From NCBI GenBank assembly GCA_043810615.1, contig JBDROA010000007.1, positions 1,390-65,389 on the forward strand: 64,000 bases of DNA. Direction: 5' to 3'. Under the pieces are notes generated by a model. That model worked only from the letters and a program-made list of their open reading frames with translations. It ran no database searches and was not told where the DNA came from. Below, in pieces: positions 1 to 64,000 of this stretch. The DNA is from Actinomycetota bacterium (GTDB lineage Bacteria > Actinomycetota > Acidimicrobiia > Spongiisociales > UBA11373). Position 1 is the stretch's first letter. Every line of letters begins with the position of its first letter. Position numbers and translations under genes: made by a program.

Positions 1-2140
1 AGCGGGCCCGGCGGTACTCCATGCCGTAGCGCTCCCGGAACCCCTCCACCTGGCCGTGGCCGAACATAGGGAGGCCGGGCAGGGTGCACATCAGGCTGCA
101 CACCCCGAAGTACTTGTCCCCGGTGCCGAACTGGGCGGCGGCGGTCTCCTCGTCGGGGTTGTTCATGAAGTTGACGAAGCGCTTCAGGATCTCCGGGTCG
201 AACTCGAGGACGTTGCGCATCAGTCGGCGGTAGTCGGCGTTGCTCTCCGTCGAGGTCATGTGCATGAAGGCGCTGTTGTAGACCCGGTGCATCCCCAGGG
301 TGCGCACGAAGTAGCCCTCCAGCATCCAGAAGGCCTCGGCCAGGAGCAGAGTGTCGGGGGCCTCGGCGGCCACCCGGTCCACCACTTCCCGCCAGAACTC
401 GTCGGGCATGTGGCGGGCGAATTCCTCGTCGGTCATGCCCTGCGCCGCCCGGGAGGGGATGGCCCCGCCGGTGCCGGGGGCGGGGAACCACAGCCGCTGC
501 ACGTGCCGGCGGGCCAGGGTCCTGGCGGCGTCGAAGCGGATGATGGGGAACTGCCGCGCCACGTGGAGGATGGTGCGGATCACCGCCTCCCGCACCTCGG
601 GGAGCAGGTAGTTCAGTTGGGCGGTGTCGTTCCACGGCATCGAGGTCCCGTCGTTGCCGTGGTAGATGAAGTGCTCCGTCCCGGTGTGGCGGTCGAGGCG
701 GCGGAAAACCACGGCGGCGTCGGTGCCGTCCCAGTAATGGTCCTCGATCTGGATGCCCACCCGGGGGTCGCTTGACAGGTCGGGGCCGGTGAAGGAGTAA
801 CCGGGGTACGGGGGCCGAGGCAGGGAGAGGAACCAATCGGGGTGCTCGACCACCCAGCGCCCGTCGATGCCGACGTGGTTGGGCACCATGTCGCTCGCCA
901 GGCGCAGACCCCGCGCCCAGGCGCGGCGGCGCAGGTCCTCCAGGGCCTCCGGGCCGCCCAGGTCGGCGGCCACCTGGTATTCGAAAAGGGCGTAAGCCGA
1001 GGCCACGGCGTCGGGGTTGCCCCGCAGGTGCTTGAGGCGTCGCGAGGCCTCGCTCCGCTCCCAAACGCCGATCAGCCACAGGCCCGTGAAACCGGCGGCG
1101 GCCAGTGCCTCCAGTTCCTCGTCGGGGATCTGGTCGAGGCGCTGCACCGGGCGGCCGTACCGGCGGGCCAACTGGTCGAGCCACACGTGGGTGCTCTTGG
1201 CGATCAGCACCAGGCGGGGCATCCAGGAGCGATCCTCGCTGAACCGCTCGTACTCCCCCGCCCCCCGCAGCGCGGCGGCGTCGAGCACCGGCGAGGGGCC
1301 GGGCGGCCCGACGGCCCGAAAGGCGCGTTCCTCGGCGAACAGGTCCAGGGTGCGCAGGATCCGCGTCAGCAGCCCGGCGAAGCCGTCCCCCAGCAGCCCG
1401 CCCCAATTCGCCCGGATGTACTCCAGTTGCCCGATCAGCGAAGTGGGGCTCGACCGCATGGGGGCGCGCAGGGTGTCGAACAGCGAAGCCCCTCCCGGGC
1501 CCAACGCCGGCAGCCCGGCGAAGAAGGTCTCCAGGGCGGCGATGGCTTCGGGATACGCGGTGGCCTGCTCCAGGGGAGCGTCGTCGTGCAGGTCGCGGAA
1601 ACGGGTGAAGGCCGGGTTCTCGTTGGCCAGGCGAAGCATGATCAGTTCTTCGAGGGCCAGCGCCGCGTTGGGCAGCCCGCCGGTCCTGCCCGCCAGGTGC
1701 TCGGCGGCGGTGCACTCGGCGCGGAAGACCGCGGTGGACGGAAAGCCGGCGGCGAAGGCGAGCAGCAGGCGCCCGGCCTCGCCGGCGAGGCGCTCCTCCA
1801 GGTGGGCCGCCGCCTCGGCCAGGCCCTTCCCGTCACCAGCGGCGGCCTGCCGGGCGATCAGGTAGCGCAGGACCTCCTGGATGAGAGCGGCGGCGGCCAG
1901 GTCCCCGGCCCACACCGCCTGCTCCGGGAAGCGGGCCGCCTCCCGCACCCGGTTCATGGCCGCCGCCACCTCCTGGGCGGCCTCACCCCCCACGGTGAGC
2001 GGCCCGGTGGCGGCGAAGTAGGCGTCTTCGATCTCGTAACCGGCCCGCGCCTCCGCCGCCACCTGAAAGGCGCGCGCCCCTTCGACGGCGGCGGGGCTCA
2101 GCGCGGCATCATCGGGCCGGGAGTCCTCGGCTCGGGCCAT
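1..2140 (-). CDS. glycoside hydrolase family 13 (alpha-amylase family) protein; the C-terminal part runs off the window start
   Basis: Reverse-strand ATG at 2140 (MARAEDSRPDD...) reads open to position 1. It is absent from the ORF track because there is no in-window stop. GH13 signatures are present: GFTGLWLIGVWE, LASDMVPNHVGIDG (region I), FPIIRFDAAM (region II Asp) and FVNFMNNPDEE (region IV-like). A roughly 300-aa helical N-terminal extension precedes them. Confidence 0.8.
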   Translation of the reverse strand, partial: MARAEDSRPDDAALSPAAVEGARAFQVAAEARAGYEIEDAYFAATGPLTVGGEAAQEVAAAMNRVREAARFPEQAVWAGDLAAAALIQEVLRYLIARQAAAGDGKGLAEAAAHLEERLAGEAGRLLLAFAAGFPSTAVFRAECTAAEHLAGRTGGLPNAALALEELIMLRLANENPAFTRFRDLHDDAPLEQATAYPEAIAALETFFAGLPALGPGGASLFDTLRAPMRSSPTSLIGQLEYIRANWGGLLGDGFAGLLTRILRTLDLFAEERAFRAVGPPGPSPVLDAAALRGAGEYERFSEDRSWMPRLVLIAKSTHVWLDQLARRYGRPVQRLDQIPDEELEALAAAGFTGLWLIGVWERSEASRRLKHLRGNPDAVASAYALFEYQVAADLGGPEALEDLRRRAWARGLRLASDMVPNHVGIDGRWVVEHPDWFLSLPRPPYPGYSFTGPDLSSDPRVGIQIEDHYWDGTDAAVVFRRLDRHTGTEHFIYHGNDGTSMPWNDTAQLNYLLPEVREAVIRTILHVARQFPIIRFDAARTLARRHVQRLWFPAPGTGGAIPSRAAQGMTDEEFARHMPDEFWREVVDRVAAEAPDTLLLAEAFWMLEGYFVRTLGMHRVYNSAFMHMTSTESNADYRRLMRNVLEFDPEILKRFVNFMNNPDEETAAAQFGTGDKYFGVCSLMCTLPGLPMFGHGQVEGFRERYGMEYRRAR

Positions 2141-2190
2141 GGTGGCGTCAGCCTAAACGGGCCGGGCCGGCGAGTCCCCGCAGGCGAACC

Positions 2191-3606
2191 TCAGCCGAGG
2201 CCCGTCCAGAGGCCCATCTGGTACACCAGCGTGGCCAGCACCCAGGCCACGGCCCCCTGCCCCACGGCACCGGCCAGCATCCAGCGGTTCCCTAGTTCGC
2301 TCCGGATGGTGGCCAGCGTGGCGGCACAAGGGGTGTAGAGGAGGACGAAGACCATGAAGGCCAGGGCGGCGAGGGCGCCGTGGCCCCCGCTGCTCGCCTC
2401 GAAGAGGTGGCGCACCGAGTCGAGCAGGGCGGTCCACCCGGCCCCCGTCTCCCCGTTCCCGATGGGGATGCCGACGATCCCGGGCACCGCCTCCAGGGAG
2501 TGCCGGCCGGCTGCCAGAAAGCCCCAGCCGATGTCGCCCAGGTCGGAGAGGAATCCGCCTCCGGCCGCATCATCCGCCGTTCCCTCGTCCACCCCGGTCA
2601 CCTGGGCCAGGGTGCTGACGATGACTTCTTTGGCCACCAGGCCGCCGGCCAGAGCCCCGGCCTGCTCCCAGGTGCCGGCGCCCAGAGGCTGCAGCAGGGG
2701 AGCCGCCAGCCGCCCCGCCCCGGCGAACGCCGAGTCCTCCACCTCGACGGACGCAAAACCCGCCCCGCCCCGCACCGGGATGGCGAGCAGCAGCCAGACG
2801 ACCATGCTGGCGAACAGGATCACCGTCCCGGCGGTCTTGACGAACGAGACGGTCCGGGCCGCCGCCAGCGTCCCCACCCGCCGCAGCCGGGGGCGGCGCA
2901 GGGGGGGCGGTTCCAGGGTGAAGCGGGGACGGGCCGGGGAGCGCAGCAGGGTGCGCGACAGCACCGCACCCACCACCACCGCCACCACGATGCCGCCCAG
3001 GTACAAGGCGAACACCACCGTCCCCTGGTGGCTGCCGAAGAACACCGCCGCCATCAGGACATACACCGGCAGCCGGGCGCCGCAGGACATGAAGGGCACC
3101 AGCAGGCCGGTCAGGATGCGGTCGCGCCGCGACTCCAGCGAGCGGGTGGCCAGCACTGCCGGCACCGTGCAGCCGAACCCCATCACCATGGGGAGGAAGG
3201 CCGCCCCGGGGAGACCCACCACACGCATGACCCCGGTGGTGAACATCCCGGAGCGCATCATGTAGCCCGAGTCCTCCAGCAAGGCGAGAGCCGAGTACAA
3301 GACGAGCAGCACGGGCACGAACGCCAGGACCCCCCCCACCCCGGCCAGGATGCCGTCCACCACCAGGCTCTCCACCCACCCGCCGCCGACGCCCACCAGG
3401 CCCAGGAGGGAAACGCACCACCGCGCCACCGGGCCGCTCACCACCTCGCTCACCCACCCCACGTAGGGGGTGGCCACATCGGTGACCAGGCGGAACATGA
3501 CCCACACCACCGCCAGGAACAGCGGCAGGCCGAGGATGCGGTGGGTGAGCAGGCGCCCCAGACGGCCCGTCCTCTCGCTGTGAGTCCGCGCCCCGATGAC
3601 CTTCAT
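2191..3606 (-). CDS. FeoB-like integral membrane protein (Gate/nucleoside-recognition type C-terminal domain), without the N-terminal GTPase domain
   Basis: Translation from internal ATG 3606 (MKVIGARTHSERTGRLGRLLTHRILGLPLFLAVVWVMF...) gives a polytopic membrane protein with FeoB C-terminal-like repeats. The ATG overlaps the TGA of the upstream regulator (ATGA). The ORF-track N-terminal extension to 3831 is Gly/Arg/Pro-rich junk and overlaps the regulator gene. Confidence 0.7.
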   Translation of the reverse strand: MKVIGARTHSERTGRLGRLLTHRILGLPLFLAVVWVMFRLVTDVATPYVGWVSEVVSGPVARWCVSLLGLVGVGGGWVESLVVDGILAGVGGVLAFVPVLLVLYSALALLEDSGYMMRSGMFTTGVMRVVGLPGAAFLPMVMGFGCTVPAVLATRSLESRRDRILTGLLVPFMSCGARLPVYVLMAAVFFGSHQGTVVFALYLGGIVVAVVVGAVLSRTLLRSPARPRFTLEPPPLRRPRLRRVGTLAAARTVSFVKTAGTVILFASMVVWLLLAIPVRGGAGFASVEVEDSAFAGAGRLAAPLLQPLGAGTWEQAGALAGGLVAKEVIVSTLAQVTGVDEGTADDAAGGGFLSDLGDIGWGFLAAGRHSLEAVPGIVGIPIGNGETGAGWTALLDSVRHLFEASSGGHGALAALAFMVFVLLYTPCAATLATIRSELGNRWMLAGAVGQGAVAWVLATLVYQMGLWTGLG

Positions 3607-4088
3607 GGACGCGCCCGGCCCCGGGAGGCCGCGGCGTGCGACGAGGGCGGGATGGACTGCCCCAGCGGACCCACCGCCGGGTCGCCCAGGAATTGCCCGA
3701 GGCGGTCGGCGGCCTCGGGCGGGGTGACGTGCTCCAATCCGCAGGCGAGGGCGTCCGCTTCCTCCGGGGCGAAGCCCAGGTGCCGCACCAAGAAGGCGGC
3801 CCACAGGCGACGGCCCCGCAGCACCCGCCACGCCGCCTGCCGCCCGGCCGCCGTCAGGGAGACACCGTGGTAGGGGTGGTACTCCACCAGACCCCGCTCC
3901 CCCAGGCGGCGCACCATCTGGTTGGCCGACACCGGCGAGATCGCCAGCGCCTGGGCCAGGTCGGCCAGGGGCAGAGGCGAGGGACGGCCCTCCTCCTCGG
4001 CCACCGCCACGGTCATGAGGTACATCTCCTCGCTGGGGGTGGTGCTCGCCTCGGCGCTCGCGCTCCCCGACCCGGAATCTTTAGGCAT
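3603..4088 (-). CDS. DtxR/MntR-family metal-dependent transcriptional repressor
   Basis: 161 aa. The DtxR-type winged-HTH region reads ...LADLAQALAISPVSANQMVRRLGERGLVEYHPYHGVSLTAAGRQAAWRVLRGRRLWAAFLVRHLGF... It sits 5' of, and is translationally coupled to, the FeoB-like gene. Confidence 0.85.
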   Translation of the reverse strand: MPKDSGSGSASAEASTTPSEEMYLMTVAVAEEEGRPSPLPLADLAQALAISPVSANQMVRRLGERGLVEYHPYHGVSLTAAGRQAAWRVLRGRRLWAAFLVRHLGFAPEEADALACGLEHVTPPEAADRLGQFLGDPAVGPLGQSIPPSSHAAASRGRARP

Positions 4089-4097
4089 CCCTAAAGA
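4078..4097. promoter_or_regulatory. 20-bp palindrome TCTTTAGG-CATC-CCTAAAGA overlapping the DtxR-family start codon; putative iron/manganese box operator
   Basis: Perfect 8-bp inverted arms read directly at 4078-4085 and 4090-4097. The spacer contains the CAT (ATG on the minus strand) of the regulator. TTAGG/CCTAA half-sites resemble DtxR/IdeR boxes. A second cctttaggg copy lies about 25 bp downstream (around 4118-4126). Confidence 0.5.
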
Positions 4098-4309
4098 TTA
4101 TCGGGGCGCCGCGCCTGCCTTTAGGGCCGAACGTCCCGGGTTGGGCGGTCGGCGCCCGGGCGACCCTCATGTGGCGCCCATGGGCGAGCCACCGGAGGCA
4201 GGATGGTCGACCTCAGCGGCGTCGGCATCACCAACGTCGCCAACGTGTACCGCAACGGTGACCGCGGCCGGGCCGCGCCCCGACTGAGAGGGCGCAACCG
4301 GGATCCGGT

Positions 4310-5485
4310 TCAGTGGGTGAGCACCCGGCGCAGCCGCCAGGTGGCCACCACCAGGAAGCAGGCGGCAAAGGCGGCCAGCACCCCCAGCTGCGGGAGGATG
4401 TCGAGCAGGCTGCCGTCCCGGCGTACGAGCTCGGCGAAGGCATCGATGGCCCAGGCGTGCGGGGTGAAGCGGGCGATGGCCTGCATAGTGTCGGGGAAGA
4501 GCTCGATGGGAACCATGGCCCCCCCTACCGCTGCCAGCCCCAGCCCCAGCAACACGCCCAGGCCTCCGGCCTGCTGCTCGTTGCGGAAGAGGGCCCCGGA
4601 GAGCATCGCCGCCCCGGACCCCACCAGGGCGAACATCACCACCACCGCAATCGCCCCCAGCGGATCGCCCCAGTTGACCCCGAAGACGAGCAGGGTCCCC
4701 ACCATGATGTAGACGCCCTGCACCATGGCCACCCCGAACCGGCCGGCCACCTCCCCGCCCAGGATGACCCCGGAGGAGGTGGGGGTGGAGAGCATGCGCC
4801 GCGCCACCCCCAGGCGGCGGGTGAGGATCAGGTCGGCGGCCCCGGCCAGCGAGGTGAGGAACATGAATAGCGCCAACTGGGAGCCGGCCCCCAGGTCGAA
4901 AGCGCCCAGGTTCTCGAAGTCTTCGAATACCGAGTCCCCGGCCTGGCGGTAAGTCACGGTGATGCTCGGCTCCCGAGCCGCCAGCGCCTGGGCCACCGCC
5001 AGGGCGTCGGCGAAGGAGGCCACCCCCTTTCCCGCCGCGAAGCGGGCCGCCCGGATCGGCCGGGCCTGTGCCCCCACGACGTCGGCCACCGTCTCGCGGG
5101 CGAGCATCCCGTTTTCGTCGTCGCGGCAGGCCACGAAACCCACCTCCACCGACCCGCCACCCGTGAGGGCGGCGTCGTAGCCCTCCGGGACCAGCACCCC
5201 GGCGTTCACCTGGCCCCGTTGGACTGCCTCGGTGAGCGCCTCCGGCGAGTCGTAGCGGACCACGCTGATGTCGTCGAGGCCGTCGAGGCCGCTCACCAGG
5301 GCCGAAGCCAGCGGGCCCTCGTCACCGGCGACGTGCACTCCCACCCGGGCGTCGAAGCCGCCGCCGAACATCATCCCCAGGAGCAGGATGATGAACAACG
5401 GGAAGACGAAGACGAAGAAGATGTTGGTCCGCTGGCGCAGCATCCGCACCGTGTTCACCCACCCGATGGCGAGCACCTTCTTCAC
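4310..5485 (-). CDS. ABC-2 type transporter permease
   Basis: GTG start at 5485 (VKKVLAIGWVNTVRMLRQRTNIFFVFVFPLFIILL...) overlapping the stop of the upstream permease (GTGA). About 390 aa with six TM-rich C-terminal half, typical of ABC-2 exporter permeases. The upstream part of the ORF-track ORF (to 6598) is RG-rich junk. Confidence 0.8.
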   Translation of the reverse strand: MKKVLAIGWVNTVRMLRQRTNIFFVFVFPLFIILLLGMMFGGGFDARVGVHVAGDEGPLASALVSGLDGLDDISVVRYDSPEALTEAVQRGQVNAGVLVPEGYDAALTGGGSVEVGFVACRDDENGMLARETVADVVGAQARPIRAARFAAGKGVASFADALAVAQALAAREPSITVTYRQAGDSVFEDFENLGAFDLGAGSQLALFMFLTSLAGAADLILTRRLGVARRMLSTPTSSGVILGGEVAGRFGVAMVQGVYIMVGTLLVFGVNWGDPLGAIAVVVMFALVGSGAAMLSGALFRNEQQAGGLGVLLGLGLAAVGGAMVPIELFPDTMQAIARFTPHAWAIDAFAELVRRDGSLLDILPQLGVLAAFAACFLVVATWRLRRVLTH

Positions 5486-6663
5486 GGCGCCAGCACCTTC
5501 GCCATGCGGAGCTGGGCCAGGCCCCCGGTGACCAGACCGAAAAGCGCCACGTAGAGGGCGGCGGGGAACACCGCGCTCACGCCGCCTCCGGCGGCGAGAT
5601 CCCCCAGGCCCCGCAGGAACCAGGCGTGCGGGGTGATCAGGCTGAGCTTCCCGATGAAGCCCCCCATCTGCGAGACGGGGAAGAACGACCCGCCGAGCAT
5701 GGCGAGCACGAAGCCGATGACCACCTGAAGGTTGCCCGCCTGCTCGGCGGTGCGGGCGAAGGCGGCCACCACGAACATCACCCCCATGGCGGCGATCACC
5801 CCGGCCAGGACCATGACCGCCACCCCGAGGGAGTTGCCCCACGAGGCGCCCAGCAGCACCGTCGTGCCCACGGCGAGCACCGCCATGCTCACGACCCCCA
5901 GGACGAAGGAAGTGAGGGCCTTGCCGGCCACGATGGAGCGGCGCGAGATGGGGGCGGCGAGCAGGCGGCCCAGGGTCCCGTTCTCCCGCTCCTCGAGGAG
6001 GCCGAGGACGCCGAACTGCACGGTGAGAAAGAGGAAGAGGATGCCCATGGCCGCCGAGTAGTAGGTGCCCGAGGACAGCTCCTTCGAGTTCTTCGTGTCC
6101 TCCACCAGGCCGAGGGGGTCGGGCACCGCCCTGGCGTCGGCCACGAGAGCCTCGGCCTCGCCCGCCTCGGGCGAGCGCCCGAGCGCGGTGAAGTAGGTCC
6201 CCAGCGACACCCCCACACCGTTGATCTCGCCCACGAACTTCCCGGCCACCGACCGGGCCACCTGGCCGGCGATGGGGCTGTTCACGTTGGCCACCACCTC
6301 GATGGCCGTGGTGCCGCCTCCCTCGGCGGCGGCGCTGAAACCCGCCGGGATGACGAAGGCGGCGTCGACCTTGCCGTCGGCGGCCATCTGCCGGACGAGC
6401 TCGGCCGAGGCCACTTCCTCGACGGCGAACACCCCCCTCTCGCCGAGCGGGGCCAGCACCTGGTCGACGAAGAGGCGCGCCGTCGGCCCGCCATCGTCGT
6501 CGGCCACGCCGAAGCTCACGTTCAGGGCGTTGTCGGCGATACCGGAGAAGAGCAGGCTGAAGATGGCCGCCAGCCCCAGGGGGGCCACGATCCCCCACAG
6601 GTAGGCGCTGCGGTCGCGCAACCGCTGACGCAGATCCTTGAGGGCGATCCGCAGCGCAGCCAT
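5482..6663 (-). CDS. ABC-2 type transporter permease
   Basis: 393 aa, MAALRIALKDLRQRLRDRSAYLWGIVAPLGLAAIFSLLF...; paralog of the downstream permease. Its start overlaps the ATPase stop. Confidence 0.85.
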   Translation of the reverse strand: MAALRIALKDLRQRLRDRSAYLWGIVAPLGLAAIFSLLFSGIADNALNVSFGVADDDGGPTARLFVDQVLAPLGERGVFAVEEVASAELVRQMAADGKVDAAFVIPAGFSAAAEGGGTTAIEVVANVNSPIAGQVARSVAGKFVGEINGVGVSLGTYFTALGRSPEAGEAEALVADARAVPDPLGLVEDTKNSKELSSGTYYSAAMGILFLFLTVQFGVLGLLEERENGTLGRLLAAPISRRSIVAGKALTSFVLGVVSMAVLAVGTTVLLGASWGNSLGVAVMVLAGVIAAMGVMFVVAAFARTAEQAGNLQVVIGFVLAMLGGSFFPVSQMGGFIGKLSLITPHAWFLRGLGDLAAGGGVSAVFPAALYVALFGLVTGGLAQLRMAKVLAP

Positions 6664-6665
6664 GG

Positions 6666-7655
6666 CTACTCGCGCAGCGCCTTGCCGGTCAGGTGGAGGA
6701 ACACCGCCTCGAGATTGGGCTCGTCCACCTCGACGGAGTGGATCGACACCCCGGCCCCAGTGGCGGCGCCCAGGATGGCGGTCAGGGCCCGGTCGGCGCC
6801 GTCGACGATGAGGTCGATGCGCTCCTCGCCGGCGGTGACCCCTTCGACGCCGGGCACCGCCCGCAGTGCCTCCAGCGCGCCCAAGAGGTGCCCGGAGGCG
6901 GTGAGCCGCACCTTGTCCCGCTCCCCCACCAGGCGGACCAGTTCCGCCCGGGTGCCCTCGGCCTTGATCTCGCCCTCGTCGATGATGCCCACCCGGTCGC
7001 AGAGACGCTCCGCCTCCTCCATGTAGTGAGTGGTGTACAGCACCGCCATCCCCTCGGCACTCAACTGCTCCACACTCTCCAGAATGGCATTGCGGCTCTG
7101 CGGGTCCACCCCCACGGTGGGTTCGTCGAGCATGAGCAGGCGGGGCTTGTGGAGCAGGCCGATTCCGATGTTCAGGCGGCGCTTCATGCCCCCGGAGAAC
7201 TCACCGGAGCGGTCCTTGGCCCGCTCCTTGAGGCCGATGGTCTCGAGGACCTCATCGACCCGGGCGGAAAGCTCCCGGCCCGCCAGGCCGTACAGGTGCC
7301 CGAAGAACACCAGGTTCTCCCGGGCGCTGAGGTCGGGGTAGATGGCGATGTCCTGGGGGACGTAGCCGATGGCCGCCTTGGCGTCGGTGGAGGTGATGCG
7401 GATCTCCCGCCCGTCCACCAGCACCTCCCCGGCGTCGCTCTCCAGCAGGCCGATGGCCATGGAGATGGTGGTCGTCTTGCCGGCGCCGTTGGGGCCGAGC
7501 AGGCCGTAGGTCTCTCCTTCGGCGATGTGGAAGGAGACGTCCTTGACGGCGACCAGATCCTTGAAGGCTTTGCGCAAGCCCCGCGCCTCGAGCACCAGGC
7601 GGCGTTCCAAAGGCGGTCCTCCTGTGGTCGGGGCGAAACATAGCGGTTGGAGCAC
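6666..7655 (-). CDS. ABC transporter ATP-binding protein
   Basis: Walker A GLLGPNGAGKTT, signature FSGGMKRRL, Walker B LLMLDEPT. The C-terminal extension is typical of ABC-2 exporter ATPases. The start may lie a little downstream of 7655. Confidence 0.9.
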   Translation of the reverse strand: MLQPLCFAPTTGGPPLERRLVLEARGLRKAFKDLVAVKDVSFHIAEGETYGLLGPNGAGKTTTISMAIGLLESDAGEVLVDGREIRITSTDAKAAIGYVPQDIAIYPDLSARENLVFFGHLYGLAGRELSARVDEVLETIGLKERAKDRSGEFSGGMKRRLNIGIGLLHKPRLLMLDEPTVGVDPQSRNAILESVEQLSAEGMAVLYTTHYMEEAERLCDRVGIIDEGEIKAEGTRAELVRLVGERDKVRLTASGHLLGALEALRAVPGVEGVTAGEERIDLIVDGADRALTAILGAATGAGVSIHSVEVDEPNLEAVFLHLTGKALRE

Positions 7656-7735
7656 CGCCGGGCGGCGGTATCCGGCCGCAAGGTTCCCGACCCGCCTCTA
7701 TGCTGCCCGGGCCGATCGGGCAGGAGGCAGTCAGG

Positions 7736-8694
<959 letters not shown>

Positions 8695-8698
<4 letters not shown>

Positions 8699-9480
8699 CG
8701 GTCCTCGCCGCCCCACCGGGCACGACGCTGCGCTCCGGGCCGAGGTACTGGTGGGACTCCTACCGGATGATGCTCCGCTGGGAGATGACCTCCCTGCGAA
8801 TGGTCCTCGTGATCGCGGTCATCGTGCAGATCCTCACCGGCGCCGGCTTCGTCTTGGCCCTGGGCCTGTTCTTCGGACAGGTGCCGCCCCGGGCCGCCCT
8901 GTTCGTCTCCACCGGGGTGCTGGTGGTCACCCTGGTCACCATCGGCCTGGTGCTGGGGCCGCAACTGGTCGCCATGCAGAAGGCGGAGAAGACCTACGAC
9001 TTCCTATGGTCGCTGCCCGTGCCCCGCACCACTGCCGCCCTGGCCTGGGTCACCACCAACCTCGTCCTGGGCCTCCCCGGCATGGCCGTCGCCCTGGGAG
9101 TGGCCCTGCTCCGCTACGACCTCGACCTGCACGTCTCCTGGGCGATAGTGCCGGCGGTGCTCCTCACTCTGTTCACCGGGACCATGGTCGGCTACGCCCT
9201 GGCCCACGCCCTGGGCAACCCGATGCTGATCGCCGCCATCACCCAGATGCTGATCTTCGTGATCATCGGCTTCTCCCCCATCAACTTCCCCGCCGACCAG
9301 TTGCCCGGGTGGCTCGCCGCCGCGCACCGCTGGCTCCCCCTGGCCCCCATGGCCGACACGGTGCGGGCCGGGCTCACCCGGGGGGTAGTGGAAGACGTGG
9401 CCCGCTCCTACCTGGTGCTGGGCGCCTGGGCCGCCGCCTCGATCGGTATCAGCGCCGCCGTTCTGGGAAGAAGGGGCTGA
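8695..9480 (+). CDS. ABC-2 type transporter permease
   Basis: GTG start overlapping the ATPase stop (GTGA). 261-aa polytopic membrane protein. Confidence 0.85.
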
Positions 9481-9481
9481 G

Positions 9482-10258
9482 GTGACTGCCCATTCCCCCC
9501 CGGCCCTGCGCCACGGCGCCGTCTACTGGCTGGCGGGGTATCGAGGCATGCTCCGCTTCGACCTCGCCTCGGCGCGCGAGTGGCTCGCCCCCTTCATCCT
9601 GGTCCAGGTCCTCATGGGCGCCGGCATGGCCATCATCTACGGCTTCTATCTGGGCGACATGCCCGTCCCGGTGGCCACCTTCGTGGCCACCGGGGCCCCC
9701 ACCCTGGCGGTGATCCCCCTCGGCATGGCCCTGGCCCCCAGCCTGATCGCCGGGCGCAGGATCGAAGGGACCTACGACTTCATGTGGTCGCTGCCGGTGC
9801 CCCGCCTGACCGCCGCCCTCTCCTCGTACACCCTGTTCACCGTGCTGGCCGCCCCCGGCTTCGCCGCCGCCCTGGGCATCGCCGCCTGGCGCTACCACCT
9901 CGACCTGCACCTCACCGCCTGGGTGGTGCCGGCGGTGGTGCTGTCGTCGCTCATGGCGGCCTCGGTGGGCTTCGCCGTGGGTCACGCGGTGGCGAACCCG
10001 GCCCTCATCAACGTGGTCACCAACCTGGTCATCTTCGTGGTGCTGATGTTCTCCCCCATCGCCTTCCCCATAGAGAACTTCCCGGGGTGGCTGGCGGCGG
10101 CGCACCGGGTGCTCCCCTTCTGGCACATGGCCAACGTGATTCGGGCCTCGCTGACCCAGGGCCTGGTCACCACAGTGGGAGTCTCCTACCTGGTCCTGGG
10201 GGCGTGGACGGCCGGCGCCTGGCTGCTGGCCGCCTGGGCGGTGGGGCGGAGACGTTGA
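9482..10258 (+). CDS. ABC-2 type transporter permease (paralog of 8695..9480)
   Basis: GTG at 9482 directly after the previous stop. 258 aa and clearly homologous to the preceding permease (shared ...EGTYDFMWSLPVPR... and ...FPGWLAAAHR.LP... blocks). Confidence 0.85.
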   Translation: MTAHSPPALRHGAVYWLAGYRGMLRFDLASAREWLAPFILVQVLMGAGMAIIYGFYLGDMPVPVATFVATGAPTLAVIPLGMALAPSLIAGRRIEGTYDFMWSLPVPRLTAALSSYTLFTVLAAPGFAAALGIAAWRYHLDLHLTAWVVPAVVLSSLMAASVGFAVGHAVANPALINVVTNLVIFVVLMFSPIAFPIENFPGWLAAAHRVLPFWHMANVIRASLTQGLVTTVGVSYLVLGAWTAGAWLLAAWAVGRRR

Positions 10259-10480
10259 GGGCCCCCTCTCCCGCGGCGGCGGGCGAGGGCGTGGGGTGAG
10301 GGCTTGCGCAGTCCCCCACGGCAGCGGCAGAGTCGGCGGGAAAACACCAGAAGGGCGGTGGAGACAGGTCGCGTTTGCCCTCATCACTCGGCAGCCGCAT
10401 CCCGAGCTCGATTCCGACCGGATCACGGTTGCCGTCTCGCGTCTCTCTCCCATTCGCGGGAGAGGCAGGAAGTGGCTCCC

Positions 10481-10696
10481 CTACCCCCCACCCTCGGCCT
10501 CGCCGGCAGCCACGATGCTCAGACGCACCACAGCTCCCAACTCGGGGCCGTGCGGGGTGCCGCCGCCGTAGTCGATCTCCACGGCGAAGCCGCCGAGGGC
10601 GGCGGGGATGCCGGCGGCGCGCAAGACCGCCACCCCGCCGGTGGCCCCCTCCGCCGCCGCCCGAATCAGCTCACGGATCTCGCTGGTATCGCTCAC
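10481..10696 (-). CDS. hypothetical small Gly/Ala-rich protein
   Basis: GTG at 10696 with an AGGAAGGGAG RBS-like run 5 nt upstream. The 71-aa product is VSDTSEIRELIRAAAEGATGGVAVLRAAGIPAALGGFAVEIDYGGG... No family recognised. Confidence 0.3.
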   Translation of the reverse strand: MSDTSEIRELIRAAAEGATGGVAVLRAAGIPAALGGFAVEIDYGGGTPHGPELGAVVRLSIVAAGEAEGGG

Positions 10697-10818
10697 GGTG
10701 ACTCCCTTCCTCCTGGTCGCGGGGCGGAGCCTGGCTCGGGCCTGTCTCAGGAGTGTGCCAATCCCCCGCCCCGGCACACCCGGCCTTGCGCTCACCGGCA
10801 GGCTGCCGGGTAGCGTCC

Positions 10819-11391
10819 TCAGGCGTAGCCGGGTTCGTTGCCCGGGCGCCACTTGATCGAGCACCCCAGGCTGGGGTGCTGCTCCGAGGGCACCGCGGCC
10901 CCGGCGAGGAGGGCGTCGATGGCCTCGCGGAGATCCTCACCGGTGACCGGCACCTCGCTGCCCGGGCGGCTGGCGTCGAAGCGCCCCCGGTACACCAGGC
11001 GCCGGTCGGCGCCGAACAGGAAGAAGTCGGGAGTGCAGGCGGCGGAGTAGGCCTTGGCCGTCTCTTGGGACTCGTCGAAGAGGTAGGGGAAGCGGTAGCC
11101 CCGGAGGCGGGCTTCTTCGGCCAGGAGTTCGGGAGCGTCGCCGGGATGGCTGCCGGGGTCGTTAGCGCTGATGGCGACCATCCCCAGGTCGGCCGGCGCA
11201 TAGTCGGCCCGCAATTGCACCAGGCCGCCGCGGACGTGCTGCACGTAGGGGCAGTGGTTGCAGATGAACATCACCAGCAAGGCAGGCTGGACGAAGTCCG
11301 TCAGGGAGACCGGCCGGCCGGTGAGAGGTTCGGGCAGGGTGAAGCCGGGCGCCGGGGTGCCCAGGGTGAGCCTCGTGGAGTTGACCGCCAT
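10819..11391 (-). CDS. thioredoxin-fold redoxin (AhpC/TSA-type thiol-disulfide oxidoreductase)
   Basis: From internal ATG 11391: MAVNSTRLTLGTPAPGFTLPEPLTGRPVSLTDF...FICNHCPYVQHVRGGLVQL (CxxC) ...ISANDPGSHP... This is a classic redoxin layout. Confidence 0.85.
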   Translation of the reverse strand: MAVNSTRLTLGTPAPGFTLPEPLTGRPVSLTDFVQPALLVMFICNHCPYVQHVRGGLVQLRADYAPADLGMVAISANDPGSHPGDAPELLAEEARLRGYRFPYLFDESQETAKAYSAACTPDFFLFGADRRLVYRGRFDASRPGSEVPVTGEDLREAIDALLAGAAVPSEQHPSLGCSIKWRPGNEPGYA

Positions 11392-11477
11392 ATCGCTCCT
11401 CGGTCGAATTGATGGCGGCATCGTATGGGGATATCGACCCCTACCGCACCCGGCGACGCGCCGGGTAGTGTCCCCTC

Positions 11478-12281
11478 GTGCTCGCGCGCCGCACCGCCCT
11501 TCTCGCCGCCGCCGGCCTCGCCGTCGGCGCGGTGGCTGCCTTCCTCCTCATGCCCCGCGGCGAAGGGGCTGCCAGCACCACCTCGACGACGGTCGGCGCC
11601 GCCACCACCACGACCACCGCCCCCCCGTGGGTAAACCGGCGGGAAACCCGCCTCGGGCCCGGCGTGATCCTCGCCACCGGCCTGCAGATGGAGGGCGGCC
11701 GGGTGCTCTTCACGTACGAGGTCGAACCCATCACCCCCCTCGCCGCCGCCGGCTCCCCCGACCGGCCGATAGAGGAAGTATCACCGGCGGCACCGGCCTC
11801 GTTCACCCTCACCTACCCCGGCGGCGCAGTCGCCGCACGGATCCTGGGCCCGGGACAACGGGCGGGGCGCTTCGACGTGCCCTCCGGGATCACCCTCGAC
11901 CAGGTCCAGGCAATCAGCGTCGACTCCTACTGGGTGGCGGTCCCCGCCGGCTTCACCATCGACCTCTCCCCCTCGAGCGGCGCCTGGGTGCCCACCGCCC
12001 CCGGACTGCGGGCCCGCATCCTGAAAGTGGTGGAGCAGACGGAGAACCGCCTGGTCGTCGTAGAGATGGAAGGGGAGGCCGCCCTGGCCGGCGATCTTGC
12101 CATCGCCGGGGAAGGAAGGGAGTGGCAGTGCTCTTCCTACTCCCAGTTGGGAGGCCTGCGCTGGACCCTCGACTTCCGCGGTGAGACCCTGCCCGACCCG
12201 GTGCGCCTGGTGGTGCGCGGCGTGGCCTGGATCGAGGTCGCCGGAGGCGGACCGGTGAGCCTGGAGGGGATACCGCGATGA
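11478..12281 (+). CDS. membrane-anchored hypothetical protein with a Thr-rich linker
   Basis: GTG start. N-terminal TM helix (LLAAAGLAVGAVAAFLLM), then TTSTTVGAATTTTTAPP, then a roughly 200-aa domain. Its stop overlaps the start of the next gene (ATGA at 12278). Confidence 0.6.
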   Translation: MLARRTALLAAAGLAVGAVAAFLLMPRGEGAASTTSTTVGAATTTTTAPPWVNRRETRLGPGVILATGLQMEGGRVLFTYEVEPITPLAAAGSPDRPIEEVSPAAPASFTLTYPGGAVAARILGPGQRAGRFDVPSGITLDQVQAISVDSYWVAVPAGFTIDLSPSSGAWVPTAPGLRARILKVVEQTENRLVVVEMEGEAALAGDLAIAGEGREWQCSSYSQLGGLRWTLDFRGETLPDPVRLVVRGVAWIEVAGGGPVSLEGIPR

Positions 12282-13254
12282 CCGACAACGCCCTGCGCGA
12301 GGTGCTGTGCTCCCCCCTCGACGACCTGCGCCCTCCCGGGCGTGGGCGCTGGACCGGGGTCATCACCCTGCTGATCGCAGCGGCCTGCGGGTTCGGGGCG
12401 ATCGCCGCGATTCGTTCCCTCGGCAGCGGCGAGACCGCCCCTACCACGGCGACGACAACCCCGGTGGTCTCATCCTCCACTGCCGCCAACCCCACCCCGC
12501 TGGACGAGGTGGGATTGGAGGCGGTGGCTGCCTGGCGCCAGGGCGGCAAGCTCTACCTGGTGGTGGCCACCACGATCCTGCCGGGAACCGAGCGGGGCGA
12601 GGTCGCCGGAATGCCCGGTGCCCACTGGGTGCTCCGCGTCGGGAAGGCGACCTGCGCCCCGCGACCGCCGAGCTGTTCACTGCGCTGGCCCCCGGCCTGT
12701 TCGCCCTGGAGTTCCCCGACATCGACATCACCGGGGGCGTCGAGCTGCTCGCCTACCCGGCCTCCGAGCTGGTCGAGGGGGTGTTCCCCACCGGGCTCGC
12801 CTCGGCCCAGCTCCCCTGGGAGGGGCCCCTCGCTGCCACCCCCTACCTCCTCGGCGGGGAAGAGGTCGTCATCGACCGGCTCCGGCTGGACGACGGCGGC
12901 GGGGAGATCGTCTGGCACCTGGCCGGGGACTCGGAGGCCCGGGCGGTGGTGAGCGCCGGCGCCACCTACTCCGAGGTGGGAGGCGCGCCGCAGGCCATCG
13001 TCGCCGAGCCCGACCTGCCCCTCGCCTCGCTGGTGGCCTCCCCCACCGCCACCCCGGTCACCCGCTTCGGCGTCGTGCACCTGTTCCACCTCGACGACCC
13101 GGATCAGCCCACCTACCGCAGCCGGTTCTGGGGCGATCCGGAGCGCGTCGTGGCCGTAGAGGCGCTGGACCTGGAACTACTGGTGCGCCTGTACCGGTAC
13201 GCCGCCGAGCCAGTCGTCATCCCGGTGAGCCTCACCGTCACCCCAGAGGACTGA
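12278..13254 (+). pseudogene. frameshifted tandem paralog of 11478..12281 (or an assembly indel)
   Basis: ATG 12278 opens a frame with a TM helix plus Thr-rich linker that reads sensibly to about 12645 (...EVAGMPGAHWVLRVG) and then becomes junk. The -1 frame reads sensibly from about 12650 to the stop at 13254 (...DLRPATAELFTALAPGLFALEFPDIDITGG...TVTPED) and parallels the upstream paralog (EEVSPAAPASFTLTYPGG). Confidence 0.5.
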
Positions 13255-13332
13255 ACCCCCGGCCCGCCTCGTGAGCGGCGTCGTCGCGTAGGGGGGGCCG
13301 GGAGCCACAAGCCGAGCCCCACGTGTGGGCGA

Positions 13333-13350
13333 CCGCAGCCTGGGGTGGGG
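13333..13350 (-). repeat. copy (inverted orientation) of the short dispersed repeat CCCCACCC(T/C)GGGCTGCGG
   Basis: ccgcagcctggggtgggg read directly. About 200 bp from a direct-orientation copy at 13548-13565, so the two form an inverted pair. Confidence 0.55.
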
Positions 13351-13547
13351 TCTACAAGTGTCACCCTTGCTCGGATCGACTTCTCCCCCGCCCCAGCGGG
13401 GGAGATGCCCGAAGGGCAGAGGGGGCAGCCTCCCACCAAGGCCTCGCCACATGCTGCCCCCACCCTTGCCCTCCCCCACCGCCGTGGGGGAGGGAGCAAC
13501 ACCCTGGGGCGCTGCTCACGAAGAACACCATTCAGGGCGTGTTCTCG

Positions 13548-13565
13548 CCCCACCCTGGGGTGCGG
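13548..13565 (+). repeat. copy of the short dispersed repeat
   Basis: ccccaccctggggtgcgg followed by tgtgacattgttatc. Confidence 0.55.
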
Positions 13566-13682
13566 TGTGACATTGTTATCAGAAGACAACCGGCACAAAG
13601 GCGGCCAACCCCCAACCGCAGCCCAAGCAGGAAAAGGTCACCGGTGCCCCGGCTGAGACAGCAGCGACCCGGCACAAGGCCC

Positions 13683-14723
13683 CTACTCGTTGACCAGCAC
13701 CACCCGGTAGCGCGCCTGGTTCCGGCGCACCCGGAGCATCGCCTCGTTCACCTGCGCCATCGGCATCAGTTCGATACGGGGGCTTATGCCATGCCGCTGG
13801 GCAAAGGCCAGCATCTCGCGCATGTCGGCCCGGCTCCCCAGGAACGAGCCGGTGATCGACACCTGGTGCGCCACGAAGTTCACCATGGGGCCGACACCGG
13901 AGCCCCCGACGAGAGGCAGATCGATCGGGGCGAAGGCCGGCAGCACCAGCCGCCCGTTCTTGGTGAGGACCATCACCAGGTTCCCCCAGTCGTTCCCCGA
14001 CTGGGCGGTGCAGAGCAGCAAGTCGAAGCCGAACTCCTTCTCCTCCATGGCCCCCTGATCGGTCGTGAGGAGGAAATGGTCGGCACCTAAAGCCCGCGCT
14101 TCCTCCTCCTTCCCGGGAGAGGAAGACAGCGCCGTCACTTCGCAGCCGAAGGCCTTGGCGAACTGGAGCGCCAGATGGCCCAGGCCGCCGATCCCGACGA
14201 TGCCCACCCGGGTGGAGGCCCCCGCCGTGTACTTGCGCAGCGGCGGATACACGGCGATGCCGGCGCACATGAGCACCGCGGCCGCCTCGGGAGCCATGTC
14301 GGCCGGGAGCGGGTAGGCAAACCGGCCCTCCGCCACCACCGAAGAGGCAAAGCCCCCGTAGGGCGTCCAGGTGCCGCAGTCGGCTATCTGGAGGCAAAGG
14401 TGCTCGTCGCCCGCCCGGCACCACTCGCACTTGCCGCAGCAGCGTCCCTGCCAGCCGACGCCCACCAGGTCTCCCACCTTCAGCCCTGAGACCGCCGGCC
14501 CCAGTTCGGTCACCTGCCCCACGATCTCGTGGCCCGGCATCATGGGGAAGTCGAAGACGCCGAAGTCGCCGTCCACGGCGTGGATATCCGTATGGCAGAC
14601 CCCGCAGTGGGTGATCGCGACCCGGACCTCATCGTCCTTCAGTTCGGGTGCCTCGTAGGACGCCGGCTTCAGACCTTCTCCGGGCCCTTGCGCCGAGTAG
14701 CCCACAAAGGTCGAACGCGACAT
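13683..14723 (-). CDS. zinc-type NADP-dependent alcohol dehydrogenase (cinnamyl-alcohol-DH-like subfamily)
   Basis: ATG 14723 with AGGAGGAGG immediately upstream. MSRSTFVGYSAQ...CGVCHTDIH...GHEIVGQVTELG...GIGGLGHLALQFAKAFG. 346 aa. The ORF-track upstream extension is junk. Confidence 0.9.
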   Translation of the reverse strand: MSRSTFVGYSAQGPGEGLKPASYEAPELKDDEVRVAITHCGVCHTDIHAVDGDFGVFDFPMMPGHEIVGQVTELGPAVSGLKVGDLVGVGWQGRCCGKCEWCRAGDEHLCLQIADCGTWTPYGGFASSVVAEGRFAYPLPADMAPEAAAVLMCAGIAVYPPLRKYTAGASTRVGIVGIGGLGHLALQFAKAFGCEVTALSSSPGKEEEARALGADHFLLTTDQGAMEEKEFGFDLLLCTAQSGNDWGNLVMVLTKNGRLVLPAFAPIDLPLVGGSGVGPMVNFVAHQVSITGSFLGSRADMREMLAFAQRHGISPRIELMPMAQVNEAMLRVRRNQARYRVVLVNE

Positions 14724-14820
14724 GACAACCCCTCCTCCTGCCACGGCTGCCGAAGCCAGCATATGAACCAGATGCGCCGCCCGCCATGAGCGGGACGGAC
14801 CACCGGCCAGGTGGCACGGC

Positions 14821-14838
14821 CCCCACCCTGGGCTGCGG
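14821..14838 (+). repeat. copy of the short dispersed repeat
   Basis: ccccaccctgggctgcgg, lying between the ADH start and the next gene. Confidence 0.55.
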
Positions 14839-14876
14839 CGCGAATCTGTTACCTGAGATCGGCTCGAGCGGACTCG

Positions 14877-14911
14877 GGTAACCCCCGGCCACACCCTGGG
14901 CTGCGGTGTGG
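14877..14911 (+). repeat. extended repeat copy GGTAACCCCCGGCC-ACACCCTGGGCTGCGGTGTGG with an internal 7-bp stem (CCACACC/GGTGTGG)
   Basis: Read directly. The ccacacc...ggtgtgg arms are exact reverse complements flanking a ctgggctgc loop. Confidence 0.55.
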
Positions 14912-15037
14912 AGATGTTAGATACTGGCAGCTTGAGACCACTGCGACCGGACTTCTTCGCAGATGTGGGAGTCGATGCTCGGGCCGCCGGCCTCTAGGCT
15001 TTCGCGGGCCGGCTCATTCGACACGGAGGCATCCGGA

Positions 15038-15838
15038 ATGGAATCTGGTTCCCGAGTGCCTTTGATGGACGCGAATCGTGCGGCGCTCGCCACGGTGGGG
15101 TCACGTTTCGCTCACATGCTCAGGATGGTCCCCGACCCCACCAGGCCTTCGGTCGGGTTCTGGAGTGTCGGGGAGACTGCGGCGCATGTGGCCTCGAGTG
15201 CGTCGTTCTTCCTGGCTGTGGCACGGGGAGAGAAGGAGCCGGAGCGCCTCGATGAAGTCGCAGCCGACAACGCGGCGTTCCTGGCGTCGGACCCGGAGCG
15301 GGATCTTCGCACCCTCGCCGAACGCTTTGAGGCCGGTGAGCGGGCGCTACTGGCCCACGTCGATCGCATCGACGGTGATCCGCCTCTGGAGCTATTCGAG
15401 GGTGTAGAAGTACCCCTGTCCACGCTTCTGGCGGTCGAACTCGCCGAGGTGATCGTCCACGGTTTCGACATCGCCCGGGCGTCGGGTCTCACTTGGCGGA
15501 TCACCCGCGCCGAGGCCGCTCCCGCGGCGAGTGGCATGCTCCCCTTGCTCCCCCATGCCGTAGACCGGGAGGCGGCAGCCGGGCGACGGGCCCGGTTCGA
15601 GCTGCGGATCCGAGGCGGATCCTCCGCCACCCTGGAGTTCGCAGGCGGGACGCTGCGCCTCTCCCCGCCAATCCCACAGGCAGTCGACTGTCGTATCTCG
15701 GCCGACCCGATGGTCTATCTGCTGCTCAGCTTCGGCCGGATCGGGCCGCTGCGACCCATGGTGCAAGGCAAGCTCACCGCCTGGGGGCGCCGCCCCTGGC
15801 TGGCGGCATCCTTCCCCTCGCTGTTCCAAAGCGTCTGA
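15038..15838 (+). CDS. mycothiol-type maleylpyruvate-isomerase N-terminal (DinB-like) domain protein with an SCP2-like C-terminus
   Basis: ATG 15038 with GGAGG 8 nt upstream. ...WSVGETAAHVAS... is typical of the MDMPI_N/TIGR03083 family. The C-terminal ...KLTAWGRRPWLAASFPSLF resembles SCP2-type ends. The ORF-track start at 14963 is probably too early. Confidence 0.65.
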   Translation: MESGSRVPLMDANRAALATVGSRFAHMLRMVPDPTRPSVGFWSVGETAAHVASSASFFLAVARGEKEPERLDEVAADNAAFLASDPERDLRTLAERFEAGERALLAHVDRIDGDPPLELFEGVEVPLSTLLAVELAEVIVHGFDIARASGLTWRITRAEAAPAASGMLPLLPHAVDREAAAGRRARFELRIRGGSSATLEFAGGTLRLSPPIPQAVDCRISADPMVYLLLSFGRIGPLRPMVQGKLTAWGRRPWLAASFPSLFQSV

Positions 15839-15904
15839 GCTGCTGAGCAGGCCGCCCAACGACGCCCGTTCCCAGGCGCGCTCACGAACCGCAGGTTGGC
15901 TAGG

Positions 15905-15986
15905 CGCCGAGATTCGAACCGCGCCTGGTACGGCCAGGGACGCTCGCCCGAGGCCAGGTAACCCCCGACCCCACCCTGGGCTGCGG
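15905..15986 (-). other. tRNA 3'-half-like remnant (GGTTCGAATC T-loop-like) fused to an extended copy of the dispersed repeat
   Basis: The minus-sense reads ...caggcgcGGTTCGAATCtcggcgcc..., but the flanking T-stem pairs only 3 of 5 and no acceptor stem is found. 15958-15986 (ggtaacccccgaccccaccctgggctgcgg) matches the 14877-14906 unit. Confidence 0.3.
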
Positions 15987-15991
15987 CTACC

Positions 15992-16252
15992 TCACCCGAT
16001 CAGGGCTTCCACTCCGGCCGGCCAGGGCTCCCGCGAGCCGAGGCGCTCTCCACAGGGCACGTCGAGCGCACCGGCGAGCAGGCGTCCCACCAGGACCGAG
16101 AGGGCCAACCCCTCGGAGCGGGCCCGCCGGCGCAGGGCCTCGGCCACCTCGGCCGGAACCAGCGCCACCAGGCGCTCCCGGGGCTCGCACCAGCCGACGG
16201 GCCGGGGGGCACCCCAGTCGAGAATCGCTGCGGTGTTGTGGGCGGCTGCCAT
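15992..16252 (-). CDS. small ribbon-helix-helix (CopG/Arc/MetJ-type) DNA-binding protein
   Basis: 86 aa. ...RLVALVPAEVAEALRRRARSEGLALSVLVGRLLAG... matches the RHH beta-strand plus two-helix pattern. Divergent from the small gene at 16394. Confidence 0.55.
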   Translation of the reverse strand: MAAAHNTAAILDWGAPRPVGWCEPRERLVALVPAEVAEALRRRARSEGLALSVLVGRLLAGALDVPCGERLGSREPWPAGVEALIG

Positions 16253-16273
16253 TGGGTACTAGCCAAGCAGATT

Positions 16274-16314
16274 GCGCGCGGATAGTGAAGGATTTCGCGC
16301 TCTCAGCGCGCGGA
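16274..16314. promoter_or_regulatory. two direct copies of the GC palindrome-containing GCGCGCGGA, 32 bp apart, in a divergent promoter region
   Basis: Read at 16274-16282 and 16306-16314, between the RHH gene (minus) and the 16394 gene (plus). Confidence 0.3.
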
Positions 16315-16393
16315 GCGTGACGAACCCCGCCCCCCTGGCACCGCCGGCGCCGAACCGGTACCCTCATACGAGAACGCTCTGTAGGAGGAGGAC

Positions 16394-16567
16394 ATGGAGC
16401 TCCGCAAAGGCATGCGGGTCAAGGAGCTCACCAAGAAGGTGGGCCAGGTGGCTCGCACCGGAACCATCCTCGCCGTCCGCGGCTCGACCGTGGATGTGCG
16501 GTGGGACGACGGCCACACCAGCTCGCTGAGTCACGGGTTCCTGTTCCCCATCGCCGGAGACGGGTAA
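16394..16567 (+). CDS. 57-aa conserved micro-protein (DUF1918-like, tentative)
   Basis: ATG 16394 preceded by GTAGGAGGAGGAC (strong RBS). MELRKGMRVKELTKKVGQVARTGTILAVRGSTVDVRWDDGHTSSLSHGFLFPIAGDG, stop TAA. It is below the ORF-track length cutoff. Confidence 0.6.
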   Translation: MELRKGMRVKELTKKVGQVARTGTILAVRGSTVDVRWDDGHTSSLSHGFLFPIAGDG

Positions 16568-16575
16568 CCGCAGGC

Positions 16576-16860
16576 TCACGGCGCGGAGGCTTCCGCCCCC
16601 GGGATCCCCGCCTCGTCGGAATGGGCGCGGCGGTGGCGGCGTACCAGCATCTCCCGCTGCTGGTCGACGTCTCCCTTGATCCGCTCCAGTCGGGCGGGGC
16701 CCTCGAGACGGAGGCGGAACCGGCCCTGCATGCGGAAGTGGCCCTCCGGGGGCACCGCGCCTCCGGGCTGGTAGTCGGGTTCCTCGCGCTTCACCGGGCA
16801 GTGGACCCGGTGACCTTGGCTTGGGGAAGGTAGGTCGGCGCGTCGGCGGAGTCTCGACAT
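16576..16860 (-). CDS. hypothetical protein
   Basis: 94-aa ORF with mixed, non-junk composition (...HCPVKREEPDYQPGGAVPPEGHFRMQGRFRLRLEGPARLERIKGDVDQQREMLVRR...). Convergent with the 16394 gene. No family recognised. Confidence 0.3.
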   Translation of the reverse strand: MSRLRRRADLPSPSQGHRVHCPVKREEPDYQPGGAVPPEGHFRMQGRFRLRLEGPARLERIKGDVDQQREMLVRRHRRAHSDEAGIPGAEASAP

Positions 16861-17237
16861 GAAGCCGGTGCCTCTGACCTGTTTGATGACCCGGTTGCGG
16901 CCCTCTCAGCCTGCTCCCCGGCTTGCGAACCGGCCGGGAGAGCGGTTCGGCAGTTCGGGTCACCACCTTGGAGGCACTTCTGGTCGGTGGTGTTGTTCTG
17001 GTGGGCCGATCCGAGCCTTCGGCCATCTGACGGCGTTCGGTGACGGCTCAATCGTCCCGCCGGCCGTCGGGACGGCTCCCACGGGATCGACGACACCCGC
17101 CACCGCCTGACGTCCCCCTCGGGTCGGGCGATCCTTGGCGTGGGTGACGCGTCTCCCTCGCCCGTCCGCCCCGTCCGACGATCCCACCATCAGATGGGTT
17201 CACCCCGCCGCCCTCTTGGGCTCCCCGCACCACAACA

Positions 17238-18668
17238 CTAGGGCGTCCGCTGCGCCGCAATCGCGTCGATCCCTCGCGCAAGGGCAGCCTCGTTCAGCGC
17301 GATCAGATCGCCCTTCGACCGCAGCGCTCCCCTGATAGCGGTCAGAAACGAAGCCGGAGGGAACAGGCTTGTGGCTGCTTGAAGAGCACCGAGGGCGACG
17401 ATGTTCTTGACCATCTTGCTGCCGATCTCTCCAGAGACCGCGGTCATAGGGACCCCGTAGGCGCGCACTCCCTCAGCGAGATCGGGAACCTCGCCGATGA
17501 CCGTGCTGTCGTACACGATCGTGCCGCCGGCCTGCACCGCGGGTCCGAATTTGCGGAGGCTCGGCCCGTTGAAGGCCACCAGTATGTGGGGTGCGGGAGC
17601 TGCAGGAGAGAGCACCTCGTGCTCGGCGATGTGGACGTCGGCGTACGAGGTTCCCCCACGCGATTCCGGCCCATAGCTGGGAATGTGGGTCGAGTCGAAC
17701 CCCTCGTTGATGGCGGCCCGGGCCAGGAGAAGGGCAGCGGTTTGGGCCCCATCGCCGCCAGCCCCGGCCAGTTTCAGGGCGATGTCATCATGGGCAATGT
17801 GGGCCGGGAACCCGCTTGCGAAGCGGGGCGGCGCCTCGGCATGGCTTTCGATCTGGTCGAGCAGTGCCGCCGCCTCGAAGTTGGGTGGATTCACATCGGG
17901 CCAGGGCTCCCTGTCGCCGAGGTCCTTCTTCACTCCGAGCGGGAAGACGGGCAGCATCCGCTCGCGGACCCAAGCCTCGGCCTCCGTCGGATCGACGTGC
18001 CACTGCACCGGACACTCCGAAAGCACTTCGACCAGTGCGAAGCCTCGCTTCTCCACCTGCATCTGAAGGGCCTTGCGGATGGCGTGCCTGGCGCGGTTGC
18101 GGCGTTGGTTGTCGAACAGCGCCACACGCTCCACGTACACCGGCCCATCCAGAGCGGCGAACAACTCGGCCACCTTCATCGGTTCCCCCATGAAGCGAGG
18201 GCGCCCCTCAGGGGTGGTGGACGTCTCCTGACCCAGCAGAGTCGTCGGTGCCAACTGGCCACCGGTCATGGCGTAGATGCCGTTGTTGACGAAGATCACC
18301 GAGATGGGGATGCCCATCTGCGCGGCATAGATGATCTCGGCCAGTCCGATCGACGCCAGATCGCCGTCTCCCTGATACGACACCACGACTGCATCGGGGT
18401 TGGCCACCTTGTGACCCAGCGCCACGGCGGGCGCCCTGCCGTGAGCCGCCTGGGTGTTCCCCACATCCAGGTAGTAGTAAAGGAACACACTGCACCCCAC
18501 CGGGGAAATGGCAACGGTGCGGTCCTGCACCCCCAGTTCCTCGATGGCCTCGGCCAGGTACTTGTGCACCAGGCCGTGGCCGCATCCGGGGCAGTAGTGA
18601 GTGCTGTGGGCCTTGAGGCCCTCGGCGTGGGCATGCCGCTCGAAGGTCTCGTAGAGGACGCCGCTCAC
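17238..18668 (-). CDS. 2-oxoacid:ferredoxin oxidoreductase, fused beta (TPP-binding) and gamma subunit
   Basis: 476 aa. The N-terminal half reads ...HYCPGCGHG...GDGDLASIG...NNGIYAMTGGQ (TPP/Fe-S beta subunit). The C-terminal half has the gamma-subunit fold (...LLARAAINEGFDSTHIPSYGPESRGG...). Confidence 0.9.
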   Translation of the reverse strand: MSGVLYETFERHAHAEGLKAHSTHYCPGCGHGLVHKYLAEAIEELGVQDRTVAISPVGCSVFLYYYLDVGNTQAAHGRAPAVALGHKVANPDAVVVSYQGDGDLASIGLAEIIYAAQMGIPISVIFVNNGIYAMTGGQLAPTTLLGQETSTTPEGRPRFMGEPMKVAELFAALDGPVYVERVALFDNQRRNRARHAIRKALQMQVEKRGFALVEVLSECPVQWHVDPTEAEAWVRERMLPVFPLGVKKDLGDREPWPDVNPPNFEAAALLDQIESHAEAPPRFASGFPAHIAHDDIALKLAGAGGDGAQTAALLLARAAINEGFDSTHIPSYGPESRGGTSYADVHIAEHEVLSPAAPAPHILVAFNGPSLRKFGPAVQAGGTIVYDSTVIGEVPDLAEGVRAYGVPMTAVSGEIGSKMVKNIVALGALQAATSLFPPASFLTAIRGALRSKGDLIALNEAALARGIDAIAAQRTP

Positions 18669-20074
18669 ACCACCACCTCCCCTCGAGCGTCTGCCGCCTG
18701 GATGATCTCGGCGGTCTCCGGCAGATTGCCCCCGTAGCGGCGCACGTTGCCGATCGGCGGATGGTCATCGATCCCGGCGTAGCTGAGAGCCAACCGAAGC
18801 TCGTCCTCCAATTGCCCGTCGCTGGCTTCCACGACCACGAGGCGTTGGACGCCTGGCAGGATTCCCCGCAGAGCTTCGATCGGGAACGGCCACAGCGTGA
18901 TTGGGCGGAAGAGCCCGGCCCGAACCCCCCGCTCCCGCAGGACCTGAACGACCCCCTTCACCGTCCGAGAGGGGGTATTCGAGGCGACGTACACCACCTC
19001 GGCGTCGCTGCAGCGAAAGAGGTCCGCCCGCTGCTCGTTTGCGGTCATCCGCCGGTACTTCTCGATCAGCCTCACGTTGAAGGCCTCCTGATCGTCCTCT
19101 TCCAGGCGGATCGAGCTATGCAGGTTCCGTCGATGCATGGCGTCCCCGTACACCGCCCAGGCCGGCAAACCGGGCCTCACCATGTACTCCGGCAGTCGCA
19201 CCTTTCCGCTCACCTGGCCCAGGTAGCCGTCGCCCAGGATGACCACAGGATTCCGGTAGGTGAAGCTCAACTCGAATGCCAGCATCGTCAAGTCCAGCAT
19301 CTCCTGGGGATCTGCCGGCGCCAGCACGATCGCATGCGTATTCCCATGGCCCAGGCCCCGGCACGCCAGCTTGATGTCGTCTTGTGACGGCGCGATGTTC
19401 CCCAATCCCGGACCGGCCCGCATGATGTCGACGAACACCCCCGGCAGCTCGGAGCCGATCATGTACGAGATCCCCTCCACCATCAGGCTGAAGCCGGGTG
19501 ACGAGGTGAACGTCATGCACGCCAAACCCGCACCACCGCATCCATACATGTGGTTGACCGCCGCCACCTCGCTCACCGCCTGCACGAACACCCCATCGAG
19601 GTGCGGCAGGATCTTCGCCATCAACTCGGCGCCCTCGGTCGACGGTGTGATCGGATACCCGAAGAAGTGCCGGCACCCCGCCAACAAGGCCCCGACCGCC
19701 GCCCCGTAAGCCCCCTTGAGCAGCAGCGGTTCCCGTGGGGGCAGTTGGATGCGCTCTCCTGGAATGTCCTTCGGGACCGGGGCCGGAAGTGGCTGCTCGC
19801 CGGGCTCGACTGCGTCTGCGGTCTCCCACCAGAAGTGACGATCGTCACCGTGGAGGGCATAGGGCTCCGGACAGGCCGAAAAACACAATCCGCAGGCGTT
19901 GCAGTCCTGCAGGTCGATGACCACGGGAAGCAATCCGCTCTCGGCGTTCACCGCCGGCGCGAGTGTGATGCAGCCACGGGCGCAGGCCGGCATGCAGCGG
20001 CCGCAGCCCTTGCAGTACTCCGCCGTGAGATGCGGCATCGGCCGCTGCCGGCGGCTCCTACCCTCGCCGCTCAT
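18665..20074 (-). CDS. 2-oxoacid:ferredoxin oxidoreductase, fused delta (2x[4Fe-4S] ferredoxin) and alpha subunit
   Basis: The N-terminus has two Cys clusters (CKGCGRCMPACARGC; CNACGLCFSACPEP). It is followed by an alpha-subunit domain (...AYGAAVGALLAGCRHFFGYPITPSTE...). The stop overlaps the start of the beta-gamma gene. An alternative start lies at ATG 20038. Confidence 0.9.
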   Translation of the reverse strand: MSGEGRSRRQRPMPHLTAEYCKGCGRCMPACARGCITLAPAVNAESGLLPVVIDLQDCNACGLCFSACPEPYALHGDDRHFWWETADAVEPGEQPLPAPVPKDIPGERIQLPPREPLLLKGAYGAAVGALLAGCRHFFGYPITPSTEGAELMAKILPHLDGVFVQAVSEVAAVNHMYGCGGAGLACMTFTSSPGFSLMVEGISYMIGSELPGVFVDIMRAGPGLGNIAPSQDDIKLACRGLGHGNTHAIVLAPADPQEMLDLTMLAFELSFTYRNPVVILGDGYLGQVSGKVRLPEYMVRPGLPAWAVYGDAMHRRNLHSSIRLEEDDQEAFNVRLIEKYRRMTANEQRADLFRCSDAEVVYVASNTPSRTVKGVVQVLRERGVRAGLFRPITLWPFPIEALRGILPGVQRLVVVEASDGQLEDELRLALSYAGIDDHPPIGNVRRYGGNLPETAEIIQAADARGEVVV

Positions 20075-20345
20075 GTCGTGTACCCGAACCCGGGCCCTGG
20101 TCCCCGCACCATGCCAACCCGCCTCCTAGACCGGACTCCCCCATGGGGCCCATGTCCGCCACCAGTCTGCTTGAACCGAGCCAAGCCCCCGGGAAGGATA
20201 GCCCCCGGCCTCCTCGAACTGCCCCTGATGGATCCGGGTTGGGCCACCACGGCGCCCTCGCCGCCCGCCCGCGGATACGGAGTTCGATCATCTGGTCCGA
20301 AACCATGGAAGCCGAGGGGCCGCTCCCGGGCAGGGCCGAAGGTCC

Positions 20346-21188
20346 TCAGCCCAGGTCGGCGGCATCCCGCCAGGCCTCCCGCCAGCGCACCTTGCCGCCT
20401 CGCATAAGCGCTCCGGCGTAGAGGCGGCCGGCGAGGCGGATCACGGCGTAGGCTGCGGTCAGCAGCAGTGCCGCCGACAGGCACACCTCCCACGCCGCAG
20501 CCCGCCCGAACACGATGCGCAGCGGCATCGTGAGTGGGGCGGTGGGCGGCAGCAACGAGAGCACCTGGAGGAACCGACCGCCTCCGCCTCTCGCGGTGAG
20601 GCCACCGATATAGCCCACCATCAGGAGCAGGTTGATCGGGATGGCGCCGTTGGCGGCGTTCTCGTGGGGTGCCACCATGGCGCCGGCCGCCCCGTACAAG
20701 GTGGCATAGAAGGCGAAGCCGAGCAAGAACCAGCCCAGGACCGCCAGGAGCGCCCCCGGCGTGGCCCGGGGCAGCACGAATGCGTCCAGGGCTACGCCGG
20801 AAGCCGCCACCGCCCCACACACCAGCATCACTTCGACCAAGCCGACGAGGCCGATCGCCGCCGCCTTGCCCACGAGCAGATGGCGGGGCGCCACCGTGCC
20901 CAACACCACCTCGACCACCCGGCTGCGCTTCTCCTCGGCCGCCCCCTCGGTGATCACCTGCCCGGTGAAGACCAGTGCCATGAAGAGAACCATCACTCCC
21001 AGGCCGGCCAGCAACCTATCGGCCTCGTCGCCGCGCAACCCGGCGGGCCTTCCTTCCGTCACCAGGGCGGCGACGGCGATTCCTCCGACGGCCAGCGCGA
21101 CGGTGATGCCGGTGACGATCAGGGCGGCCTTGCGCCGCGCCGCCAGGTCGCGGCCCATAACCAGGGCGATGGTGCGCCACCGGCTCAT
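20346..21188 (-). CDS. ABC-2 type transporter permease
   Basis: Internal ATG 21188 overlaps the ATPase TGA (ATGA). MSRWRTIALVMGRDLAARRKAALIVTGITVALAV...; 280-aa six-TM protein. The ORF-track extension to 22019 is junk overlapping the ATPase gene. Confidence 0.8.
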   Translation of the reverse strand: MSRWRTIALVMGRDLAARRKAALIVTGITVALAVGGIAVAALVTEGRPAGLRGDEADRLLAGLGVMVLFMALVFTGQVITEGAAEEKRSRVVEVVLGTVAPRHLLVGKAAAIGLVGLVEVMLVCGAVAASGVALDAFVLPRATPGALLAVLGWFLLGFAFYATLYGAAGAMVAPHENAANGAIPINLLLMVGYIGGLTARGGGGRFLQVLSLLPPTAPLTMPLRIVFGRAAAWEVCLSAALLLTAAYAVIRLAGRLYAGALMRGGKVRWREAWRDAADLG

Positions 21189-22123
21189 CTCGCCACCGCC
21201 TCCATGAAGACCTCCGAGAGGTCGGGAGGAGTCAGCGAGAACTCCTGCACCTCTCCCGCCACCCGGGCCCGGGCCACCAGTTCGCCCAGGTCGTAGGGGC
21301 CGTCGAGACGCAGCCGGACCCGATCCCCTTTGCGGCTCACCACCGCGGCCCCGGGCACGCCATCGGCCCAGACGGTGCCGGCCCCCCGCACCACCGCCTC
21401 CAGGTACCGACGCGGCGACGCGTTGCGCAGCTCCTCGACGCGCCCGGAGAGCACCACCCGGCCCCGGTCGACGATGACCACGTCCTCGCAGAGGTGCTCG
21501 ACCACGTCCAGCTGATGGCTGGAGAACAGCACCGCCGCCCCGGCTCGGGCTCGCTCGGCGAGTACCCCGGCCAGCCGCGCCGCGGCCACCGGGTCGAGCC
21601 CGGAGAAGGGCTCGTCGAGAACCAGCAGCTCGGGGTCGTGCACCAGCGCCACCGCCAGCTGCACTCGCTGCTGGTTGCCGTGCGACAGGTCCTGAACCCG
21701 GTCCAGGAGCCGGTCGCCGAGGTCGAGAGAGGTCAACAGGTGCCGGGAAGCGGCCAGGGCGGGGTCCCGGGCCAGGCCGTGGAGCCGCCCGAAGTAGGCC
21801 ACCTGGTCGATCACCCGCATGCGCGGGTACAGCCCCCGCTCCTCGGGCATGTAGCCGAACCTGAGGCGCGCCGCCCGGTCGATGGACGCCCCGCCCCAGG
21901 TGACCGCTCCCCGGTCCAAGCCCACCAACCCGAAGACGGCGCGCATTGCGGTGGTCTTCCCCGCCCCGTTGGGGCCGAGGAAGCCCAGCACCCGTCCCGG
22001 GGCTACCTCGAAGGAGCAACCGTCGAGGGCCACGACGTTCCCGAAGCGCTTGGCCAGGCCATCGAGGCGCAGCATGCCGCTATGAAACCCCGGGCCGGCG
22101 CACCGCGGCAGGGCCAAAGGCAC
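21185..22123 (-). CDS. ABC transporter ATP-binding protein
   Basis: GFLGPNGAGKTT, LSHGNQQRV, LLVLDEPFSGLDP. GTG 22123 has an AGGTGG RBS; an alternative ATG lies at 22075. Confidence 0.9.
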   Translation of the reverse strand: MPLALPRCAGPGFHSGMLRLDGLAKRFGNVVALDGCSFEVAPGRVLGFLGPNGAGKTTAMRAVFGLVGLDRGAVTWGGASIDRAARLRFGYMPEERGLYPRMRVIDQVAYFGRLHGLARDPALAASRHLLTSLDLGDRLLDRVQDLSHGNQQRVQLAVALVHDPELLVLDEPFSGLDPVAAARLAGVLAERARAGAAVLFSSHQLDVVEHLCEDVVIVDRGRVVLSGRVEELRNASPRRYLEAVVRGAGTVWADGVPGAAVVSRKGDRVRLRLDGPYDLGELVARARVAGEVQEFSLTPPDLSEVFMEAVAR

Positions 22124-22144
22124 CTAACGGCCACCTGACGCCGT

Positions 22145-23419
22145 TCATCCCTCCACGGAGGCCAGGAAGCCGGACAGGACCGCCTCGTACCGCTCCGGAT
22201 CCACGTTCCAGGCCCGTACGTGCCCGGCACCGTCGAAGCGCACCAGGGTGACCAGGCCGGGCGCCGCCGCCGCGGCGAACTCCTCCGATACTGCGAAAGG
22301 CACGGTGTCATCCTCGGTGCCGTGGATGACGAGCAGCGGAGTGGCGAGCTCCCCGGCCCGCGCCACGTAGTCCACCTCTCCCCAGTCCACCCCGAAGCGC
22401 CACGAGGCGATCTGCTTGGCCGCGGCCGTCAGCACGATGGGCACCTTGGCCGGGACCAGAGGCAGGCTGGTGTCCCCAGCCCGGGCATCGACCATATCCC
22501 CCAACTCCAGGGCCGGAGCCTCGAGCACCGTCGCCTCGACCTCGGCGGCCAGGTCGGAGCGCAGCAGGAAGGAGACCACGATGGCGCCGCCCATGCTGTA
22601 GCCGACCAGGACGACGTCCTCGGCCCCGTGGTCGAGGGCGTAGCGCACCGCCCCCTGGAGGTCTTCCCATTCCGTGGCCCCGAACCGGGCCAGCCTCCCT
22701 TCCACTTCCGGGGCGCCCGCGTCGTTGCGGTAGGTGATGAGCAACGAGGGAAAGCCGGCGGCAGCGAACGTAGGAAGGGCCCGCAGCGCCTCGCCGGGGT
22801 TGGCCCCCCGCCCGTGGACGAACACCGCCCACGTGGAGCGCTCCCCCGGCACGAACCAGGCTTCGGCCGCTCCGAGCCCCGAGGCGTAGGTGACCACTTC
22901 CCAGTCGATACCCACCACCCCCGGGTCGTTGGGGAAGGCGAACGAGTCGAGCGCCACCAGATCGCCCACCTCGGGCGTCCCGGTCAGAGCGGTGAACTCG
23001 CGGGTGATCGATCCCTCGGCGCGGGACAGCACGGCGTGCACCTGTCCGTAGCCGTCATCCCACACCACGCCGAGCAGCTCGCCGTCGGTCAGCTCCTCCG
23101 GCTCGTCCTCGGGAAGCGCCAGGGTGAGCCTCCCGGCTCCGGCCCCCAGCACCTCGTAGCGGTAGTCGGGAGCCGAAGGCCGGTCCACGAGCAGGGCATC
23201 GCTGCGGATCTGCGAGGCGAAGTACCAGCCGCCGCCGGCGAAGAACACCAGAACCAGCAGGAGCACTGCCCCCATCGTCCAGTAGGGCCACCGCCGGCGG
23301 CGCCGACCGACCGCCCGCACCCCGTCGGCCGCCTTCCGGGCGAGCGCCCGCTCTGCCGCCCTGCGGGCCAACGACATCGCCGCCCTCCTCCCCTGGCCTA
23401 CTCCATCCAGCGTACCCAT
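22145..23419 (-). CDS. membrane-anchored alpha/beta-fold hydrolase
   Basis: N-terminal TM (WPYWTMGAVLLLVLVFFAGGGWYF). GYSMGG nucleophile elbow. C-terminal ...HGTEDDTVPF... Confidence 0.8.
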   Translation of the reverse strand: MGTLDGVGQGRRAAMSLARRAAERALARKAADGVRAVGRRRRRWPYWTMGAVLLLVLVFFAGGGWYFASQIRSDALLVDRPSAPDYRYEVLGAGAGRLTLALPEDEPEELTDGELLGVVWDDGYGQVHAVLSRAEGSITREFTALTGTPEVGDLVALDSFAFPNDPGVVGIDWEVVTYASGLGAAEAWFVPGERSTWAVFVHGRGANPGEALRALPTFAAAGFPSLLITYRNDAGAPEVEGRLARFGATEWEDLQGAVRYALDHGAEDVVLVGYSMGGAIVVSFLLRSDLAAEVEATVLEAPALELGDMVDARAGDTSLPLVPAKVPIVLTAAAKQIASWRFGVDWGEVDYVARAGELATPLLVIHGTEDDTVPFAVSEEFAAAAAPGLVTLVRFDGAGHVRAWNVDPERYEAVLSGFLASVEG

Positions 23420-23476
23420 CCGGGGCCGGGCGTGGGCCGTCCGGGACCGGCGCGGCGCAGTGGCCGCCGGCGTCGC

Positions 23477-25102
23477 TCAGCCCGACCCGGGACAGTCGGG
23501 CTCCCCCCCGGCGAGGCGGCCGAGACCCGGCACCTGCCAGGCCGAGGCAGTCCCGGTGATGATCCGCCCCACCGTCAGCCACACCCCGGAGCCCTCGAGG
23601 TCTTCGCCGCGCACCCACCGCCGGATCATCTCTTGCACGTCCGGCCGGCCACGCAAGCCCCCGTGGAAGCCGGGCACCACGATTGCCTCGATGCCGTACT
23701 CCCCGCCGGCAGGAGCGGTGACCGCGTCGGCGAGGGGCACCACGGCCACCTCCTCGATGGCCGGGTGGTCGCACGCCGCCTCGCCCCGCAACTCGGGTGC
23801 TTCGCGGCGCACCGAATCGGCCAGAGGGCCGTCGGCGGATATCACGAAGGGTGCCATGGCGTCGATGACGGCGGTGAAGGCGCGCAGTTCGTACCCGGCC
23901 ACCACCCCCAGGCCCTCGTCGCCGGGGTCGGGGTAGGTGGCCCGCCCCGGGTCGACGATGGGACTGAGCAGCATGAGCCGGTCCACCGACACGGCAGCGT
24001 GCCCCCCCAGGTAGGCGGCGACCACCAGGGTGCCCTCGCTCTCGGCCACAACGGCCACCGGCCCTCCACTGCGGCGCGCCAGGCCTTCTACTTGAACCGC
24101 CATGAGCCGGGCCATCCGGGAAAGGTCGGCGTCGGTGGCGCTGCCCGGGTGCGGCAGCGGGTCGCCCTCCGCGGTGAGCCCCCAGTAGGAGAACTGCTCC
24201 ACGAACAGCCCCGCTTCCTCCCCCTGGAGGAGAGGGCCCTCGTCGCAGCAGCCGCTGGCGAACCCCCCCACCAGGAGGACGGCCCGGTCCCCCGGCTCCG
24301 GGTCACCGGCCGCCCAGACCCCGGGGTCCTGGAAACTGCGCGCCGCAAACCCGATCTGCGACCCGATCATCACCCCGGCGAAGATGAGAGCGGCCGTGAC
24401 CAGCGTCACCGGGGCCAGGCGGCGCGGCCGCGAGGGCAGTCCGGTCACGATGACCCGGACGCAATGGTCCCATGCCCAGGCATTGAAGAGACCGGTGGCC
24501 GCGAGCACCACAACCATCACCGGGGCCGGCTGCCCGGCCACCCCCAGGGCGCTCAGGCTCAGCACCAGGAAGGACAGGGCGATCCAGGCGGCAGAACGGG
24601 CCGGGGGCAGGCGGCGCCACCATCCACCGTCCACCCCGCCGTGATGGAGCACAAGGATCGTGGCCAGGGCCGGCGGCACAGCGGCGAAGTACAGCCAGGA
24701 GAGCGGGATCACCGCCGCCCCGAACAGGAGGGTCACCCAAGGGGAGAGGAACACCGCGGCCACAACGGTGATCACCGCGGCATGACGCAGGAGGACGCCG
24801 AAGGGCGGGGGGCGCCCCGGCCAGGCGCTGCGCACCAGCAGGGCCCCGAGCAGCGAGCGCAGCGCCACCAGCGCCGCCGCGCCCAGCCCGAACGCCAGGA
24901 CGGAGTCGTGGAACACGAAGAGCCAGCGCAGGTCGTGGAAGACGCCAAAGGGCCCGGGGGCGGTCACCTGACCGGCCAGACCCATACCCGAGGTGATACC
25001 GCACGCGGTGAGCACCGCCATCTCCGCTAGAGGCAGGCCGACGGCCAGCGCCGTCAGGAGCCGCCGCTCCCGGAACCAGGCGAACGCGCCGTTTGGCGGC
25101 AT
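23477..25102 (-). CDS. polytopic membrane protein with a C-terminal alpha/beta-hydrolase-like domain
   Basis: About 280 aa of TM helices, then a soluble domain containing ...VLLVGGFASGCCDEGP... and an AESEG (GxSxG-like) elbow. Confidence 0.6.
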   Translation of the reverse strand: MPPNGAFAWFRERRLLTALAVGLPLAEMAVLTACGITSGMGLAGQVTAPGPFGVFHDLRWLFVFHDSVLAFGLGAAALVALRSLLGALLVRSAWPGRPPPFGVLLRHAAVITVVAAVFLSPWVTLLFGAAVIPLSWLYFAAVPPALATILVLHHGGVDGGWWRRLPPARSAAWIALSFLVLSLSALGVAGQPAPVMVVVLAATGLFNAWAWDHCVRVIVTGLPSRPRRLAPVTLVTAALIFAGVMIGSQIGFAARSFQDPGVWAAGDPEPGDRAVLLVGGFASGCCDEGPLLQGEEAGLFVEQFSYWGLTAEGDPLPHPGSATDADLSRMARLMAVQVEGLARRSGGPVAVVAESEGTLVVAAYLGGHAAVSVDRLMLLSPIVDPGRATYPDPGDEGLGVVAGYELRAFTAVIDAMAPFVISADGPLADSVRREAPELRGEAACDHPAIEEVAVVPLADAVTAPAGGEYGIEAIVVPGFHGGLRGRPDVQEMIRRWVRGEDLEGSGVWLTVGRIITGTASAWQVPGLGRLAGGEPDCPGSG

Positions 25103-25232
25103 TGGGTTCGTCCTTCAGCCGGGCCCGGACAAGGCGACGCCGGGCCGCCTTCACCTCAATTGTGGCAGAGACCTGCCGGGGAGGGGACGGTTTCTCCCTG
25201 GCCCTCCCGGTAGGCTCGCCGGGGAGGTGCCC

Positions 25233-25856
25233 GTGCCCCGCTTCCCCGCCCTCGTCGCCGCCGTCACCGAGCGTTACCGCCGTCTGGCCACTCTGTGGGT
25301 GCTGGTGCCCGCCCTCATGGCGATGGTCGCCTTCCTGGTGCTCTTCCAGGTGGCCGGCCGCATGGTCGCCGCAGGGGGCGCCACCGGCCTTGAACTGCAG
25401 AGGGCCTTCACCCCGGAGCGCTTCGGCGCGGTGGTCGGCGCTTGGGGGGACGGCGTCGAGGCCTTCAAGACCAGTCTGATCCTGCTCGACTTCGCCTTCC
25501 CCTTGATCTACGCCGCCGGCCTGGGCAGCCTGGTCGCCCTGGTCGGGGGGCCCGGGCCGGGCCGGGCGGCCCGGTGGCTCTTCGTCCTCCCCTGGGTGGC
25601 GGCCGGCCTCGACTGGATCGAGAATCTGCTTCACCTGTGGCTGCTCACCGACGTCCATACCGCCGCCGACGCCCTCTCAGCCGCCTTCCCGGCGCCGGTA
25701 GTACTGGCGGCTTCCCTGGCGGCGATGCTGAAGTTCGCTCTCCTCCTGGCGGCGGCGGCCGGAGCGGTGGTCCTCGCGCTCCGGCGCCGTTACTGGTGGG
25801 GGGCGGCGGCGGGAGCGGCGCTCTTCGCCTCTTTCACTTCGGTGCTGTGGGCCTGA
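25233..25856 (+). CDS. hypothetical integral membrane protein
   Basis: GTG 25233 with GGGGAGG upstream. ...LATLWVLVPALMAMVAFLVLFQVAG... with four or five TM segments. The ORF-track 5' extension from 24993 is Arg-rich junk. Confidence 0.5.
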   Translation: MPRFPALVAAVTERYRRLATLWVLVPALMAMVAFLVLFQVAGRMVAAGGATGLELQRAFTPERFGAVVGAWGDGVEAFKTSLILLDFAFPLIYAAGLGSLVALVGGPGPGRAARWLFVLPWVAAGLDWIENLLHLWLLTDVHTAADALSAAFPAPVVLAASLAAMLKFALLLAAAAGAVVLALRRRYWWGAAAGAALFASFTSVLWA

Positions 25857-25860
25857 TCAT

Positions 25861-25880
25861 CACGGTTCGGCTCGACCGTG
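25861..25880. terminator. hairpin between convergent genes (CACGGT-tcggctcg-ACCGTG)
   Basis: 6-bp stem read directly. No U-tract, as is usual in high-GC genomes. Confidence 0.3.
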
Positions 25881-25920
25881 AGCCGTAACGCGGTTCCGAG
25901 TCGGACTTCCCGGGCCCCGG

Positions 25921-27156
25921 CTACTCGTAGCCTTCGCAGCCGTCGTCGCCCGCCCCGATGAGCGACACCAGGTCGTCCTCGCCCTCGGTGGTGATGCCGA
26001 AGAGCATCCCGCCGCCGAGTGTCAGGCCGGAGTTGCCGTCGGTGAAGTTGGGCTGGCCGTAAGCCTCGGCATACTCGGCCACGGTGCGACCGATGCTGAT
26101 GCCGGCCGCCGTCGACAGGTCCATCGCCCCGGCATCGACCGCCTGCGGGTCGAGGGAGACGTAGGCGAACTCGACGAAGGCCTGCGACCCGGTATCCACA
26201 TCGCTGAAGTGCGCGTACAGCACCGCCGGGTGCTCCGTCCCGCTCTCCGCCTGCTGGATGATCCAGGTGAGGTGCCGGTTGCTCCCGGTGCAGGTACGCT
26301 CGCCGACGTCTCCCGTGGCCCAGCCGCTATCCGCCGACGGTTCGCCGAGGATGCCCTGCAGGCGGCCGATCACCCGCTCGGCGTCGTCGCCGAAGGTGAG
26401 GATGCCGAACCCGTCCCCGGCCAGGCGCATCCGCCCGAAGTCGATGTTGAGGTAGCGCGGCCGGGCCACGCCCAAGTCGAGGGCGAACGACACCGCCTCG
26501 GCGGCCGTCACCCGGAGCCGGTACTCGGACCCGGTGGGCAGCTTCCCCGACCACCCGCCGCCCAGGGAGATCTGCTCCACCCGGGTTCCGTCGGCGCGCT
26601 CCAGGCCTACCTGCACCGCACCCTCGTCCACCACGATGGTGAGCACCCGCCCCTCGACGCCCTCCAACTCGAAGATGTCGTCGTCCCCGGGAGCGGCATT
26701 ACCCGCCACCCGGGCAGTCCCCTGCCTGTCCAAGAAGGCCACCACACGCGGCTCGGCGCAGTCCCGAGCCAGCTCGGCAAAGGTGGCCTCGTCGGGATCC
26801 CCGCTGGGCATGCGGCGCAACTCGGCCTGGTACCAGGCCACCGCGTCGGCCGTCATCGGCCCGAACTGGCCGTCCACGATGATCGTGGGACCGTCGGCGA
26901 CCATCTGGCCGTGGCCGGTGCACACCAGGTAGAACTGGAGAGCCTCGACGTAGGAGCCGGTAGCCCCCTGGCGCAAGAAGGGCTCCTCGTTGGGCTCGAG
27001 TTCGATCCGGGCCGAGGTGGTGGTCGTGGTGAGGGGGATCGTCGTGGCCGGGACGGTCGTGGTGGCCTCGCCGCTCCCGTTGCAGGCGGCAGCCACCAGC
27101 GACACGGCCGCCAGCAGGGCGGCGGCCGGGACAATCCTCTTCCGCCCGGCACTCAT
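25921..27156 (-). CDS. lipoprotein with a peptidoglycan-binding (PGBD-like) domain
   Basis: Signal peptide plus lipobox (LVAAAC), Thr-rich linker, then ...SYVEALQFYLVCTGHGQMVADGPTIIVDGQFGPMTADAVAWYQ... (PG_binding_1-like). Confidence 0.75.
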   Translation of the reverse strand: MSAGRKRIVPAAALLAAVSLVAAACNGSGEATTTVPATTIPLTTTTTSARIELEPNEEPFLRQGATGSYVEALQFYLVCTGHGQMVADGPTIIVDGQFGPMTADAVAWYQAELRRMPSGDPDEATFAELARDCAEPRVVAFLDRQGTARVAGNAAPGDDDIFELEGVEGRVLTIVVDEGAVQVGLERADGTRVEQISLGGGWSGKLPTGSEYRLRVTAAEAVSFALDLGVARPRYLNIDFGRMRLAGDGFGILTFGDDAERVIGRLQGILGEPSADSGWATGDVGERTCTGSNRHLTWIIQQAESGTEHPAVLYAHFSDVDTGSQAFVEFAYVSLDPQAVDAGAMDLSTAAGISIGRTVAEYAEAYGQPNFTDGNSGLTLGGGMLFGITTEGEDDLVSLIGAGDDGCEGYE

Positions 27157-27331
27157 GTCTCCAGGCTATCCGATCGGAAGCGGCCTTGCCGACCCGGCGA
27201 TCCGTCACCGCCGGCGCGCCACCTTTGGATGGGGCCCGAACGAGTCGCGCGTCCGCTCGCCCTGCCGCGGACCGCCGGCCCCAGCGTGATCCCGGAGCGC
27301 GCCGGGTCACCCCCTCTTACACTCCCCCGCG

Positions 27332-28087
27332 GTGAGCAGTTGGGCGCGGCGCTTCATCTACTACCCGGACGACCGGGTGCCTCCCTTCGATCCTCCCGGG
27401 GGTCTGGGGAAAGGCGTCACGGTGCACCCCGCCGACGGTCCCGGCCTGGCGGCCTGGCACCTGCCGGGGGGCGGAGACACCGCCGCCGTGCTGTGCAACG
27501 GCAACGCCGGCAACAGGGCCGACCGCCTCCCGCTGTCGGCCGGCCTGCAGCGCCGCGGCCTCGGGGTGCTCTCCCTGGATTACCGCGGCTACGGCGGCAA
27601 CCCGGGCGAACCGCAGGAGGCGGGCCTGATCGCCGACGCCGACGCCGCCGCCTCCTACCTGGCCGAATCCCCGGGGGTGGCCCACCTGGTCTACTTCGGG
27701 GAGTCGCTGGGGGCGGCGGTGCTCGTCGGCCTGGCCGAGCACCGCCCTCCTGCCGCCCTGGTGTTGCGCTCCCCCTTCACCTCGCTGCTCGACGTCGCCC
27801 GGGCGCACCTGCCCCTGGTCCCCTCGGGGATCATCGACGACCGCTGGGCCTCCCTGGAGCGCATCCGGGGCATCGAGGTTCCCCTCCTCGTCTTGGCCGG
27901 CACCGCCGATCGGGTGGTCCCCTACTCCCACAGCGTCCGACTGTTCGAGGCCGCACCTGGGCCCAAGCGTCTGGTGACCTTCGAGGGCGCCGACCACAAC
28001 GACCCGGCCCTCACCTTCGGGGCCCGACTCCTCGACGAGACCGTGCGCTTCCTCGCCGATGTGATCGGCTTCGCGGGAGTGGCCTGA
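27332..28087 (+). CDS. alpha/beta-fold hydrolase
   Basis: GTG start. ...AAVLCNGNAGN...YFGESLGAAV (GxSxG)...LAGTADRVVPYSH... Confidence 0.85.
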   Translation: MSSWARRFIYYPDDRVPPFDPPGGLGKGVTVHPADGPGLAAWHLPGGGDTAAVLCNGNAGNRADRLPLSAGLQRRGLGVLSLDYRGYGGNPGEPQEAGLIADADAAASYLAESPGVAHLVYFGESLGAAVLVGLAEHRPPAALVLRSPFTSLLDVARAHLPLVPSGIIDDRWASLERIRGIEVPLLVLAGTADRVVPYSHSVRLFEAAPGPKRLVTFEGADHNDPALTFGARLLDETVRFLADVIGFAGVA

Positions 28088-28094
28088 TCCCCTC

Positions 28095-30284
28095 TCAGCG
28101 GCCGAGGCGGTGTGCCGCGTAGGTTCCCAGGGCGCGCATCGCCCGATCGGCGGTGCGGAACACGGGCACCCCTTCGGCCTCCAGCAGCGAAGCCAGGGGG
28201 TCGTAGAGGCATCCGCCGTCCACCACCACCACCCAGGCTTTGGCGGTGGCGCCGAAGAGTCGGGCGAGGCGAGGGCCCACCGACCCGGGGGCGGCGGCAT
28301 CCTCGGGGTGGGCCGGCCCGGCGGCCAGGGTCGCCAGCGCGGGGGTGAGGGGCACGGCGCCCACCAGGCCCAGGTCCACCGCGGGATCAGCCAGAACGGC
28401 CTCCACAGCCGCAGCGAACCCGGTGTCGTCGGTGATCGGGGTCAGGTCGAGGGGGTTGCGCACCCCGACCACCCCCTCCAGGCGGCGCGCCGCCAGCATC
28501 GCGGCCACCGCCCCCTCCGCCACCGGGCCCAGGGTGGGAAAGGCGAAGGTGCCCTGGTGGTCGGCGGCGGCCACGCACTCGAAGCCGGCATTTGACACCG
28601 CACCGAGGCGCAGGCCGGCGATCTCCTTCCCCCGCAGCGTCACGGCGAGGCGCACCAGGTCCTCGAACTCCTCGAACGTGCCGGCCATCAGCACGCCGGC
28701 CTCCCGGGCGAGCGCCCCGGCCAGAGCGTGGTCGGGGGCCAGCGCCGCGGTGTGCGAGGCAGCGGCGGCGGCACCGTCGGAGGTGCGGCCCCCCAGGTAG
28801 AGGATCACCACCCCGCCCCGCTGCCGGATGCGAGCGGCGGCGTCGAGGCAGCGGGCCCCGTCGCCGGGGCGGAACCCCTCGAGGTAGCAGGCGAACACCT
28901 CCACTGCGGGGTCGTCCTGCAGGCAGGAGAGGTAGTCGCCGGCCGTCAGGTCGGCCTGGTTGCCCAGGGTCACCAAGTAGCGCGGCCGCAGGTGGGCAAG
29001 CCGATCGAGGCGGGCAATGGCGAAAGCCCCGCTCTGGGAGAGCACCGCCAGGGGCGCGGTCGGAGCCCCGGGCCGGGGGCTGGACTTGAAGCCGGGGATG
29101 AAAGTGGCGTCGTAGCCGCCGGGCACGGAGCGCACCCCCATGGAGTTGCCCCCGTTCACCACCGGCCCGTCGCCGCGGCGGCGCCCGGCGGCCACCGCGG
29201 CCGCCAGGCGCCCGGCCAGCGCCTCGCTCCCCTCCCGCTCGCCGAGGCCACCGGGGATCAGGATCACCGCCCCCGCCGCCCCCCTAGCCACCACCTCCTC
29301 CAGCGCCTGGGGTGCAGCTTCGGCGGCGAGGCTCAGCACGAGCAGGTCCACCCGCTCCGCCAGGGCCGCCACATCGGGCACGGCCCGGCAGCCCTCGACC
29401 TCCGCCACCCCCGGCTTCACCACGGTCACCGCCGCCGCCGGGAAACCCTCGCTCAGGATGTTGTGCAGGATGATCCGCCCCGGGTTCATCCGCTCCGACA
29501 CCCCGGCGACCGCTATGGAGCGCGGGTGCAACAGACGGTCCAACTGCGCCGGCGGGCGCGGCGAGGCCGCTTCCGGAAGAGCGCCCCGGCGAGCCAGGGC
29601 GTCGAGCGCCACGGGGCCTCGAGCGGTGAAGACCATCGGGTTGACCTCGACGTCTATCACGTCGGGGGGCAGTCCGGGAAGGGCCTCCGCCACCCGCTCC
29701 AGGACGGCCTCGAGCGCCGCGATTTCCACGGCAGGAGCACCGCCTCGCAACCCTCCGGTGAGGGCCGCCACGGCCGGCGAGCCCGCCGGAAGGCCGGCCG
29801 CCCCGGGCCCGATCCGGAGCACGACGGGAGGGAACCCCCGGGCCAGCCACTCGGCGTGGAGTCCGCCGAGGCCGAGGACCAGCACGGGCCCGAACTCGGC
29901 GGTGCGGCGCACCCCGAGCAGCAACTCCCCGCCGGGCCGGGCATCGTGCGGGACAAACTCCGCCACCAGCCAGCCCCGCACCTCCTCCCCGGTGAACCCC
30001 GGGGCCATCCCTGCGATGGCCGCCGCCACCGCCCCTGCCTTCCGGGGGACCACCCGAACCCCGCCGCGATCGGTCTTGTGGGCCACTGCCGGGGCCAGCA
30101 CCTTGACCACCACCCGCTCGCCGGGGAGGCCGTCGAGGGGGGGCACCGCTCCGCCGGGCGCCACCACCAGGTGAGCGGGGAGGCCGATCCCCAGCGCCGC
30201 CGCCAGGGCGTAGGCCTCGGTCTCCAGCAGTGCCTCCCGGCCCTCGGTCCGGGCCGGGGCAAGCAGGTCCTCCAGGCGGCTCAT
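28095..30284 (-). CDS. NDP-forming acyl-CoA synthetase (acetyl-CoA synthetase [ADP-forming]-type, fused subunits)
   Basis: ATG 30284 overlaps the IorB stop (ATGA). N-terminal ATP-grasp-like segment, then CoA-binding (...IAVAGVSERMNPGRI...) and succinyl-CoA-synthetase-like ligase-CoA regions. 729 aa. Confidence 0.85.
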   Translation of the reverse strand: MSRLEDLLAPARTEGREALLETEAYALAAALGIGLPAHLVVAPGGAVPPLDGLPGERVVVKVLAPAVAHKTDRGGVRVVPRKAGAVAAAIAGMAPGFTGEEVRGWLVAEFVPHDARPGGELLLGVRRTAEFGPVLVLGLGGLHAEWLARGFPPVVLRIGPGAAGLPAGSPAVAALTGGLRGGAPAVEIAALEAVLERVAEALPGLPPDVIDVEVNPMVFTARGPVALDALARRGALPEAASPRPPAQLDRLLHPRSIAVAGVSERMNPGRIILHNILSEGFPAAAVTVVKPGVAEVEGCRAVPDVAALAERVDLLVLSLAAEAAPQALEEVVARGAAGAVILIPGGLGEREGSEALAGRLAAAVAAGRRRGDGPVVNGGNSMGVRSVPGGYDATFIPGFKSSPRPGAPTAPLAVLSQSGAFAIARLDRLAHLRPRYLVTLGNQADLTAGDYLSCLQDDPAVEVFACYLEGFRPGDGARCLDAAARIRQRGGVVILYLGGRTSDGAAAAASHTAALAPDHALAGALAREAGVLMAGTFEEFEDLVRLAVTLRGKEIAGLRLGAVSNAGFECVAAADHQGTFAFPTLGPVAEGAVAAMLAARRLEGVVGVRNPLDLTPITDDTGFAAAVEAVLADPAVDLGLVGAVPLTPALATLAAGPAHPEDAAAPGSVGPRLARLFGATAKAWVVVVDGGCLYDPLASLLEAEGVPVFRTADRAMRALGTYAAHRLGR

Positions 30285-30859
30285 GGCCGGGTCACCGCCT
30301 CCCGGCCCAGGGCGAAGGCGCGCCGGTTCGCCTCGACCACCCGCCTCCCCTTGGCAGCGAAGCCCTCCACGATGCAACTCTCGATGACCTCACCCGGGAC
30401 GGGGAGGAACGCCGAGGCCGCCCCCACCATCACAACGTTGGCGGTGCGTCGGGAGCCGGCGCGCCGTGCCAGCTCCCCCGCTTCCACCAGCACCGCCCCC
30501 GGCACGGCGCGCACCGCCGCCAGCACCGCCTCCACCGCCGGGTAGTCGGGCACGTTCTCGTAGGGATCGGCGGCGGTGACCAGGCGGCCACCAGGAGCGA
30601 GATAGTCGAGGTAGCGCAGCGCCTCCACGGGCTCCACTCCCAGCACCATGTCTGCACCGCCCCGCGGCACCAGGTCGCCCTCGATGGGGACGTCGGCGAG
30701 GCGCAGGGAGGCCTGCACCGCCCCGCCGCGCTGCGACATGCCGTGCACCTCTCCCTGACGCACCACCAGGCCGTGGCGCCGGGCCGCCTCGGCGAGGATG
30801 GCCGCCACCGACAGCACCCCCTGCCCGCCCACCCCGGCGAGGATCAGGTCGTGCTTCAC
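30281..30859 (-). CDS. iorB: indolepyruvate:ferredoxin oxidoreductase beta subunit
   Basis: GTG 30859 overlaps the IorA stop (GTGA). VKHDLILAGVGGQGVLSVAAILAEAARRHGL...; 192 aa. The ORF-track extension to 32626 is junk overlapping iorA. Confidence 0.85.
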   Translation of the reverse strand: MKHDLILAGVGGQGVLSVAAILAEAARRHGLVVRQGEVHGMSQRGGAVQASLRLADVPIEGDLVPRGGADMVLGVEPVEALRYLDYLAPGGRLVTAADPYENVPDYPAVEAVLAAVRAVPGAVLVEAGELARRAGSRRTANVVMVGAASAFLPVPGEVIESCIVEGFAAKGRRVVEANRRAFALGREAVTRP

Positions 30860-32469
30860 GTCTTCTCCGCTTCGCGCCGCTCCACCTTGGCCAACTCCAC
30901 GCACGGCCGCACCGCCACGATCACCGACAGCCCCGGGTGCACCAGTTCGGCCCGCAGCAGCGCCGCCAGCGCTGCGGGGCGGCGCGCCGCCACCTCCACC
31001 ACATGAAGGTGCCCGGGGTCCACGCCGAGGCCCCGGAGCAGCGGCTCCAGTCGGGAGCCGGGGAGCACGGTGGGCTGGAGGCCGGTCATGGCCACCGTTC
31101 CGTTGTCCAGGATCAGCAGGGTCATCGGGGTGCCGGCGGCGACCGCGTCCATGAGCGGGGTGACCCCGGAGTGGAGGAAAGTGCTGTCGCCGATGACGGC
31201 CAGCACGGGGCGCAGCCCGGCGTCGGCCGCCCCCTTGGCCATGCCCACCGAGGCGCCCATGCACACACAGGAATCGATGGCCGAGTACGGGGGCAGCGCC
31301 CCCAGGGTGTAGCAGCCGATGTCGGAGGTGACCACCGACTCGGGGAAAGCGGTGAGGGCTTCCCGCACCGCTTCGTACGAATCGGCGTGGGGGCAGCCCT
31401 TGCAAAGCTGCGGGGGCCGCCCGGGCAGAGGCAGGGCCGAGGGAGCCAGATGGGGCCGGGCCGGCAGGCCCAGGGCGGCCCGCACCAGATCGGGGGTGAG
31501 CTCGCCGTCGAGAGGAAGCGCCCCCGACTCCTTGCCCAGCACCTCCCAGCCGTGGGGCAGCACGCCCCGCACCTGCCGCTCCAGGAAGGGGTAGCCCTCC
31601 TCGATTACCAGGAGGCGAGGGACGCCCTCGGCGAGCCGGCGGATGGCCTCCAGCGGGGCCGGGTACATGCCCACGTGGAGCGTGGGCGGCCGCAAACCCG
31701 CTTCTCCGGCCTCGGCGGCGAAGTAGTGGCGGGCGATGCCGGAGGTGAGCACGGCGAAGGGGGCGCCGGCCTCTCCGGGGGCGAAAGCGTTGTGTCCTGA
31801 GGCCGCCGCCGCCGCCCGGATGGCCGGCAGCCGGTCGAGGAGGTGCCGCCAGAGGCGCCGGGCGTTGTGCGGCAGCAAGGTCCAATCCTGGGGGGCCGCC
31901 GCCCTGGCCATGGGGCTCTGGCCCCGCGGCGGCCGGGGGGCCACCACCGCCCGGCTGTGGCAGAGGCGAGTGACAAGGCGCACCACCACCGGCACCCCGA
32001 AGCGCTCCGAGAGGTCGAAGGCCTCCCGCGTCATGTCGTAGGCCTCCTGCTGGTCGGCGGGCTCCAGGCAGGGGACCCGGGCGAAGTCGGCCAGGACCCG
32101 GGTGTCCTGCTCGTTCTGCGACGAGTGCATGCCGGGGTCGTCGGCCACCGCCACCACCAGGCCGCCGCCCAGGGCCACCAGCGCCGAGTTCACAAAGGGG
32201 TCCATGGCCACGTTGAGCCCGACGTGCTTCATGGCCACCAGGGCCCGGCGACCCAGCATCGACACGCCAAGCGCCTGCTCGTAGGCGGTCTTCTCGTTGG
32301 CGCACCAGTGGGCGGTGAAGCCCCCGGGGCCGGCCCTCGGTACGAGGTACTCGAGGATCTCGGTGGAGGGCGTGCCCGGATAGGCGTAGGCGCCGCTCAC
32401 CCCGGCGTGCAGCGCGCCGAGGGCCACCGCCTCGTCCCCGAGCAGCATCAGAGCGCCGGCTTGGTCCAT
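30856..32469 (-). CDS. iorA: indolepyruvate:ferredoxin oxidoreductase alpha subunit
   Basis: MDQAGALMLLGDEAVALGALHAGVSGAYAYPGTPSTEILEY...; TPP-binding ...GDSTFLHSG...; Cys motif CKGCPH. 537 aa. Confidence 0.9.
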   Translation of the reverse strand: MDQAGALMLLGDEAVALGALHAGVSGAYAYPGTPSTEILEYLVPRAGPGGFTAHWCANEKTAYEQALGVSMLGRRALVAMKHVGLNVAMDPFVNSALVALGGGLVVAVADDPGMHSSQNEQDTRVLADFARVPCLEPADQQEAYDMTREAFDLSERFGVPVVVRLVTRLCHSRAVVAPRPPRGQSPMARAAAPQDWTLLPHNARRLWRHLLDRLPAIRAAAAASGHNAFAPGEAGAPFAVLTSGIARHYFAAEAGEAGLRPPTLHVGMYPAPLEAIRRLAEGVPRLLVIEEGYPFLERQVRGVLPHGWEVLGKESGALPLDGELTPDLVRAALGLPARPHLAPSALPLPGRPPQLCKGCPHADSYEAVREALTAFPESVVTSDIGCYTLGALPPYSAIDSCVCMGASVGMAKGAADAGLRPVLAVIGDSTFLHSGVTPLMDAVAAGTPMTLLILDNGTVAMTGLQPTVLPGSRLEPLLRGLGVDPGHLHVVEVAARRPAALAALLRAELVHPGLSVIVAVRPCVELAKVERREAEKT

Positions 32470-32610
32470 GCCGGCCCCACCGTACTGCGCCGCCGCGCCG
32501 GGGCGCAGCGGCCGGATGGCCCGGCCCCGTCCCGGGACCGGGGACGGAGTGCCCTACCCCCTCCGGCGAATCCCGGCCATCATGGGGTCCAAGAAGGCGC
32601 AGGAGGCTCA

Positions 32611-34290
32611 GTGGCGGACCGGACATTCCTATTGCTTGGCGGAGCCGGCATGGTCGGCTTCGAGGTGGCCCATCAGGTGGCCAACTCGCTCTGCCCGGAG
32701 CGAGTGGTGATCACCTCGCTGCCCGAGGACGGCATGGTTCGGGCCGTGGAGCGCCTCCGCGGGCTCGTCCCCCCAGATGTGGAGATCGTCGGCGAGTGGG
32801 GCGACCTGTTCGTGCGCGAGGAGTTCACCCGGCGCGACCGGCGGTTGCTCCTCGACGACCCGGCCTGCCGGGAGGCCATCTTCGCCGACCTGCTCGGCCC
32901 CCTCGACGCCGCCTACGAGCGCTCGCGACTCGCCCACCTCATCGCCACCCATCGCCCCGACGTGGTGATCGACGCCATCAACACCGCCACCGCCATCTCC
33001 TACCAGGACGTCTACACCACCGCCATCCTGGCCCAACGCGATCTCGAGAACCTGGTGGCCGGCCACGAGGTGGCGCCGGAGCAGCTGGCCCGCAACGCGG
33101 AGACTCTCATCCTGTCCCAGTCGATGTCGCAACTGGTGCGCCACGTGATGATCCTCGACCGCGCCCTCGCCGAAGCGGGCACCCGCCTCTACCTCAAGAT
33201 CGGCACCACCGGCACCGGGGGCATGGGCCTGAACATCCCCTACACCCACAGTGAGGATCGCCCTTCGGCCAAGCTGCTGACCAAGACCGCCGTGGCCTTC
33301 GCCCACACCGGGCTGCTCTTCCTGATGGCGCGCTCGCCCGGCCGGCCGGTGGTGAAGGAGATCAAACCCGGCGCACTCGTCGGCTACTCAGACATCGCAC
33401 ATCGCACCATCCAGGAGATGGGCCACCCGGTGTCGCTCTACGCCGCCCGGGCCGAGGCCCTCGGGGAGCGCCTGCACCTCCGCCTCGACCCCGCGGGGTT
33501 CGCCCGGCAAGCCGAGCTACGCCTCCCCGTGGTGGATACCGGGGAGAACGGGGTCTTCACCAAAGGGGAGTTCGAGGCCATCACCGCCATGGGACAAATG
33601 GAGTTCGTCACCCCCGAGGAGATCGCCGGCCTCTGCGTGCAAGAGATCGTCGGGCGCAACACCGGGCGCGACGTCATATCCGCCCTCGATGCCGCCGTGC
33701 TGGGCCCCTCGTACCGGGCCGGGGTGCTGCGCTCCCGGGTCCTCGAAGGACTGCGCTCCCTCGAAGACCGCACGGGCACCCACAGCGTCGCCCTCGGCCA
33801 GCTCGGCCCCCCCGAGCTCTCCAAGCTGCTCTGGGAGGCGGAGCTCCTCGCCCTCGCCGGCGGCACCCTCACCGCCGTATTGGCAACCACCCCGGAGGCT
33901 TTGAGCGCCGCGGCGGCGGACGTGCTCGAGGAGCGGCCCGGGCTGCGCGACACGATCACCTCCCTGGGCCTGCCCATCCTCGATCCCGACGGGGGAGGCC
34001 TGTGGCGCGGTCCCTTCCTCCGCATCCCCGAGGTGGCCGGGGAAGTCGAGGTGGCGGTGGGCCCCGAAGACCGCGACCGCTGGGCCTCCAAGGGGTGGGT
34101 GGACCTGCGCCCGGCCAACTTCGCCCGCTGGCAGGAGAGGCTGGCGGCCATGGCGGCGGCGCACCCCGGCTCCGCCATGCCCGGGTCGGCCGGGGCCGCT
34201 CCCGAGACCTCCCTCTCGAACCACATCGAGATCGGGACCGTGGTGGCCTGGGTGCTTTCCGGCGAGTTGGGCGGGTACCGGATCAAGTAG
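32611..34290 (+). CDS. NAD(P)-binding Rossmann-fold protein of unknown function (saccharopine-dehydrogenase-like N-terminus)
   Basis: GTG 32611 with AGGAGG 4 nt upstream. VADRTFLLLGGAGMVGFEVAHQVAN... 559 aa. The ORF-track start at 31843 is junk antisense to iorA. Confidence 0.6.
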   Translation: MADRTFLLLGGAGMVGFEVAHQVANSLCPERVVITSLPEDGMVRAVERLRGLVPPDVEIVGEWGDLFVREEFTRRDRRLLLDDPACREAIFADLLGPLDAAYERSRLAHLIATHRPDVVIDAINTATAISYQDVYTTAILAQRDLENLVAGHEVAPEQLARNAETLILSQSMSQLVRHVMILDRALAEAGTRLYLKIGTTGTGGMGLNIPYTHSEDRPSAKLLTKTAVAFAHTGLLFLMARSPGRPVVKEIKPGALVGYSDIAHRTIQEMGHPVSLYAARAEALGERLHLRLDPAGFARQAELRLPVVDTGENGVFTKGEFEAITAMGQMEFVTPEEIAGLCVQEIVGRNTGRDVISALDAAVLGPSYRAGVLRSRVLEGLRSLEDRTGTHSVALGQLGPPELSKLLWEAELLALAGGTLTAVLATTPEALSAAAADVLEERPGLRDTITSLGLPILDPDGGGLWRGPFLRIPEVAGEVEVAVGPEDRDRWASKGWVDLRPANFARWQERLAAMAAAHPGSAMPGSAGAAPETSLSNHIEIGTVVAWVLSGELGGYRIK

Positions 34291-35149
34291 GCAGGGCGGG
34301 CCCGCCCCGGCCCCACCCGGCGGCGTGGCACAGGTGCTTGGCGGCGTCGAACTCCGCATGCGCCAGGAGGGCATCCAGATCCTCGACGGCGAGGAAAGGA
34401 CCGTAGCTGCGGAATGAGGTGCCGACGGGGATGGTGAGCGTGCCGTCGGGGAACACCATCACGTAGAGACGATCCAGGGTCTCGTGGCTCAGCCAGTTGA
34501 TGTGGACGGCGTGGGGCCCGGCCTCAACGGTGAGGCGCAGGGCGGCGAACTCCGCCGCCGAGACGACGAGGTCGTCCCAGTGGACCCCGGGGTCCATGGA
34601 GCGCGGGAAAGCCTGGAAGACGTTGTAGAAGAGCCGATTCGGCTGGACTGCGGCCCGCCCGTCGAGCAGGCCGACGATGCCCGGGACGTCGGCCAGGTTG
34701 TGCCGGGTCACCGGAGTGGCCACCTTGATGTCGATGCCCGGATACGCTGCGAGCAGATCGAGTGCGGCCAGCACCGCAGCGAAGTGACCCTCCTTCTTGG
34801 TGCGGGCCGACACCTCCTCCGAGGCTCCGTCGAGGGGCAGGGAGATCAAGTCGATCTCCGCGCCGTGCTCGGCGAGGAAGGCAGCGGTGAGCCGGTCCCC
34901 GGTGGTGGAGACCGCCACCTCGAGCCCGAAGTCCCGGGCGTGACGGATCAGCTCGCCAAGATCCTCGCGCTGCAGCGGGTCGCCGCCGGTGAACACGATG
35001 CGGCGGGCGCCGGCGGCGGTGATGTGCTCGACGATGGCCCGGGCGGTGGCGGTGTCAACCCCGGCCACCTCCTGAGGCCCCCAGCAGTAGGGGCACTCCT
35101 GGCTGCACTCCGAAGTGACGTGGAAGTCGATGGTGGCGACCCGAGGCAC
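34283..35149 (-). CDS. radical SAM protein
   Basis: CxxxCxxC cluster (CSQECPYC) near the N-terminus and a GGDPL (GGE-type) SAM motif. 288 aa. No obvious SPASM Cys cluster. Confidence 0.85.
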   Translation of the reverse strand: MPRVATIDFHVTSECSQECPYCWGPQEVAGVDTATARAIVEHITAAGARRIVFTGGDPLQREDLGELIRHARDFGLEVAVSTTGDRLTAAFLAEHGAEIDLISLPLDGASEEVSARTKKEGHFAAVLAALDLLAAYPGIDIKVATPVTRHNLADVPGIVGLLDGRAAVQPNRLFYNVFQAFPRSMDPGVHWDDLVVSAAEFAALRLTVEAGPHAVHINWLSHETLDRLYVMVFPDGTLTIPVGTSFRSYGPFLAVEDLDALLAHAEFDAAKHLCHAAGWGRGGPALPT

Positions 35150-35221
35150 GCCTCCCCTCCGCTGGCTCGACCGGATTGTACGGCGCGTCTCCCTCCGGCC
35201 CCGGCCCGGTACCGGCCGCCG

Positions 35222-36361
35222 CTACAGGGGCAAGCCCAGGCCGCGGCCGATCACCAGGCGCTGGATCTCACTGGTTCCCTCCCCGATCTCCAGCACCTTG
35301 GCGTCCCGGTAGAACCGCGACACGGGGGTCTCGTCCACGTAGCCGTAGCCCCCGAAGATCTGGGTGGCATGGCGAGTGGCGTCGACGGCGATCTCGGAGG
35401 CGTAGAGCTTGGCCATAGCCGCTTCCTGGCGGAAGGGACGGCCCTGGTCCCGCAGCCAGGCGGCCCGGTAGGTAAGGAGGCGGGCGGCCTCCACCGCCAC
35501 CGCCATGTCGGCGCAGCGGAAAGCCACCCCCTGGTTGGCCCCGATGGGCCGGCCGAACGCCTGCCTCTCCTTGGCATAGCCGACGCTCTGTTCCAGGCAG
35601 CCCTGGGCCAGGCCCACCGCCATGGCGGCAATGGCCACCCGACCGTCGTCGAGGATCGCCAGGAACTGGCGAAAGCCGCGCCCCCGCTCGCCCAGCAGGT
35701 TCCCCGCCGGCACCCGGCACTCCTCGAAGCGCAGGCCGTGGGTGTCCGAGGCGTGCCAGCCCATCTTGCGATAGGCCGGTTCCACCACGAAGCCGGGCGT
35801 CCCCGCCGGGACGATGATGGCCGAGATCTCGGCCGGCCCGGTGCGGGCGGTGACCGTCACCAGCGAGGTGATGGAGGTGCCGGAGTTGGTGATGAACACC
35901 TTCTCCCCGTTGATCACCCACTCGTCCCCGTCCAGCTCCGCCCGGGTGCGGGTGGCCCCGGCGTCGGAGCCGGCCTCCGGTTCGGTGAGCCCAAAGGCAC
36001 CCAGGGCCCGGCCCGCCACCAGGTCGGGGAGCCACTGCGCCCTCTGCTCCTCGCTCCCGAAACGGCAGATGGGGCTGGCCCCCAGCGACACCCCGGCCTC
36101 CAGAGTGATCGCCAGCGAGGCGTCCACCCGGGCCACCTCCTCGATGGCGAGGCACAGGGTCAGCAGGCCGGCGTCGGACCCCCCATACTCCTCCGGGAAG
36201 GGCAGCCCGAAGAGGCCCAGGTCGCCCATCTTCCGCACCACATCGAGGGGGAAGTGATGGTCCCGGTCCCACTCGGCGGCGTGGGGGGCGATCTCGGCTT
36301 CGGCGAACTCCCGTACCACCTTGCGGAAAGCCACGAGCTCCGGGGACGGGTCGAAGTCCAC
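35222..36361 (-). CDS. acyl-CoA dehydrogenase
   Basis: 379 aa. ...GAFGLTEPEAGSDAGATRT...FITNSG...QIFGGYGY... are classic ACAD blocks. Confidence 0.9.
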   Translation of the reverse strand: MDFDPSPELVAFRKVVREFAEAEIAPHAAEWDRDHHFPLDVVRKMGDLGLFGLPFPEEYGGSDAGLLTLCLAIEEVARVDASLAITLEAGVSLGASPICRFGSEEQRAQWLPDLVAGRALGAFGLTEPEAGSDAGATRTRAELDGDEWVINGEKVFITNSGTSITSLVTVTARTGPAEISAIIVPAGTPGFVVEPAYRKMGWHASDTHGLRFEECRVPAGNLLGERGRGFRQFLAILDDGRVAIAAMAVGLAQGCLEQSVGYAKERQAFGRPIGANQGVAFRCADMAVAVEAARLLTYRAAWLRDQGRPFRQEAAMAKLYASEIAVDATRHATQIFGGYGYVDETPVSRFYRDAKVLEIGEGTSEIQRLVIGRGLGLPL

Positions 36362-36392
36362 TGCTACCTCCCGTGTGAAGACGACGGCGAAC

Positions 36393-37205
36393 TCAACGCA
36401 GCAGGCGCTCCCCCATGGCCCGGAAGTAGGCGGCGCCGAGGAGCTGGGCGATGCCGACGAGTGCCACGGCGGAGGCCATCACCACCAGGCCGTTGCGGTA
36501 CAGCGTCCCGTCGGTGATGGTGGTCACCATGTCCCTTCCCTCGCCGCTCACCAGGGTCGCGGCCCCGATGACGGCGGCGCCGGCGACGCCGGTCACCGCG
36601 GCGGCGAGGCTCAGCACCCACCAGGCCACGCCGGTGCCGATGAGAGGCTGCCTCCGCCAGCGATCGGCCACGGGCGCTGGCCCGTTGTCGGGATGGGCGA
36701 TGCGCTCGATCTCGGAGAACACCAGCCGGGGGATCAGCACGTTGCCCAGCGGGATGAACCAGCCTCCCACCGCCCAACCCGACGACCAGGAGCGGCCTTC
36801 GGCCCCGGTGCGACCCAGGCTGCGGTAGGCCTGGCTGCCCCATACGAGGAGGAGGATGAAGAGCACGAGGCCGGCCAGACCCAGGATCCCGGCGGCCCCG
36901 GCCCACAGGTCCGAGGCGTCCTCCCAGGCCGAAAACTCATCGGCGTCGAAACCGAGCGGGGCGGTCCACCAGGCGTGCATCCTCGGGATGGCGTTGGCCA
37001 GGGCCACCACCGCCAGGCCGGCGACGCCGGCGGTGAGGTAGAGGAACACCCGCACCGCCGTATGCAAGCCGGGGCTGAGGCGGGTCTGCGGCACAGCCTC
37101 CCAGGGCGGTGCCGGCGGCGCCGGTGGCGCCGGGCGCGACTCGGGCGGGTACCACTTGCCGTCGGACGCCAGCCACCATCCTTCGCCTTGCGGCCGGTCG
37201 CTCAT
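36393..37205 (-). CDS. DUF2510/DUF4328-type membrane protein
   Basis: N-terminus GWWLASDGKWYPP (DUF2510-like), Pro-rich linker, then a four-TM domain. Confidence 0.7.
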   Translation of the reverse strand: MSDRPQGEGWWLASDGKWYPPESRPAPPAPPAPPWEAVPQTRLSPGLHTAVRVFLYLTAGVAGLAVVALANAIPRMHAWWTAPLGFDADEFSAWEDASDLWAGAAGILGLAGLVLFILLLVWGSQAYRSLGRTGAEGRSWSSGWAVGGWFIPLGNVLIPRLVFSEIERIAHPDNGPAPVADRWRRQPLIGTGVAWWVLSLAAAVTGVAGAAVIGAATLVSGEGRDMVTTITDGTLYRNGLVVMASAVALVGIAQLLGAAYFRAMGERLLR

Positions 37206-37232
37206 CTGTGTCCCTCCCTGGTCGGGCCCAGC

Positions 37233-37856
37233 CTACGCCACCGCTCCGGCCCGCCCCAGCCGCAGCACCTCGAGAGACCCGCCGGCGGCGGCGAGGCGGG
37301 CCTCCACCTCCAATCCGGCGCCGGCGGCCAGAGCAGCCATCCCTCCGGCGGCCAGCAGCGAGCGCACCCCGTCGCCGTGACCGGCAGCGCCCTCGATGGC
37401 CCGCGCCACGCTGCGCACGGCCCGGGGCATGAGGCCGACGGCCCGCCCCGGCCGGTGGTCGGCCACCAGCACCCGGCCCGACTCCCCGGCAACACGTGCC
37501 ATCTCCATCAAAGCGAGACGGCCTTCCTCTGCCGACAGCGAGTGGAACAGCATCATCGCCGCGACCACGCCGGCGGCTCCGGCGGAGAAGGGCAAGGAAG
37601 CGGCGTCCCCCTGGACCAGCAGGGCGCCGGGGCCCAGGTGGCGGCGGGCCTCGCCGAGCATCTCGGCGGAGGCCTCCACCCCGGCCACCCGGCACCCGGC
37701 GGCGGCGTAGGAGGCCAGGAAGGCCCCGGTGCCGCAGCCCACGTCGAGCACCAACATCCCCGGCCGGGGCGGGCACAACGCCAGGCCGGAGCTTCGCACC
37801 CCGCCCAGGAGGCGGCCGAGCACCGGTTCGTAGAGGCGAGCGCCGAGGCGTCCCAT
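37233..37856 (-). CDS. class I SAM-dependent methyltransferase
   Basis: Motif I VLDVGCGTG. 207 aa. Confidence 0.8.
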   Translation of the reverse strand: MGRLGARLYEPVLGRLLGGVRSSGLALCPPRPGMLVLDVGCGTGAFLASYAAAGCRVAGVEASAEMLGEARRHLGPGALLVQGDAASLPFSAGAAGVVAAMMLFHSLSAEEGRLALMEMARVAGESGRVLVADHRPGRAVGLMPRAVRSVARAIEGAAGHGDGVRSLLAAGGMAALAAGAGLEVEARLAAAGGSLEVLRLGRAGAVA

Positions 37857-37863
37857 GGTTCGC

Positions 37864-39171
37864 CTACCCCGCCAGACGCCCGGCGGCCGCCCGCAGCGCG
37901 ACCCGGGCGCGGTCGGTGTCCACCGTCCGGCAGGTCCCCGCCTCCACCACTCTCCGGCCGGCCACCCACACGTCGGTGACGTCGCGGCGCGATCCGGCCC
38001 ACACCACGTGACCGAGCAGATCCCGTGGCACGAGCACCGGGTCGTACACCACGTCGTCCGGCGAAACCCGCACCATGTCGGCCCACCGACCGGGGAGGAG
38101 CGCCCCGATGTCGTCGCGACCCAGTGCCGCCGCCGCCTCGGAAGTCATCAGGCGGAAGGCGTCCTCCACCCCCAGGATGCCGGCGTCGCCTTCCCGGAGG
38201 CGGGCGTAGAGCAGCGCCAGGCGGGCCTCCTCCCACAGGTCGAGGTTGTCGTTCGAGGCGGGCCCGTCGGTACCCACCCCCACCGCCACCCCGGCCCGGC
38301 GCAGCGCAGCCACCGGAGCCAGCCCCGAGGCCAGCTTGCCGTTCGACCCCGGGCAGTGCGCGACCCCCACCCCGTGGGCGGCGAACCGGGTGATGTCCTC
38401 GGCGGTGAGCCAGACACAGTGGGCCGCCAGGGTGCGGGGCACGTAGCAACCCAGGTCCTCCAGGTGGGCGGGGACCGTGTTGCCCGTACGCGCCGTCACG
38501 GCGTCGCCCTCGCTCCGGGTCTCGGCGACATGGAGGTGCACCGGCATGGCAAGGGCGGAGGCGGTCTCCGCCACCTCCCGCAGGGCGGCATCGCCCAGCG
38601 TGTAGGCGGAGTGAGGGCCGAGGCCCACCTCGACCAGGTCCTCCCCGGCCAGGGACTCGCGGAGGGTCACGGCGGCACGGATCATGTCGGCGGCCGTCCC
38701 GAAGCGCTCCCAGCCGGGGGCCTCCGCCACCACGGGGAACACCAGCGTGCGCAGGCCGGCCGTTACCGCCGCCTCGGCCACCGCCGCGGCGTGGAAGTAC
38801 ATCTCGACGCTGGTGGTGATGCCCCCCTGGAGCATCTCCGCCGCCCCCACCAGCATCCCGAGCCGGGTGCCGCCGGGGGTGAGTCGGGCTTCCCGGGGCC
38901 AGATCACCTCCTGGAGCCAGCGGTTGAGAGGCAGGCCTTCCCCCGCTCCCCGCAACACGGTCATGGCCGAGTGGGCATGGCAGTTCACCAGGCCGGGCAG
39001 CAGCAGGCCGCCGACGCTATGGACGGCGTCTCCCGGGCCCAGTGGCGGGGCTTGCGACCGGGGCCCCGACGCGGCCACCCGCCCGTCGGACACGTCCACG
39101 AACCCGGGGCTGTGCAAGGAGAAAGCGGGGTCCATGGGCAGGACGTGGTCGGCGAGGTAGCGGTCGATCAC
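37864..39171 (-). CDS. amidohydrolase (MTA/SAH-deaminase / cytosine-deaminase-like)
   Basis: GTG 39171 overlaps the EamA stop (GTGA). (M)[14 protein letters not shown]...GLVNCHAHSAMT...HLHVAET...GTDGPASNDNLDLWEE are metal-ligand blocks of the MtaD-type subfamily. The ORF-track extension to 40242 is junk. Confidence 0.85.
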   Translation of the reverse strand: MIDRYLADHVLPMDPAFSLHSPGFVDVSDGRVAASGPRSQAPPLGPGDAVHSVGGLLLPGLVNCHAHSAMTVLRGAGEGLPLNRWLQEVIWPREARLTPGGTRLGMLVGAAEMLQGGITTSVEMYFHAAAVAEAAVTAGLRTLVFPVVAEAPGWERFGTAADMIRAAVTLRESLAGEDLVEVGLGPHSAYTLGDAALREVAETASALAMPVHLHVAETRSEGDAVTARTGNTVPAHLEDLGCYVPRTLAAHCVWLTAEDITRFAAHGVGVAHCPGSNGKLASGLAPVAALRRAGVAVGVGTDGPASNDNLDLWEEARLALLYARLREGDAGILGVEDAFRLMTSEAAAALGRDDIGALLPGRWADMVRVSPDDVVYDPVLVPRDLLGHVVWAGSRRDVTDVWVAGRRVVEAGTCRTVDTDRARVALRAAAGRLAG

Positions 39172-40085
39172 GGCGCCACCGCCATGCCGCTCGCCGTGGA
39201 CCGCGGGCCCGAGAGGGTCAGGATCAGCGCGGCGAGGACCACGGCACAGCCCACCAGGACCGCCGCCGGAGCGGCCTCCCCCAGCCAGGCCCAGGCAAGC
39301 AGGGTCGACCCGACCGGCTCGCCCAGGGTGGCGAGGGCCACCACCGTGGGCGTGGTGTGCCGCAGCGACCAGGTCATGAGCCCGTGGCCCACCAACTGGG
39401 GGATGAGAGCGCTGAGGAAGATGTACAAGAGAGCCTCCCCGTTTGCCGGGCTCAGAGCCACTCCGGACGCGGCCGCCACCGCCATCACCGTACCGCCGCC
39501 CACGGCGCAGGCCACTCCCATGAAGGACCACACCTCCAGATCCGGGCCGAGGTGGCGGGCCAGAAGCAGGTATGCGGCCATGGCGGCGGTGCCGAGCAGG
39601 GCCAGGCCGTCGCCGGCCAGGGCGCGCCCGGAGAACGACAGGTCGGCGCCTCCGACGATGACCACCCCCGCCGCCCCCAGGGCGAGCGCGGCCCACAGGC
39701 GCCCCTCGGGCCGATCCCGGCCGGTGACCACCCCGACGACCGCCAGCAGAAGAGGAGTGGCCGTCACCAGGGTCACCGAGGCGGCCACGCTGGTGAGGTC
39801 GAGCGACCAGATCCAAGCGCTGAAGTGCACGGCGTACAGCAGGCCGGCAACGACCGCCCATCCCAGGACCGGCTGCAGCCGTTTGCGATGCCAGCCGCGG
39901 ACCACGGCCGGGAGGAGCAGGGCCGCCGCCATCAGCAGCCGCAGGCCGGAACGGGTCAGGGCGTGGGTGGGCTCCGCCAGCTTCAAGAAGATGGCGGCGA
40001 AGGAGATCGCCACCACGGCCGCCACCAGCGCCGGGGCCACGAGGCCGCTGCGCTCTCGCCGGGCTGCGGGGGGAAAGTGGGGCAT
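39168..40085 (-). CDS. EamA/DMT-family transporter
   Basis: From ATG 40085: [37 protein letters not shown]...; ten TM segments across two EamA repeats. Confidence 0.8.
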
Positions 40086-40240
40086 GGTCGGACGGCGGCC
40101 GTCCCCGGCAAGGGCACGGACCCGCCCGGATGCTAACGAGGAGGCCCTGCCCGGCGCGGCCTGCCGCCCCGGCACCGGAGAGACCCCGGGAGGCCACCGT
40201 AGAATCGGCTTCGAGCCACTCCGTCGACCGAGAGGTGCCC

Positions 40241-41851
<1,611 letters not shown>

Positions 41852-41936
41852 CCCGGCCGATCGGCCGAGCCGACGGCCGGCAAGGCCGGGGCCCCGCCGC
41901 TATCTTGGCCGGCAAGTGACGCCTCGAGGAGTCCTC

Positions 41937-42779
41937 GTGAAACACCCCAGCCGCGCCCTCATCGCCGGGCTCATGGCCAGTGTCTTGCTGGCCGCCGCCT
42001 GCGGTGACGACGGCGGCACCGGCACCACGGGGCCGGAGACGACCGCCACCGCTGCGACCACACCTTCGCCCACCACCACCAGCCAGGCCACCACCACCAC
42101 CACCCAGGCCACCACCACGACCCAGGCCACCACCACCACCGACCTGCACCCGGTCTGGGGGATCAGCTGGGCATCGGTCTGGCCGGCGGAGGGCTCTACC
42201 GCCACCTACCGCCTCGACCTGTGGAACGAGGAACCGGTCGATCTCCCCACCATCATCGAGTACGGCGTGGAGTGGGACGGGGGCACCTGGGATCGGATCC
42301 TCTTCGGCAGCACCGAGCCCGGCGAGTACGGGCTGGCCTTCTACTTCGACCGCTCCGATCCCTGGGTGATCCGGGTGTGGGGCCTTCGGGCCACCGGGCC
42401 GGGCATGGGCCCGCAGGGGGCTCTCGACGAGTACCTGGGGGGGTTCCCGGCCGTGGACCTGGCCGGGTTGCCCGACGTCGCTCCGACGCTCGACGTCGAC
42501 GCCTTCGTCGACAGCGGGGAGGGGAACCTGTACGGGCCGAGCCCGGCGGTGTACGCCCTTGAGGTGGTGGGCCTCGAGGAGGTCGCGGTGCCCGCCGGCA
42601 CCTTCGAGGTCAGCCTGCACATCCGCTTCGGCCTCGGCGGCGAGTTCTTCGGGGTCCAGGAGGGGCAGGAGATCGCCTCCTTCTCCGATCTCTGGGTCGA
42701 TCCCACCCAACTGATCCTGCGCTGGGACCCGGCCCCCGGCTTCGGGACGGCACTGGAGCTCGTGACCCCCTGGGAGTAA
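41937..42779 (+). CDS. Thr-rich lipoprotein, hypothetical
   Basis: GTG 41937 with GAGGAG upstream. Lipobox LLAAAC, TTTT linker, then a roughly 180-aa domain (...LHPVWGISWASVWPAEGSTATYRLD...). Confidence 0.7.
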   Translation: MKHPSRALIAGLMASVLLAAACGDDGGTGTTGPETTATAATTPSPTTTSQATTTTTQATTTTQATTTTDLHPVWGISWASVWPAEGSTATYRLDLWNEEPVDLPTIIEYGVEWDGGTWDRILFGSTEPGEYGLAFYFDRSDPWVIRVWGLRATGPGMGPQGALDEYLGGFPAVDLAGLPDVAPTLDVDAFVDSGEGNLYGPSPAVYALEVVGLEEVAVPAGTFEVSLHIRFGLGGEFFGVQEGQEIASFSDLWVDPTQLILRWDPAPGFGTALELVTPWE

Positions 42780-42799
42780 CCGGACGAGGGAGGCACACG

Positions 42800-43712
42800 A
42801 TGCGGCGGCGGCCGTCCCTGGCCATGGTCCTGGGTCTCCCCGCGGTCGGCTGCGGCGTTGCGGCTTCCCCACCTCCACCACTACGGCGCCCACCACCACG
42901 ACGGTCCCGACGACGACCGCTCCGCCCGAACCTCGACCACCCTCCCGGCCGACCTCCATCCCCCCTGGGGCGTCGGGTGGGCGGCCATCTGGCCGGCGGA
43001 GGGAACCACCGCCACCTCTGAGGTCGGGGCCACCGACGACGACACCACCGAGGTCACGGCCCGCTTCGAGCCCGGCGTGGACCAGGAGGGGACGGGCCGG
43101 GATCGCATCGCGGTGGGCGTCGTCGAGGATGGGAAGCACGGGGCCGCCCTCTGCCTCCAGCGGACCGAGGCCCGGGTCCCGCGGCTCTGGGGCATGAAGG
43201 CCACCTCCGTCCAGGACACGTCCTGGACTACTTCGGGGAGCCCCCCGTCCTCGACCTGAGGGATCTGCCCGAAGAGCCCCCCACTATCGCTGGTGGCCTT
43301 CTGGTCCACGTGCCCGGGTCGTGCCTGGGCGATCCTCTCCCCGTCACCTACCGGCTCGAGTGGGTCGGCATCGAGACGGTGGAAGTGGCGGCGGGGACAT
43401 CCACCGACGCCCTCCACATGCAGATCGTGATGACCGGGGAGTCCTTCGAGTGGATGCGGGAAGGGGACGAGCCCGTCGTCTCGGACATGCGGCTCCAAGG
43501 CCGTCTTCCGGATCGAGTGGGTCGGGGTCGAAGACATCGAGGTCGCCCCGGGTGAGACGGAGCGGCTGGAGGTGTGCCACCTCCGCATTGGCCTCGGCGG
43601 GGACTTCTGCCCCCTGGGGCCGGGGGGCGAGATCACCTTCTTCTCCGACCTCTGGCTGCACCCCGGGCAACTGATGGTCGGTGGGAGCCCGGTCCGGCGG
43701 GAGGGCCATTAA
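42800..43712 (+). pseudogene. multiply frameshifted paralog of the 41937..42779 lipoprotein
   Basis: The signal plus lipobox (MRRRPSLAMVLGLPAVGCG) is in one frame. The Thr-rich linker (TSTTTAPTTTTVPTTT) is in a second. ADLHPPWGVGWAAIWPAEGTTATSEV... is in a third. ...LDYFGEPPVLDLRDLPEE...VTYRLEWVGIETVEV... is back in the first. VFRIEWVGVEDIEVAPGETERLEVCHLRIGLGGDF...DLWLHPGQL-stop (43712) is in another. Each piece aligns to the intact upstream paralog. Confidence 0.55.
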
Positions 43713-43907
43713 ACTGCCGATGCCCCGGGGCATGTACGACCGGCGAAGCAGGTGCCGGCGGGCGCTCCGTCCGCCGGCACCCTCAGCCACGGCCCGGGCC
43801 CTAGCGCCGCACCGGCTCCGACTCCCGCGTGGGCACCGGGACCGGCACGGCGCCGGGAGTCGTCGGCTCCTCGACGGGCGCCTGAATGGGCTCCGGTTCG
43901 ACGATGA

Positions 43908-44708
43908 TCACCCGCTTCTGCTCTCCGATGTCCATACTTCCCCAAACCTCCTCGCCTCATCCGTAAGGTACTCCACTGCGCACACCGGCAGGCCGGGACG
44001 GCCGGCGCGCACCCCGCCGGCCCTCTGGGCTTCCTCCCACCCGAGCCCCGGAGCGAACAGCCGGGCAATCCATTTCGGGTCGGATCGGCACACCAAGGCA
44101 CCGTCCCGCATCAGGGCCACCGCCGGCACCTCGGCCCGCTGCGCCCGGTAGCCGTGCTCGTGCTCGATCACCTTGCCGCTGAGGGCTACCAGGCCGTAGA
44201 TGATGCCGGGCCACGCTCCCGGCCGGGCCCCCCAGAGCGCCCCGGCGTCCTTGAAGGCATAGATGCCGCAGCGACAACACGGGGCGTCGTGCGGCGCCCC
44301 CGGCCCGCGGGGGCAGCGGGCCTCCAGTCGCGGCTCTTCCCAGACCTGCACCACGCCGCGCACGCCCAGCGAGGTGAGCCGCCACATGCGGAACCCCAGA
44401 ATGGGCGCCGGCGACCAGAACGCCCCCGCCGACCGCCCCCCGGCGGAGCGCGCCGGGTCCGGGGCCGGCGGCTCCACCGTCGTCTGCGCCCGCACCTGCT
44501 CCAGTTCCAGGATCTGCCGGCGAAGCGCCTCGGCCCCCTTCTGGCTCAGCACACGCGAGAGGGCCCTCCACCCCCGCTCGACCGCCGACGGCAGGGGCTC
44601 GCCCCATGTCACGCCGGGCAACGGCCCCTCGAGCCCGGAGGGCTCACCCCCTCCCGGGCCACTGTGGAACCACCCACCCGGAGGCCGCGGACCAGCCCCC
44701 GGCATCAT
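43908..44708 (-). CDS. uncharacterised protein with a coiled-coil N-terminus and a conserved Cys/His-rich C-terminal domain (gene C of the operon)
   Basis: ATG-ATG at 44708/44705 with GGGGAGG 4 nt upstream. It overlaps the TGA of the upstream gene (ATGA). The C-terminal domain reads FWSPAPILGFRMW...EARC...HDAPCCRCGIYAFK...LSGKVIEHEHGYRAQRA. A clear paralog lies at 51847..52905. Confidence 0.65.
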   Translation of the reverse strand: MMPGAGPRPPGGWFHSGPGGGEPSGLEGPLPGVTWGEPLPSAVERGWRALSRVLSQKGAEALRRQILELEQVRAQTTVEPPAPDPARSAGGRSAGAFWSPAPILGFRMWRLTSLGVRGVVQVWEEPRLEARCPRGPGAPHDAPCCRCGIYAFKDAGALWGARPGAWPGIIYGLVALSGKVIEHEHGYRAQRAEVPAVALMRDGALVCRSDPKWIARLFAPGLGWEEAQRAGGVRAGRPGLPVCAVEYLTDEARRFGEVWTSESRSG

Positions 44709-45700
44709 CGGGCCTCCCCGAACCACGACCGCCGCCCGCCCGCCTGCTGCCCTTCTGAGGGCATCCCTGCCCCGGCCGCCTCGGGGGCCCACAGCGCCGC
44801 CAGGTGCACCAGGGAGGAACCGACGACCAGGGCCGACACCACAGCGCCGGGGGCGGTGAGGAACACCACCTCGCCCAGGCCAACGGCGGCATGGGTGCTG
44901 GCCACCCCTCCCGATAGCGCCGCCACCCGGGCCACCCCCTCAGCGGCGAGGCCACCGCCCGGCCCGCCGAGCCCCACCCGGGCGTCGGCGGCATAGGAAC
45001 CCACCAGGCCCCGCCATAGGAACGCCAGCGTGTCGGGGCGGTCGAACACGTCGAGCGCCAGCGGCCGCGCCCCCACCAGGGCAAGCACGCCGCGTTGGCC
45101 GGCGGCCGGCCGCAGCGGCACGGTGATCTCGTCGATGGCCCCGGCCCGCCGGCGGTGCACCTCGGAGTACAAAGCCGTCGAGGAGTCCACCTCGTGCAGG
45201 CTGAGGTGGCGATCGACCGCGCCCCAGACCTCCCCCTGGTGGGAGCGGTACCCGACACCCCGGCGGGCCTCGTGCTGCACCCCGATGTTCTTGGCTGCCC
45301 TGACCCGGGGGGAGGCGTGGAGGTCCTCGCGCGCCATGGGCCGGGCAGCCCCCCAGCGGCCGGCCTCGACGCACGAGACCGGGATGGTCAGCGTGGCCTG
45401 GGCCGGCACCAGGACCGTGGTGTTCAGCGTGCGGGTCTGCCTGAGCCCGCCTAGCACCTCCCCTTCCAGGAGCAGCACCGGTCGGCCGGCGTGGTTGACG
45501 ACCTGCAGTTCGGGCACCGAGCCACCCCCCACTTCCTCGACCAGCACGACGCCTTCCGCCACCGCCCCGGCAAACAGCCGGTACGGAACGGCCTCACCGT
45601 CGTGGAAGACCGGCACCATGGTGAGCGGGCCCGACTGCTGCGGCTCGCCGAAGCGCAGGCCGCTCCCGAGCATCGTGGTTACGGTGTCGCCTGCCGTCAT
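44705..45700 (-). CDS. conserved hypothetical protein (gene B; resembles the database family ARPP-1/DUF6569, tentative)
   Basis: 331 aa. ...MVPVFHDGEAVPYRLFAGAVAEGVVLVEEVGGGSVPELQVVNHAGRPVLLLEGEVLGGLRQTRTLNTTVLVPAQATLTIPVSCVEAGRW... Its start overlaps the stop of gene A (ATGA at 45697-45700). Confidence 0.7.
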   Translation of the reverse strand: MTAGDTVTTMLGSGLRFGEPQQSGPLTMVPVFHDGEAVPYRLFAGAVAEGVVLVEEVGGGSVPELQVVNHAGRPVLLLEGEVLGGLRQTRTLNTTVLVPAQATLTIPVSCVEAGRWGAARPMAREDLHASPRVRAAKNIGVQHEARRGVGYRSHQGEVWGAVDRHLSLHEVDSSTALYSEVHRRRAGAIDEITVPLRPAAGQRGVLALVGARPLALDVFDRPDTLAFLWRGLVGSYAADARVGLGGPGGGLAAEGVARVAALSGGVASTHAAVGLGEVVFLTAPGAVVSALVVGSSLVHLAALWAPEAAGAGMPSEGQQAGGRRSWFGEAR

Positions 45701-46659
45701 TGGCCCTCCTTGGCACCACTGTCGCGCTCGCCTGTGACAGATCCGGCCGGCGCCGGCGGCGTACCGGTTGCCTGCCGCTCACGCCTCCGCCGTTCCGACT
45801 CCTCCACCGCCCGGCGCTTCTTCTCGCTCACCACGTTGGCGAACAGGCGGGCCGATGAAGACGCCGCCTCCACCTCCCCCAGGGTGAGATCGGCGGCCTG
45901 GGCAGAGGTCACCCGGTCCCAGGCGACACCCTTCTCGGCGGCATAGGCAGCGGCCGGCTGGCGGTGGCGGCGGGTACGGGTCTCGGCCCTCTGCAGGTAG
46001 TAGTGGGAGATCATGTGGAAGACCTCGCCGTTGCCGGCACGGAAGGTGAGGGCTACCGGCGCCTCACCCCAGCGCTCCTGCAGTTCCCGGCTCGAGATGA
46101 GCACCTTCACCCGGCCGGAGTCGAGCACCGTGATGGGGTACGAAGAGCCCTCGAGCCACCAGATCGGGTCGTCCGCCCCCTCCATGACGCCCCTGAGGAA
46201 CGGGTTGTCGTGTGCGGCCGCTTCGATTCGCACCACGGCGTCGCCAGTGGGCCGCTGGTTGAAGGCCACCACGCCGGGGAAGGCCGGTTCGACCACGTGG
46301 CGCAGCGCCCAGTCGGTGGTGAACAGGCTGCCGCCGGCCTCCACGAAGCGTCGCACCGCGTCCACGGCGGCGGCACCCACCTGCCCCGGGCAGTTGACCA
46401 CCAGCAGTTGCTCGGGCCGCAGTTCGAGGCCGGCCAGGTGATAGGGGTCCACCGCCAGGTGGGGCAGGTCCAGGGCCTCAAGGACCCACTCGACGTGGTC
46501 GTACTGCCCGCGCACCACCACGATATCCGACCCCTTCACCTGCTCGAGGATCTCGTGGATCCCCGGCGCTTCGCGAGCGATGGCATCGCGCGTGTGACGG
46601 CCTCCCACCTGGTAGGCCCTGCGGCGGCGATCCTCACGGCTGCTGTCGGTTCCGGTCAA
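45697..46659 (-). CDS. conserved hypothetical protein (gene A; possible class-I-amidotransferase/ThuA-like fold, tentative)
   Basis: TTG 46659 with GAGGAG 8 nt upstream. (M)TGTDSSREDRRRRAYQVGG...GSDIVVVRGQYDHVEWV...LLVVNCPGQVGAAAVDAVRRFVEAGGSLFTTDWALRH... The ORF-track start at 46812 falls in an AT-rich non-coding region. Confidence 0.6.
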   Translation of the reverse strand: MTGTDSSREDRRRRAYQVGGRHTRDAIAREAPGIHEILEQVKGSDIVVVRGQYDHVEWVLEALDLPHLAVDPYHLAGLELRPEQLLVVNCPGQVGAAAVDAVRRFVEAGGSLFTTDWALRHVVEPAFPGVVAFNQRPTGDAVVRIEAAAHDNPFLRGVMEGADDPIWWLEGSSYPITVLDSGRVKVLISSRELQERWGEAPVALTFRAGNGEVFHMISHYYLQRAETRTRRHRQPAAAYAAEKGVAWDRVTSAQAADLTLGEVEAASSSARLFANVVSEKKRRAVEESERRRRERQATGTPPAPAGSVTGERDSGAKEGQ

Positions 46660-46679
46660 GGCGGTTTCTCCTCGGCTCG

Positions 46680-46804
46680 ATAACACCACTGATGGTGCTA
46701 GAATAACACTGTTAGTGTAATCCGTCAACAATAGGCCTCCGATCCTTGGTGTCCTATGCCCTGAGTAGTAGGTTGGCTCCGAGAGGCGAAGAAAGGGCCC
46801 CGCC
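46680..46804. promoter_or_regulatory. AT-rich divergent promoter region between gene A (minus) and the XRE regulator (plus)
   Basis: ...ataacaccactgatggtgctagaataacactgttagtgtaatccgtcaacaataggcctcc... The region is locally far below the roughly 70% GC of its surroundings. Confidence 0.5.
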
Positions 46805-47350
46805 ATGGACATCTCTCACGAGCGCCCCGAGTTCTACGAGGCCCTGGGGCGCACCATCCAGGTGCTGCGGACCGACCAGAGCCTCGATCGCAAGGACCTC
46901 GCCGACCGTTGCGGTATCTCCTACTCGTACCTGGCAGCCATCGAGAACGGGAAGAAGCCCCCCTCTTCCAAGGTGCTGTTCGCCATCGCCGGCGCCCTGG
47001 GGCTGCTCAGCCACGAACTGCTCGCCTCGGTCGAAACCCGTTTCCGGCGGCAGCACCATCCTGCGGCAGCCGCCGCGCCCCGCTTCGCCGCCCCCTCGGC
47101 GCGCCAGGCCTGGTTCCACGCTGCCCCGGCGCCCACGGCCCGCGGGGCTGCGGCTCGGCCCGCCTCTCCCAACCGCGGCCGGCCCGAGGACTTCGCCCCG
47201 GGCCCTCGTGCCACCGGGCAGGCCTCCTCCCCGGTCCCCCACTCTGCCGCCGGGTTCCTCATGGAGCTCGAGCGCCTCGACCTCCAGCTCAGCGACGAGG
47301 ACCGGGACCTGGTGCTCGGCCTGGCCCGCCGCCTGGCGGGGGGCGAGTAG
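46805..47350 (+). CDS. XRE-family helix-turn-helix transcriptional regulator
   Basis: HTH_XRE region: ...LRTDQSLDRKDLADRCGISYSYLAAIENGKKPPSSKVLFAIAGALGL... The C-terminal half is low-complexity Ala/Pro-rich. Confidence 0.8.
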   Translation: MDISHERPEFYEALGRTIQVLRTDQSLDRKDLADRCGISYSYLAAIENGKKPPSSKVLFAIAGALGLLSHELLASVETRFRRQHHPAAAAAPRFAAPSARQAWFHAAPAPTARGAAARPASPNRGRPEDFAPGPRATGQASSPVPHSAAGFLMELERLDLQLSDEDRDLVLGLARRLAGGE

Positions 47351-47667
47351 CCTTCCCCCTGCCCCGGCGAGCCCGGCGGCCGCGCCTCGTGACGGTCTGT
47401 CGGTGCCGGCTTCATCGTCATGGGCGACTGCGATGCCTGAAGACTCGCGGCGCAATACGGGCGTCTGTCCACGACCACCGGACGGCCAGAGAGGCCTGAT
47501 CGCTGATAGGAGAGGTGCACCGGGAGAATCGCGACGCTTTCGTCGAATCGGCATCGAGCAGGCCTTCAGAAGCCCGCTGAACCCTATTGGGCCGCAGATC
47601 TTGAGGCCCAGGGCGCTCTCGGCGACTTCGAGCCCCGAGCCCCAGAGGAGGACGAGGAGGAGGATCC

Positions 47668-47967
47668 ATGCTCATCGTGGCCGGCCCGCTGTTCGTAGAC
47701 CCGGAGGCCCATGCCGGCTTCCTCGACGCCGCAGCCGCGGTGGTACCGCCGACCCTTGCCGAGGACGGATGCCTGGAGTACGCCTTCTGGACCGACCCGG
47801 ACCGGCCCGGGCACTTCCTGGTCTTCGAGGAGTGGGAGTCGGAGGCCCACCTCGACGCCCACCTCCAAGCGCCTCACCTGAGGGCATTCCAGGCCGCCCT
47901 GGCCAAGCTCGGCCTGCGGGAGGCGGCGGTGCGCCGCTATCTGGTCGAGGCGGTGCACCCGCTCTGA
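47668..47967 (+). CDS. antibiotic-biosynthesis-monooxygenase (ABM) domain protein
   Basis: ATG 47668 after GAGGAGGAGGA. 99 aa. ...HFLVFEEWESEAHLDAHLQAPHLRAF... has the YgiN-like ferredoxin fold. Confidence 0.8.
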   Translation: MLIVAGPLFVDPEAHAGFLDAAAAVVPPTLAEDGCLEYAFWTDPDRPGHFLVFEEWESEAHLDAHLQAPHLRAFQAALAKLGLREAAVRRYLVEAVHPL

Positions 47968-48139
47968 AGCGCCGCCTCCCCGCAGGTGTGCCCAGAGCCG
48001 GGAGCACCGCCGGAGCGGCGTGCTCCCCACGCCGTCGTGCGCCGAGGCGGCAGACCCCGGCCGAGCGCCGGCTCCAGCCCGGCCCGGACGCCCGGGAGCC
48101 CCCGGGAGCCCCCGGAGGCTCCTCCCATTCGGCCGCTCG

Positions 48140-49183
48140 CTAGGCCGCCGCTGCGGGCTTGCGCTTGCGAGCCAGCATGAAGCCACCGCCGAGGGCGATC
48201 AGGGCTCCCAGGCCGATGGCGGCGTAGGGGATGATCGTCCCGAAGAGTGACACCATCATCTTGCCGTCCTCGGCGTCCTTCTTGGCATCGGCGATCGCCT
48301 GGTCGGAGGCCTGGTAGGAGAGGCGGAAGACCTCGACCTCCGTGGTGGCCAGAGCCAGCAGGCGCGCTTCGTCCTTGACGTAGTCGATTATCACCCCGGT
48401 GGTTGGCTCCACCCAGTACTCGGTGGCGTACTGGTACACGTAGCTGAGGGGCACCGGGTCCGGCAGCAGGGGCAGCAGCGCCGCCAGTCCCTGAAGCGTC
48501 TCCGGCGGCAGGCCCAGTTGCGGCGCCAGGCCCTCGATCGTGGTCTTGGGCAACGAGGGCGGGAACATGGCCAGCACGGCCGGGTCGCGCAGGGGTTGCG
48601 AGTCGGACTCCGAGCTGAAGTGGTAGGTGGTGATCCCCTCATGCTCCTCGACACCTAGGTACTCCACCGGCACCAGCGCCTGGTAGTCATCGCTCCAGCC
48701 CTGGTAGTCACGCTTCTCCGTGCCGATGGGGAAGCCGATCACCAGGCCCCGGCGCGTGTCCAGGACGCCGGTTTCGGAGGTGAAGTTGGGGATCTCCTCC
48801 GTGGTCTTGCGGTCGATGGCGTACCAGTAGGTCGTGTGCTGGCCGTCGGCATCGGTGTTCAGGCCCGGCAGGGGTTGGCCGTCGGGACCCTTCACCTGGA
48901 CCTGCTCGCGGACCAGAGCCTTGTTCCCCTCCACTTGCTCGGTGGTCACGTGGCGGTCGACCGCCACCGGCACATCGGAGAAGAAGAGGTTCGCCAGGTC
49001 CATGGTGGCCAGGGCCCCCGGATTGAGCATGGTCACCAGGGTGCCCTCATAGGTCCGGGTGCTGTCGACGTCGTCGGGCCATACCGCCATCATCGGCAGG
49101 ACGGCCAACTTGAGTACCAGGCCGGCGGCAACGAGCAGCAGGCCGAGGAACACGACCAGCAGGCCGCCGATCTTTCCCTTCAT
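48140..49183 (-). CDS. DUF3068-family actinobacterial membrane protein (PorA-like)
   Basis: ATG 49183 with GGAGGAAG upstream. N-terminal TM (LLVVFLGLLLVAAGLVL), about 290-aa extracytoplasmic domain, C-terminal TM (IPYAAIGLGALIALGGGFML) plus a basic tail. Confidence 0.7.
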   Translation of the reverse strand: MKGKIGGLLVVFLGLLLVAAGLVLKLAVLPMMAVWPDDVDSTRTYEGTLVTMLNPGALATMDLANLFFSDVPVAVDRHVTTEQVEGNKALVREQVQVKGPDGQPLPGLNTDADGQHTTYWYAIDRKTTEEIPNFTSETGVLDTRRGLVIGFPIGTEKRDYQGWSDDYQALVPVEYLGVEEHEGITTYHFSSESDSQPLRDPAVLAMFPPSLPKTTIEGLAPQLGLPPETLQGLAALLPLLPDPVPLSYVYQYATEYWVEPTTGVIIDYVKDEARLLALATTEVEVFRLSYQASDQAIADAKKDAEDGKMMVSLFGTIIPYAAIGLGALIALGGGFMLARKRKPAAAA

Positions 49184-49291
49184 CGCTTCCTCCAGTCCAC
49201 GCAGTGCCGCGCCACGCTAGGCGGTAGCCGCGCCGCCTGCCACGGCCTGGGGGGGTATTCCTGCTGGGGACCGGAGTGAGCCGGCCGCCCT

Positions 49292-50176
49292 TCACCCGGT
49301 GAACTCGACAGTTACGGTCCGCTCCTCGGCGCCCCGCAGCACGCGGACCTCCAGGGCTTCCCCTTCGGCTCGCTCGAGCGCGGTGTGGAGATCCTCCACC
49401 ACCACGAGGGGCCGACCGGCCGCGGCCACCAGCAGGTCCCCCACTCCGAGGCCGGCCGCCTCGGCCGGACTGCCCTCCTCGACCAGGCGGACGAGCAGGC
49501 CCTCGGCGTCGGGCAGGCCCACCGCCCGGCGCAGGCGGCGGGCCACCGGCACCGGAGCGAGGCCCACTCCCAGCCGGCGGCCCCGGGGGGACTCCCCGGC
49601 CATCAGGGCCCGCACCCGGGCCTGGAGCGCCGCAGTGGCCGGCAGGGCCAGGTAGAAGCCGTCGCCGAGTCGGTGAGTGTTCAGGCCCACGACCCGACCC
49701 GCGAGGTCGAGCAGCGGACCTCCTGAGGACCCGGAGGGCAGAGGGGCGGTGTGCTCCACCGACCCTTCGATGCGCCCTCCCCGGGGCCCGCGGAAAGGCC
49801 TCCCCGTGGCCGACACGAAACCCAGAGTGGCCCGCAACCCTCGGCCGCCCGGGTTGGACATCGCCACCACCGGGGTGCCCAGGTCCAGCGCCGCGCCCTC
49901 CCCCAATTCGGCCACGGGAGCGTCCCGGGTGGGCGTGGCGAGCACGATGAGGTCGCCGTCCACGTCGACCCCCATCACCTCACTCTCCTCGACCCGCCCA
50001 TCGCCGAACATCACCCGTACCCCCTCGGGCCCGGCGTTGTGGGCGTTGGTCAGCACGAGGCCGGGCCCTACCACCACTCCCGATCCCCCTGCCCGATGCC
50101 GGGCCACCCCCACCACCGCCGGCCCCACCGCGGCGGCCACACGCCGGATGGCGCTTCCCCAATCCTCCGCCGACAC
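49292..50176 (-). CDS. HtrA/DegP-family trypsin-like serine protease with a PDZ domain
   Basis: ...LTNAHNAG..., ...GSSGGPLLD... (catalytic Ser). The C-terminal PDZ reads ...GVGDLLVAAAGRPL... Confidence 0.85.
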   Translation of the reverse strand: MSAEDWGSAIRRVAAAVGPAVVGVARHRAGGSGVVVGPGLVLTNAHNAGPEGVRVMFGDGRVEESEVMGVDVDGDLIVLATPTRDAPVAELGEGAALDLGTPVVAMSNPGGRGLRATLGFVSATGRPFRGPRGGRIEGSVEHTAPLPSGSSGGPLLDLAGRVVGLNTHRLGDGFYLALPATAALQARVRALMAGESPRGRRLGVGLAPVPVARRLRRAVGLPDAEGLLVRLVEEGSPAEAAGLGVGDLLVAAAGRPLVVVEDLHTALERAEGEALEVRVLRGAEERTVTVEFTG

Positions 50177-50191
50177 CGCAGCCTCCTATAG

Positions 50192-50208
50192 ACTTGCTAC
50201 TTGCAAGT
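50192..50208. promoter_or_regulatory. ACTTGC-TA-CTTGCAAGT (contains the 10-bp perfect palindrome ACTTGCAAGT), a candidate HxlR operator
   Basis: Read directly in the 70-bp divergent region between htrA-like (minus) and hxlR-like (plus). Confidence 0.4.
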
Positions 50209-50245
50209 GAGTGTAGTGGCGACCCCCGCCGCGATCAGGAGAACC

Positions 50246-50671
50246 ATGGCCGAGCCCACCGCCCTGGCCGGCGCCCTCGCCCGGGTCGGGGAACGTTGGA
50301 CACTCCTGATCGTCGATGCCCTGCTCGGTGGCCCGGCGCGCTTCGGGGACCTGGCCACGGCGGTCGCGGGCATCGCTCCCAACATCCTCGCCGGGCGTCT
50401 GCGCCGTCTGGAAGCCGATGGGCTCCTGGTCTCCCTCCCCTACTCGGAGCGGCCACCGCGCCGCGAGTACCGCCTTACCGGCCCCGGGGCCGAGCTCGCC
50501 GGGGCCCTCCGCCTGCTCACCGCCTGGGGGGCGCGCCGCGCCGGAGGCGGCGGCGGTACCGGGGCCCTGGAGCACCGCACCTGCGGCACCCCTATGGAGG
50601 CCCGCTGGTTCTGCCCTACGTGCGACCGCCCGGTCGCCGACGACGAAGGCCCCGAACTGGCCTTCGCCTGA
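50246..50671 (+). CDS. HxlR-family winged-helix transcriptional regulator
   Basis: ATG 50246 with AGGAGA upstream. ...RVGERWTLLIVDALLGGPARFGDLATAVAGIAPNILAGRLRRLEADGLLVS... A C-terminal CxxC (CPTCDR) is present. Confidence 0.8.
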   Translation: MAEPTALAGALARVGERWTLLIVDALLGGPARFGDLATAVAGIAPNILAGRLRRLEADGLLVSLPYSERPPRREYRLTGPGAELAGALRLLTAWGARRAGGGGGTGALEHRTCGTPMEARWFCPTCDRPVADDEGPELAFA

Positions 50672-50749
50672 GGGGTGGGTCGCCGGGAACCCCTGCGGGT
50701 AGGCGGCGGGACCGGCGTACCGTGCCATCCCCCGCAAGACTGAGAGACC

Positions 50750-51121
50750 ATGCGGCGCCCGACACCGATCCTCGCTGCGGCCCTGGCTGCCGCTGTGCTG
50801 CTCGCCGCCTGCTCGGGAGGCGAGACCGCCACAGCCCCGGCGGCCGCCACCCCGACCATCCCCGGCGGGGCCGATTTCGATGTGGTGATGGAGTCCTTCG
50901 CCTTCACCCCCGCCGAGTCGACCGTGCCCGCAGGAACCACCGTCACCTGGATCAACCGCCACGGCGCCAGGCACGATGTGGTCGCCGACGACGGCACCTT
51001 CGCCTCCCCCCTCTTCGGGCCAGGCGAGACCTTCTCGTTCACCTTCACCGCTGCCGGCGAGTACCACTACGTCTGCTCCATCCACCCGAGGATGGCGGGG
51101 ACGATCACCGTCACCCCGTAG
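50750..51121 (+). CDS. cupredoxin (type-1 blue copper) domain lipoprotein, amicyanin/pseudoazurin-like
   Basis: Lipobox LLAAC. Cu ligands in the usual order: H (...NRHGARHDV...), then C-x2-H-x2-M (YVCSIHPRM). Confidence 0.85.
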   Translation: MRRPTPILAAALAAAVLLAACSGGETATAPAAATPTIPGGADFDVVMESFAFTPAESTVPAGTTVTWINRHGARHDVVADDGTFASPLFGPGETFSFTFTAAGEYHYVCSIHPRMAGTITVTP

Positions 51122-51160
51122 CAGCCTCGCCGGCCGCGGGCGCCCCGCCCCCGGCTCCCC

Positions 51161-51763
51161 TCAGACGCCGCCGAGGCCCTTGCCCACAGTGAAGGCCGGA
51201 GCCAGGTACGGGCCGACCTCGTAGTAGGCCCCCTGCCCGGGGGCGTAGAGCAGGGGGCGCAGCAGGGCGATGTCGGGCAGGCCCCCGGGACCGAGAACGG
51301 CCTCGTCGGCCTTGACGTCGAGCACCTCGCCGACGAACTGGGTGTGCACCCCCAGGTCCGTGGCGTGGAGCAGCCGGCACTCGAACACGACGGGGAACTC
51401 CCCGACGTACGGAGCGTCAACGGTGGCGGCCCGCACCGGGGTGAGACCTGCGGCGGCGAACTTGTCCTCGTCGGCGCCGGAGGCGAGGCCGAGGTAGTCC
51501 ACCAGGCGCACCTGGTCTTGCGAGGCCAGGTTCACGGTGAACGCTCGCCGCTCCAGGATGCTGCGGTGGGAGTGGCGCGCCCGGCGGATCGACACCGCCA
51601 GGCAGGGCGGCTGCGAGCAGGCGATGCCCGCCCAGGCGGCCGTCATCGCGTTCGGCTTCCCGGCGGGGTCGTAGCTGCCGACCACCACCACCGGCGTGGG
51701 GTACAGAAGGGCCCGCGGGCCCAGGGATCGCTTCACTCCGTCTCCCTCAGGTGCTGCCGCCAC
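51161..51763 (-). CDS. flavin reductase-like (FMN-binding split-barrel) protein
   Basis: ...LLYPTPVVVVGSYDPAGKPNAMTAAWAGIACSQPPCLAVSIRR... matches the flavin reductase-like domain pattern. Confidence 0.75.
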   Translation of the reverse strand: MAAAPEGDGVKRSLGPRALLYPTPVVVVGSYDPAGKPNAMTAAWAGIACSQPPCLAVSIRRARHSHRSILERRAFTVNLASQDQVRLVDYLGLASGADEDKFAAAGLTPVRAATVDAPYVGEFPVVFECRLLHATDLGVHTQFVGEVLDVKADEAVLGPGGLPDIALLRPLLYAPGQGAYYEVGPYLAPAFTVGKGLGGV

Positions 51764-51846
51764 GGTAACCCGGCAGAAGGGGCACTAGGTCGGCCGCCCC
51801 CCCGTCGTCGATCCCCGGAGACCTCGGGGCCCGCCGGCCGGCCGCT

Positions 51847-52905
51847 CTAGCCGGCCGGGATGTGGAAGTCGCGCGCCAGCGTCAAGTAGGCGATGACCGC
51901 CTCGGCCATCTGCAGCGGATCGCCCACCTCCTCAACAACTGCCGGGTCGGTGGAGAGCAAGCCGTCGATGGTCGCCTCGGGAGCGACGAAGAGGCTCCGC
52001 AGGCGGGCGCTTCCCTCGATGCGGACAATCTGGCCGCGCCCGACCACCGCCGCGGCCAGCACTCGGGCCTTCTGGGATCGGTAGCCGCGCTCGTGCTCCA
52101 CCACCTTGCCCGACAGGGACGCCAGGCCCAGCACGCACCGGTTCGATCCTGCGGGCAGGCCGAAGGCGGCCAGCAGCTGCTCCGGTTCCTTGAAGCAGTA
52201 GAGGCCGCACGGCGGGGGGCCGCAGCGTCCGTCGGTATGAGGCACCTCGGTGGCGCCGCTCCCGGTGCGCGCCGACAGGCAGCGGGCCTCGTACTCGGGG
52301 CGGTCCCACGGCTTCCAGGCGCCGAAAAGGCGCCCCCGCAGTTCCCACGCGCGGAAGCCCAGCACCACCCCGGGCGACCAGAACTCCTGGAGCGGCGCCG
52401 GCTTGGACTTCGGCCGCCGGGCTCGCTTCGGCTTGGTCGCCGGCGCGGCCGGGCGCGGAGAAGGCGCCGCGGCCGGAACGGGCATCGCCCGAAGTTGCAT
52501 GGGCGTAGCAGGAGGAACGGCGGTGGCGGCCGCCTTCTTCTGCACCGGGGCCCGCGTGGCCGGGGCGGCGGCAGCGGCTCCGACCCGCTTGCGGGACGGC
52601 GCCGGGACCGGCATGGCGGGGATGGCCGGGGCCGGGGGCACCGGCGGAGCAGACTGGGCCCGGAGTGCCACCCGCTCCACGATGCCGGTGAGGGCCTGCT
52701 CGAACTCCCGGCGGCCGCGCCGGGCCTTCTCCGCGTTGTCGGTCCGGATGGCGTCTTCCAACGCCAGGCGCGCCAGACGCCGGCGGACCCCGCGCCCGGC
52801 CGACTCCGCGGCGCCCGGGTGATCACCCCCGCCGTCCATGGAGCGCAGAGACCGCTGCAGCCGGGCCAGGCGGTCCCACTCGGGCTGGGCGACGGCTCCA
52901 TCCAC
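51847..52905 (-). CDS. paralog of gene C (43908..44708): coiled-coil, Lys/Pro/Ala-rich linker, Cys/His-rich C-terminal domain
   Basis: Proposed GTG 52905. The ORF-track start at 53127 reads through an AT-richer probable leader. The C-terminal FWSPGVVLGFRAWEL...EARC...HTDGRCGPPPCGLYCFK...LSGKVVEHERGYRSQKA aligns block for block with 43908..44708. Confidence 0.6.
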   Translation of the reverse strand: MDGAVAQPEWDRLARLQRSLRSMDGGGDHPGAAESAGRGVRRRLARLALEDAIRTDNAEKARRGRREFEQALTGIVERVALRAQSAPPVPPAPAIPAMPVPAPSRKRVGAAAAAPATRAPVQKKAAATAVPPATPMQLRAMPVPAAAPSPRPAAPATKPKRARRPKSKPAPLQEFWSPGVVLGFRAWELRGRLFGAWKPWDRPEYEARCLSARTGSGATEVPHTDGRCGPPPCGLYCFKEPEQLLAAFGLPAGSNRCVLGLASLSGKVVEHERGYRSQKARVLAAAVVGRGQIVRIEGSARLRSLFVAPEATIDGLLSTDPAVVEEVGDPLQMAEAVIAYLTLARDFHIPAG

Positions 52906-53401
52906 TTCGCTACCCCTGAGAAGAACAGCAGTGTAGGTAGTCGAACAGGTGTTTGGCTCCTGGAGGACGCCGGGTTTTCGCGAGGTGCTGCTCGGTCGGG
53001 ACTCCCGAGCCGGGTACGCACCGCTGTCGGCACCGACCGCGACCATGCCACCTTCGCCGACCGGGCCGCGGGGGACGGGCCCCGTTTCGTCCTGCGCCGG
53101 AGCAACGGGGAGGAGACGCCCCGGCAAGCCCTGCGCCCCACGACCTGAAGGGAGTGCCGAGCCGGACCGATCCCGGCCGCCACAGCGGCCATCCGGAAGT
53201 GCCGGCCGGTCCGGGCGGCCGTCTGGCGGTCGTCGCTGCCGGGCCGGAGAGCCTGCCGGCCGAGATCACGGTGGTCTTCGTGGTGAGCCCGGTGAGGACA
53301 TGTGGCCCTCTGCCGGCGAAGGCCGGCCCCGGTTCTGCCTGGTCGGCGCAGCCCCCTGCCCCCAGAGGACGCAGGCCCGTGCCGCCCTCGCCGGCCCCGG
53401 G

Positions 53402-53989
53402 CTACCCGTCCGCGCAAGGCGCGACCGCCTCCTCCTCCTGGAGACGGATCGCGCTCGCCTTCTCCGGGTGGATGCCTCGCGTGCCGGCGTAGAAGGCGCG
53501 GATCGCCTTCATGTCGCCGGCGGCGTCGCCGCTCGGCGTCATCGCGGGCCCGAGGGTGATGCACCGGGTGGGCCGGTCGAGAGAGGCCGGGACAATCGGA
53601 ACCCCGGCGGCGAGGGCCATGTGGTAGAAGCCCGATCTCCAGTACGGGGTCGGGGTGCGCGTGCCCTCGGGGGCTATACCGACGACCAGGGAATCGGCGG
53701 CGGCGTAGCCGGCGGCGATCTGTTCGACGATGCCCTCGTGCCGTTCGCGATGTACCGGGATCCCGCCCATGCGGCGCAGGAACCCGGCCACCGGCCACCG
53801 GAAGATGCTGTGCTTGCCCAGCCAGCGGAGCCGGATGCCGAACCCCGCGGCCGCCAGCATTGCCAGGGGGAAGTCCCAGTTGCAGGTGTGCGGCCCGAAG
53901 ACCACGAGGTACTTGGGCAGGCGGGGAGTCTCTCCTGCCAGCCGCCACCCACGCCGCCGCAGCGCCCAGGTGGCGAGGCGTCGTCTCAC
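53402..53989 (-). CDS. lysophospholipid (1-acylglycerol-3-phosphate-type) acyltransferase
   Basis: HxxxxD motif HTCNWD and PEGTR block. 195 aa. Confidence 0.8.
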   Translation of the reverse strand: MRRRLATWALRRRGWRLAGETPRLPKYLVVFGPHTCNWDFPLAMLAAAGFGIRLRWLGKHSIFRWPVAGFLRRMGGIPVHRERHEGIVEQIAAGYAAADSLVVGIAPEGTRTPTPYWRSGFYHMALAAGVPIVPASLDRPTRCITLGPAMTPSGDAAGDMKAIRAFYAGTRGIHPEKASAIRLQEEEAVAPCADG

Positions 53990-54741
53990 AGATGTCCCTT
54001 CTGGCGTTGCCGGGCCCGCCGGTCCGGGCCCATTCTGCCAGGCGGTGGGCGGCCGCGCCGGTCGGACCCGCCCGCGCCCCGCGACGCAGTCGAAGAACGC
54101 GGCCGCCGCTCGGACGGCTTCCCCGGGAACCAGGTTCTCGAGACGATCGGTCTGAGCGCGCCGCTCGACGATGCCGATCCCGGCCGGGAGCCGGCCTCAT
54201 CGACCCGCGGCCCGACGTCGAGCGGTGGTACCTCGTCGGCTGCGCCGAGACCGACCCTGCCTTCCGGGGCCGCTGGCTCGTGCGGCGCACCGGCGTGGGC
54301 TTCGGCCTGGTGGCCGTGGCCCCCTACACCTGCACCGGCTTGGGGGCCGGGGTGTGGGAGACCTGCCCGGACGGTTGCCGGGTTGGGCGCACCCTCACCG
54401 GTGAGTGGTGCGACGCGCCTTGCGTCGAGGACTTCCATCGGCGGCCCTGCCTGGGCATCGCCCCCGGCACCTGGGTCCCCGGCGAGTGCACCGGCCCGCC
54501 TCCAGAGGTGCTGGCTCGCTTCGGGTGAGCCCGGAGGGCCTCCCGCCCGACTGGTTCGAGGCAGTCGTCGCCGGGGAGCCGACCGCCTGCCGTCGGAAGG
54601 CCGAAGTGTCGGGGTGGGTGCGCACGGTATTCCTCCACGCAATCGGCCACGCCCCGGGACGAGGGGAACGGCAACTGTGCGACCTGGGGTGGGCTGGGCT
54701 CGAGGCCTGCCGCCGGCCAGAAACTCAGCGCCCGGCGGCAC

Positions 54742-55641
54742 CTACCGGTTCTCGCAGGCCTTCGGCCGGGTCCCACCGGGGCTCCCAACCCAGCACCCGG
54801 CGGGCCCGCCGATGTCGAGGCCGAAGTCGGGGGCCGGCAGGCCAAGCTCCTCGGCAGCGCGGCGGGACGACTCGGCCACCCGGCGAGTCGTCACCGGCTC
54901 CCCCCCACATTCAGCACCCTCCGGCGAAGCCCCGGCTTCCCGACGGCGCGGCGCACCGCCTCGGCCACGTCGAACACGTGCACCAGGTCGAGGCGCTGCT
55001 CCCCGGTGCCGAACGCCGGGATGGTCTCCCCCCGGGCGGGCAGCAGGGCAGAGCGATGCGGCATCCGGGTCCATACCAGGCGGTGTCCCACCCCCAAGGC
55101 CGTACACCATGGCGAGGCGCAGCGCCGCCACCCCGATTTCCGCCTCCAGGCTGCGACACATGCACTCCCCTACCCACTTGCTCAGCCCGTACGCCGTCTG
55201 CGGGCGCACCGCCATAGCCTCGCCCCACTGCGGAGGCCGCCGCCAGCCGTGCACCGACTGCGCCGAGACGAACACCACCCGTTGCACCGGCCGGCCCGCG
55301 ATCCTCTCCAACAGCCGCCAGGTCCCCTCCTGGTTCACCAGGAGAATCCGGGTCTCGTCGACGCCGATCCCGGGGCGCACCCCGGCGATGTGCACCACGC
55401 TGTCGACGCCGTCGAGGGACCAGGGGGCCTCGGGGAGTCGGCCGCTGACCAAGCTCAGCCGGGCCGGGGTGCCCGGCGCGCCAACCAGGGCCTCCCCGGC
55501 CTGCGGGCCGCGCCCTCCGGCCTCCACCTCCGCCACGCCGGGGTCGGCGAGCAAGGCGGCGACGTTGGCCCCCAGGTAGCCCGTGGCCCCGGTGACCAGC
55601 ACTCGCCGGCCGCCGCTCCCGGGCGTGCCGGCTTCCTGCAC
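54742..55641 (-). CDS. NAD-dependent epimerase/dehydratase with an internal out-of-frame segment (possible compensated frameshifts)
   Basis: VLVTGATGYLG...YGLSK... are in the long frame. Between about 55100 and 54895 the long frame is junk (TPPGMDPDAASLCPAARPGG...). The alternate frame (ORF 54891..55097) gives the epimerase-like ...GETIPAFGTGEQRLDLVHVFDVAEAVRRAV...RVLNVGG. The long frame then resumes with ...EPVTTRRVAESSRRAAEELGLPAP... Confidence 0.65.
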   Translation of the reverse strand: MQEAGTPGSGGRRVLVTGATGYLGANVAALLADPGVAEVEAGGRGPQAGEALVGAPGTPARLSLVSGRLPEAPWSLDGVDSVVHIAGVRPGIGVDETRILLVNQEGTWRLLERIAGRPVQRVVFVSAQSVHGWRRPPQWGEAMAVRPQTAYGLSKWVGECMCRSLEAEIGVAALRLAMVYGLGGGTPPGMDPDAASLCPAARPGGDHPGVRHRGAAPRPGARVRRGRGGAPRRREAGASPEGAECGGEPVTTRRVAESSRRAAEELGLPAPDFGLDIGGPAGCWVGSPGGTRPKACENR

Positions 55642-55828
55642 GGCGGATGCTTGCTGCGGGTCCGTGCCCGATCACAGTATCGGAGCGGGCGGACCCCCTC
55701 GGCCGATGCCCCGGAGCACGAGTGGGGCAGGCCTGAGAGCTTCGGTCAATGGGCCCGCCCTGGGGTCACGCTCCGGCTCAAGGCCCAACCGCATCGCGGC
55801 AGTCCCCGCGGCCGAGCGGCACACGCTC

Positions 55829-56284
55829 TCACCCCGCCATGTCCCGGGTGATGGGCCGATCGGCGACGGCGGTGGACATCACCACCCCGGTGACGGTGTC
55901 CCCGAACCTCCACAGGGGCCGCAGGATCCGCTCCAGATCCTGCACCGAGGGCACCATCACCCGCAGCAGGTAGGTCTCGGCGCCGGTGACGCGATGCGCC
56001 TCGCGGATCTCGGGAAGGCGGCGCACCTCCTCCACGAACTCCTCGTCGGCCGCAACGCCGCCGGCGCTGCTGACTCGAACGAATGCCAGCACGGGCAAGC
56101 CCAGGGGCAGTGGGTCGAGCACCGCCCGATAGCCGGTGATGATCCCCGCCGCCTCCAGGCGGTGCACCCGGGCGGTCACCGCCGGGGCGCTCAGCCCTAC
56201 GCGGCGCCCCAGTTCCCGCAAGCCCACCCGTCCCTCGCGCTGCAGGTGGTCGAGGACGGCCCAGTCGATGTCGTCGAGGCGCAT
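55829..56284 (-). CDS. Lrp/AsnC-family transcriptional regulator
   Basis: ...LDHLQREGRVGLRELGRRVGLSAPAVTARVHRLEAAGIITGY... plus a C-terminal RAM domain. Confidence 0.9.
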   Translation of the reverse strand: MRLDDIDWAVLDHLQREGRVGLRELGRRVGLSAPAVTARVHRLEAAGIITGYRAVLDPLPLGLPVLAFVRVSSAGGVAADEEFVEEVRRLPEIREAHRVTGAETYLLRVMVPSVQDLERILRPLWRFGDTVTGVVMSTAVADRPITRDMAG

Positions 56285-56493
56285 GCCGGTCTCCTTGTCT
56301 CAGAAAGCGCGGTCTGTCAGGTGCCGCTCCATTGTGAAGGGCTTCACAAACGGAGTTCGCCAGGCATCTATCACTTAACTCTTTACGAAGCATATCGAAA
56401 GACCGCCAACAGCATCACGATACTGGGTCCAAACCGCTTCGCTACCACGCTTGGGTGTGGTTGAATGTGCCCCAGGCAGACAGGCAGAAGCAG

Positions 56494-56718
56494 ATGACGC
56501 TCACCGCACAACGCCCCACGCTGGACACCCGGCCCCTTCCCGGAGATGGCGCCCGCGACGCATTCAACGAGGCCCTCAAGGCCTTGCTCCGCGCCTGGCA
56601 CGACTACGAAGTGCTCAAAGCGCTCGGCGCCCCACTCGGCACCGTCTCCGCGGCCCACGGTGCCCTGCAAAGGGCCCGCGGCGAGGTCGACCGCTGCCGC
56701 CTGGTGCCCACGAGCTGA
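56494..56718 (+). CDS. hypothetical small helical protein
   Basis: Follows a relatively AT-rich promoter-like stretch (56330-56450). MTLTAQRPTLDTRPLPGDGARDAFNEALKALLRAWHDYEVLKALGAPLG... The track start (GTG 56455) is also possible. Confidence 0.35.
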   Translation: MTLTAQRPTLDTRPLPGDGARDAFNEALKALLRAWHDYEVLKALGAPLGTVSAAHGALQRARGEVDRCRLVPTS

Positions 56719-56854
56719 CCCCTCCCTCCCGTCAGCCCACGCCGGTTCGGAGCCCCGCAAGGGGCTCCGAACCGTTGGGGAGCCTTCACCGCTGCGGCGG
56801 GGGATGCCGGGCCGCCCCCCTTAGACTCCGGACGACGACTCCGGGGGAGGGACT

Positions 56855-57568
56855 GTGGAGTTGCGAGGCCTCGAGCTGACCTGGCTGGGGCACGCCGCCG
56901 TGCGACTGCGCACCGGCGACGGCACCACCATCTACCTGGACCCCTGGCTGGAGGGGAATCCTGCCTGCCCCGAGGCCGAGTCGAACCCGGCCCGGGCCGA
57001 CGCCGTGTTCCTCACCCACGGCCACGGCGACCACTTCGGGGACACGCTCCACCTGGCCTGCCACCTCGGCGCCGAGGTCTTCTGCATCCACGAGATAGCG
57101 GTGTACCTGAAGGGGCAGGGAGCCACGCGGGTCACCGGCCTGAACAAGGGGGGCACCGTGGCCGGGCCGGCCGGGGTGTGGGCCACCATGGTCGACGCCC
57201 GCCACTCCGGCGGCCTCGACACCGACGCCGGCGTGCTTCCCGGAGGCGAACCGGCGGGGTGGGTGCTCGCCTTCCCCGACGGCCCCACGCTGTACCACGC
57301 CGGCGACACCATGCTCTTCGGCGACATGGCGCTCGTCCGGGAGCTGTGGGCGCCGGACATAGCCTTCCTGCCCATCGGCGGGCACTTCACCATGGATCCG
57401 ACCCAGGCCGCCCGCGCCGCCCGCCTGTTGGGGGCGAAGACCGTGGTGCCCGTCCACTTCGGCACCTTCCCCATCCTCGCCGGCACGCCGGACGAACTGG
57501 CCGCCGCCCTCGAAGGCAGCGGCATCGAGGTGGCCGCCCTGAAGCCCGGGGTGCCGGTGGCGGGCTGA
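56855..57568 (+). CDS. metallo-beta-lactamase-fold metal-dependent hydrolase (UPF0173-like)
   Basis: GTG 56855 after GGGGGAGGG. ...VFLTHGHGDHFGD... (HxHxDH), ...LYHAGDT..., ...VPVHFGTF... Confidence 0.85.
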   Translation: MELRGLELTWLGHAAVRLRTGDGTTIYLDPWLEGNPACPEAESNPARADAVFLTHGHGDHFGDTLHLACHLGAEVFCIHEIAVYLKGQGATRVTGLNKGGTVAGPAGVWATMVDARHSGGLDTDAGVLPGGEPAGWVLAFPDGPTLYHAGDTMLFGDMALVRELWAPDIAFLPIGGHFTMDPTQAARAARLLGAKTVVPVHFGTFPILAGTPDELAAALEGSGIEVAALKPGVPVAG

Positions 57569-57601
57569 AGCGTCGAGGGCTGAAGCATCGAGGACCGACG
57601 C

Positions 57602-58123
57602 TCAGAGCGACCCGTCGAGGGCGTCGGCGACCGGGGCTTTGCAGGCCCGGCAACGCTGCGCCCCCCGGAAGAGCGGCTCCCCGCAATCAGGGCAGTGGTA
57701 GCGCTCCCACTCGGCCCGGGCCCAGGCGGAGTCGCCGGCGCCCACCCCGTGGCAGGCGACCTGGTCCCGCCAGAGCGGGATGGTGCGCTGCATCACCCGG
57801 CGGCCGGTGGCCAGGGGGAAGCCGGTAACCAGGGCGCAGGGCCAGTCGACGCACTGGTGGCAGGAGTACAGGCCCCTCCCCCGCACGCAGTCCCGGATGG
57901 GACACACCCGGCAGTAGCCGTACAGGTTCTGGGGCGGGTCGGGCTGCATGCAGCCCAGGCACTCGGTCTCCTCCGGGGCCGACCCGTAGAGGCCGCCCAG
58001 CAGCGCTTTGAACTTGGCGTCGCGGTTCCGCGTGGCCAGGTACACCCCGCAGACCCCGCAGTACAGGCCGCAGGGAGCCATGAGGCTGCGCTCGGCGAAC
58101 TCGGTCTCGGTCCAGCCCTTCAT
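57602..58123 (-). CDS. DUF3795-type Cys-rich protein
   Basis: ATG 58123 with GGGAGA upstream. MKGWTETEFAERSLMAPCGLYCGVCGVY...CLGC...YGYCRVCPIRDC...YSCHQCVDWPC... 173 aa. The ORF-track 5' extension to 59164 is junk. Confidence 0.75.
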   Translation of the reverse strand: MKGWTETEFAERSLMAPCGLYCGVCGVYLATRNRDAKFKALLGGLYGSAPEETECLGCMQPDPPQNLYGYCRVCPIRDCVRGRGLYSCHQCVDWPCALVTGFPLATGRRVMQRTIPLWRDQVACHGVGAGDSAWARAEWERYHCPDCGEPLFRGAQRCRACKAPVADALDGSL

Positions 58124-58206
58124 GATGTCTCCCGGCCCGCAGCGCCGATCCCTGTCTACCACAGGATCGGCCCCGTCGCTCTCCGCGGCGCGGGATGGGG
58201 AGGATC

Positions 58207-58959
58207 TCAGGCGACCGACTGCGCCTGCCAGTCGGCGACCGTCCCCTGGATCCATTCCTGGGCCCGGCCGAGGACCGCAGCGGCGTCGTCGCCGAAGCGA
58301 GGAATGGGATCGCCGAAGCGGATGCGGATCCTGGTGCCGAAGGGTATGGGAAACAGGCGGTCGCGGAGCAACTTCCAAGAACCGTCGATGGCGGTGGGCA
58401 CCACCGCCAGGCGGTGGGCGGCCGACAGCAACGCCTCGCTCCCCGCCTGCTTGAACTGCCTCAGCCGTCCGTCGCGGCTGCGGCTGCCCTCCGGGAAGAT
58501 GACCACGCTGACGCCGCGATCCTGGGCGGTGCACGCCATCGTCGTGATCGCCTCCACCGCCTGGGCGCGGTCGCGGCGGTTGATGACGGCGTTGCCGCCC
58601 CAGCGCAGGTTGAGCGAGATGCTGGGAATCCAGCGCCGCAGTTCCCGCTTGGCCACATACTTGGGGTAGTTGGTGAACAGCAACCCGCCGATGAAGACCG
58701 GGTCGAACATGCTCTGGTGGTTGGAGATGATGGCGTAGCCGCGGCCCGACTCGATGGCCGCCGACCGTTCCACTTCCACCCTGGTGCCGCAGATGCGGAG
58801 CAGGGCCATCAGGGTCCGCTGCAGCGCCGCCATCACCGCCTCGAAGGCCCGCATGCTGAACGGCCGGACGACCCGGCCGGCGATGTCGAACAGCAGGAGG
58901 CACAGGCCGAAGGCGATCAGGAACGGGACGGTGAAGAGCCAATCGCGGACGCGGCGCAC
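58207..58959 (-). CDS. 1-acyl-sn-glycerol-3-phosphate acyltransferase (PlsC-type)
   Basis: N-terminal TM. NHQSMFD (HxxxxD) and FPEGSRS blocks. Confidence 0.85.
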   Translation of the reverse strand: MRRVRDWLFTVPFLIAFGLCLLLFDIAGRVVRPFSMRAFEAVMAALQRTLMALLRICGTRVEVERSAAIESGRGYAIISNHQSMFDPVFIGGLLFTNYPKYVAKRELRRWIPSISLNLRWGGNAVINRRDRAQAVEAITTMACTAQDRGVSVVIFPEGSRSRDGRLRQFKQAGSEALLSAAHRLAVVPTAIDGSWKLLRDRLFPIPFGTRIRIRFGDPIPRFGDDAAAVLGRAQEWIQGTVADWQAQSVA

Positions 58960-59066
58960 GCCGGCAGGTTAGGGCGCCGCCGGAGGCTACGCCGGCCCCC
59001 GGCCGAGGTTTCCGCACCCGTTCGTTCCCGACGGCGCCGCCCGGCCGTTCAATGCCCCGGCCGGCA

Positions 59067-59381
59067 TCAGCATCCCGCGGCCACCCGCAGAGCGCGGCAC
59101 ACCTCGGCCATGCGGGCCGGGGACAGCCGGGCCTGAAGGCCGGCGAAGTAGGCCTTGTCGGCAAGGGTGACGTTGTCGAGGGTGACGGCGCACTCCGTCG
59201 GCATGCCGTCGTCGTGGTCCAAGAGCACCTCGGTCGGGAGGCCCCGGATACGCCGGGTAACGGGGGCTACCAGCAGGGTTCGCAGCACCGGCACGGCGGC
59301 CTCACGGGTCAGCACCAGCACCGGGCGCCGTTTGCCGGGCATCTCCACCCACCAGACCTCCCCGCGGTGGGGATGGCTCAC
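59067..59381 (-). CDS. type II toxin, MazF/PemK (CcdB-fold) endoribonuclease family
   Basis: MSHPHRGEVWWVEMPGKRRPVLVLTRE...; 104 aa. Its start overlaps the antitoxin stop (ATGA). Confidence 0.85.
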   Translation of the reverse strand: MSHPHRGEVWWVEMPGKRRPVLVLTREAAVPVLRTLLVAPVTRRIRGLPTEVLLDHDDGMPTECAVTLDNVTLADKAYFAGLQARLSPARMAEVCRALRVAAGC

Positions 59382-59626
59382 CAGGGCTCCTCCTCGATGA
59401 GGGCCCGGGTGGCCGCTGCGGCCAGCGCTACCTCGTCGTCAGTCTGCGGCCTCCGGGTGTAGCCCTCCACCATGCGCCGGTCGAGATCCTCCTGCTTGTG
59501 GGCAGTGAGCAGGGCCTCGAGGGCAGCACGCACGACCTCGGTACGGGAGGCGTACCGGCCCTGCGCCACGAGGACATCCACCGCGGCAACCACCCGATCT
59601 GCCAAGCGGAAGGCCACCGTCGTCAT
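59378..59626 (-). CDS. ribbon-helix-helix antitoxin (MazE/CopG-like)
   Basis: From ATG 59626: MTTVAFRLADRVVAAVDVLVAQGRYASRTEVVRAALEALL... A TATACT-like -10 element lies just upstream. Confidence 0.75.
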   Translation of the reverse strand: MTTVAFRLADRVVAAVDVLVAQGRYASRTEVVRAALEALLTAHKQEDLDRRMVEGYTRRPQTDDEVALAAAATRALIEEEPW

Positions 59627-59672
59627 ACGCCAAGTATAACGCTGCGTATGGCGGCCGGGAAGAGCCCCCGCT

Positions 59673-60806
59673 TCAGCGCGGGACGGCACTTCCCCCCAGC
59701 TTGGCCGCCACCGAGGCTGCCCCGCGCAAAGCGGTGCCGTCGGCCCCCACGGCGCTGAAGACCCGCCGGCCGGCCCGCGCCTCGGCGATCATCCCGGTCA
59801 GCAGGCCGTCCCAGCCGAGGGGCGGGTCGACCCACAGGTAGACGCTCAGGCTGCCGGGGATCGTGTTGATCTCGTTGACCCACACCTCGCCCCCTTGCTC
59901 GAGGAAGTCGATGCGGGCCACCGAGCGCACGGCGCATAGGCCGGCCACAGCGCGAGCCATCTCCCGAATGCGCTCCGCCAGGGCGTCGGGGATCTGGGCC
60001 GGCAGTTCCCGCGGCGAGGAGACGAGGCCGCCGCCCCCCGGGGAGAGGTACTTCTGAGCGTAGGTGTAGATGCCCCCTCTCGACCCTGCCCCCTTCCGCT
60101 CGGGGCGTTCGATGGTCGACAGATCCAGGGAGGGGTAGGTGCGCACCGCCACATTCAGGTCGCGGCCCTCCGCCAGGAACGGTTCGGCCACCGCCCCATC
60201 GCGCAACAGCGGGCTGGAAGCGGCCAGCGCCCGGGCGGTGGCGGCGTCCTCCACCACCTCGATGCCCAGCGAGGAGCCGCCGAAGCGGGGCTTCACTACA
60301 TACGGCGGGGCGAAGGGCAGGGGCTCCGGTTCCCGGGTCACCGCCACCCGGGGCAGGGTGGGCAGCCCCGCCCGGGCGGCCAGCGCGGTGAAGGCCAGCT
60401 TGTCCATCCCCAGGTAGGCCCCCACCAGGCTGGGGCCGGTATAGGCCAGGCCGGCCAGGTCGAAAGCGGCCTGGATGGTGCCGTCCTCACCGGGGCCGCC
60501 GTGGCAGCAGTTGACCACCACATCGAGAGGCAGCGGCTTGTGCTTGCGGAGGAAGCCGCCATCGGGCCCGGCTACCAGTTCCAGAGGAGTGGCCCCGCGC
60601 GGCACCCCCTCGGCAAAGGCCAGCGCCTCGAGACGGGGGTCGACGGCGTAGAACTCGCCGACCTTCGACCAGTAGAGGGCGGTCACTACCTTGGCGGCCC
60701 GGGTGAGCGACCGGGTCGCCTGGAGCCCGGTGAGGATGCTGATGTCGTGCTCCGGGGAGGGCCCCCCGAAGAGCACCGCCGGTCGGAGGTCGCTGGGGAT
60801 GGTCAT
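59673..60806 (-). CDS. ddl: D-alanine--D-alanine ligase (ATP-grasp)
   Basis: MTIPSDLRPAVLFGGPSPEHDISILTG...; ATP-grasp C-terminal ...ARIDFLEQGGEVWVNEINTIPG... 377 aa. Confidence 0.9.
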   Translation of the reverse strand: MTIPSDLRPAVLFGGPSPEHDISILTGLQATRSLTRAAKVVTALYWSKVGEFYAVDPRLEALAFAEGVPRGATPLELVAGPDGGFLRKHKPLPLDVVVNCCHGGPGEDGTIQAAFDLAGLAYTGPSLVGAYLGMDKLAFTALAARAGLPTLPRVAVTREPEPLPFAPPYVVKPRFGGSSLGIEVVEDAATARALAASSPLLRDGAVAEPFLAEGRDLNVAVRTYPSLDLSTIERPERKGAGSRGGIYTYAQKYLSPGGGGLVSSPRELPAQIPDALAERIREMARAVAGLCAVRSVARIDFLEQGGEVWVNEINTIPGSLSVYLWVDPPLGWDGLLTGMIAEARAGRRVFSAVGADGTALRGAASVAAKLGGSAVPR

Positions 60807-60848
60807 GGCCGGGGATGTTACGGCAGGCCGGGGCGATCCTCCGGCCGC

Positions 60849-62357
60849 CTACGGGTAGTGGTCGGGGAGGTCGTTCTCGTACAGGACGCCGTCGCCCTCT
60901 CCCAGGGAAGCGCTCACCCAGGCCACCGCCTCGGGGCGGTGGGCCACAGCGCGCACCCGGGCGTTCCCCTGCCGCCCCCCGGCCAGCAGGGCCCGGCGGT
61001 TGGTGCGGCCCACCACGACGAGGTCCGACACCCGGGTCGCGGCGAAGGCGGCCAGCGCCCCGTTCTCCGCCGCCTGGATGCGGCCCAACTCCACCATCCC
61101 GGGGGTCACCACCACGGTGCGCCCCGGCGCCGCGGCGATCAGGCGCTCCACCGCCGCCCGGGCCCCGGAGGGGTTGGAGTTGTAGGTATCGTCGATGATG
61201 AGCACACCGGCCTCGCTGCGCCCCTCGACCCCGCGGTGCTGCGGTCGGGGAAGGCTCCCCAGGCGCTCCCCGATGCGGGCCACCGGCACCCCCAGGGCGT
61301 GGGCTATCCCCGCGGCGCAGGCCACGTTCATGGGGAACACGCCCCCGGCGGGCAGGCGCCCTGCCTCCTCGCCCGCTACCCGCACCACCAGGGCATCTCC
61401 CTCCGCCAGCACGCTCACCTCGGCGTCGGTCGAGGCAGTCGAGCACCGCAGCACCCGCACCCCGGGCCGCCCCTCCACCGCCCGGCGCACCAGGGGATCG
61501 TCCCAGTTGGCCACGGCCGCCCGCGCTCCCTCGAGGATCTCGGCCTTCGCCCGGGCGATAGCCTCGAGCGAGCCGAAGCGCTCCAGGTGCACCGGGCCAA
61601 CCGCCGTCATCACCGCCACGTCGGGAGGGATCCAGCGGCAGAGGCCGGCAATCTCGCCAGGGCCGTAGGTGCCCATCTCGGCGATAAGCACCTCCACCCC
61701 GGGATCGAGGCCGTCGTTGATGGCCCGCGCCAGACCGAGGCGGTTATTGAACGAGGCCGGGGACGCCACTACGTGGAGGGTGCCGGCCACCAGGTGCCGG
61801 GCGTACTCCTTGGTGCTGGTCTTGCCGAACGAGCCGGTGATCGCCACCACCGTAGGGGCGGCGGCGCGCAGGCGGCGGGCGGCCCCCTCGACGAAGGCCC
61901 GGCTGAGCCGCCGCTCCAGCGGGGCGGTGGCCGCCAGGCCCAGGTCCACCGCCTGGGGCACGCCAAGGGCCGCCGCCACCGCCCCGGCGGCAAAAGAGCC
62001 GAAGGCAAACCCCGCCGCCGCCGCCCCGGCGAAGGCCACAGCCGCCACCCCCACCAGGCGCCGCAGCCGCGCCGTCCAGGCCAGTTCGGCGGTCCGTCCC
62101 CGCAGGCCCAGGCCGATCGGCCAGGCGAGCAGGCCTGCCGCCGCCGGCAGGGCCGCGTACGGCCACCAGAGAGTGGCTGCCGCTGCTCCGGCGGTAACCG
62201 CACCCAGCGCCAGGTTGAGGAGGGAGGAACGGAGCCAGCGCCCCTGGAAGCGGGTCACCGACCAGGGTATGTAGTGCTCACGCTGGCCCACCCGCAGCCA
62301 GCGGAGGGCGGCCCCCAAGCCCGCAGCCAGCAGCACCCAGGGAGCGGCCGCGGTCAC
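60849..62357 (-). CDS. Mur-ligase-family protein (MurF-like) with a roughly 150-aa N-terminal transmembrane region replacing the canonical N-domain
   Basis: P-loop ITGSFGKTSTKE. The central and C-terminal Mur ligase domains follow. The N-terminus has several TM helices (WVLLAAGLGAALRWL..., LLNLALGAVTAGAAAATLWW..., VGVAAVAFAGAAAAGFAFGSFAAGAVAAAL). Confidence 0.85.
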   Translation of the reverse strand: MTAAAPWVLLAAGLGAALRWLRVGQREHYIPWSVTRFQGRWLRSSLLNLALGAVTAGAAAATLWWPYAALPAAAGLLAWPIGLGLRGRTAELAWTARLRRLVGVAAVAFAGAAAAGFAFGSFAAGAVAAALGVPQAVDLGLAATAPLERRLSRAFVEGAARRLRAAAPTVVAITGSFGKTSTKEYARHLVAGTLHVVASPASFNNRLGLARAINDGLDPGVEVLIAEMGTYGPGEIAGLCRWIPPDVAVMTAVGPVHLERFGSLEAIARAKAEILEGARAAVANWDDPLVRRAVEGRPGVRVLRCSTASTDAEVSVLAEGDALVVRVAGEEAGRLPAGGVFPMNVACAAGIAHALGVPVARIGERLGSLPRPQHRGVEGRSEAGVLIIDDTYNSNPSGARAAVERLIAAAPGRTVVVTPGMVELGRIQAAENGALAAFAATRVSDLVVVGRTNRRALLAGGRQGNARVRAVAHRPEAVAWVSASLGEGDGVLYENDLPDHYP

Positions 62358-63100
62358 TCCAACCCCCCCGCCGGGCCGGGGAGATGCTCACCGATGGCCG
62401 CGGCCAGCGCCTCGGGGGCCTGGGCCGGGACGTCGTGGCCCACCCCGGCGAGCAGAGTGAGCCTCCCAGCGCCGATCAGGGTCAGGGCCCGGGTGGCCAC
62501 CGCCGGCGGCACCACCCGGTCCTCCTCCCCCCACACCAGGTGCACCGGGCAGGCGAGGGCGCACAGTTGCTCCTCGTAGGACTCCTCCACCACCCGCACC
62601 AGCACCTGCCGCATCACCCCCGAGGCGGCCCGGTAGTCGCCCGACCCGAAGCGGCGGCGGGCCTGCTCCAGGGTGTGCTCCGGCACCAGGCGCAGGCGCC
62701 GGGCGAGGCGCAGGGAGCGGTACCGGGGCGACACCCGGGGCCGGGCCCCGGGGAGGCGCACCAGGGGCACGCCGGCGAGCACCAGGGCGGCGACGGCTTC
62801 GGGCCGTCGCAGCGCCAGGTGCACCGCCACCCGCCCACCGAAGGAATGCCCCACGACCACCACGGGACCGCCGAAAACCTGCAGCGCCGGTTCCACCAGA
62901 GCGGCGTAGCCAGCAGCCCCCACGGCCTCGGCAGGCGCCGGAGTCGCCCCGAAGCCGGGCAGGTCCGGGGCCAGGCCCCCGGCGGCGGCGAGCACCCCGG
63001 CCCAATCGCGCCGGTCCCGCCCCCAGCCGTGCAGGGCGAGCACCGGAGCGGCGCCGCCGAAGCGCTCGGCGAAGAGGCCACCGATCAGCTCGAGGGGCAT
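62354..63100 (-). CDS. alpha/beta-fold hydrolase
   Basis: ATG 63100 with GGAGGA 4 nt upstream. MPLELIGGLFAERFGGAAPVLALHGWG...VVVGHSFGGRVA... Its stop overlaps the MurF-like start (ATGA). The ORF-track 5' extension to 63475 is Val/Ala junk. Confidence 0.8.
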   Translation of the reverse strand: MPLELIGGLFAERFGGAAPVLALHGWGRDRRDWAGVLAAAGGLAPDLPGFGATPAPAEAVGAAGYAALVEPALQVFGGPVVVVGHSFGGRVAVHLALRRPEAVAALVLAGVPLVRLPGARPRVSPRYRSLRLARRLRLVPEHTLEQARRRFGSGDYRAASGVMRQVLVRVVEESYEEQLCALACPVHLVWGEEDRVVPPAVATRALTLIGAGRLTLLAGVGHDVPAQAPEALAAAIGEHLPGPAGGLE

Positions 63101-63257
63101 GGATCCTCCAGGTCGCGGGGGTGGCGCCCCTCCGTCGCGGCGACGGCCGGGCCCATCCGCAGAGCCAATGGTACGCCCCCCGGAGGAGACTCCCCGGCCG
63201 GCAGGTTCCCTCCCGGCTGCTCCCCGGCGGTGTTGAATGGCACCCGGAGGTCCACTC

Positions 63258-64000
63258 ATGCGCCGCATCGTCCTCGTCCTGATCGTCCTCGCCGGGCTCA
63301 CCGCCGCCTGCGGCGACGACGACACCCTCAGCTCCACTACCACTGCCGCCACCAGCACCTCCGGAGGTGAGACGAGCACCACCACCGCCGCCGGGAGCAC
63401 TACCTCGTCGGTTTCCACGACCGAGGCCACGACCACCACGGCGGCAGTGACGACGACCACGGTGCCTGGGGCCACTCCCGTGGACTACTCCGGCTATTGC
63501 GTGCGCGGCACCGCCTCCAACGATGCCCTGAACGTGCGCTCCGGGCCGGGGACCGGCTTCGACGTGGTCGGAGAGCTCGCCTGGAACGCCGCCGACATTC
63601 CCGCCGGCGGTTTCGCCGCCCCCGACCCCCGCGGCCGCCTTTGGTTCCTGGTGGGCCACGAGGGCGGCATGGGCTGGGCAGCGAGCTGGTACCTGGAGCC
63701 GGCCCCGTGCGGAGCCGCCGTCATCACAGTGGCCCCGCTCGCCGGGCCCGACCTGCCCGATGCGCTGGCCGGCAGCCTGGTTCCCTGGACCGGGGTGAAC
63801 GAGACCTGGGCTCTGGCTCTGTACGCCCCCGACTGGGATGGCCCGCGTGCCCTCTACCTGCTCAGCCCCTTCGGCGACATCTTCGAGGTGTTCGCCTGGA
63901 CCGCAGGAACCGTCCGTCCCTACGCCCTCTACGACTGGCGCCCCGACGGCAAGGCGGTGCTCTCCCTCGTCGGCGTCGGGGACGGCGATAGGGAGATCCG
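63258..64000 (+). CDS. Thr-rich lipoprotein with an SH3b-like domain; 3' end beyond the window
   Basis: ATG 63258 with GGAGG 7 nt upstream. MRRIVLVLIVLAGLTAACGDD (lipobox), TTT linker, ...YCVRGTASNDALNVRSGPGTGFDVVGELAWN... (SH3_3-like). It is open to the window end and absent from the ORF track. Confidence 0.6.
   Translation, partial: MRRIVLVLIVLAGLTAACGDDDTLSSTTTAATSTSGGETSTTTAAGSTTSSVSTTEATTTTAAVTTTTVPGATPVDYSGYCVRGTASNDALNVRSGPGTGFDVVGELAWNAADIPAGGFAAPDPRGRLWFLVGHEGGMGWAASWYLEPAPCGAAVITVAPLAGPDLPDALAGSLVPWTGVNETWALALYAPDWDGPRALYLLSPFGDIFEVFAWTAGTVRPYALYDWRPDGKAVLSLVGVGDGDREI

Follow-up and report, generated by a model that had tools for sequence, protein, structure and literature searches.

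The three-gene operon described here probably represents the module by which a lineage of Acidimicrobiia carries out the MurF step of peptidoglycan precursor synthesis. It was found in a stretch of 64,000 nucleotides of the Actinomycetota contig JBDROA010000007.1 (hereafter the window) and encodes an alpha/beta-fold serine hydrolase, a MurF-type ligase with a transmembrane (TM) domain and a D-Ala-D-Ala ligase (Ddl). In the proposed mechanism, Ddl would make D-Ala-D-Ala, and the five-helix N-terminal domain, replacing the UDP-binding N-domain, would hold the MurF-type ligase on the inner side of the membrane. Next to MraY, the ligase would then join the dipeptide to the MurNAc-tripeptide precursor at the expense of ATP, while a competent serine hydrolase would work alongside it as an obligate partner. 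We infer D-Ala-D-Ala as the added substrate and the peptidoglycan tripeptide precursor as the acceptor. The pairing of a membrane-anchored MurF-type ligase with a serine hydrolase is apparently undescribed, and no description of a membrane-anchored MurF or of a MurF-associated hydrolase was found in the literature searched. The features of the operon are as follows:

62354..63100, minus strand: alpha/beta-fold serine hydrolase, 248 amino acids, first gene of the operon (Pfam)
60849..62357, minus strand: MurF-type TM-ligase, second gene of the operon (Pfam Mur domains)
61908..62357, minus strand: N-terminal membrane domain of the ligase, residues 1 to about 150 (hydropathy and AlphaFold helices)
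60849..61907, minus strand: ligase core with the central and C-terminal Mur ligase domains (PF08245 and PF02875)
59673..60806, minus strand: Ddl, 377 amino acids, long DdlA-like form with a C-terminal extension of about 45 residues, third gene of the operon (Pfam)
63101..63257: stretch between the start of the hydrolase gene and a divergently oriented lipoprotein gene on the plus strand, presumed promoter region of the operon

The first-pass annotation had read these genes as a minus-strand operon of Ddl, Mur ligase and alpha/beta hydrolase, and this holds for all three open reading frames, the Pfam domains of which agree. All three show a coding-type GC3 of 0.86-0.91. The stop codon of the hydrolase gene overlaps the start codon of the ligase gene, as had been noted; the overlap reads GTGA in the window, with GTG as ligase start codon, and not ATGA as reported, a motif that is present in some relatives (e.g. 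L036). A hydrolase start at 63475, as given in the list of open reading frames, was rejected as a spurious upstream extension, and homology supports the ATG at 63100. The promoter is placed in 63101..63257 from its position only, since a scan of 58900-63400 for sigma-70 consensus sequences gave no promoter-like site. A consensus scan of the operon for terminators showed one terminator-like site within the ligase gene, which corresponds to chance level.

One reason for assigning the operon to the MurF step is that the ligase core is MurF-like in both sequence and fold and carries the catalytic set of the Mur enzymes. In Pfam, the window ligase matched Mur_ligase_M (E 4e-26) and Mur_ligase_C (E 1e-11) only, and no N-terminal Mur domain was found. 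The top NCBIfam model was murF (TIGR01143) with 191.1 bits, compared to 49.6 for murD and 19.8 for murE; this is below the TIGR01143 cut-off of 288.6, and no NCBIfam MurF model was passed. The best sequence match in the PDB was MurF 3zl8 (E 4e-30) and the best fold match MurF 4cvm (Foldseek E 3e-21). Within the ligase family the P-loop TGSxGKT, E227, H257-L-E-R and K271 are conserved, and TGSFGKTSTK (the P-loop as it occurs in the window), E227, H257 and K271 do not vary and have aligned counterparts in E. coli MurF. The C-terminal domain keeps the MurF-type motifs DDTYNSNP and TPGMVELG. Its family signature is LYENDLPDHYP, with an invariant ENDLPDxY at the site where canonical MurF has a KGSR-type motif. 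This replacement, which could reflect a different nucleophile or binding mode, was counted against the MurF step, as were the scores of ligase and Ddl below the curated NCBIfam cut-offs. CphA, MurT and PgsB were tried as alternative families for the ligase and were rejected on the NCBIfam and PDB results.

The N-terminal 150 residues set this ligase apart. That several TM segments take the place of the usual MurF N-domain was an early claim which is borne out by hydropathy, by the AlphaFold helices and by Pfam, where neither PF01225 nor any other domain was present in residues 1-165 of the window ligase. For four family members, the N-terminal domain taken alone gave no Pfam match at E<=10. 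Five TM helices with the N-terminus outside are predicted from hydropathy, positive-inside analysis and the AlphaFold helices. Averaged over the family, hydropathy revealed three hydrophobic blocks (1-18, 46-85 and 102-146), each followed by a K/R-rich loop (19-45, 86-101 and 147-170). In the AlphaFold model (pLDDT 87.8) helices were placed at 4-26, 46-61, 66-78, 96-118 and 122-166, the last of which continues directly into the ligase domain. The solved MurF structures have no counterpart of this membrane domain; they align with the ligase over about 360 columns that begin near residue 150. The conserved motifs RWLRVAQREHY (19-29), RF..RW (36-41) and GRT..L.WT.R (87-97) lie at the cytoplasmic face, and all of 18 ligase sequences from several phyla share Q25, Y29, W41, T95 and R97. 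Together with R36, these residues may have taken over the binding of the acceptor from the lost N-domain.

The hydrolase matched Abhydrolase_6 (E 1e-19), Abhydrolase_1 (E 1e-15) and also Hydrolase_4 in Pfam, together with a weak match to S33 (serine aminopeptidase), and no NCBIfam model or specific subfamily reached its cut-off. In the window protein the Ser-Asp-His triad is intact and the nucleophile elbow reads GHSFGG (Ser86). Ten orthologues from several phyla share an invariant HGWG oxyanion motif, GHSxGG with Ser86, Asp194 and His222, and likewise invariant are GSxDY (152-156) and VNE (171-173). The hydrolase gene lies directly upstream of the ligase gene in essentially every related locus with sequence there, and the same arrangement occurs in Poribacteria-like, Ktedonobacterales and other contigs. 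Two natural fusions (P0372 and P0307) join the hydrolase to the C-terminus of the ligase. This orthology across phyla, the invariant triad and the two fusions count in favour of the MurF step, and we propose that the hydrolase is a catalytically competent, obligate partner of the ligase. At a guess, it may trim or edit the acceptor, e.g. by an LD-carboxypeptidase- or esterase-like step exposing the tripeptide carboxylate. An AlphaFold model of the hydrolase, built on a three-sequence alignment, reached a pLDDT of 50.5 and was too poor for a fold search.

The third gene encodes both domains of D-Ala-D-Ala ligases, Dala_Dala_lig_N (PF01820, E 3e-19) and Dala_Dala_lig_C (PF07478, E 3e-18), and scored 168.7 bits with TIGR01205, below the cut-off of 245.65. 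Its residues E19, S178, K252-Y253, R298, D300 and E312 correspond to E15, S150, K215-Y216, R255, D257 and E270 of E. coli DdlB, and the Glu-Ser-Tyr triad typical of D-Ala-D-Ala ligases is kept. This conservation of the catalytic residues is a further argument for the MurF step. Ddl directly follows the ligase in about 70 of 80 related loci. In two relatives (L036 and L063) a second, more DdlB-like ddl is located beside the operon, which was counted against the assignment.

Hydrolase and ligase form a conserved pair, almost always accompanied by Ddl, in at least 583 matches to genomes, and among the best 80 of these the label is Acidimicrobiia or Actinomycetota with few exceptions. The three genes are conserved in 80 of 80 loci inspected, almost all of which keep the gene order, far beyond chance, and it is this conservation across the class, as opposed to a sporadic occurrence, that speaks for the MurF step. 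The ligase family was also found in Chloroflexota and Ca. Poribacteria, and a search of a representative library with the ligase core returned the TM form in 150 of 150 best matches. The first reading had seen no division and cell-wall (dcw) cluster near the operon, which holds within the window by both Pfam and tblastn: none of the approximately 50 further open reading frames has a mur, fts or mraY match in Pfam, and the only tblastn matches of the E. coli dcw proteins were two genes of the operon itself. With the same query proteins, no dcw cluster was detected in 82 related loci.

In three long non-actinobacterial contigs, one of them Poribacteria-like, the three genes lie between murE and mraY (L084/L085, L090 and L091), a position they do not occupy in the window and in 80 related loci. 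In L090 and L091 the gene order is rsmH-ftsL-ftsI-murE-[hydrolase, TM-ligase, Ddl]-mraY-murD-ftsW-murG-murC-ftsQ-ftsA, and the Mur ligases of this region comprise only C, D, E and the TM form. The same position was observed in L084/L085, from rsmH to mraY, where MurE and MraY were confirmed by blastp. In two of the three contigs the dcw cluster is otherwise complete, and in none of them was a canonical murF detected in about 21 kb around the three genes. Hence the operon fills the murF position in clusters without another murF, which supports its assignment to this step. Whereas E. coli MurF matched the window ligase with 79 bits in the core only, the ligases from the dcw position matched it over the full length, including the N-terminal motifs (31-34% identity, 196-211 bits), and this links the operon of the window to the same step. 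The genome of the window presumably lacks a canonical murF.

The neighbours of the operon in relatives, being genes of peptidoglycan precursor synthesis or housekeeping genes, fit the same step. In L030 these are genes for a VanX-like dipeptidase, Alr and MurD-like and MurL-like proteins, and in L001 rpmB, a Dak2/FakA-family gene, recG, rsmD and coaD, a neighbourhood which we take to resemble that of the housekeeping ddlA of Mycobacterium tuberculosis. A scan of metagenomes with the MurD-like protein of L030 yielded a high-GC dcw contig (L103) in which murE is directly followed by mraY. The MraY of this contig is 70-76% identical to that of Nocardioides, and the contig is for this reason uninformative for Acidimicrobiia. 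In Nocardioides dongkuii, too, mraY comes immediately after murE, so that an empty murF position alone is weak proof; no Nocardioides sequence occurs among the named relatives of the TM-ligase.

According to the first-pass annotation, such genes could build or edit non-canonical D-Ala-containing polymers or stem peptides. In this form canonical murF and ddl genes would be located elsewhere and the three genes would modify an envelope polymer, a stem peptide or a lipid-linked glycopolymer with D-Ala-D-Ala or a related dipeptide. The location of the operon outside dcw clusters in the window and in 80 of 80 related loci is consistent with this, as are the MurF and Ddl scores under the curated cut-offs, the lost N-domain and altered C-terminal motif of the ligase, the second ddl of two relatives and the genes for MR_MLE-type epimerases near the three genes in Ktedonobacterales and Poribacteria loci. 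We nevertheless disfavour an accessory role and consider it quite improbable, as conservation throughout the class is typical of core genes, the catalytic residues of Ddl are canonical, and L084, L090 and L091 carry the three genes in the murF position with no other murF in the cluster. Moreover, no genes for glycosyltransferases or polymer export accompany the operon in the neighbourhoods that were read. The first-pass annotation had named as refuting condition that these be the sole ddl and murF copies of the genome; the three contigs correspond to this, and for the organism of the window the refutation is an indirect one. A role in recycling or repair, in which the hydrolase would trim recycled or damaged stem peptides from tetrapeptide to tripeptide and the ligase would re-add D-Ala-D-Ala, with a separate MurF for de novo synthesis, would account for an obligate and catalytically intact serine hydrolase coupled or fused to the ligase. 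It would also suit the weak S33 match and the VanX-like dipeptidase and MR_MLE (dipeptide-epimerase-type) genes near the operons of some relatives. However, the placement in dcw clusters without another murF points to a de novo enzyme, and the neighbourhoods contained no linked permease, AmpD/AmpG, Mpl or LdcA-like recycling genes, which makes this role very unlikely.

A different question is whether the ligase performs the MurF step on another acceptor. By analogy to MurT/GatD acting on lipid II, it might act on the MurNAc-tripeptide of lipid I or lipid II after MraY, with the last steps inverted. In favour of this are the replacement of the UDP-binding N-domain by a TM domain, the invariant residues of polar or basic character on the cytoplasmic side of the membrane, where the head group of a polyprenyl diphosphate would lie, the single continuous helix that connects TM5 to the ligase domain, and the vicinity of mraY in dcw clusters. 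To our knowledge, all other Mur-family ligases without the N-domain (MurT, FPGS, CphA, PgsB) use non-nucleotide substrates, which renders a plain UDP-MurNAc-tripeptide acceptor less likely. Still, tethering could simply channel UDP-MurNAc-pentapeptide to MraY, the MraY of these loci looks ordinary (that of L084 is 49% identical to E. coli MraY), and the role of the hydrolase is left unexplained, so we rate a lipid-linked acceptor as a tentative and rather unlikely possibility. The same doubtful standing is given to its full form, by which in Acidimicrobiia, parts of Chloroflexota, Ca. Poribacteria and others a membrane-integrated ligase would have replaced the soluble MurF, would no longer recognise the UDP handle and would add D-Ala-D-Ala to lipid-linked MurNAc-tripeptide after MraY, with the hydrolase preparing or proofreading the acceptor.

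MurF is generally taken to be universal, soluble and built of three domains, and is considered an antibiotic target. If several large phyla instead carry out this step with a membrane-embedded ligase and a partner hydrolase, the textbook boundary between the cytoplasmic and the membrane stage of peptidoglycan synthesis would not be universal, the homology-based annotation 'MurF' would hide a mechanistically different enzyme, and conclusions that murF is missing from dcw clusters would need re-reading in these lineages. A lipid-linked acceptor, if true, would mean a reordered final stage of precursor synthesis. Q25, Y29, W41, T95 and R97 and the triad of the hydrolase would be direct targets for mutagenesis to identify the acceptor. 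For the window, an exotic pathway for D-Ala polymers is no longer suggested.

Compared to known systems, the ligase shares with MurF (TIGR01143; PDB 1GG4, 3ZL8, 4CVM, 4QF5) the ATP-binding and C-terminal domains, the P-loop, the Mg-binding Glu and His, the Lys, the DDxYNxNP and ELG motifs, the Ddl partner and, in relatives, the position between murE and mraY. It differs in that the soluble, UDP-holding N-domain of about 80 residues is missing and a five-TM domain of about 150 residues is found instead, and further in its ENDLPDxY terminus, its obligate serine hydrolase and its score below the cut-off. MurT/GatD (PDB 6GS2, 7Q8E), the lipid II isoglutaminyl synthase, is likewise a Mur-family ligase without the nucleotide-binding N-domain that acts at the membrane and has an obligate partner from the same operon, and thus offers a functional analogy for a lipid-linked acceptor. 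However, the similarity is weak and restricted to the central domain (E 2e-4), the C-terminal domain here is PF02875 and not DUF1727, GatD is a glutaminase whereas the partner here is an alpha/beta hydrolase, and MurT itself is no membrane protein. PgsB/CapB belongs to the Mur ligase superfamily, is anchored in the membrane and has no UDP-binding domain. It gave no significant NCBIfam or PDB match to the window ligase, which is closest to MurF, then MurD and MurE, and its partners are PgsC and PgsA in contrast to Ddl and hydrolase. CphA fuses ATP-grasp and Mur-like domains, whereas a separate, canonical Ddl is present here, and again no NCBIfam or PDB match was obtained. Chimeras of Mur enzymes have been surveyed (PMC10214165), comprising MurE-MurF, MurG-MurC, MurC-MurB, MurC-Ddl and MurD-FtsW; in a term search of the survey, the words 'hydrolase' and 'transmembrane' do not occur. 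Fusion and fixed order in such chimeras and dcw complexes point to a physical coupling of consecutive steps, and the counterpart in the present family is given by the fusions of ligase and hydrolase together with the order hydrolase-ligase-Ddl.

The best-supported reading of the operon near the end of the window is that it is the MurF-step module of this lineage in a variant form. It consists of three consecutive minus-strand ORFs, all with coding-type codon composition, on a contig with a GC content of 72%. They are listed here with the two genes that follow them:

63100..62354, minus strand, alpha/beta hydrolase, 248 aa
62357..60849, minus strand, Mur-family ligase, 502 aa, GTG start, NCBI accession MFH1329185.1
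60806..59673, minus strand, Ddl, 377 aa
59378-59689, minus strand, RHH antitoxin, probable real start at an ATG near 59624
59067-59381, minus strand, PemK/MazF toxin, forming a pair with the RHH antitoxin

A four-base overlap joins the stop codon of the hydrolase to the start codon of the ligase. This overlap reads GTGA in the window and not ATGA, as the first-pass annotation had it, a form that is present in some relatives. Ligase and ddl are spaced by 42 bases. Since a divergent lipoprotein gene starts at 63258, the operon begins with the hydrolase. The divergent gene itself (63258-64000, plus strand) encodes a lipoprotein-type signal peptide (..LTAAC), then a long Thr/Ser-rich linker, and runs past the window end. 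A longer hydrolase ORF up to 63475 was rejected, as its upstream extension is unsupported by homologues. On the 3′ side of ddl, the RHH/PemK type II toxin-antitoxin pair (59067-59689, minus strand) is located before a PlsC-type acyltransferase gene. Because the pair is missing from the same position in the related locus L001, it is probably a local insertion.

In the ligase, the only Pfam matches are the Mur ligase middle and C-terminal domains. The top NCBIfam model is murF (TIGR01143) with 191 bits, which is under the cut-off of 288.6 bits, followed by lower scores for murD (49.6 bits) and murE (19.8 bits). MurF enzymes are also the top sequence matches among solved structures, e.g. 3zl8 at an E-value of 4e-30. 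An AlphaFold model (pLDDT 87.8, pTM 0.82) gave the MurF structures 4cvm, 3zl8 and 4qf5 as top fold matches, the alignments covering only about 360 columns from near residue 150. Aligned to E. coli MurF, the catalytic set is complete (P-loop, E227, H257, K271, DDTYNSNP and ELG). However, the C-terminus carries an invariant ENDLPDxY in place of the KGSR-type motif of canonical MurF.

Residues 1 to about 150 are not a MurF N-domain. Hydropathy and the AlphaFold model bear out the multi-TM N-terminus that had been noticed in its place. Family-averaged hydropathy delimits hydrophobic blocks at residues 1-18, 46-85 and 102-146, with K/R-rich loops at 19-45, 86-101 and 147-170. The model contains five membrane helices, the last being one continuous helix into the ligase domain. 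By the positive-inside rule, the N-terminus is predicted to lie outside, with the ligase domain and the two conserved loops in the cytoplasm. The loops show the motifs RWLRVAQREHY, RF..RW and GRT..L.WT.R within Acidimicrobiia. Among 18 sequences drawn from several phyla, Q25, Y29, W41, T95 and R97 never vary, and R36, P146 and E148 are almost invariant. No Pfam family matched this N-terminal domain.

For the hydrolase, a small protein of alpha/beta fold, neither Pfam nor NCBIfam gave a specific family. The comparison of orthologues from Acidimicrobiia, Poribacteria-like contigs, Ktedonobacterales and two fusion proteins revealed an invariant HGWG oxyanion motif, GHSxGG (Ser86), Asp194 and His222, together with the family-specific invariants GSxDY and VNE. 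Judged by these motifs, the hydrolase is conserved and probably an active enzyme rather than a decayed passenger. The two natural fusions, P0372 (853 aa) and P0307 (809 aa), have the order TM domain, ligase, hydrolase. They provide an independent tie between ligase and hydrolase and place the latter in the cytoplasm.

In the case of Ddl, both Ddl domains are present (Pfam) and counterparts of E. coli DdlB E15, S150, K215-Y216, R255, D257 and E270 are retained. The protein thus looks like a true D-Ala-D-Ala ligase by sequence, despite a score under the TIGR01205 cut-off. E. coli DdlB lacks the C-terminal extension of about 45 residues (GADGtALRgAaSvAaKLG; window 59673-59810), which is conserved in the copies from Acidimicrobiia.

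The copy in the window is nothing unusual within its subfamily, which is large and uncharacterised. More than 120 proteins of equal length and architecture share 50-88% identity with the ligase, and a genome scan returned at least 583 matches. Among the best 80 of these loci, nearly all are labelled Acidimicrobiia or Actinomycetota, with other bin labels on a few. Complete chromosomes with the operon include OZ251535.1, OZ241390.1, OZ253443.1, OZ241858.1 and OZ242000.1. In these 80, the hydrolase is directly upstream of the ligase wherever sequence exists, and Ddl is directly downstream in about 70; it lies 0.5-5.6 kb off in three loci, and a few sponge-associated genomes lack it in the flank. 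A second ddl was found in two of the 80 genomes (L036 7753-8715, minus strand; L063 about 12665-13582, minus strand). It is convergent, directly after the operon ddl, and encodes a shorter, DdlB-like protein (320 aa, 33% identity to E. coli DdlB). When 1.84 billion cluster representatives were searched exhaustively, 1,208 matched at E<=1e-30, and the best 150 of these all have an N-terminal extension of about 150-200 residues. Distant members (30-40% identity) from Ca. Poribacteria, Ktedonobacterales, Dehalococcoidia and other lineages retain Q.E.Y...RFL.W, KPL..T.R..R and ENDLPD.Y. Pipelines already annotate family proteins as MurF or 'Mur ligase family protein'. In the literature searched, including a survey from 2023 of how Mur genes are arranged and fused, we found no description of a MurF anchored in the membrane or of a hydrolase associated with MurF; other literature may contain one.

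The genomic position of distant relatives is informative for the function of the operon. In two contigs, L090 (1.77 Mb) and L091 (5.8 Mb, circular), the gene order is rsmH-ftsL-ftsI-murE-[hydrolase, TM-ligase, Ddl]-mraY-murD-ftsW-murG-murC-ftsQ-ftsA, and the Mur ligases of these dcw clusters are MurE, MurD, MurC and the TM form only. The circular contigs L084 and L085 (about 4.9-5.1 Mb), as read from rsmH to mraY, have the triad at the same place, with MurE (37% identity to E. coli) and MraY (49%) confirmed by blastp. A 557-aa protein of the same match group has a cluster sibling named Ca. Poribacteria by NCBI. The window ligase aligns with the dcw-position ligases over its full length (31-34% identity, 196-211 bits), whereas E. 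coli MurF is matched in the core only (79 bits). By placement and full-length match, the triad of those organisms corresponds in position to murF plus ddl. An empty murF position alone is no proof of murF absence, since murE and mraY abut in Nocardioides-type dcw clusters, which have no murF (L103 5237-9850; L133; L134, Nocardioides dongkuii CP059903.1, 1487545-1508636); mraY directly follows murE in the complete N. dongkuii genome. None of the named TM-ligase relatives was from Nocardioides.

In the loci related to the window, the operon has moved out of the dcw cluster. The window agrees with the first-pass annotation in this respect: neither tblastn with the dcw proteins of E. coli nor Pfam scans of some 50 additional ORFs detected another cell-wall or division gene in the 64 kb. 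The accessory pathway for non-canonical, D-Ala-containing polymers proposed there is disfavoured, as the triad holds the dcw murF position in other phyla. In L001 the operon adjoins rpmB, a Dak2/FakA-family gene, recG, rsmD and coaD, a neighbourhood that resembles that of ddlA in Mycobacterium tuberculosis.

As a MurF-step module, the ligase would add D-Ala-D-Ala to the peptidoglycan tripeptide precursor, and the conserved residues at the cytoplasmic face may replace the lost N-domain in acceptor binding. The genome of the window would then have no canonical murF. A lipid-linked MurNAc-tripeptide as acceptor is rather unlikely, but we take it as a serious possibility because all other N-domain-less Mur-family ligases known to us (MurT, FPGS, CphA, PgsB) use non-nucleotide substrates. 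For the hydrolase of the MurF-step module, our best guess is that it trims or edits the acceptor.

In an Acidimicrobiales MAG (L030 11639-18323), the operon is followed by genes for a VanX-like D-Ala-D-Ala dipeptidase, alanine racemase, PgeF (YfiH) and a MurD-like ligase adjoining a 460-aa MurL-like protein. This pair looks like the MurD2/MurL alternative route of D-Glu incorporation in Xanthomonas, and murL-murD pairs recur in at least 30 metagenome contigs (L092-L129). Between mraY and the murL-murD2 pair, L103 contains a degenerate MurD-like remnant that has lost its P-loop. Neither murF nor murD was detected in the cluster rsmH-ftsI-murE-mraY-ftsW-murG...ftsZ of a metagenome contig with 47% GC (L132 5486-18473). 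In Ktedonobacterales and Poribacteria loci (L088 11693-14923; L089 3345-4598), an MR_MLE-family (dipeptide-epimerase-type) gene is close to the hydrolase-ligase pair; Ddl is non-adjacent there, 2-3 kb away. Two contigs of the MAG binchicken_co31_359 (L022 and L026) each carry a full triad, which could be strain heterogeneity in the co-assembly or a true duplication. Elsewhere in the window, among the minus-strand ORFs at 48140-49183 and 44705-45700, one matches Pfam PorA (PF11271, E 1e-46) and another, adjoining an HTH regulator and a protein without family, the ARPP-1 domain (PF20208, E 1e-67).
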